This document shows, piece after piece, positions 1 to 7,721 of a stretch of DNA of 7,721 bases. Source of the DNA: a virus. Lineage: Duplodnaviria; Heunggongvirae; Uroviricota; Caudoviricetes. Within the stretch, counting starts at the first letter, position 1; every line of letters starts with the position of its first letter. The notes beneath the pieces are model-generated. The model was not told the origin of the DNA, did no database searches, and saw only the letters and a program-made list of their open reading frames with translations. The stretch lies in IMG/VR virus record IMGVR_UViG_3300039313_000002; one strand, 5' to 3'. The position numbers and the translations under genes are program-made.

Positions 1-1704
1 CACCGCGCCACAATCAGGGCAGTTGCCGCCGCCGGTCTGACCGCAGGCGGTGCAGACTTTTTCCACTTCCTGTTGCGCTACTGGTTCAGGCTGTTTCGTT
101 ACTGGCTCGTTTTGTAACGCATTTGGACTGTTTTGTTCCGCTTTTTGGTAGTTCCGTTCCGATTCATGCTGGTTCTGGTTCACAGAATCGCGGGTCTGGA
201 TCCCCTTAACCCATTTCGGATCATTCGGGTCACTAATCCCTTCAACAAATTCACCACGTGATGCAGCAAGCAACTTATCAGCGTCAGGCTGGCTGATATT
301 GGCTGCCTGCATAATTTTGTTTACTTCGTCAGCGGTAACTTTTATCGGCTCTGGTTGTTCTGAATCTTCAGCGGTATCTACATTTTGCGGTAAGCCCGTG
401 TATGTGCCATTTTTTCGGGCAAAATATTCTTCTTTTGTGATTTCAGTGGCGCCAGCAGCCAGTGCCTTATCCAGACCAGAAAGTTTGTTTGCGCGACCGT
501 ATTTTTCTCCGTCCTTATCTGCGAAGAGGAAATAGAACGGCCCCTCACGCTCTACAGATGGTTCAGCTTCCGGCGCGGTTTCATTTTTTGGGATATCAGA
601 TACCTCAGTTTCCACTGCATCAGTTTGTGTTTCTGATGACTGGAGAACATCAACAGTGCCCAGGTCTGTTTCTTCATTCTCAAACACGCCCTTTGTCGTC
701 AGGTATTCGCAGATATATTTGTTCAGTGCTACGGGATCTTTGTGAATGTCGATCGGACGCTCACGGACAAGGCCAAAAATAGTCTGGCGGTCGTAGCGAA
801 GGGCATCAGGCTGTTTGCGCATTGATGCCGAGATACGCTTCCAGTCTTCGCGGTCGTTGTCGATAACTTCATTTTTTGCCCAGCGATGGATGCTGCCATC
901 AATGTTTCCGGCATCCACATCACCAGGCCAGAGAGCGTAGGCCAGTTCGTCATCCAGTGTTTTCCATGTCTGCTTGTATTCGCGATGGATGGCAGCAATG
1001 ACCGGGCTGATTTTTCCTGTTGAATTTTCAGTGTACTGTTGATTGGCTCTGGCGCGGGCGAGATCAACAACAGACGTGTATTTTCCGGTTTCCTTGCGTT
1101 CACCTTCGCGACGTTTTTTCCAGATGCGCATCTCTGCCTGAATTTCGGGCCATTTAGCACCAGGAATACATTTATGCTTAACCCACCCAATGGCGTGCAA
1201 CTTAAGCTCCGGATACATGGCGTTAACTTCTGGCATTTTCATCAACGCTTCAACGATATGTCCGTCGAATGTTGCCATGTCTTCCTGCAACAATTCCTGT
1301 GCGCTAATAACCATATCAACGGTGATGTTTTCACATGTGTCGAACTTAACCATGACAGCGTTCTGTACTTCAGGGGCCAGCTTGTCAAAAGTGACGTTCA
1401 TCGGATCGGATTCAGTCTCATTCGGGACAAAAGAAGCAGACTCCTCATCCCAGCGGTTTTCCTGCATATATTCAGCATCCCATGAATCGAGGGCAGGGCG
1501 GGGTATGCCAGGTTTATCCTCGCAGACAATAAATTTATAAGCGCAGTCCTGAGCAGCCGGATAATGTTCCAGGAATTGCCAGTGAAATTTTGCTCGAGCA
1601 CGGCGTTCGTCGCCAGCTTCAATGGCTGTGGCTACAGCCACAGCGCCTTCTTCCCTTGTTGCCAGTTCGTCAGGAATAGCGGCGCAAATAAAGACTTTAC
1701 TCAT
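1..1704 (-). CDS. Large early-left-operon protein, 5' partial in window (N-terminal 568 codons; continues beyond position 1); RecE-like (exodeoxyribonuclease VIII family) N-terminal region suggested by position and architecture
   Basis: ATG at 1704..1702 preceded by GAGG about 8 nt upstream. I translated the minus frame by hand across 1-1440 and 1441-1704 and found no stop. Acidic low-complexity linker stretches and a CxxC...CxxC segment at the window edge (plus 1-60). Large gene upstream of the repressor in the leftward operon, as for recE in Rac-type prophages. Product assignment is inference, not a search result. Confidence 0.6.
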   Translation of the reverse strand, partial: MSKVFICAAIPDELATREEGAVAVATAIEAGDERRARAKFHWQFLEHYPAAQDCAYKFIVCEDKPGIPRPALDSWDAEYMQENRWDEESASFVPNETESDPMNVTFDKLAPEVQNAVMVKFDTCENITVDMVISAQELLQEDMATFDGHIVEALMKMPEVNAMYPELKLHAIGWVKHKCIPGAKWPEIQAEMRIWKKRREGERKETGKYTSVVDLARARANQQYTENSTGKISPVIAAIHREYKQTWKTLDDELAYALWPGDVDAGNIDGSIHRWAKNEVIDNDREDWKRISASMRKQPDALRYDRQTIFGLVRERPIDIHKDPVALNKYICEYLTTKGVFENEETDLGTVDVLQSSETQTDAVETEVSDIPKNETAPEAEPSVEREGPFYFLFADKDGEKYGRANKLSGLDKALAAGATEITKEEYFARKNGTYTGLPQNVDTAEDSEQPEPIKVTADEVNKIMQAANISQPDADKLLAASRGEFVEGISDPNDPKWVKGIQTRDSVNQNQHESERNYQKAEQNSPNALQNEPVTKQPEPVAQQEVEKVCTACGQTGGGNCPDCGAV

Positions 1705-1797
1705 TTTGTTTTAACCTCATGACAGATTTAAGGATGAACAAATCCCTGCCATTGCTGGCATATAAGAATGAAACCGGATATTTATTACGGAACTGTT

Positions 1798-1989
1798 TTA
1801 AAGACCTGCCGAGATTTCGATATTATCCTGGTTAATAACTTTATCGACCGGGTAACAGTTACCGGGAATTTTCTGTTCGGTTGCTGCAGTCATACACTCC
1901 TGCATTGTCCTGTGAACACTGACTGCAATATCAACTGGCACTCCGGAAACAAGAAAAACTGTCAGAACAAGCGCAAATGCTGAATTCAT
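1798..1989 (-). CDS. Small protein (63 aa) with hydrophobic N-terminus (signal peptide or membrane anchor), two Cys in the C-terminal part
   Basis: ATG at 1989 with AAGGA upstream; start overlaps the stop of the upstream gene in an ATGA arrangement (translational coupling); N-terminus MNSAFALVLTVFLVSG is strongly hydrophobic. The track ORF 1798..2043 begins further upstream; the 1989 start is preferred on RBS grounds. Confidence 0.5.
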   Translation of the reverse strand: MNSAFALVLTVFLVSGVPVDIAVSVHRTMQECMTAATEQKIPGNCYPVDKVINQDNIEISAGL

Positions 1990-2174
1990 TGTGCACATCC
2001 TTTTGGCATCAGACGTAAACGAGCCAGCATTGAAACAATGCATATTTTATTTAATAGCTCCCGTTCTTGTTTTCTCTTGTTAATGGCATCTTCAGTAAAT
2101 ACAGGGTTACTGATAGTGACACCAATTTCAAAACAACCTTCAGACGTATTAACGTTTGGTAATAACGTTTTCAT
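1986..2174 (-). CDS. Small hypothetical protein (62 aa) of the leftward early operon
   Basis: ATG at 2174 preceded by GAGGA at about 7 nt spacing; stop overlaps the next start (ATGA). The track ORF 1986..2279 begins at an upstream GTG with no RBS. Confidence 0.5.
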   Translation of the reverse strand: MKTLLPNVNTSEGCFEIGVTISNPVFTEDAINKRKQERELLNKICIVSMLARLRLMPKGCAQ

Positions 2175-2344
2175 TATCGCGTCCTCAACAATAAATTTTG
2201 TGATGCAGAGCCTGGTGCCTCCAGGTGACGTTAACCAGTTAACAATTAACGTCGGATACAGAGAATCCACCCATAACACTGTTTTTGGTTTTAACTGTTC
2301 CGCGTGCGCTTAGCCGCATTCACCGCATAACAAAATTCACTTTA

Positions 2345-2388
2345 AAAACGGCGGCAGAGCAGTCACGGAGTAAAACTGATACCGCCAA
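2345..2388 (-). terminator. Candidate hairpin plus U-tract on the minus strand (possible internal attenuator/terminator of the leftward operon)
   Basis: Minus strand reads GGCGG-(26 nt loop with nested CAGT/ACTG)-GCCGCC followed by GTTTTTAAA. Long loop makes this a weak candidate. Confidence 0.2.
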
Positions 2389-2660
2389 ACGTCACCAGAA
2401 AATTGATAACAGAGGGCGTTGCAGCGGGGTTGTCACTTAAGCGTATGGTCAACCTGACAACCCGGTGTCCTCAACGGGGAAGGAATAACCCCGCCATACT
2501 TACCGCCGCGCCATTTTGCGGGTTGCCACAACCGGAAGCGCACGGTCGAATTAAATTTAACGACACCGTACAGTGAGACGAACTTCGCCGTGCGCTTTCG
2601 TGTTGTGTGCCTGCTTTTAACCACGTCAGGCGAGGTGGTATCCTTAAAATCACCACAGTT

Positions 2661-3236
2661 TTAAGGATTCATTAAGCAATGTCGCAACCACCAATAAATC
2701 CGCTTAAGAACATGAAAATTGATTACTGGTATAAAGCGCTTACAGTTGTTGGCGCTGCGTTGTTTGTCTTTAATGGAACGTCTTTTTTTGACAGATATCC
2801 CGTTGTTCCATTGGGTTTTTTGTCCTCCGGCATCTTTTTTATTGGTTTGGGGGAGTGGATTAATCACCCTCTCAAAGTGAGATTTATTGGCCCTGGAGTT
2901 TGGACTCGTGGATATAATCGTTCTTCGTGCGCACTCGGTATCATCTTCGACATACTTGGTTGTTTCCTGATTGTTACAGGAGTCGTCAAGTTCTTCTGAT
3001 GTAAAACCGCAAATGGGGCACGTAACGGGAATTTTGAAAAGCGTTTCTCCGGGTTCCAGAACAAAATTTTCTGCGGTCTGATTTTGCTTCTCATATTTGT
3101 GCTCCGCGTCATTGTGAGAGCACATTCTTATTCTGAGTGCCTGTTTAAACTCACTGAAGCTGAGAGCTTCTTCGCCTTCGGCAAGGCCTTCGAAGTATTC
3201 TTCGTAAGCCTTTTCCATGATTGTGTCGAAATCCAT
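2661..3236 (-). CDS. Acidic protein with CPICG zinc-ribbon-like motif; N-terminal ~80 aa look protein-like, C-terminal ~110 aa are K/R/N-rich and may be antisense read-through
   Basis: ATG at 3236 preceded by AGGTGAG; start is 1 nt after the TGA of the upstream 51-aa gene (TGAtATG coupling). No in-frame stop until 2661. The track ORF begins at 3278, but the 3236 start has the better RBS. Confidence 0.45.
   Translation of the reverse strand: MDFDTIMEKAYEEYFEGLAEGEEALSFSEFKQALRIRMCSHNDAEHKYEKQNQTAENFVLEPGETLFKIPVTCPICGFTSEELDDSCNNQETTKYVEDDTECARRTIISTSPNSRANKSHFERVINPLPQTNKKDAGGQKTQWNNGISVKKRRSIKDKQRSANNCKRFIPVINFHVLKRIYWWLRHCLMNP
2679..2999 (+). CDS. Candidate small membrane protein (106 aa, 2-3 predicted transmembrane helices), opposite orientation to the surrounding operon (moron-like)
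   Basis: ATG at 2679 with AAGGA about 11 nt upstream; hydrophobic stretches LTVVGAALFVF, VVPLGFLSSGIFFIGLG and ALGIIFDILGCFLIVTGVV. It lies entirely antisense to the 3' half of the minus ORF 2661..3236, so only one of the two readings may be real here. Confidence 0.4.
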   Translation: MSQPPINPLKNMKIDYWYKALTVVGAALFVFNGTSFFDRYPVVPLGFLSSGIFFIGLGEWINHPLKVRFIGPGVWTRGYNRSSCALGIIFDILGCFLIVTGVVKFF

Positions 3237-3237
3237 A

Positions 3238-3393
3238 TCACTCACCTGAGTTTCTTTCCAGCCAGCGACGGGCACCATTTTCGGTTTTAAACGTTTTGCT
3301 TTTGGTATACGTCATCGCGGTGAACGTGCCGTCCTGGTTGGGGAACACGCCACATACCAGAGATTCGCTGTTGCCAAGATCGATAGTATCCAT
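3238..3393 (-). CDS. Small hypothetical protein (51 aa), first gene of the leftward early operon
   Basis: ATG at 3393 preceded by GAGGT at about 5 nt spacing; immediately downstream of the OL-like operators; stop TGA at 3240..3238 abuts the next start. The track ORF begins at 3447. Confidence 0.5.
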   Translation of the reverse strand: MDTIDLGNSESLVCGVFPNQDGTFTAMTYTKSKTFKTENGARRWLERNSGE

Positions 3394-3472
3394 GCTGACC
3401 TCATTTCCCCTTAACGCCGGGGTAGCGGAACTGTTTGCTGAGAACACCGTGCGGTGTCTTGATGGAAAGTAA

Positions 3473-3529
3473 TTTAGAATAACCTAACATGAGAGGCAAG
3501 TGTTTTTTGTTAGATTGGTCTAACAAAAA
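3473..3529. promoter_or_regulatory. OL-like operator region: perfect palindrome TGTTAGA-ttgg-TCTAACA (3508-3525, arms extendable to 3504-3529) plus a weaker copy TTTAGA-ataa-CCTAAC (3473-3488)
   Basis: Inverted repeats read directly from the sequence. The 18-bp site is identical in half-sites and spacer length to the site at 4019-4036 on the other side of the repressor gene. A leftward promoter is expected here but its -35/-10 could not be assigned confidently. Confidence 0.6.
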
Positions 3530-3561
3530 GAGTGGGCGCAACTAATCACTTGAAAAGAATG

Positions 3562-3969
3562 TTATTTTATTGATTTATTTTTACGCGCTTTAAGCATTTC
3601 TTCGAAGAGTTTGTTGAAGTTTTCTACTCTTGCGCGCATTTCAGACAGCAAGGCTTCCTGCTCGGAAGATGGAAGAGCATCGAATAATTCGATCAATTCT
3701 TTGTGGTTGGGAGTTAGCTCTGTTTCCACATGAAGTTCTTGTGCAGGCACTGGTGCCTTGTCTTCGTCACCAAACATTAGCCATGTAGGTGAGCACTTCA
3801 GAGCATCCGCTAAAGCAAACAATCGTTTTCCGACTGGCTGGGTTTCGTCTCTTTCCCATTGTGAAATTGTGACGTGAGCAACTCCAGCGAGGCGCGCAGC
3901 TTCTCGTTGTGTTAAGCGTAATTCTTTTCGTCGCGCCAGAACTCGCTGGCCTAGGGTTCTTGTATCCAT
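3562..3969 (-). CDS. Prophage repressor, DicA/CI-like HTH (XRE family), 135 aa
   Basis: HTH segment LTQREAARLAGVAHVTISQWER, followed by FALADALKCSPTWLMFGDEDK and a C-terminal EMRARVENFNKLFEEMLKAR, which I recognise from memory as the DicA-type repressor pattern. Divergent from a Cro-like gene and flanked by palindromic operators. Weak SD, possibly translated from a short or leaderless transcript. Confidence 0.85.
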   Translation of the reverse strand: MDTRTLGQRVLARRKELRLTQREAARLAGVAHVTISQWERDETQPVGKRLFALADALKCSPTWLMFGDEDKAPVPAQELHVETELTPNHKELIELFDALPSSEQEALLSEMRARVENFNKLFEEMLKARKNKSIK

Positions 3970-3970
3970 A

Positions 3971-4036
3971 GTTAGGTAATTCTAATTTTTCTTGACTTAG
4001 ATATCCCGCGCACAATAATGTTAGAAAAGTCTAACA
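3971..4036. promoter_or_regulatory. OR-like divergent control region: operator GTTAGG-taat-TCTAAT (3971-3986), rightward promoter -35 TTGACT (3992-3997) and -10 AATAAT (4014-4019), operator TGTTAGA-aaag-TCTAACA (4019-4036) overlapping the -10 and start region
   Basis: Palindromes and hexamers read directly; 16-bp spacer between -35 and -10; RBS AAGAGGGG follows at 4035-4043 before the Cro-like ATG at 4049. Confidence 0.55.
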
Positions 4037-4048
4037 AGAGGGGCTTTG

Positions 4049-4276
4049 ATGCTTAAAGTTGACGCAATTACTTTTTTTGGCAGCAAAACAAAGCTTGCCA
4101 ATGCCGCAGGAGTGAGACTGGCAAGTGTTGCTGCTTGGGGGATACTGGTTCCTGAAGGTCGCGCGATGCGTCTACAGGAGGCATCTGGCGGGGAGCTTCT
4201 GTATGATCCCAAGGTTTATGACGAATATCGTAAGACGAAGCGGGCGGGGCGGTTGAACAATGAAAATCACTCCTGA
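4049..4276 (+). CDS. Cro-like DNA-binding protein of the DicC/YdaS family (75 aa)
   Basis: Divergent from the repressor; ATG at 4049 with AAGAGGGG 5 nt upstream (the track's 4046 start is a TTG one codon earlier). Sequence FFGSKTKLANAAGVRLASVAAW...EGRAMRLQEASGGEL is typical of YdaS/DicC-type Cro analogues as I recall them. Confidence 0.8.
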   Translation: MLKVDAITFFGSKTKLANAAGVRLASVAAWGILVPEGRAMRLQEASGGELLYDPKVYDEYRKTKRAGRLNNENHS

Positions 4277-4781
4277 ACAGGCTCGTGAGGCTCTGGATGC
4301 CTGGATATGTCGACCAGGAATGACACAGGAGCAGGCGACGATATTAATCACTGAAGCATTCTGGGCTTTGAAAGAGCGCCCGAACATCGATGTTCAGCGT
4401 GTCACAGATGAAGGTGGCGCGGTTGATCAGCGAGCGCTTGGCGTTAATCGAGTGAAGATATTCGAACGCTGGAAGGCTATCGACACCAGGGATAAGCGTG
4501 AAAAGTTCACGGCGCTAGTGCCTGCAATTATGGAGGCTATCCGGATTAATGATTTCAGGTTGTATCGTGAAATTAGTGACGGAAAAAGCATCACGTACAT
4601 GATCGCCGGGTTAAACAAAGAATATGGCGATGTGGTGGAGTCCGGACTGCTTTTTGCTGATCCTGCCGTAGTGGATCGTGAAACTGACGAACTTATAGAA
4701 AAAGCAATTGCTTTCAAACTTGCGTATCGACAGCAATACCAACAAAAAGCTGGATGGAATTATGAGCCTTCTTTTTGCTGA
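4260..4781 (+). CDS. YdaT-family protein (173 aa), occupying the cII-like position
   Basis: Immediately follows and overlaps the Cro-like gene by 17 nt; central segment KIFERWKAIDTRDKREKFTALVPAIMEAI matches the conserved core I recall for YdaT-family proteins (often annotated as toxin YdaT). Confidence 0.7.
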   Translation: MKITPEQAREALDAWICRPGMTQEQATILITEAFWALKERPNIDVQRVTDEGGAVDQRALGVNRVKIFERWKAIDTRDKREKFTALVPAIMEAIRINDFRLYREISDGKSITYMIAGLNKEYGDVVESGLLFADPAVVDRETDELIEKAIAFKLAYRQQYQQKAGWNYEPSFC

Positions 4782-5727
4782 ACGCCCACTGGTTATAAAC
4801 ACACAGCTTGCGATGAAGATTGGCTTAAATGAAGCCATTGTGTTGCAGCAGTTGCATTACTGGTTGAGAGATACCAATTCCGGCATGGAATGTGATGGTG
4901 TTCGCTGGATTTACAACACAACGGAACAATGGTTGGAACAGTTCCCATTCTGGTCAGAGTCAACGTTAAAGCGCGCGTTTGCAAGTCTGAAAACGCTGGG
5001 GCTTTTGCGTTGTGAAAAGCTCAATAAATCAAAGCGCGATATGACCAATTTCTACACGATTAACTATGGGAGCGAGCTTTTAGATGATGGCAAATTGAGC
5101 GAATCCATCGGTTCAAAATGCGCCGCTCCATCAGGTCAAAATGACACGATGGAAGAGGTCAAAATGAAACGCTCCATTGGTTCAAAACGACCCAATGTCA
5201 TCGGGTCAAAATGGCCCGATGATCCTACAGAGAATACAACAGAGATTACTACAGAGAATAAAAACACTTTTCGTCCGGAAGCTTCGCAACCGGACCCGCA
5301 GACGGCTGAACAGGATTTTTTAATCCGGCACCCTGGCGCAGTTGTGTTTAGTGCGAAAAAACGCCAGTGGGGTAGCCAGGAGGATCTGGCGTGTGCGCAG
5401 TGGATATGGGGGCGGATCGTGGGTCTCTACGAACAGGCCGCCAGTGATGATGGCGAGATCATGCGACCAAAAGAGCCTAACTGGACTGTCTGGGCCAATG
5501 ATGTGCGCACAATGCGGATGCTGGATGGCAGAAGCCACAGACAAATTTGTGAAATGTTTGGTCGGGTACAGCGGGATCCATTCTGGGTAAAAAACATCAT
5601 GAGCCCGTCAAAGCTCCGCGAAAAATGGGACGAACTGGTCATCCGCCTGGGGCGTTCACCTGTACAGCGTTGTGTTAATCATATTTCTGAACCGGATACA
5701 GAAATTCCGCCTGGTTTCAGAGGATAA
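4762..5727 (+). CDS. Phage replication initiation protein (lambda O-like / replisome organiser), 321 aa
   Basis: ATG at 4762 with GGATGG upstream, 20-nt overlap with the preceding gene (alternative in-frame ATG at 4708 lies inside that gene). N-terminal region LLFAERPLVINTQLAMKIGLNEAIVLQQLHYWL looks like a replication-initiator N-terminal DNA-binding domain; the gene contains iterons and an A-rich tract internally, as lambda O does with ori-lambda. Confidence 0.75.
   Translation: MSLLFAERPLVINTQLAMKIGLNEAIVLQQLHYWLRDTNSGMECDGVRWIYNTTEQWLEQFPFWSESTLKRAFASLKTLGLLRCEKLNKSKRDMTNFYTINYGSELLDDGKLSESIGSKCAAPSGQNDTMEEVKMKRSIGSKRPNVIGSKWPDDPTENTTEITTENKNTFRPEASQPDPQTAEQDFLIRHPGAVVFSAKKRQWGSQEDLACAQWIWGRIVGLYEQAASDDGEIMRPKEPNWTVWANDVRTMRMLDGRSHRQICEMFGRVQRDPFWVKNIMSPSKLREKWDELVIRLGRSPVQRCVNHISEPDTEIPPGFRG
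5101..5213. repeat. Five direct iterons at ~23-bp spacing, core GG(T)TCAAAA(T/C)G (iteron cores 5106-5120, 5129-5143, 5152-5166, 5175-5189, 5199-5213); putative replication origin inside the initiator gene
   Basis: Direct repeats read from the sequence: catcggttcaaaatg, catcaggtcaaaatg, gaagaggtcaaaatg, cattggttcaaaacg, catcgggtcaaaatg. They encode the reiterated IGSK/SGQN peptide segment. Confidence 0.6.
5226..5265. repeat. A-rich tract with three ACAGAGA repeats at exact 12-bp period (5227-5233, 5239-5245, 5251-5257), adjacent to the iterons; possible DNA-unwinding element of the origin
   Basis: TACAGAGAATAcaACAGAGAttacTACAGAGAATAAAAAC read directly; placement just 3' of the iterons parallels the lambda ori layout. 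Confidence 0.45.
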
Positions 5728-5767
5728 GTTTTGATTTCAGGTCATGAGGTAATTTTAAGGGGGACTT

Positions 5768-6169
5768 GTGGCAAAAGTTTTTACACAAGAAGAGCGGGAA
5801 AAAATTAAAGGGCAGGTGGTGGAACTCGTGCGCCAGAGCGGTCGTGAGACGTTACGGCAACTGGAAGCTAAAACAGGTGCGACTAGATATCTGATGAGCG
5901 TTCTTGCCAGAGAGCTGGTAGCCAGTGGCGATGTATACAACTCCGGCTACGGGTTATTCCCGTCTGAACAGGCGCGTAAGGACTGGCAAAACGCCCGCAA
6001 AAAACTCTCGAGGGCAAAGGTGAAGAAAACAGCTGTGGTTGATCCGGACGTTATCTGGTCGTTACCTGATGGAGAAATACGTCGCTACGACAGTCGCCTA
6101 AACATAATCTGTCGCGAGTGCCGGATGAGTGAAGTTATGCAGCGCATACTGGCATTTTATCAGGGATAA
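5768..6169 (+). CDS. Hypothetical protein (133 aa), basic, possible helix-turn-helix; sits where a helicase loader would be expected
   Basis: GTG start at 5768 with strong RBS AAGGGGG 5 nt upstream; stop TAA at 6167-6169; segment TLRQLEAKTGATRYLMSVLAREL resembles an HTH. No family recognised. Confidence 0.6.
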   Translation: MAKVFTQEEREKIKGQVVELVRQSGRETLRQLEAKTGATRYLMSVLARELVASGDVYNSGYGLFPSEQARKDWQNARKKLSRAKVKKTAVVDPDVIWSLPDGEIRRYDSRLNIICRECRMSEVMQRILAFYQG

Positions 6170-6265
6170 TGTTAGGTATTTTAGACGTTACTAGATTAAA
6201 AAGCATTAGTTCAGGAGTGAATTGACATTCTCATTTTTCATGGCACAGGGTAGATCTGGCGTGGT

Positions 6266-6291
6266 TGTCCGCTTTGTGCCAAAAGCGGACA
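6266..6291. terminator. GC-rich hairpin (10-bp stem TGTCCGCTTT / AAAGCGGACA, 6-nt loop) in the convergent intergenic region; candidate terminator
   Basis: Perfect inverted repeat read directly; followed on the plus strand by a moderately T-rich stretch (AATAATTT); no clean U-tract on the minus side. Confidence 0.3.
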
Positions 6292-6387
6292 TCGAATAAT
6301 TTCAGCAGCACTCAACCTTATTAACCAAATCGCCTCAACTCATATGGACATGCATCCGGAAGTGCCAACTTCGTAAACTTATTCACT

Positions 6388-7566
6388 TTAAGTCTGAGCC
6401 TCACTCTCTTGGCCATAAGTGGCTTGCCAGTATCTCGCCGTAGGGTTCATTAGAATGTGCAATACAAGCCACCATGCAAAAATGCAGGGAGGTTGATTGT
6501 AGTAACCGGCAGGCACATATCCGTGAGCTAGTTGATTTCGTAAATCACCATAGATTTTATCTACCAGTAAGGCCTGAAGATTGCCAATTATGTCTACGCC
6601 GAAAGCTTCAATAATCAGTGGATTATCTAGTAATCCCTTGAGTCCATTTCGCTCTTGCGAACCGTCCCCGTGAAGCTGCGATGGTTCCTCACCTTTAATT
6701 TTAGCCACATATCTCAGACTATTTTCGAGCTGGGGAATCAACACGTGGCATGCCGTCATAAAATCTCCATTGAAACCGCAAACCATACCCTTGATGAAAA
6801 ACTCTTCATGCCCAAACGGGATGAAGGGATGATTGATGAACATATCGCGAAAAAACGCCTCCGAGATTGGATATTTCATTGTGATCTCATCTGTAGCAGG
6901 AATAATTTGCCCAGCTACTGCCAACTCATGGTCGATACGCATTCTCGTCATCATTATGGGCCAAATAACTGCCCCATTTGCATCATCAATCCCCAATCCT
7001 GCGGGTATGCGAGCAAGTGTCATTCCCTCATGATCAATATGTGTTGATCCAAACATCCAAGCTATGCTGTTGGCCTTTTGTTCTATTGCTTGAGCCTTAA
7101 GTCTCTCAATGCTGGTTGGCCGACAGACCAGCATCGCAAGTCTGAAAACCATATCAAACAAATCTCTTCCGACTACCCGACTCTTGGCTTGATGGACAAT
7201 CTCACTAATATCTTGAGGGGGAGACTGAAGGATAGACATCTGGTGACGGGATTCGATTTGGTAATCACGCATTTCTTCATACAGCGCAAGACGTTCTATT
7301 CGGGTTCCTGGAATATTAGCCAGTGCTTCAATAGCATTCTGCATGCAGGCTGCCGAAATCATACCGCCATCTTGGAATTTTGACTCTTCCAGATGTGTAT
7401 CGGCAAGAAGCCGCCAGAATTCAAACTGTGTATCTCTGTCACAGCACCTATTCGCAATCGGGATTGCGGTTTTACAGGCATCGACGGCAAATGAAAATAA
7501 TTTTTGAGCCAGATAGTTTTTTGTCAGAAACAGGAGTTCCTGGGCAATAAAAGATGGCTCACTCAC
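6388..7566 (-). CDS. Hypothetical 392-aa protein with C-terminal R-x4-H (HEPN-like) motif; candidate abortive-infection / defence or toxin cargo (moron)
   Basis: Long uninterrupted minus-strand ORF convergent with the phage rightward operon. First in-frame start is GTG at 7566 with no obvious SD; the next ATG is at codon 69, so the start is uncertain. Motif LRNQLAHG at residues 342-349 (plus 6523-6540) matches the RNxxxH signature of HEPN-type RNases; a second R-x4-H (RMRIDH) lies at residues 208-213. All three minus frames hit stops within 7690-7721, so the gene does not extend out of the window. Confidence 0.7.
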   Translation of the reverse strand: MSEPSFIAQELLFLTKNYLAQKLFSFAVDACKTAIPIANRCCDRDTQFEFWRLLADTHLEESKFQDGGMISAACMQNAIEALANIPGTRIERLALYEEMRDYQIESRHQMSILQSPPQDISEIVHQAKSRVVGRDLFDMVFRLAMLVCRPTSIERLKAQAIEQKANSIAWMFGSTHIDHEGMTLARIPAGLGIDDANGAVIWPIMMTRMRIDHELAVAGQIIPATDEITMKYPISEAFFRDMFINHPFIPFGHEEFFIKGMVCGFNGDFMTACHVLIPQLENSLRYVAKIKGEEPSQLHGDGSQERNGLKGLLDNPLIIEAFGVDIIGNLQALLVDKIYGDLRNQLAHGYVPAGYYNQPPCIFAWWLVLHILMNPTARYWQATYGQESEAQT

Positions 7567-7721
7567 TTTACAGTCGATATCGAGTTGCAGGAGTCGCAGC
7601 GGATAAGGTGAATCGCCTTGTTCTCTGGTACGTTCATACTCTGCTAGGGAAGGTGCGAATAAGCGGGGAAATTCTTCTCGGCTGACTCAGTCATTTCATT
7701 TCTTCATGTTTGAGCCGATTT

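What the first reader, a model, noticed from the sequence alone, without database searches (positions are those of the whole stretch)
2661..3236. Fully antisense overlapping ORF pair: membrane-protein-like plus-strand ORF inside a zinc-ribbon minus-strand ORF
The minus ORF has a strong RBS, is coupled to its upstream gene and has a protein-like N-terminal 80 aa, but its last ~110 aa are K/R/N-rich and exactly antisense to a 106-aa plus ORF with 2-3 clean transmembrane helices and its own AAGGA. Either a moron is embedded antisense, or the minus gene is a fused or read-through form. The plus ORF could be a superinfection-exclusion or lysis-related membrane protein, but that is only a guess.
Basis: partly seen in the sequence, partly recalled or inferred. 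Interest (0 to 1): 0.55.

Follow-up and report, generated by a model that had tools for sequence, protein, structure and literature searches.

The report
Conserved antisense gene pair in prophages
Both overlapping reading frames are real: a small, widely conserved membrane-protein gene lies entirely inside, and antisense to, the tail of an early prophage gene, and selection has removed every stop codon from that tail in diverged phage lineages, which makes it an unusually clean case of two genes on opposite strands of the same DNA.

Summary
It is far more than chance.

**Setting.** The window is a Qin/Rac-like E. coli prophage immunity region.

**Plus ORF (2679-2999, 106 aa).** It belongs to an unannotated family of three-helix membrane proteins. 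The family has 478 clusters at 50% identity and the motifs DYWYKA and GLGEWINHP. It is under purifying selection (dN/dS 0.1-0.2).

**Minus ORF (3236/3278 to 2661).** This is also a real gene:
- Its non-overlapping part carries a conserved motif, PG..F.IP..CPxCGF, that is under purifying selection.
- Its roughly 110-aa tail is the codon-for-codon antisense read-out of the plus gene.
- The tail's amino-acid sequence is not conserved and is predicted to be disordered.
- Even so, none of 170 stop-risk codons (CTN, TCN, TTR) ends in A in 14 diverged phage alleles. At control sites the figure is 19% (p = 6e-14).
- Chromosomal homologues that run in the same direction as their neighbours show no such avoidance.

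**Same layout elsewhere.** The arrangement recurs in the rightward operon of phage mEp390, between cro and cII.

**This window.** The cassette has replaced the ydfB C-terminus and ydfC of Qin. That fused the ydfB N-terminus to the partner ORF.

**Not shown.** Why the frame must stay open is inferred: either ribosome transit across the antisense gene, or a need for a disordered tail. The "zinc ribbon" label is not supported. A role in superinfection exclusion rests only on position, by analogy with sieB.

The parts
2679..2999 (+). Gene for a 106-aa three-helix membrane protein. It belongs to a new, unannotated family with the motifs DYWYKA and GLGEWINHP.
   Evidence: Sixty homologues were found, down to 34% identity. 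A profile search gave 478 clusters at E<=1e-3. dN/dS is 0.09-0.20, with substitutions concentrated at codon position 3. The AlphaFold2 model has pLDDT 82.5. There is no match in Pfam, PHROGs, NCBIfam or PADLOC.
2616..2644 (+). Putative promoter of the plus gene. It has a -35-like TTTAAC (2616-2621), a 17-nt spacer and an extended -10, TGgTATCCT (2636-2644). It overlaps the inverted repeat GCCTG (2609-2613) ... CAGGC (2627-2631).
   Evidence: The element is conserved in all alleles located in the leftward operon, including Yersinia. The variation pattern TAnnnT is as expected for a -10 hexamer, and L179 carries a compensatory change in the inverted repeat. The consensus promoter scan did not detect it. 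The assignment is inferred.
2664..2668 (+). Shine-Dalgarno sequence AAGGA of the plus gene, 10 nt upstream of the ATG.
   Evidence: Read directly from the sequence. It is conserved in related alleles.
2661..3236 (-). Partner ORF as it exists in this window: 191 aa from the ydfB start codon, or 205 aa from the ATG at 3278. It is made of the YdfB N-terminus, the conserved partner motif and the antisense tail.
   Evidence: It matches phrog_35040 over its full length. The cluster P0061 holds 1798 member sequences.
3135..3236 (-). N-terminus derived from ydfB, translationally coupled to ydfA (TGAtATG).
   Evidence: PGAP annotates "protein YdfB, incomplete, missing C-terminus" in an identical RefSeq locus. 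It matches phrog_2061 at E 3.6e-30. Homology to K-12 Qin ends at 3136.
3000..3056 (-). Conserved non-overlapping motif of the partner protein: EPGETLFKIPVTCPICGFT.
   Evidence: The motif is present in the alleles whose plus protein is 84%, 58%, 51% and 49% identical to the window's (L179, at 49%, has a variant form). Differences fall at minus codon position 3, for example Pro CCC/CCA/CCG/CCT. It is homologous to PGSV.ID..V.L.GW of the mEp390 clade, where pN/pS is about 0.2.
2664..2999 (-). Antisense-encoded tail of the partner protein (112 aa, basic, hydrophilic). It is free of stops but not conserved in sequence.
   Evidence: Minus-frame dN/dS is 1.3-1.7 in close pairs. None of 170 stop-risk codons ends in A. 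The AlphaFold2 model has mean pLDDT 52 and is disordered except for a C-terminal helix.
2619..3135 (.). The mosaic cassette as a whole. It replaces the ydfB C-terminus plus ydfC of K-12 Qin.
   Evidence: blastn of the window against the Qin region of NC_000913.
3238..3393 (-). ydfA (DUF1391), the upstream gene of the early leftward operon.
   Evidence: Pfam PF07151, E 8.8e-28. RefSeq annotation.
3562..3969 (-). DicA-like repressor. The early leftward promoter lies between this gene and ydfA.
   Evidence: RefSeq annotation, the K-12 Qin layout, and PMC5069750.
2349..2400 (-). DicF sRNA, downstream in the same operon.
   Evidence: Rfam RF00039, 72.5 bits.

Best explanation
**What it is.** The locus is a conserved two-gene cassette of temperate enterobacterial phages.

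**Shown**
1. The plus strand encodes a genuine small three-helix membrane protein under purifying selection.
2. The minus strand encodes a genuine early-operon protein. Its short N-terminal motif (PG...CPxCGF, or PG...GW in the other clade) is under purifying selection.
3. The last roughly 110 codons of the minus gene are the codon-aligned antisense of the whole membrane-protein gene.
4. The amino-acid sequence of that tail drifts freely, but stop codons are purged from it. Ribosomes must therefore read across the entire antisense stretch.
5. In this window the cassette recombined into a Qin-like dicBF operon and became fused to the ydfB N-terminus.

**Inferred**
- The two genes are expressed at different times. 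In the lysogen the membrane-protein gene is transcribed from its own extended -10 promoter, while the DicA-like repressor keeps the early operon off.
- On derepression, early transcription and coupled translation run head-on through the membrane-protein gene. This shuts that gene off by transcriptional or antisense interference and produces the partner protein.
- The open frame is kept for one or both of two reasons. First, an untranslated antisense stretch would uncouple the early transcript, exposing it to Rho/NusG polarity or to pairing with the sense mRNA, and would starve downstream genes (DicF and DicB here; cII and replication genes in mEp390). Second, the partner protein may need a long hydrophilic disordered tail, which the antisense of a membrane-protein gene supplies automatically.
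- By position, the membrane protein is a lysogen-expressed accessory gene (a "moron") of the sieB type, that is, a candidate for exclusion or abortive infection.
For: **The plus gene is real**
- Homologues extend to 34% identity in Yersinia, Herminiimonas and Reinekea, with invariant motifs.
- A profile search finds 478 clusters.
- Substitutions concentrate at plus codon position 3, with dN/dS 0.09-0.20.

**The minus gene is real**
- Start codons with Shine-Dalgarno sequences are present in every lineage.
- The non-overlapping motif is conserved, with variation at minus codon position 3. pN/pS is 0.3-0.5 in the window's clade and about 0.2 in the mEp390 clade.
- The motif is homologous across the two clades through an invariant PG...G[WF].

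**The frame is kept open by selection**
- There are no antisense stops in alleles whose plus protein is 100, 88, 84, 58, 51 and 49% identical to the window's, nor in most mEp390-type alleles.
- The probability of no stops is about 0.01 per lineage.
- A is used at 15-26% of other four-fold sites but never at CTN, TCN or TTR codons.
- Pooled, this gives 0 of 170 against 96 of 499, p = 5.6e-14.
- In 25 other homologues the figures are 97 of 391 against 200 of 871, showing no avoidance. Those whose gene context was checked run in the same direction as their neighbours.

**The tail is unconstrained**
- Minus-frame dN/dS is 1 or more in close pairs.
- Synonymous sites of the plus gene are saturated between deep lineages, with pS about 0.7.
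- The AlphaFold2 model is disordered.

**The cassette sits antisense inside early operons**
- This holds for the window and RefSeq, phage HannyBb, and four other prophage backgrounds.
- In mEp390 the spacing is cro, 37 nt, partner, 16 nt, cII.

**Comparison with Rac**
- Rac sieB occupies the same site and orientation but has 7, 9 and 19 antisense stops in the three frames.
- kilR, downstream of it, is expressed only when Rho/NusG termination is weakened (PMC5793797).

**Operon context**
- The dicBF operon is repressed by DicA (PMC5069750).
Against: - No expression data were available for either strand.
- The plus promoter is inferred from conservation only, and the consensus scan missed it.
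- No intrinsic terminator follows the plus gene.
- The minus-strand RNA over the overlap has no consistent C>G signature of a Rho loading site. Its C/G ratio is 0.83-1.29.
- In alleles located in the leftward operon, 280-480 nt of apparently untranslated RNA follow the partner stop. The dicBF operon also naturally contains a long untranslated dicF leader. Polarity avoidance alone is therefore not compelling in this window.
- A pure "ribosome shield" does not explain why the partner's N-terminal motif is conserved as protein.
- Natural alleles with a broken minus frame and an intact plus gene exist: 5 of 95 loci, plus L039. The requirement is therefore not absolute, at least in cryptic prophages.
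Confidence: 0.6

Rival explanations
1. This is true dual coding with a sequence-specific tail. The antisense-encoded part of the partner protein, for example its C-terminal amphipathic helix, has a specific function. One possibility is that it binds and neutralises the membrane protein encoded opposite, acting as an antidote or "escape" factor. Under this view stops are purged because the C-terminus is needed.
For: - The two genes are strictly co-inherited over deep divergence.
- The only confidently modelled element of the partner is a C-terminal helix at residues 137-152, with pLDDT about 90.
- Synonymous codon identity is somewhat higher in the first 15 plus codons.
- There is a functional precedent in P22 SieB and Esc, which are encoded in the same DNA (from my own knowledge).
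Against: - Minus-frame dN/dS is 1 or more, and plus synonymous sites are saturated.
- The 5' codon-identity effect is also seen in chromosomal homologues that lack a partner.
- In alleles L151, L172 and L174-176 the partner ends 5-18 codons inside the plus gene and so lacks that helix.
- Other alleles are fused in frame to ydfC. The C-terminus is therefore not fixed.
Confidence: 0.15
2. The long minus ORF is a chance "shadow" ORF. The codon-aligned antisense frame of any gene that lacks TTA, CTA and TCA codons is open, so only the plus gene matters and the minus tail is meaningless read-through.
For: - The two frames are codon-aligned, which is the antisense frame best known for long spurious ORFs.
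- The tail is not conserved in sequence and is predicted disordered.
- PGAP annotates no gene there.
Against: - The frame is open in at least 14 mutually diverged alleles with saturated synonymous sites. None of 170 risk codons ends in A, against 19% at control sites, p = 5.6e-14.
- Homologues outside the phage clades show no avoidance and carry up to 17 antisense stops, typically 2-12 at GC 0.37-0.47.
- Each allele has its own start codon with a Shine-Dalgarno sequence, and a selected N-terminal motif.
Confidence: 0.07
3. Only the minus ORF is a gene, as Prodigal-style and Pharokka annotations imply. The 106-aa plus ORF is its shadow.
For: - The longer minus ORF is the one usually called: 1798 member sequences, the HannyBb CDS, and mEp390 gp39.
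- The minus ORF has a PHROG entry and the plus ORF has none.
Against: - The plus frame carries the purifying selection, with substitutions at position 3 and dN/dS of 0.1-0.2.
- The plus family exists in many genomes where the antisense frame has 3-17 stops.
- Invariant motifs are conserved across phyla.
Confidence: 0.02

Closest known systems
sieB (superinfection exclusion B) of Rac, lambda and P22, with its in-frame escape product Esc in P22
   Same: It is a small prophage membrane-protein gene at the same map position, just beyond the repressor and the first small genes of the leftward operon (ydaG and ydaF, where ydaF is a DUF1391 protein like ydfA). It is oriented antisense to the early leftward operon. 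In P22, the exclusion protein and the factor that lets the phage escape it are encoded in the same DNA (from my own knowledge).
   Different: There is no sequence or family similarity, because the Pfam scan returned no SieB family match. SieB is 162 aa rather than 106 aa. Rac sieB has 7-19 stops in its antisense frames, and ydaF simply ends at its 3' end. No exclusion phenotype has been shown for the gene in this window.
Experimentally studied antisense overlapping genes of E. coli O157:H7 (for example ano and oloz0137/4542/5029; PMC5960689, PMC9927249)
   Same: Two protein-coding ORFs lie on opposite strands of the same DNA in E. coli, and standard annotation misses one of them.
   Different: In those cases the overlapping gene is short, taxonomically restricted to Escherichia/Shigella, and supported mainly by expression and competition assays. 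Here the embedded gene is the old, widespread one. The overlap is complete (321 nt). The pair is conserved down to about 39% identity, and the evidence is evolutionary: frame-specific selection and purging of stop codons.
Overprinted viral genes whose newer product is intrinsically disordered (a pattern known from same-strand overlaps in viruses; from my own knowledge)
   Same: One frame is old and constrained. The other yields a disordered, fast-evolving polypeptide attached to a short functional segment.
   Different: This overlap is antisense and codon-aligned rather than same-strand. It lies in a dsDNA temperate phage, where genome compression is not an obvious driving force.
Type I toxin-antitoxin loci (hok/sok, tisB/istR and similar)
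   Same: A small hydrophobic membrane protein gene faces a convergent, fully complementary transcript from the opposite strand.
   Different: The complementary RNA here is a translated early-operon mRNA, not a small RNA. The membrane protein is 106 aa with three helices. Toxicity has not been shown, and there is no match to any defence-system model in PADLOC.
YdfB and YdfC of the dicBF operon in the Qin prophage
   Same: The first 34-48 residues of the minus ORF are YdfB, and the operon context ydfA ... dicF-dicB-ydfD is that of Qin.
   Different: The C-terminus of ydfB and all of ydfC are replaced by the cassette at 2619-3135. In other prophages the same cassette occurs without ydfA or ydfB.

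Membership tests
Zinc ribbon or rubredoxin-like domain (minus ORF) | Two metal-binding knuckles (CxxC or CxxH pairs) conserved across homologues | tested here: not met
   Only one CPxCG knuckle is conserved. The candidate second ligands (C53/H55, C at +11) are not conserved in L031 or L035. The homologous segment in the mEp390 clade has no Cys.
Zinc ribbon or rubredoxin-like domain (minus ORF) | A significant match to a curated zinc-ribbon profile | tested here: not met
   The best Pfam hit is RUBY_RBDX at E 0.15 and 12 bits, against a cut-off of 26.5.
YdfB (phrog_2061 / PGAP "protein YdfB") | Full-length similarity to the roughly 42-54-aa protein | tested here: inconclusive
   Residues 1-48 of the 205-aa ORF match profile positions 1-46 of 54 (E 3.6e-30). 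DNA homology to K-12 ydfB ends at 3136, and PGAP flags the gene as missing its C-terminus. Only the N-terminus is a member.
SieB superinfection exclusion protein | Sequence membership in the SieB family | tested here: not met
   No SieB family appears among the Pfam or PHROG hits of the plus protein at E<=1.
SieB superinfection exclusion protein | A prophage membrane protein encoded antisense within the early leftward operon, next to the immunity region | tested here: met
   The window's layout matches the Rac layout racR-ydaG-ydaF-sieB(+)-kilR.
SieB superinfection exclusion protein | Exclusion or abortive-infection phenotype against superinfecting phage | not testable with these tools
   This needs plaque and efficiency-of-plating assays.
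Antisense overlapping gene pair (both strands coding) | Independent evidence of protein-level selection for each ORF | tested here: met
   The plus gene has dN/dS of 0.09-0.20 in the overlap. In the minus gene, purifying selection acts on the non-overlapping N-terminal motif, and stop codons are purged from the overlap.
Antisense overlapping gene pair (both strands coding) | Amino-acid-level constraint on both products within the overlapping stretch | tested here: not met
   Minus-frame dN/dS is 1 or more, and plus synonymous sites are saturated.
Antisense overlapping gene pair (both strands coding) | Transcription and translation of both strands | not testable with these tools
   No expression data were available, and no paper covering this locus was found.
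Type I toxin-antitoxin | A small toxic membrane peptide repressed by a cis-encoded antisense small RNA | not tested
   There is no Rfam small RNA over the locus and no PADLOC hit. Toxicity is unknown.
Holin | Membership of a holin family or fold, and location in a lysis cassette | tested here: not met
   No family hit was found. The best Foldseek "Holin" match has E 0.34. The gene lies in the immunity and early region, not in the lysis cassette.

The most novel reading that the evidence does not exclude
The cassette is an exclusion or abortive-infection toxin together with its antidote, written on opposite strands of the same 321 bp. The membrane protein would kill or block infection in lysogens. 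The early-expressed partner would let the resident phage escape its own weapon. It could do this as an antisense mRNA and also as a protein, using its conserved N-terminal motif, its disordered tail and its C-terminal helix. The complete overlap would make the pair genetically inseparable, as an opposite-strand counterpart of SieB and Esc.
Probability: 0.12. Interest if true: 0.9.

Novelty: new variant of a known kind. Interest (0 to 1): 0.7.

Why it matters
Long antisense overlapping genes in bacteria and their phages remain contested. Most candidates rest on expression data for short, young ORFs.

Here the evidence is evolutionary and clear-cut:
- Selection switches strand exactly at the end of the embedded gene.
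- The embedded gene is old and widespread.
- The covering frame has been kept free of stops in many diverged lineages and in two different operons.

Both proteins are missing from, or mis-handled by, current annotation. PGAP leaves about 1 kb empty. Prodigal-style callers pick only the longer, less constrained ORF. Neither protein has a Pfam family.

About 790 complete E. coli genomes carry the cassette, as do culturable phages (HannyBb, mEp390). The question of why an early operon must be translated across an antisense accessory gene is therefore directly testable. The candidate answers are Rho/NusG polarity, sense-antisense RNA pairing, or a disordered tail obtained at no coding cost.

The locus also defines a new family of small membrane proteins. 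In lambdoid prophages this family occupies the sieB slot or the cro-cII interval.

Tried and rejected
**Searches that gave nothing useful**
- Pfam, PHROGs, NCBIfam and PADLOC scans of the plus protein gave no family.
- Foldseek of the plus model against the viral and PDB libraries gave nothing below E 0.1, only generic helical bundles. The afdb50 library was unavailable.
- Rfam at a permissive threshold found only DicF, with no RNA family over the cassette.
- The consensus scan found no promoter and only one weak terminator-like site, at 3176-3195 on the plus strand.
- RNA folding of the conserved upstream element, and of the region after the plus stop, gave z-scores between -0.9 and +1.6. There is no significant structure and no intrinsic terminator.
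- A profile search with the partner alignment found no free-standing version of the N-terminal motif. Every hit was a 135-271-aa ORF carrying the antisense tail.
- Literature searches for this locus among described E. coli antisense overlapping genes found nothing.

**Tests that did not support an idea**
- I looked for a Rho-loading signature (C>G) in the minus-strand RNA. The C/G ratio of 0.83-1.29 is inconsistent, so it gives no support.
- I looked for extra synonymous constraint where the partner's C-terminal helix is encoded. There is a modest 5' effect, but it is equally present in chromosomal homologues without a partner, so it is uninformative.
- My ORF-length heuristic for the orientation of neighbouring genes was noisy. 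I relied instead on annotated records and stored gene calls.

**Explanation considered and rejected**
- General rare-codon avoidance does not explain the missing TTA, CTA and TCA codons. The gene uses other rare codons (AGA, ATA, GGA), and A is common at other four-fold sites.
Full report
**Setting**

The window is the immunity and early region of a Qin/Rac-like lambdoid prophage of E. coli. The sequence at 2500-3500 is identical in many RefSeq chromosomes, and 792 of 5426 complete genomes carry at least 80% of it. It is 99.2% identical in the culturable phage HannyBb.

RefSeq annotation of an identical locus, together with Rfam, gives this order on the minus strand:
- DicA-like repressor (3969-3562)
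- ydfA (3393-3238)
- a "ydfB, missing C-terminus" pseudogene (3236-3135)
- nothing annotated for about 1 kb
- DicF (2400-2349)
- dicB (2174-1986)
- ydfD
- a frameshifted exonuclease

In K-12 this is the dicBF operon, which DicA represses (PMC5069750). The layout matches K-12 Qin.

The plus ORF is 2679-2999 (106 aa, with AAGGA 10 nt upstream). The minus ORF is 3278/3236-2661 (205 or 191 aa). Both exist as described.

The start at 3236 has an AGGTGA Shine-Dalgarno sequence and overlaps the ydfA stop as TGAtATG.

The two ORFs share the same triplet register. Only TTA, CTA or TCA codons in the plus gene can therefore create stops in the minus frame, and the plus gene has none. This antisense frame is well known for producing spurious "shadow" ORFs. 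The real question was which strand is coding.

**The plus gene is real**

It has about 60 homologues of 100-110 aa, down to 34% identity. They occur in Yersinia, Herminiimonas, Reinekea and many metagenomes, with invariant motifs DYWYKA and G.GEW.NHP. Genome scans add Proteobacteria, Desulfobacterota, Nitrospirales and other groups. A profile search of 1.84 billion representatives finds 478 clusters at E<=1e-3.

Between diverged prophage alleles the gene has no indels, and substitutions pile up at its third codon positions (for example 11, 7 and 36 differences at positions 1, 2 and 3). dN/dS is 0.09-0.20, and the mEp390 clade shows the same pattern.

AlphaFold2 models three helices with pLDDT 82.5. 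No Pfam, PHROG, NCBIfam or PADLOC family matches, and there is no fold match. This is an undescribed family.

**The minus gene is also real, and the overlap is maintained**

*The frame is open in every diverged allele.* I examined enterobacterial alleles whose plus protein is 88, 84, 58, 51 (Yersinia) and 49% identical to the window's, at GC 0.40-0.45. All have zero antisense stops in the codon-aligned minus frame. Homologues elsewhere with similar GC have 2-12.

*This is not expected by chance.* With the codon usage of neighbouring prophage genes, 26% of Leu codons are TTA or CTA and 24% of Ser codons are TCA. About 4 stops are therefore expected per allele, and the probability of none is about 0.01. 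The genes use A freely at other four-fold sites (15-26%) but never at CTN, TCN or TTR codons.

*The pooled test is decisive.* I took 14 phage representatives sharing less than 80% identity, whose synonymous sites are saturated:

| Set | Stop-risk codons ending in A | Other four-fold sites ending in A |
|---|---|---|
| 14 phage representatives | 0 of 170 | 96 of 499 |
| 25 other homologues | 97 of 391 | 200 of 871 |

For the phage set, Fisher p = 5.6e-14. The other homologues show no avoidance. Those whose context I could check run in the same direction as their neighbours.

*Each minus ORF looks like a gene at its 5' end.* In each lineage the minus ORF has its own start codon with a Shine-Dalgarno sequence, 35-50 codons outside the overlap. 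It also has a conserved peptide just beyond the plus stop: PGE..F.IP..CP[IV]CGF. Differences there fall at minus third positions, for example Pro CCC/CCA/CCG/CCT, Gly GGT/GGA and Cys TGC/TGT, and pN/pS is 0.3-0.5.

*Selection switches strand.* It moves from one strand to the other exactly at the end of the plus gene.

**The same architecture recurs in another operon**

Phage mEp390 carries a homologue of the plus gene at 39% identity. It is embedded antisense between cro and cII in the rightward operon. The annotated gp39 (151 aa) is the covering antisense ORF, with a 37-nt gap after cro and a 16-nt gap before cII.

IMG/VR contigs supply many alleles of this clade, from 100% down to 45% identity, and nearly all have an open covering frame. 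Their non-overlapping N-terminal segment (L..L...PGSV.ID....V.L.GW.L) is under clear purifying selection. Differences at minus positions 1, 2 and 3 are 3, 5 and 15, with pS 0.7-0.8 against pN 0.13-0.21.

Some alleles carry both motif types, or the CPxCG type: L154, L173 and L005 (Roseateles). An alignment shows an invariant PG...G[WF], so the two N-terminal types are homologous.

The few "exceptions" (L151, L172, L174-176) sit in the leftward-operon position. They still have a 122-139-aa partner covering at least 85% of the plus gene, with stops only in its first 5-18 codons.

A profile search with the partner finds only 135-271-aa ORFs in Enterobacterales (E. coli, Yersinia, Citrobacter, Pantoea). 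It never finds a free-standing N-terminal domain.

**What the tail is**

Inside the overlap the minus-frame amino-acid sequence is not conserved. dN/dS is 1.3-1.7 for close pairs. Plus synonymous sites are saturated between deep lineages, with pS about 0.7.

The tail is basic and hydrophilic (pI 9.7, GRAVY -1.09). This follows automatically from reading a T-rich membrane-protein gene backwards.

AlphaFold2 predicts disorder (mean pLDDT 52), apart from a C-terminal helix.

The position where the ORF ends varies. Some alleles are fused in frame to ydfC, giving 245-271 aa. In this window the N-terminus is fused to ydfB. Window 2619-3135 replaces the ydfB C-terminus plus ydfC of K-12 Qin, and the first 48 residues match the YdfB PHROG.

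**Population data**

Among 95 near-identical loci, most have both frames intact. Five have a truncated minus frame with an intact plus gene, and one has a truncated plus gene. This sample was seeded with plus-protein peptides, so it is biased towards intact plus genes. Protein clusters show sporadic frameshifts of either ORF in E. coli. This is expected in cryptic prophages.

**Mechanism**

*Shown:* two real genes on opposite strands; a strand-specific switch of selection; purging of stops without sequence constraint.

*Inferred:* the plus gene has its own promoter. An element conserved from E. coli to Yersinia lies 35-60 nt upstream of the plus start. It consists of TTTAAC, a 17-nt spacer and TGgTATCCT. 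Its variation follows the TAnnnT pattern of a -10 hexamer, and it overlaps an inverted repeat that carries one compensatory change in L179. The consensus scan did not call it.

The likely logic is mutually exclusive expression:
- The membrane protein is made in the lysogen.
- The partner is made from the derepressed early operon.
- Early transcription then runs head-on through the plus gene.

Why ribosomes must cross the whole stretch is not settled.

*In favour of a translation shield:*
- The pressure applies to stops only.
- The ends of the ORF vary, and in-frame fusions are tolerated.
- In mEp390 the genes cro, partner and cII are tightly packed.
- Rac offers a contrast. sieB occupies the same slot and orientation but has 7-19 antisense stops. 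kilR, downstream of it, is expressed only when Rho/NusG termination is weakened (PMC5793797).

*Against a shield as the sole cause:*
- The minus-strand RNA shows no consistent C>G signature.
- Long untranslated stretches follow the partner stop in alleles located in the leftward operon, and the dicF leader is naturally untranslated.
- The partner's N-terminal motif is conserved as protein, which a shield does not require.

The alternative is that the protein needs a long disordered tail whose sequence does not matter. The evidence fits this equally well. I could not separate the two.

**Comparison with known systems and novelty**

The nearest functional analogue is sieB, by position and orientation only. 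There is no homology.

The nearest formal category is the antisense overlapping genes reported in E. coli O157:H7. Those are short, young ORFs supported by expression data (PMC9927249, PMC5960689). I found no description of this locus.

The zinc-ribbon label fails its defining test. The pair is best filed as a new variant of a known kind: an antisense overlapping gene pair with unusually strong comparative evidence. It also brings two unannotated protein families.

Noticed in passing
window 1-1704 (and L001 948-3705): In an identical RefSeq locus the recE-like 3'-5' exonuclease gene and xisR are annotated as frameshifted pseudogenes, so this copy is a decaying cryptic prophage. The same cassette sits in the apparently intact phage HannyBb (PP925841).
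   Followed up: partly
window 2433-2656 (-): Two alternative small ORFs lie in the dicF leader. One is 2433-2624, which matches phrog_8854 at E 5e-28. The other is 2471-2656, which is called as a CDS in HannyBb. PGAP annotates neither, and I did not establish which, if either, is real.
   Followed up: no
window 2609-2631 (+): The inverted repeat GCCTG-N13-CAGGC overlaps the -35 and spacer of the putative plus-gene promoter. It is conserved in all alleles located in the leftward operon, with a compensatory variant (GCCGGG..CCCGGC) in L179. It could be an operator or a small hairpin. Thermodynamic folding is not significant.
   Followed up: partly
L048 (K-12 Rac) 3172-3660: sieB overlaps the 3' end of ydaF by 4 nt and has 7, 9 and 19 stops in its three antisense frames. 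The early transcript must therefore cross about 490 nt untranslated before it reaches kilS and kilR. This fits the reported Rho/NusG silencing of kilR.
   Followed up: partly
L172 and L174, 2773-2849 (-): A tRNA-Arg(tct) gene lies about 150 nt upstream of the membrane-protein gene in two IMG/VR prophage contigs, on the operon strand.
   Followed up: no
L013, L014, L015 (Arcobacter sp. Pygsuia-1 chromosome): There are three identical copies of a homologue of the membrane protein at three chromosomal sites, which suggests carriage on a repeated mobile element.
   Followed up: no
L131, L133; proteins P0067, P0069, P0071: In some E. coli prophages the partner ORF starts directly at the ydfA ribosome-binding site, with ydfA and ydfB absent. 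It then reads on in frame into ydfC, giving 245-271-aa fusion ORFs.
   Followed up: partly
L043-L046 (Reinekea and metagenome contigs): Outside phages, the membrane-protein homologue sits in co-directional runs of several small ORFs of about 100-150 aa with no Pfam hits. This resembles arrays of small accessory or immunity-like genes.
   Followed up: no
window 6388-7566 (-): A large ORF lies on the opposite strand after the replication and DUF977 genes. In the related RefSeq locus the corresponding gene is annotated as a DUF4209 domain protein, which may be another accessory or defence gene.
   Followed up: no

What the first reader, a model, noticed from the sequence alone, without database searches (positions are those of the whole stretch)
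5101..5265. Replication origin embedded in the initiator gene: five 23-bp iterons plus a 12-bp-periodic A-rich tract
Five direct repeats with core GGTCAAAATG at ~23-bp spacing are followed by three ACAGAGA repeats at exact 12-bp spacing in an A-rich stretch. The layout mirrors ori-lambda (iterons plus AT-rich region inside gene O) but with a different iteron sequence and period. The repeats are imprinted on the protein as reiterated IGSK and TTE(N/I) peptides.
Basis: partly seen in the sequence, partly recalled or inferred. Interest (0 to 1): 0.55.

Follow-up and report, generated by a model that had tools for sequence, protein, structure and literature searches.

The report
Phage replication origin inside initiator gene
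The repeats are real and are almost certainly a lambda-style replication origin built into a prophage's own initiator gene; its short 12-base repeat turns out to be kept letter-for-letter in related phage genes across many bacterial phyla.

Summary
Five 23-bp semi-palindromic repeats (5106-5221), with a degenerate sixth at 5083-5105, are followed by three ACAGAGAWTACW units (5227-5262). All lie inside an E. coli prophage gene (4762-5727) that PHROG 391 classes as "replication initiation O-like". The repeats encode a predicted disordered linker between a winged-helix N-domain and a helical C-domain. The layout is that of ori-lambda. The protein, however, is not a detectable lambda-O (PF04492) or RepA_N member, and no P/DnaC-like loader gene follows it.

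Comparative data support a DNA-level function. Third-codon positions are as conserved as first and second positions in the iterons. Iteron sequence follows the N-domain, not the C-domain. The 12-mer tract is the least stable stretch of the gene.

Unexpectedly, the same 12-mer array (core CAGAGAnTAC) sits directly after 46 unrelated iteron classes, in homologous initiator genes from Proteobacteria, Bacillota, Cyanobacteria and other phyla. Its synonymous positions are fixed: GAG 102 versus GAA 0. It also occurs without any initiator ORF on plasmid pBSG3. I found no description of this motif.

Verdict: an ordinary kind of origin, with a probably undescribed conserved unwinding or loading element. 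Origin function is not shown experimentally.

The parts
4762..5727 (+). Initiator gene (321 aa + stop). Its ATG at 4762 overlaps the end of the upstream cII-like/YdaT gene (4260-4781).
   Evidence: ORF list. phrog_391 'replication initiation O-like', E 3e-92. Annotated as replication protein O / O-like in 97%-identical phages. No Pfam family.
4762..5064 (+). N-terminal winged-helix-like domain (residues 1-101), the presumed iteron-binding module.
   Evidence: The AF2 model gives H-H-b-b-H-H-b-b at pLDDT 56-74. The best Foldseek PDB hits are staphylococcal RepA N-terminal domain / Rep-DNA complex 4pql/5kbj (E 0.02, target TM 0.55). The profile hits only wHTH proteins, weakly.
5083..5105 (+). 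Degenerate upstream (sixth) iteron copy, GATGATGGCAAATTGAGCGAATC.
   Evidence: In register, 23 bp before iteron 1 (family D2). The corresponding copy is a good GGTCAAAGTG iteron in mEp460_4F5 and in Klebsiella phages.
5106..5221 (+). Five 23-bp iterons (5106-5128, 5129-5151, 5152-5174, 5175-5197, 5199-5221) with core GGTCAAAATG. Copies 2, 4 and 5 are semi-palindromic.
   Evidence: Third-codon-position conservation is 0.80, against 0.62 in the N-domain, across 50 related sequences. Natural 93-bp deletion variants remove iterons 1-4.
5227..5262 (+). Three tandem 12-mers ACAGAGAATACA / ACAGAGATTACT / ACAGAGAATAAA (core CAGAGAnTAC), the presumed unwinding/loading element.
   Evidence: It is the least stable 36-bp window of the gene. 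The same array follows 46 unrelated iteron classes in many phyla. Synonymous sites are fixed.
5273..5295 (+). GC-rich imperfect inverted repeat GTCCGGAAGC-TTC-GCAACCGGAC, just right of the A-rich tract. It is a possible counterpart of the palindrome on the right of ori-lambda.
   Evidence: Read from the sequence. The predicted hairpin is in the 12th percentile of the gene in the 97%-identical HannyBb copy (L001). Similar repeats are enriched only modestly across classes (19 of 84 in the lowest decile, p 7e-4). Weak evidence.
5308..5673 (+). C-terminal helical domain (residues 183-304), an exchangeable module presumed to recruit the host replication machinery.
   Evidence: AF2 pLDDT 60-83. phrog_2357/277/2514 'O-like' / 'DnaD-like helicase loader' hits. 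C-domains of tract-bearing genes fall into many unrelated families.
5662..5724 (+). C-terminal tail (residues 301-321, ...EPDTEIPPGFRG), resembling the last 21 residues of primosomal protein DnaT.
   Evidence: NCBIfam DnaT positions 160-179, E 0.006. PDB DnaT chains 2ru8, 6aep and 9zbt, E 0.013-0.04. The IPxGFRG end is conserved in relatives. Weak, short match.

Best explanation
This is the vegetative replication origin of a lambdoid (mEp460/HannyBb-like) E. coli prophage, written into the linker-coding part of its own initiator gene. Shown: the anatomy, the DNA-level constraint and the comparative pattern. Inferred by analogy with ori-lambda and with RepA_N plasmid origins: (1) dimers of the N-terminal winged-helix domain bind the five or six 23-bp semi-palindromic iterons and assemble a wrapped nucleoprotein complex; (2) the stress opens the adjacent, least stable 36-bp array of CAGAGAnTAC 12-mers; (3) the conserved 12-mers are probably read sequence-specifically, most plausibly as single strands by a conserved surface of the initiator, as lambda O, plasmid Rep proteins and DnaA do with their unwinding elements; (4) the exchangeable C-terminal domain, here ending in a DnaT-like tail and with no phage P/DnaC-like gene downstream, brings in host DnaB-DnaC. 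Step 3 and the route in step 4 are the least certain.
For: Gene identity and context: cI-like, Cro, cII-like, O-like order; phrog_391, E 3e-92. Repeats. The repeats lie in a predicted disordered linker (residues 101-175, pLDDT below 45) between two folded domains. The N-domain model resembles the iteron-binding RepA N-terminal domain. RepA_N iterons are described as semi-palindromic repeats converging on a poly-A tract (PMC7145576), the design seen here. DNA-level constraint on the iterons: conservation at codon positions 1/2/3 is .81/.84/.80, against .84/.90/.62 in the N-domain. Specificity linkage: pairs with C-domain at least 80% identical but N-domain below 40% share no iteron 7-mers (J 0.0003, n 37); pairs with N at least 80% and C below 40% share them (J 0.40, n 54). 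The tract is the gene's stability minimum (dG -39.8 against a mean of -49.4 kcal/mol, z 2.6). Tract conservation: more than 240 loci, about 95% in the same frame and context, across 46 iteron classes with periods of 21-24 bp and ORF GC of 29-61%. A synonymous-degenerate scan finds 113 exact loci, 4 variant initiator loci and 3 unrelated hits. In an N-domain-selected sample, 60 of 78 genes carry the array, with GAG 102: GAA 0 inside against 326: 648 outside. Position 8, a second codon position, is free while third positions are fixed. The same iteron+tract module exists without an initiator ORF on pBSG3. A Proteus-type relative joins this N-domain, iterons and tract directly to a lambda-like right arm and C-terminus, so the tract occupies the place of lambda's AT-rich region. 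Lambda background comes from PMC7466680: origin in the middle of O; O binds AT-rich single-stranded DNA.
Against: There is no experimental evidence for origin activity, iteron binding or unwinding in this family that I could find. The AF2 model has low confidence (mean pLDDT 55) and the fold matches are weak (E 0.02). The iteron/N-domain association is confounded by physical linkage, because crossovers at the conserved tract would produce it anyway. In low-GC hosts the tract is not unusually unstable (50th-77th percentile), and 18 of 78 relatives have fewer than two recognisable units (two that I inspected keep a degenerate AT-rich stretch). The exact motif therefore cannot be strictly required for melting. 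No partner that reads the 12-mer is identified. No loader gene follows, so helicase recruitment is conjecture resting on a 21-residue match.
Confidence: 0.78

Rival explanations
1. The repeats are only a low-complexity, slippage-generated protein linker, with no function as DNA.
For: The segment encodes a predicted disordered linker. The array is read in one frame in about 99% of loci, so the peptide is not irrelevant. Unit number varies from 2 to 6.
Against: Third-codon positions are fixed while first and second positions vary (I/N/T/S at position 8, T/P at position 1). GAA is never used, although it is the majority Glu codon elsewhere in the same genes. The iterons lose the usual third-position relaxation. 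A 23-bp period cannot be a peptide repeat, since it shifts frame at each copy. The module also persists outside any initiator ORF on pBSG3.
Confidence: 0.03
2. The iterons are initiator-binding sites used for autoregulation, copy control or exclusion of related phages (decoy or 'Per'-like titration). The true origin lies elsewhere in the prophage.
For: Iterons in plasmids also serve copy control (own knowledge). An orphan iteron+tract module on the RCR plasmid pBSG3 could act as a decoy. Variants with iterons 1-4 deleted are found in the database.
Against: The iterons are coupled to the gene's stability minimum in the same order as ori-lambda. A lambda-type right arm can replace what follows. 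The arrangement is kept across 46 specificity classes. No other iteron array was found in the window, though the window is only 7.7 kb.
Confidence: 0.07
3. The 12-mer array is conserved mainly as a shared recombination joint that lets phages swap N-domain/iteron modules with C-terminal modules, or for some RNA-level role, rather than as an unwinding element.
For: Breakpoints coincide with it. Klebsiella phages share the window's sequence only up to about 5257. L114 combines foreign iterons with the mEp460_4F5-type (78%-identical relative's) C-terminus. There are 37+54 discordant N/C pairs. Pantoea AH07 matches the window only over 5199-5295.
Against: Second-order selection for recombination is unlikely to fix 9 of 12 bases across phyla and a GC range of 29-61%. 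Its position, strand and polarity match lambda's AT-rich region. No Rfam family and no promoter or terminator signal lies there. This reading is not exclusive of the best explanation: a functional conserved element would act as a crossover hotspot anyway.
Confidence: 0.12

Closest known systems
ori-lambda within gene O of phage lambda and lambdoid or Stx phages (O/P system)
   Same: The origin lies in the middle of the initiator gene, in the linker between the DNA-binding N-domain and the recruiting C-domain. It has 4-6 iterons about 20-24 bp apart, with dyad arms around a TCAAAA-type core (lambda ATCCCTCAAAACGAGGGA; here CATCGGGTCAAAATGGCCCGATG). An A-rich, low-stability tract follows on the same side and strand, and then a GC-rich inverted repeat (PMC7466680).
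   Different: The N-domain has no detectable homology to lambda O (no PF04492 hit; hhalign probability 0.2%). Lambda's AT-rich region lacks the CAGAGAnTAC 12-mers. No P-like or DnaC-like gene follows; the next gene is DUF977/Ren-like. The C-terminus ends in a DnaT-like tail.
RepA_N theta-plasmid initiators of Gram-positive bacteria (pSK41, pTZ2162 RepA) and Vibrio PLE RepA
   Same: The best structural matches of the N-domain model are 4pql/5kbj. [quoted passage not shown] In many RepA_N plasmids the iterons lie inside repA (own knowledge, Weaver et al. 2009, not re-read here).
   Different: No PF06970 match in any of 27 diverse members. The fold match is weak and rests on a low-confidence model. 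I know of no report of the 12-mer array in RepA_N replicons, and this was not tested.
Gram-positive phage 'replisome organizers' with internal origins (SPP1 G38P/oriL; lactococcal TP901-1/Tuc2009-type; Pfam Phage_rep_org_N, Phg_2220_C, DnaB_2)
   Same: These are two-domain initiators whose gene carries direct repeats acting as the origin (own knowledge of SPP1 and TP901-1). Several tract-bearing relatives have Phg_2220_C or DnaD-like (DnaB_2) C-domains, and PHROG labels include 'DnaD-like helicase loader'.
   Different: No Phage_rep_org_N (PF09681) hit appeared among the Pfam results. The window protein's C-domain has no Pfam family.
Sequence-specific unwinding elements read as single strands (DnaA-trios at oriC; 13-mers of RK2/F/pPS10 bound by Rep proteins; lambda O binding AT-rich ssDNA)
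   Same: A short repeat array lies directly next to the double-strand initiator sites, on a fixed side and strand, and is conserved in sequence rather than only in AT content (PMC7466680 for lambda O-ssDNA; the rest is own knowledge).
   Different: The period (12 nt) and sequence (CAGAGAnTAC) match none of these. Binding to single-stranded DNA is purely hypothetical here.

Membership tests
Lambda O initiator family (Pfam PF04492 Phage_rep_O) | N-terminal domain matches the Phage_rep_O profile | tested here: not met
   No Pfam hit at E<=0.01 for the window protein or for 27 diverse relatives. Lambda O itself scores 5.7e-36 in the same scan. hhalign of the N-domain profile against lambda O residues 1-115 gives probability 0.2%.
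Lambda-type origin architecture | Several initiator-binding direct repeats inside the initiator ORF, between the N- and C-terminal domains | tested here: met
   Five or six 23-bp repeats at 5083-5221 lie within codons 108-154 of a 321-codon gene. They fall in the predicted disordered segment 101-175. Binding itself was not tested.
Lambda-type origin architecture | An A/T-rich, easily melted region immediately downstream of the iterons on the coding strand | tested here: met
   The 36-bp window 5229-5264 is the least stable of the gene (z 2.6). AT skew is 0.32. Orientation is the same as in lambda.
Lambda-type origin architecture | Iteron sequence is type-specific and follows the initiator's N-terminal domain | tested here: met
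   7-mer sharing follows N-domain identity and not C-domain identity in discordant pairs. This is correlative and confounded by physical linkage.
Lambda-type replication module (O plus P) | A helicase-loader (P-like or DnaC-like) or helicase gene directly downstream of the initiator | tested here: not met
   The next gene, 5768-6169, is DUF977 / Ren-like. HannyBb has no loader annotated in the following 5 kb. Other family members do have one (Staphylococcus phage 37 DnaC-like; an Stx1 phage helicase).
Lambda-type origin | The fragment supports initiator-dependent replication and the initiator footprints the iterons | not testable with these tools
   This needs cloning, EMSA or footprinting. 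No paper on this family's origin was found.
RepA_N plasmid initiators (PF06970) | N-terminal domain matches the RepA_N profile or fold | tested here: inconclusive
   No Pfam hit. Foldseek top hits are 4pql/5kbj at E 0.02, target TM 0.55, from a model with pLDDT 56-74 in that domain.
RepA_N plasmid initiators | Semi-palindromic iterons whose inverted arms converge on a poly-A tract | tested here: met
   Copies 2, 4 and 5 have arms of 9 nt (7-8 of 9 complementary) around AAAA. The feature is as described in PMC7145576.
PHROG 391 'replication initiation O-like' | Full-length match to the family profile | tested here: met
   E 3.1e-92, residues 17-321 against profile positions 11-298 of 298.
Primosomal protein DnaT (NCBIfam NF002770) | Whole-protein score above the curated cut-off (201 bits) | tested here: not met
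   16.3 bits, covering only the last 20 residues. The 'Primosomal protein I' labels in some phage records therefore rest on a tail motif.

The most novel reading that the evidence does not exclude
The tandem 12-mer CAGAGAnTAC is a previously undescribed, sequence-specific origin element. It is shared by a very large superfamily of winged-helix phage, prophage and phage-plasmid initiators across bacterial phyla. The iterons next to it diversify freely to give each phage its own specificity. The 12-mer stays fixed because it is read by something invariant, either a conserved surface of the initiator acting on single-stranded DNA or a universal replisome component. It would thus define a common melting or helicase-loading step, and a simple sequence tag for locating phage origins in any genome.
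Probability: 0.4. Interest if true: 0.75.

Novelty: new variant of a known kind. Interest (0 to 1): 0.55.

Why it matters
As found, this is one more lambda-style origin. It is useful for annotating a gene that matches in 3026 of 5426 complete E. coli genomes and is mostly labelled 'hypothetical'.

The wider result is more interesting. A 10-base DNA word inside a protein-coding gene is kept across phyla while everything around it changes. That pattern separates two parts of origin function: private recognition by variable iterons, and a common step at an invariant 12-mer.

If the 12-mer proves to be the unwinding or loading site, three things follow:
- a one-line pattern would locate origins in thousands of uncharacterised phages and phage-plasmids;
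- there would be a clean, synonymous-mutation test of how such initiators open DNA;
- modular exchange of initiator halves at that spot would be explained.

It also flags loader-less initiators with a DnaT-like tail as a possible route into the host restart primosome.

Tried and rejected
- **Rac oriJ as an experimentally known member.** Rac ydaU is DUF1376, a different family. Rejected.
- **Promoter, terminator or known RNA in the repeats.** None in 4900-5500. The only Rfam hit in the window is DicF, elsewhere.
- **Literature.** Full-text searches for ACAGAGATTAC/ACAGAGAATAC, for the TEITTE-type peptides and for several origin phrases returned only unrelated papers. The Weigel & Seitz review of phage replication modules is not held. 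Prior description therefore cannot be excluded.
- **The search for related loci with the window's N-domain first**. It returned only 97-100% identical E. coli prophages, which are useless for diversity. Repeating it with a Lysinibacillus-type sequence first worked.
- **First homologous-protein run.** It timed out and was repeated. All 120 listed hits are at least 68% identical, so the AF2 alignment was shallow and the model poor.
- **A universal hairpin right of the tract.** Enrichment is only modest and is strongest in enterobacterial types. It is kept as a weak, optional part.
- **A DnaA box, IHF site, -10 element or HUH nick site in the 12-mer.** Inspection found no convincing match. This is my own reading and was not tested statistically.
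- **The apparent lack of long ORFs in 1-2600.** This is an artefact of the ORF lister. A RecE-like exonuclease gene runs off the window's edge.
Full report
**1. What is in the window**

The window is an E. coli lambdoid prophage segment. The left 2.7 kb is 99.4% identical to phage HannyBb and carries a RecE-like exonuclease gene running off the edge, then the dicB/DicF region. The following genes come next:
- a cI-like HTH repressor, 3562-3969 (-);
- a P22-Cro-like gene, 4046-4276 (+);
- a cII-like/YdaT gene, 4260-4781 (+);
- a 321-codon gene, 4762-5727 (+);
- a DUF977/Ren-like gene, 5768-6169 (+);
- a DUF4209 gene on the other strand.

The 321-codon gene has no Pfam family. It matches PHROG 391 'replication initiation O-like' over its full length (E 3e-92). 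In 97%-identical phages it is annotated as replication protein O / O-like. It matches in 3026 of 5426 complete E. coli genomes, usually labelled 'hypothetical protein'.

**2. The observation**

Both arrays are real.
- Five 23-nt copies start at 5106, 5129, 5152, 5175 and 5199 (spacing 23, 23, 23, 24).
- Three 12-nt units have ACAGAGA at 5227, 5239 and 5251.
- The exact 10-mer GGTCAAAATG occurs three times, in phase, on one strand.
- A degenerate sixth copy lies at 5083-5105 and is a good iteron in relatives.
- Copies 2, 4 and 5 are semi-palindromic, with 9-nt arms around an A4 tract.

This is the design of lambda's iterons (ATCCCTCAAAACGAGGGA). It is also the design described for RepA_N plasmid iterons (PMC7145576). 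Lambda's own iterons start 20, 24 and 23 bp apart, so the period is not a point of difference.

Because 23 is not a multiple of 3, successive copies are read in different frames.

**3. Evidence that the repeats act as DNA**

(a) I compared 50 distinct related sequences with GGTCAAA-type iterons (38-100% identical to the window). Conservation at each codon position was as follows.

| Region | Position 1 | Position 2 | Position 3 |
|---|---|---|---|
| N-domain | .84 | .90 | .62 |
| Iterons | .81 | .84 | .80 |
| 12-mer tract | .98 | .89 | .95 |

The N-domain shows the normal coding pattern, with a relaxed third position. The iterons and the tract do not.

(b) The AF2 model has low confidence (mean pLDDT 55). 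It shows:
- a winged-helix-like N-domain (residues 10-101);
- a segment with no structure at all over residues 101-175, which is exactly the part encoded by the iterons and the tract;
- a helical C-domain, residues 183-304.

Its best PDB matches are the iteron-binding N-terminal domain of staphylococcal plasmid RepA, free and on DNA (4pql, 5kbj; E 0.02, target TM 0.55). Ordinary winged-helix regulators follow. Profile searches give only weak wHTH hits.

(c) The 36-bp window 5229-5264 is the least stable of the whole gene (nearest-neighbour dG -39.8 against a mean of -49.4 kcal/mol, z 2.6). It sits on the same side and strand as lambda's A-rich region.

(d) Natural variants exist. 290-aa proteins lack exactly 31 residues, which is 93 bp, the distance from iteron 1 to iteron 5. 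Others carry a fourth TENT unit.

**4. The unexpected part: the 12-mer is not private to this phage**

Pantoea phage AH07 has five 23-bp iterons of a quite different sequence (GAGGGCAAATTGCCCTCATC), followed by the same ACAGAGAWTAC array. I therefore scanned for ACAGAGAWTACWACAGAGAWTAC.
- In 122 of the 124 pattern-bearing sequences examined at that stage (the 120 scanned viral contigs plus L001, L002, L005 and the window), the array is read in the same frame (ACA GAG AWT ACW). It lies about 150-200 codons into a 250-470-codon ORF. Nearly all genomic loci show the same arrangement.
- The array directly follows 21-24-bp periodic repeats.

Among 172 distinct complete ORFs:
- There are 46 unrelated iteron classes. 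The periods are 23 bp in 28 classes, 22 in 10 and 21 in 4.
- The unit number is 2-6, and the ORF GC content is 29-61%.
- The N-terminal parts form one BLAST-linked family (170 of 172).
- The C-terminal parts fall into many families. Those recognised by Pfam are Phg_2220_C, DnaD-like DnaB_2, the DnaT DNA-binding domain and DUF6017.

Hosts named in the records include Enterobacterales, Acinetobacter, Pasteurellaceae, Vibrionaceae, Legionellales, Alphaproteobacteria, Arcobacter, Bacilli, Clostridia, Cyanobacteria, Chloroflexota, Fibrobacterota and Nitrospinota. Deposited phages of Staphylococcus, Bacillus, Acinetobacter, Burkholderia, Xanthomonas and Synechococcus, and Stx-converting phages, also carry the array, always under a 'replication initiation' type gene. 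A few hits are unrelated microsatellite-like repeats (a giant-virus MAG, an archaeal MAG, a Nostocales protein).

**5. Is that conservation at the DNA level or the protein level?**

There were two controls for the bias of an exact-pattern search.

First, I scanned with a pattern degenerate at all synonymous sites (ACNGARAWHACNACNGARAWHAC), which allows roughly a thousand-fold more sequences. Of 120 loci returned, 113 were exact. Only 4 further initiator loci appeared, each differing at one or two synonymous bases. The other 3 were unrelated hits.

Second, I took a sample chosen only by N-domain protein similarity to a Lysinibacillus prophage (54-75% identity). It gave 78 distinct genes, of which 60 have at least two units in the expected place. 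Over 110 units from 47 non-identical contexts:
- positions 3, 5 and 7 are invariant;
- position 4 is G in 108 units;
- position 6 is G in 103 and never A;
- position 9 is T in 99;
- position 8, a second codon position, is nearly random (A 44, C 47, T 17, G 2);
- position 1 is A or C.

The encoded peptide therefore varies (TETT, PETT, TENT, TEIT, TEST and others) while third codon positions are fixed. Inside the tract Glu is GAG 102: GAA 0. Elsewhere in the same genes it is GAG 326: GAA 648. The first Thr codon is ACA in 68 of 68 cases, against 218 of 699 outside. These p-values are inflated by relatedness, but the contrast is absolute.

The element is thus a DNA word, CAGAGAnTAC, repeated every 12 bp.

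In low-GC hosts the tract is not unusually unstable (50th-77th percentile), so AT-richness alone does not explain its conservation. Conversely, 18 of 78 relatives have fewer than two recognisable units, and two that I inspected keep a degenerate AT-rich stretch. The exact word is therefore preferred, not indispensable.

**6. Further support**

(a) The 8.4-kb rolling-circle plasmid pBSG3 and two sister plasmids carry four iteron-like repeats plus three perfect ACAGAGATTACT units. There are stop codons just upstream and no N-domain ORF. The module can therefore persist without being part of an initiator gene.

(b) A Proteus-type relative has this family's N-domain, iterons and ACAGAGA tract joined to TTCGTCGCAGAATTCTGGCGAATCCAGCGACCAGCC. 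That sequence is nearly identical to the palindrome-bearing right arm of ori-lambda. The tract thus stands exactly where lambda has its AT-rich region.

(c) Iterons follow the N-domain:
- 37 pairs with C-domains at least 80% identical but N-domains below 40% share essentially no iteron 7-mers (Jaccard 0.0003);
- 54 pairs with the opposite pattern share them (0.40).

This fits N-domain/iteron recognition and recombination at the conserved tract. Linkage alone could also give it.

**7. Mechanism proposed**

Shown: the anatomy, the DNA-level constraint and the comparative pattern.

Inferred by analogy with lambda (PMC7466680) and with RepA_N (PMC7145576):
- The N-domain dimers bind the iterons.
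- The complex stresses and opens the adjacent 12-mer array.
- The C-terminal module recruits the helicase.

Conjecture: the invariant 12-mer is read sequence-specifically, most simply as single-stranded DNA by a conserved surface of the initiator. The N-domain is the only partner common to all loci. Downstream genes range from none to DnaC-like loaders to helicases.

In this prophage no loader gene follows. The protein ends in 21 residues resembling the C-terminus of DnaT, which hints at entry through the host restart primosome or direct use of DnaB-DnaC. The match is short and weak.

**8. Comparison with known systems and novelty**

It works like ori-lambda. It is not a detectable member of the lambda O family, of RepA_N, or of the Phage_rep_org_N family, since none of these appeared among the Pfam hits. 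The O-plus-loader gene pair is also absent.

The general arrangement, an origin inside the initiator gene, is textbook. I could find no description of the conserved 12-mer or of origin function for this family. The searchable library is incomplete, however, and a key review is not held.

I rate the finding as a new variant of a known kind. The added value is the cross-phylum 12-mer, whose role can be tested cleanly by synonymous recoding.

Noticed in passing
window 5227-5262; loci L005-L245, L336-L415: The 12-mer array (core CAGAGAnTAC) recurs directly after 46 unrelated iteron classes in homologous initiator genes from many bacterial phyla. Its synonymous positions are fixed (GAG 102 : GAA 0) and a second codon position is free.
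   Followed up: yes
L417 (plasmid pBSG3, NC_014104.1) 720-841: An orphan origin-like module sits on an 8.4-kb rolling-circle Bacillus plasmid and two sister plasmids. It has four about 22-23-bp repeats (CCTACAGGGAAAGA type) and three perfect ACAGAGATTACT units, with stop codons upstream and no initiator N-domain. It may be a decoy or a hitch-hiking site for a phage initiator.
   Followed up: partly
proteins P0018-P0023 versus window 5106-5198: 290-aa variants of the initiator lack 31 residues, which is 93 bp, exactly the distance from iteron 1 to iteron 5. A single iteron is left. They are probably origin-defective cryptic prophages produced by recombination between repeats. P0100 has a fourth TENT unit.
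   Followed up: partly
window 5662-5724 and 5768-6169: No P/DnaC-like or helicase gene follows the initiator; the next gene is DUF977/Ren-like. The initiator's last 21 residues (…EPDTEIPPGFRG) resemble the extreme C-terminus of primosomal protein DnaT. This explains the 'Primosomal protein I' labels in some phage records.
   Followed up: partly
L013, L015, L036, L038 (Proteus-type prophages), about 10-50 nt after the tract: A chimeric initiator. This family's N-domain, iterons and ACAGAGA tract are joined to a right arm (TTCGTCGCAGAATTCTGGCGAATCCAGCGACCAGCC) nearly identical to that of ori-lambda, and presumably to a lambda-O-type C-terminus.
   Followed up: partly
window 5273-5295: An imperfect GC-rich inverted repeat, GTCCGGAAGC-TTC-GCAACCGGAC, lies just after the A-rich tract. 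Many enterobacterial relatives have a better one (GTCCGGTTGC…GCAACCAGAC), and several other classes have a short stem with a TGAC loop. Enrichment over controls is modest.
   Followed up: partly
window 4762-4781: The initiator's ATG lies 20 nt inside the end of the cII-like/YdaT gene (4260-4781). This suggests translational coupling.
   Followed up: no
window 2349-2400 (-): A full-length DicF antisense sRNA (Rfam RF00039, 72.5 bits) lies in the dicB-type division-inhibition region of the prophage.
   Followed up: yes
window 6388-7566 (-): A 392-aa DUF4209 protein matches only the C-terminal two-thirds (profile positions about 218-602 of about 600) of the PADLOC candidate defence protein PDC-S39 (E 3e-74). 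It may be a truncated or variant defence gene inserted after the replication genes.
   Followed up: partly
window 2146-2170: A short 13-bp tandem repeat (GTAATAACGTTTG x1.9, TRF score 43) of unknown meaning.
   Followed up: no
L201, L164 (Brocadiaceae and Legionellales MAGs): Two tract-bearing ORFs have an N-terminal region that does not BLAST-link to the main N-domain family. This may be a second initiator family using the same 12-mer.
   Followed up: no

What the first reader, a model, noticed from the sequence alone, without database searches (positions are those of the whole stretch)
6388..7721. Convergent 392-aa gene with HEPN-like RNxxxH motif: candidate uncharacterised prophage defence or toxin cargo
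A 392-aa minus-strand ORF sits tail-to-tail with the replication module, where lambdoid phages often carry morons. Its C-terminus has LRNQLAHG (R343-x4-H348), matching the HEPN RNase signature found in Abi, RnlA/LsoA and Cas13-type proteins. I do not recognise the rest of the protein as any characterised family. The start is atypical (GTG, no SD, next ATG at codon 69), and the partner or regulator may lie beyond 7721.
Basis: partly seen in the sequence, partly recalled or inferred. Interest (0 to 1): 0.75.

Follow-up and report, generated by a model that had tools for sequence, protein, structure and literature searches.

The report
IS5-broken prophage HEPN defence-candidate gene
The "392-aa gene" is the tail end of a 595-aa prophage cargo gene cut in two by an IS5 insertion. 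Its C-terminus is a real HEPN (RNase-type) domain, but the family is already catalogued as an untested anti-phage candidate and this copy is probably dead.

Summary
The ORF (6388-7566, minus strand) and the LRNQLAHG motif are there, but the ORF is not a complete gene. Window 7648-7721 is the first 74 nt of IS5, inserted at a CTAG. Everything up to 7647 is about 99.7% identical to a Qin-like prophage of E. coli ATCC 25922, where the intact gene encodes 595 aa. That protein has an N-terminal DUF7380 domain, TPR-like helical repeats and a C-terminal DUF4209 domain. IS5 sits between codons 176 and 177, which explains the odd GTG start without a ribosome-binding site.

None of this is new:
- DUF4209 was classed as HEPN in 2013.
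- The family is the untested PADLOC candidate PDC-S39.
- DefensePredictor flags this exact protein.
- A distant homologue from the P2 hotspot was cloned in 2022 and is listed only among tested systems that were not validated.

Homologues sit in classic variable cargo slots without a conserved partner gene. My best reading is an insertionally inactivated copy of a single-protein, HEPN-based abortive-infection candidate. Interest is low to moderate.

The parts
6388..7647 (-). Retained 3' part (codons 177-595 plus stop) of a 595-aa DUF7380/TPR-like/DUF4209 gene; identical to intact alleles such as WP_021514655.1
   Evidence: 1478/1478 nt identical to L001 9001-10478. The intact CDS is annotated at L001 9219-11006. 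PADLOC PDC-S39 matches at E about 1e-74 but covers only profile positions about 218-602 of 615.
6388..7566 (-).
   Evidence: No ribosome-binding-site-like sequence upstream (GATATCGACTGTAAA-GTG).
7648..7721 (-). Terminal 74 nt of IS5, the end downstream of the transposase gene insH. The transposase would be read on the minus strand, the same direction as the remnant gene.
   Evidence: 74/74 identity to the first 74 nt of K-12 IS5A (L015 956-1029). This stretch occurs at thousands of places in E. coli genomes.
7644..7647 (.). CTAG, the IS5 target site at the junction (codon 177 plus the first base of codon 178)
   Evidence: Junction ...CTGCTAG|GGAAGGTGCG versus the intact ...CTGCTAGTAGATG. The preference of IS5 for CTAG/YTAR is established knowledge.
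6391..6978 (-). C-terminal HEPN-fold domain (residues 400-595 of the full protein); Pfam DUF4209 covers 6457-6726
6523..6540 (-). Rx4H catalytic-type motif R-N-Q-L-A-H (R343/H348 of the ORF; R546/H551 of the full protein), followed by an invariant G
   Evidence: R and H 207/207, G 206/207, N 173/207 or H 30/207 in the family alignment. Invariant in the 41-sequence alignment.
6712..6735 (-). Conserved P-Q-x-E-N-S-L-R motif in the first long helix of the HEPN domain (full-protein residues 481-488)
   Evidence: Q482 205/207, E484 205/207, R488 206/207. These positions are invariant in alignment A1.
6266..6291 (.). 10-bp perfect hairpin in the 218-nt spacer between the two convergent genes (possible bidirectional transcript end)
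   Evidence: MFE -14.7 (minus strand) and -17.0 (plus strand) kcal/mol, z -2.6 and -2.8. It fails the T-tract criterion of the terminator scan.
5768..6169 (+). DUF977 gene, the last gene of the replication module, convergent with the remnant (context only)

Best explanation
The feature is a pseudogene: the 3' two-thirds of a single-gene prophage cargo locus that an IS5 insertion cut between codons 176 and 177.

Shown:
- The intact protein (595 aa) has an N-terminal DUF7380 domain, a TPR-like helical solenoid and a C-terminal HEPN domain (Pfam DUF4209).
- The HEPN domain carries an invariant Rx4H dyad and a conserved QxENSLR helix.
- The gene stands alone, with no conserved partner.
- It sits in variable accessory slots of temperate phages and other mobile regions.
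- The family is the untested PADLOC candidate PDC-S39.

Inferred:
- The intact protein is a self-contained abortive-infection-type sensor-effector.
- The DUF7380/TPR part holds the enzyme inactive and recognises an infection cue, most likely a phage protein.
- The HEPN domains of two or more protomers then form a composite, metal-independent RNase site that cleaves tRNA, mRNA or rRNA and halts phage production.

In this window the copy has lost the whole DUF7380 domain, its promoter, its ribosome-binding site and its start codon, so it is most likely not expressed as a functional protein.

My confidence in the anatomy (IS5-truncated DUF7380-DUF4209 gene with a HEPN fold) is about 0.95. My confidence that the family is an anti-phage RNase is about 0.5-0.6. 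My confidence that this copy is inactive is about 0.85.
For: IS5 truncation. The identical junction occurs on independent metagenome contigs.

Architecture: DUF7380 at aa 4-166 and DUF4209 at aa 484-573. All 41 aligned homologues have both domains. The middle region gives weak TPR/kinesin-light-chain matches.

HEPN:
- R546 and H551 are invariant in 207 sequences.
- The C-terminal model has pLDDT 92.7.
- The published classification agrees.

Defence association:
- PADLOC PDC-S39 at E 1e-74, and 1e-102 for the intact allele. The PDC candidate set as a whole was derived from genes embedded in BREX, DISARM and type I R-M systems.
- DefensePredictor gives WP_021514655.1 a log-odds of 4.34 ('Predicted novel defense gene', paper cutoff 4). 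A second E. coli DUF4209 protein scores 7.4.
- Family members are the 13th and 55th entries, with 193 and 76 occurrences, in the Table S5B list of the P2 gpA-gpQ defence hotspot.
- Other homologues lie between Q and the holin gene in an Enterobacter prophage, next to a NERD/UvrD-type giant protein, near CBASS and IS elements, and overlapping a DUF4238 gene.
- K-12 Qin has the relBE toxin-antitoxin pair in the same slot.

Solo gene: no conserved neighbour.

Sporadic distribution: 152 of 5426 complete E. coli genomes.

No start signals in the remnant.
Against: - No family member has a demonstrated phenotype.
- The P2-hotspot homologue from E. coli S88 (pFR103, 'Putative HEPN') is about 23% identical to this protein but has the same architecture. 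It was cloned with its native promoter and tested on eight phages. It is listed only among 'additional tested systems', not among the validated ones.
- The DefensePredictor score of this protein is only just above the cutoff, and neither E. coli DUF4209 protein appears in the tables of tested units.
- RNase activity, oligomerisation and the sensing role of the N-terminal part are all inferred by analogy.
- Eukaryotic members of DUF4209 (C6orf70/ERMARD) are not immune proteins.
- insH in IS5 reads toward the remnant, so read-through transcription cannot be excluded.
Confidence: 0.6

Rival explanations
1. The family is mobile-element cargo but not an anti-phage system. It could be a selfish toxin or addiction module, or an RNA-processing or regulatory RNase that serves the prophage itself, for example in lysogeny control or host takeover. 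HEPN is only its catalytic module.
For: One family member was tested against eight phages and is not among the validated systems. Eukaryotic DUF4209 proteins are conserved housekeeping-type proteins predicted to act in RNA degradation at the ER. The gene is 99% or more conserved and intact in about 95% of the genomes that carry this allele, which would fit any useful function.
Against: There is no adjacent antitoxin or immunity gene in any context examined. The gene repeatedly sits in slots that hold validated defence genes, namely the P2 tin/old hotspot and next to DUF4238 and CBASS. Two independent computational defence predictors flag it. An eight-phage panel is narrow; HepS, for example, acts only on siphoviruses.
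Confidence: 0.25
2. The remnant is still expressed, either by read-through from the IS5 transposase gene or from an internal start such as the ATG at ORF codon 69. It would then act as an N-terminally truncated, possibly deregulated, HEPN protein.
For: insH in IS5 is oriented toward the remnant. The reading frame is open from inside IS5. The complete HEPN domain and half of the helical repeats are retained. One weak promoter-like site lies inside the ORF on the minus strand (7527-7500).
Against: There is no ATG, GTG or TTG between the in-frame TGA in IS5 and the GTG, and no ribosome-binding-site-like sequence before the GTG. Promoter-like sites are no more frequent than in shuffled sequence. 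The lost domain is present in all 41 aligned homologues, and its key residues (R105, D108, W111, Y128, R151) are at least 97% conserved. An unleashed RNase would probably be counter-selected, yet the allele occurs in several independent samples.
Confidence: 0.07
3. The HEPN-fold domain is non-catalytic, acting as a ligand-binding or scaffold module as in MtlR or the kanamycin nucleotidyltransferase C-terminal domain. The protein would then be a TPR-type adaptor.
Against: The full catalytic-type signature is invariant across 207 sequences at a median 26% identity: R546, H551, G552, N/H547, plus Q482, E484 and R488. Anantharaman et al. predict this family to be catalytically active.
Confidence: 0.07
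4. The ORF and motif are chance features of non-coding prophage DNA.
For: Rx4-6H motifs occur in 85% of shuffles, and the start codon is atypical.
Against: Family matches at E 1e-74. There are 8052 homologous representative clusters. The motif is invariant. The structure model is high-confidence.
Confidence: 0.01

Closest known systems
PADLOC phage-defence candidate PDC-S39 (the DUF7380 + DUF4209 family), including the P2-hotspot 'Putative HEPN' (pFR103, E. coli S88) and P2-EC46 ORF612
   Same: Same family and same three-part architecture: HMM E 1e-74 for the remnant and 1e-102 for the intact allele. The P2 proteins hit the same models and carry RH...HG at the equivalent position. All are single-gene cargo of temperate phages.
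   Different: The P2 proteins are only about 23% identical and sit in the gpA-gpQ hotspot of a myovirus rather than after the replication module of a Qin-like lambdoid prophage. The copy in the window is truncated by IS5. The family is an untested candidate, and pFR103 is not among the validated systems.
HepS of Salmonella prophage Gifsy-1 (Sargen et al., Nature 2026, PMC13043305)
   Same: A solo HEPN protein with an Rx4-6H site and no partner gene. It is encoded in a lambdoid prophage between the replication genes and the antirepressor genes. It is inactive by default and is activated by a phage protein (the tail tip protein J) to cut tRNA anticodon loops. This is the best-characterised functional analogue.
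   Different: HepS homologues are under 250 aa and consist of the HEPN domain alone. There is no detectable sequence relationship: the profile search of PDB sequences found no HEPN chain. This protein has about 400 extra N-terminal residues (DUF7380 + TPR-like). Trigger, substrate and oligomeric state are unknown.
C6orf70/ERMARD family of eukaryotes (Pfam PF13910, DUF4209), as defined in Anantharaman et al. 2013
   Same: The same Pfam domain with the conserved Rx4H. The 2013 analysis notes bacterial members fused to TPR and found in R-M-related operons.
   Different: The eukaryotic proteins carry a transmembrane segment and are predicted to act at the ER. They are vertically conserved back to the last eukaryotic common ancestor, not sporadic mobile cargo.
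Other single-protein HEPN defence proteins: HEC-08 (DUF3644 HEPN + zinc ribbons), DS-11 (CBS + HEPN), AbiJ
   Same: A HEPN effector fused to a presumed sensor in one polypeptide. Mutating the Rx4-6H histidine (HEC-08) or HEPN catalytic residues (DS-11) abolishes defence. DefensePredictor's Table S5 lists the AbiJ C-terminal domain as the nearest known defence protein for this protein (probability about 66-73, coverage about 0.2).
   Different: The sensor domains are different and the HEPN subfamily is different. No Pfam HEPN family other than DUF4209 is hit, even weakly.
HEPN toxins of HEPN-MNT toxin-antitoxin pairs (e.g. PDB 7ae2, 5yep)
   Different: Sequence identity is 6-7%. Those toxins are about 130-140 aa and need an adjacent MNT antitoxin, which is absent from every locus examined.

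Membership tests
HEPN superfamily | All-alpha helical-bundle HEPN fold | tested here: met
HEPN superfamily | Conserved Rx4-6H motif | tested here: met
   R546-x4-H551 is present in 207/207 homologues. The other three Rx4-6H matches in the ORF are not among the conserved positions.
HEPN superfamily | Endoribonuclease activity from a composite active site formed by dimerisation | not testable with these tools
   No biochemical data and no multimer prediction were available.
Pfam DUF4209 (PF13910) / C6orf70-type HEPN | HMM score above the Pfam gathering threshold | tested here: met
   34.9 bits against a cutoff of 22.3 at ORF residues 281-370. 41/41 homologues match.
PADLOC PDC-S39 (DUF7380 + DUF4209 single-gene candidate) | Full-length match to the PDC-S39 protein models | tested here: not met
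   The remnant matches at E 3e-74 but only over profile positions about 218-602 of 615. The intact allele in other genomes matches positions 54-602 at E 3e-102. The gene therefore belongs to the family, but the copy in the window is incomplete.
PADLOC PDC-S39 (DUF7380 + DUF4209 single-gene candidate) | N-terminal DUF7380 domain present | tested here: not met
   DUF7380 covers residues 4-166 of the intact protein. IS5 removes codons 1-176 from the window copy.
Anti-phage defence system (functional class) | Experimentally shown protection against phage | not testable with these tools
   PDC systems are explicitly untested. The P2-hotspot homologue pFR103 is listed only among non-validated tested systems. 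The DUF4209 proteins are absent from DefensePredictor's tables of tested units.
Anti-phage defence system (functional class) | Sporadic distribution and location in variable or defence-rich slots of mobile elements | tested here: met
   152/5426 E. coli genomes. Contexts: P2 gpA-gpQ hotspot, between Q and the holin gene, near CBASS and IS elements, overlapping a DUF4238 gene, next to a NERD/UvrD protein, and relBE in the same slot of K-12 Qin.
HepS (Gifsy-1 solo HEPN) | Stand-alone HEPN protein under 250 aa, homologous to STM14_3211 | tested here: not met
   The intact protein is 595 aa with two extra regions. The profile search of PDB sequences gave no HEPN hit. HepS homologues were defined as under 250 aa with no extra domains. 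It is an analogue, not a member.
Type II HEPN-MNT toxin-antitoxin | Adjacent minimal nucleotidyltransferase antitoxin gene | tested here: not met
   No such neighbour in the E. coli, Vibrio, Enterobacter, Pseudomonas or Oleispira loci, or in the P0067 metagenome-derived locus.
IS5 | Terminal sequence identical to IS5 and insertion at a CTAG/YTAR target | tested here: met
   74/74 nt identical to the K-12 IS5A end, abutting CTAG. The rest of the element and the target duplication lie outside the window.

The most novel reading that the evidence does not exclude
DUF7380-TPR-HEPN proteins would be a large, still unvalidated class of single-protein abortive-infection RNases (about 8000 clusters at 50% identity, near-uniform length of about 600 aa). 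The strongly conserved DUF7380 pocket (R105, D108, W111, Y128, R151) would be a new kind of infection sensor, and the HEPN domain is homologous to eukaryotic ERMARD, which would add a prokaryote-eukaryote link. The repeated IS knock-outs of this one prophage gene (IS5 here, IS2 and an IS3-family element elsewhere) would then reflect a fitness or autoimmunity cost.
Probability: 0.4. Interest if true: 0.55.

Novelty: already known. Interest (0 to 1): 0.25.

Why it matters
As a discovery it adds little.
- The gene is identical to proteins already annotated in RefSeq (DUF4209/DUF7380 domain-containing protein).
- Its HEPN nature was published in 2013.
- The family is in PADLOC as the candidate PDC-S39.
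- DefensePredictor lists this very protein.
- The copy in the window is broken by IS5.

"Known" here means catalogued and predicted, not experimentally understood. No member of this large family (8052 representative clusters) has a demonstrated function, and the one reported test was on a narrow phage panel. If the intact allele from ATCC 25922 proved to be a phage-triggered RNase, it would add a new sensor domain to the HEPN abortive-infection repertoire and give a bacterial model for the ERMARD-type HEPN domain.

The practical lesson for the scan: an atypical start next to the window edge should prompt a check for an IS end.

Tried and rejected
- A sequence-profile search of all PDB chains gave only weak kinesin-light-chain TPR hits (E 3e-4) and no HEPN chain, so no solved relative is detectable by sequence.
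- NCBIfam gave nothing. PHROGs gave only unknown-function families.
- Scanning all 41 homologues against Pfam at E up to 5 found no weak hits to other HEPN families.
- I looked for the exact IS5 junction in 5426 complete E. coli genomes and found none. It was found only on short draft or metagenome contigs that end inside IS5.
- I looked for a partner, antitoxin or regulator gene in seven contexts and found nothing conserved.
- Literature searches for DUF7380 and for ERMARD + HEPN found nothing. PDC-S39 appears only in lists of predicted systems. The supplements of the DefensePredictor preprint are not held, so I used the Science version instead.
- The promoter and terminator scan of 6100-7721 gave counts no higher than in shuffled sequence.
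- I considered membership of HepS and rejected it (different size, no homology). I considered a HEPN-MNT toxin-antitoxin pair and rejected it (no MNT neighbour).

Full report
**1. What is in the sequence**

The ORF finder lists a minus-strand ORF at 6388..7566 (392 aa, GTG start). Its translation contains LRNQLAHG, with R343 at 6538-6540 and H348 at 6523-6525. It converges on the plus-strand DUF977 gene (5768-6169), the last gene of the cro / YdaT-like / replication block.

The reading frame stays open for another 40 codons upstream of the GTG, up to a TGA, and contains no ATG, GTG or TTG. The GTG has no ribosome-binding-site-like sequence in front of it. All family profiles match the ORF only with their C-terminal two-thirds: PADLOC PDC-S39 positions about 218-602 of 615 and PHROG 5183 positions 290-610 of 612. 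This pointed to a truncated gene.

**2. The truncation is an IS5 insertion**

- Megablast against 5426 complete E. coli genomes matched window 6170-7647 at 100% inside an annotated 1788-nt gene called 'DUF4209 (or DUF7380) domain-containing protein'. No genome matched across position 7647.
- The last 74 nt (7648-7721) occur at thousands of places in E. coli genomes and fall within annotated IS5-family elements.
- They are 74/74 identical to the first 74 nt of K-12 IS5A. The junction reads ...CTGCTAG|GGAAGGTGCG, which is an insertion at the CTAG target typical of IS5.
- Window 1-7647 is 99.7% identical to a Qin-like prophage next to rspB in E. coli ATCC 25922.
- In that prophage and in strain 190 the intact gene is 595 codons, starts with ATG, and diverges from hokD across a 675-nt spacer that holds only tiny ORFs.
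- IS5 sits exactly between codons 176 and 177.
- The same junction is present on several short metagenome contigs that end inside IS5, so the allele circulates.

**3. What the intact protein is**

- Pfam finds DUF7380 at residues 4-166 and DUF4209 at 484-573. All 41 aligned homologues, down to 23% identity, have both.
- The middle region gives weak TPR-type matches by sequence and by structure.
- An exhaustive profile search finds 8052 representative clusters at E up to 1e-3 and 3187 at E up to 1e-30. The best 150 are nearly all 570-670 aa and match over nearly their full length, so this is a large family with a fixed architecture.
- IS5 therefore removes the conserved N-terminal domain almost exactly. 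That domain contains residues R105, D108, W111, Y128 and R151, each 97-99% conserved.

**4. Is it HEPN?**

The motif alone proves little. Rx4-6H occurs in 85% of shuffles of this protein, and the ORF has four such matches. Three lines of evidence support the HEPN assignment:

- R546 and H551 (R343 and H348 in ORF numbering) are invariant in 207/207 family members with a median 26% identity. G552 is 206/207, position 547 is N or H in 203/207, and an upstream helix carries a conserved Q482, E484 and R488.
- Anantharaman et al. 2013 (PMC3710099) already list DUF4209, the C6orf70 family, as a HEPN family with the motif conserved. They predict it to be catalytically active, fused to TPR, and found in R-M-related operons in bacteria.

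**5. Is it variable cargo or defence?**

Distribution:
- This allele is present in 152 of 5426 complete E. coli genomes, always chromosomal and at least 99% identical.
- In K-12's Qin prophage the equivalent slot between the immunity/replication remnant and hokD holds flxA, ydfV and the relBE toxin-antitoxin pair instead.

Contexts of homologues:
- The gpA-gpQ (tin/old) hotspot of P2-like phages, which Rousset et al. 2022 showed to be a defence hotspot. Their Table S5B lists 'DUF4209' single-gene cassettes as the 13th and 55th entries, with 193 and 76 occurrences.
- Between Q and the holin gene in an Enterobacter kobei prophage.
- A two-gene islet in Vibrio cholerae.
- Beside a NERD/UvrD-type giant protein in Pseudomonas syringae.
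- Among IS elements near a CBASS operon in Oleispira.
- Overlapping a DUF4238 gene. DUF4238 is a validated P2-hotspot defence protein.
- No neighbour is conserved across these contexts, so the gene acts alone.

Computational predictions:
- PADLOC calls the family PDC-S39. The PDC set comprises 145 untested candidates derived from genes embedded in BREX, DISARM and type I R-M systems.
- DefensePredictor (Science 2026) scores WP_021514655.1, the intact form of this gene, at log-odds 4.34 against a cutoff of 4. It scores another E. coli DUF4209 protein at 7.4. Neither appears in the tables of tested units.

Against a defence role:
- Rousset et al. cloned the P2-hotspot homologue from E. coli S88 (pFR103, 'Putative HEPN'). 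Its first 66 residues match the vB_EcoM-569R9 protein 65/66. It appears only in the table of additional tested systems, not among the validated ones.
- That panel had eight phages, so the negative result is weak, but it is the only experimental datum I found.

**6. Mechanism**

Shown:
- Domain architecture.
- HEPN fold.
- Invariant catalytic-type residues.
- Solo gene.
- Location in mobile, variable slots.
- Disruption by IS5.

Inferred by analogy with characterised single-protein HEPN defences (HepS of Gifsy-1; HEC-08; DS-11):
- The N-terminal DUF7380/TPR part senses an infection cue and releases the HEPN domains.
- The HEPN domains pair to form a composite RNase site that cuts tRNA or other RNA, giving abortive infection.

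In the window the gene lacks its promoter, start codon and sensor domain, so it is most likely inactive. The only caveat is that insH of IS5 reads toward it, so read-through transcription is possible. Translation signals are absent.

**7. Comparison and novelty**

The gene belongs to Pfam DUF4209 and to the PDC-S39 family, although the copy here fails the full-length criteria. It is a member of the HEPN superfamily by fold and motif. It is not a HepS homologue and not a HEPN-MNT toxin. Nothing about it lies outside what has already been catalogued. The unexplored part is experimental: no member has a demonstrated function.

**8. Verdict**

The finding is already known as a computational candidate, and interest is 0.25. 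The most novel reading still open is that the family is a true defence system with a new sensor domain and a link to ERMARD, at a probability of about 0.4.

Noticed in passing
L017 1-86 (NCBI GCA_026281845.1, JALZTL010000070.1); equivalent to window 7566/7567: A different assembly carries the same 392-aa 'ORF' because an IS2 end abuts the GTG directly (86/86 nt identical to the K-12 IS2E end). This is an independent IS2 insertion at codon 203/204 of the same gene.
   Followed up: partly
NZ_AP045170.1 2743231-2746331 (hit H41); also hits H93-H95: In complete genome JNEC-KY174 the same gene is split by an IS3-family element, a third independent IS disruption. Three further sampled genomes (H93-H95) match only part of the gene, and 5 of the 152 genomes have less than 80% coverage in a single place. 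I did not test whether the gene is hit more often than its neighbours.
   Followed up: no
P0012 (369 aa, 116 member sequences) and P0013 (335 aa, 36 members): These are abundant N-terminal fragments of the same protein that end cleanly at residues 369 and 335. The cause is unknown (contig ends, nonsense mutations or further insertions).
   Followed up: no
window 2349-2400 (-): DicF small RNA (Rfam RF00039, 72.5 bits, E 6e-15). dicB and ydfD map by homology to about 1797-2173 (-). The window therefore carries the Qin-type cell-division-inhibitor module.
   Followed up: partly
window 1 to about 1704 (-): A large exonuclease gene (2472 nt in ATCC 25922, frameshifted in strain 190) runs off the window start, so it is missing from the ORF list.
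   Followed up: no
window 4260-4781 (+): The gene in the cII-like position after cro is annotated 'toxin YdaT family protein' (Pfam YdaT_toxin). It overlaps the following 339-aa replication-type ORF.
   Followed up: no
intact protein residues 100-155 (lost from the window; L001 about 10542-10709): DUF7380 has a very strongly conserved set of residues (R105, D108, W111, A124, Y128, R151, each 97-99% in 207 sequences). This suggests a defined binding or catalytic pocket.
   Followed up: no
window 6266-6291: A perfect 10-bp hairpin (TGTCCGCTTT / AAAGCGGACA, 6-nt loop) lies between the convergent genes. It lacks a T-tract and may be a bidirectional transcript-end or RNA-stability element.
   Followed up: partly
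L013 8001-10927: In one distant homologue (P0067) the PDC-S39 gene overlaps a downstream DUF4238 gene by 4 nt. DUF4238 alone is a validated P2-hotspot defence protein, so this may be a two-gene cassette.
   Followed up: no
L016 5120-6738 (K-12 Qin): K-12 Qin carries relB-relE, ydfV and flxA where this prophage carries the DUF4209 gene next to hokD. The slot to the left of hokD is an exchangeable cargo position.
   Followed up: partly
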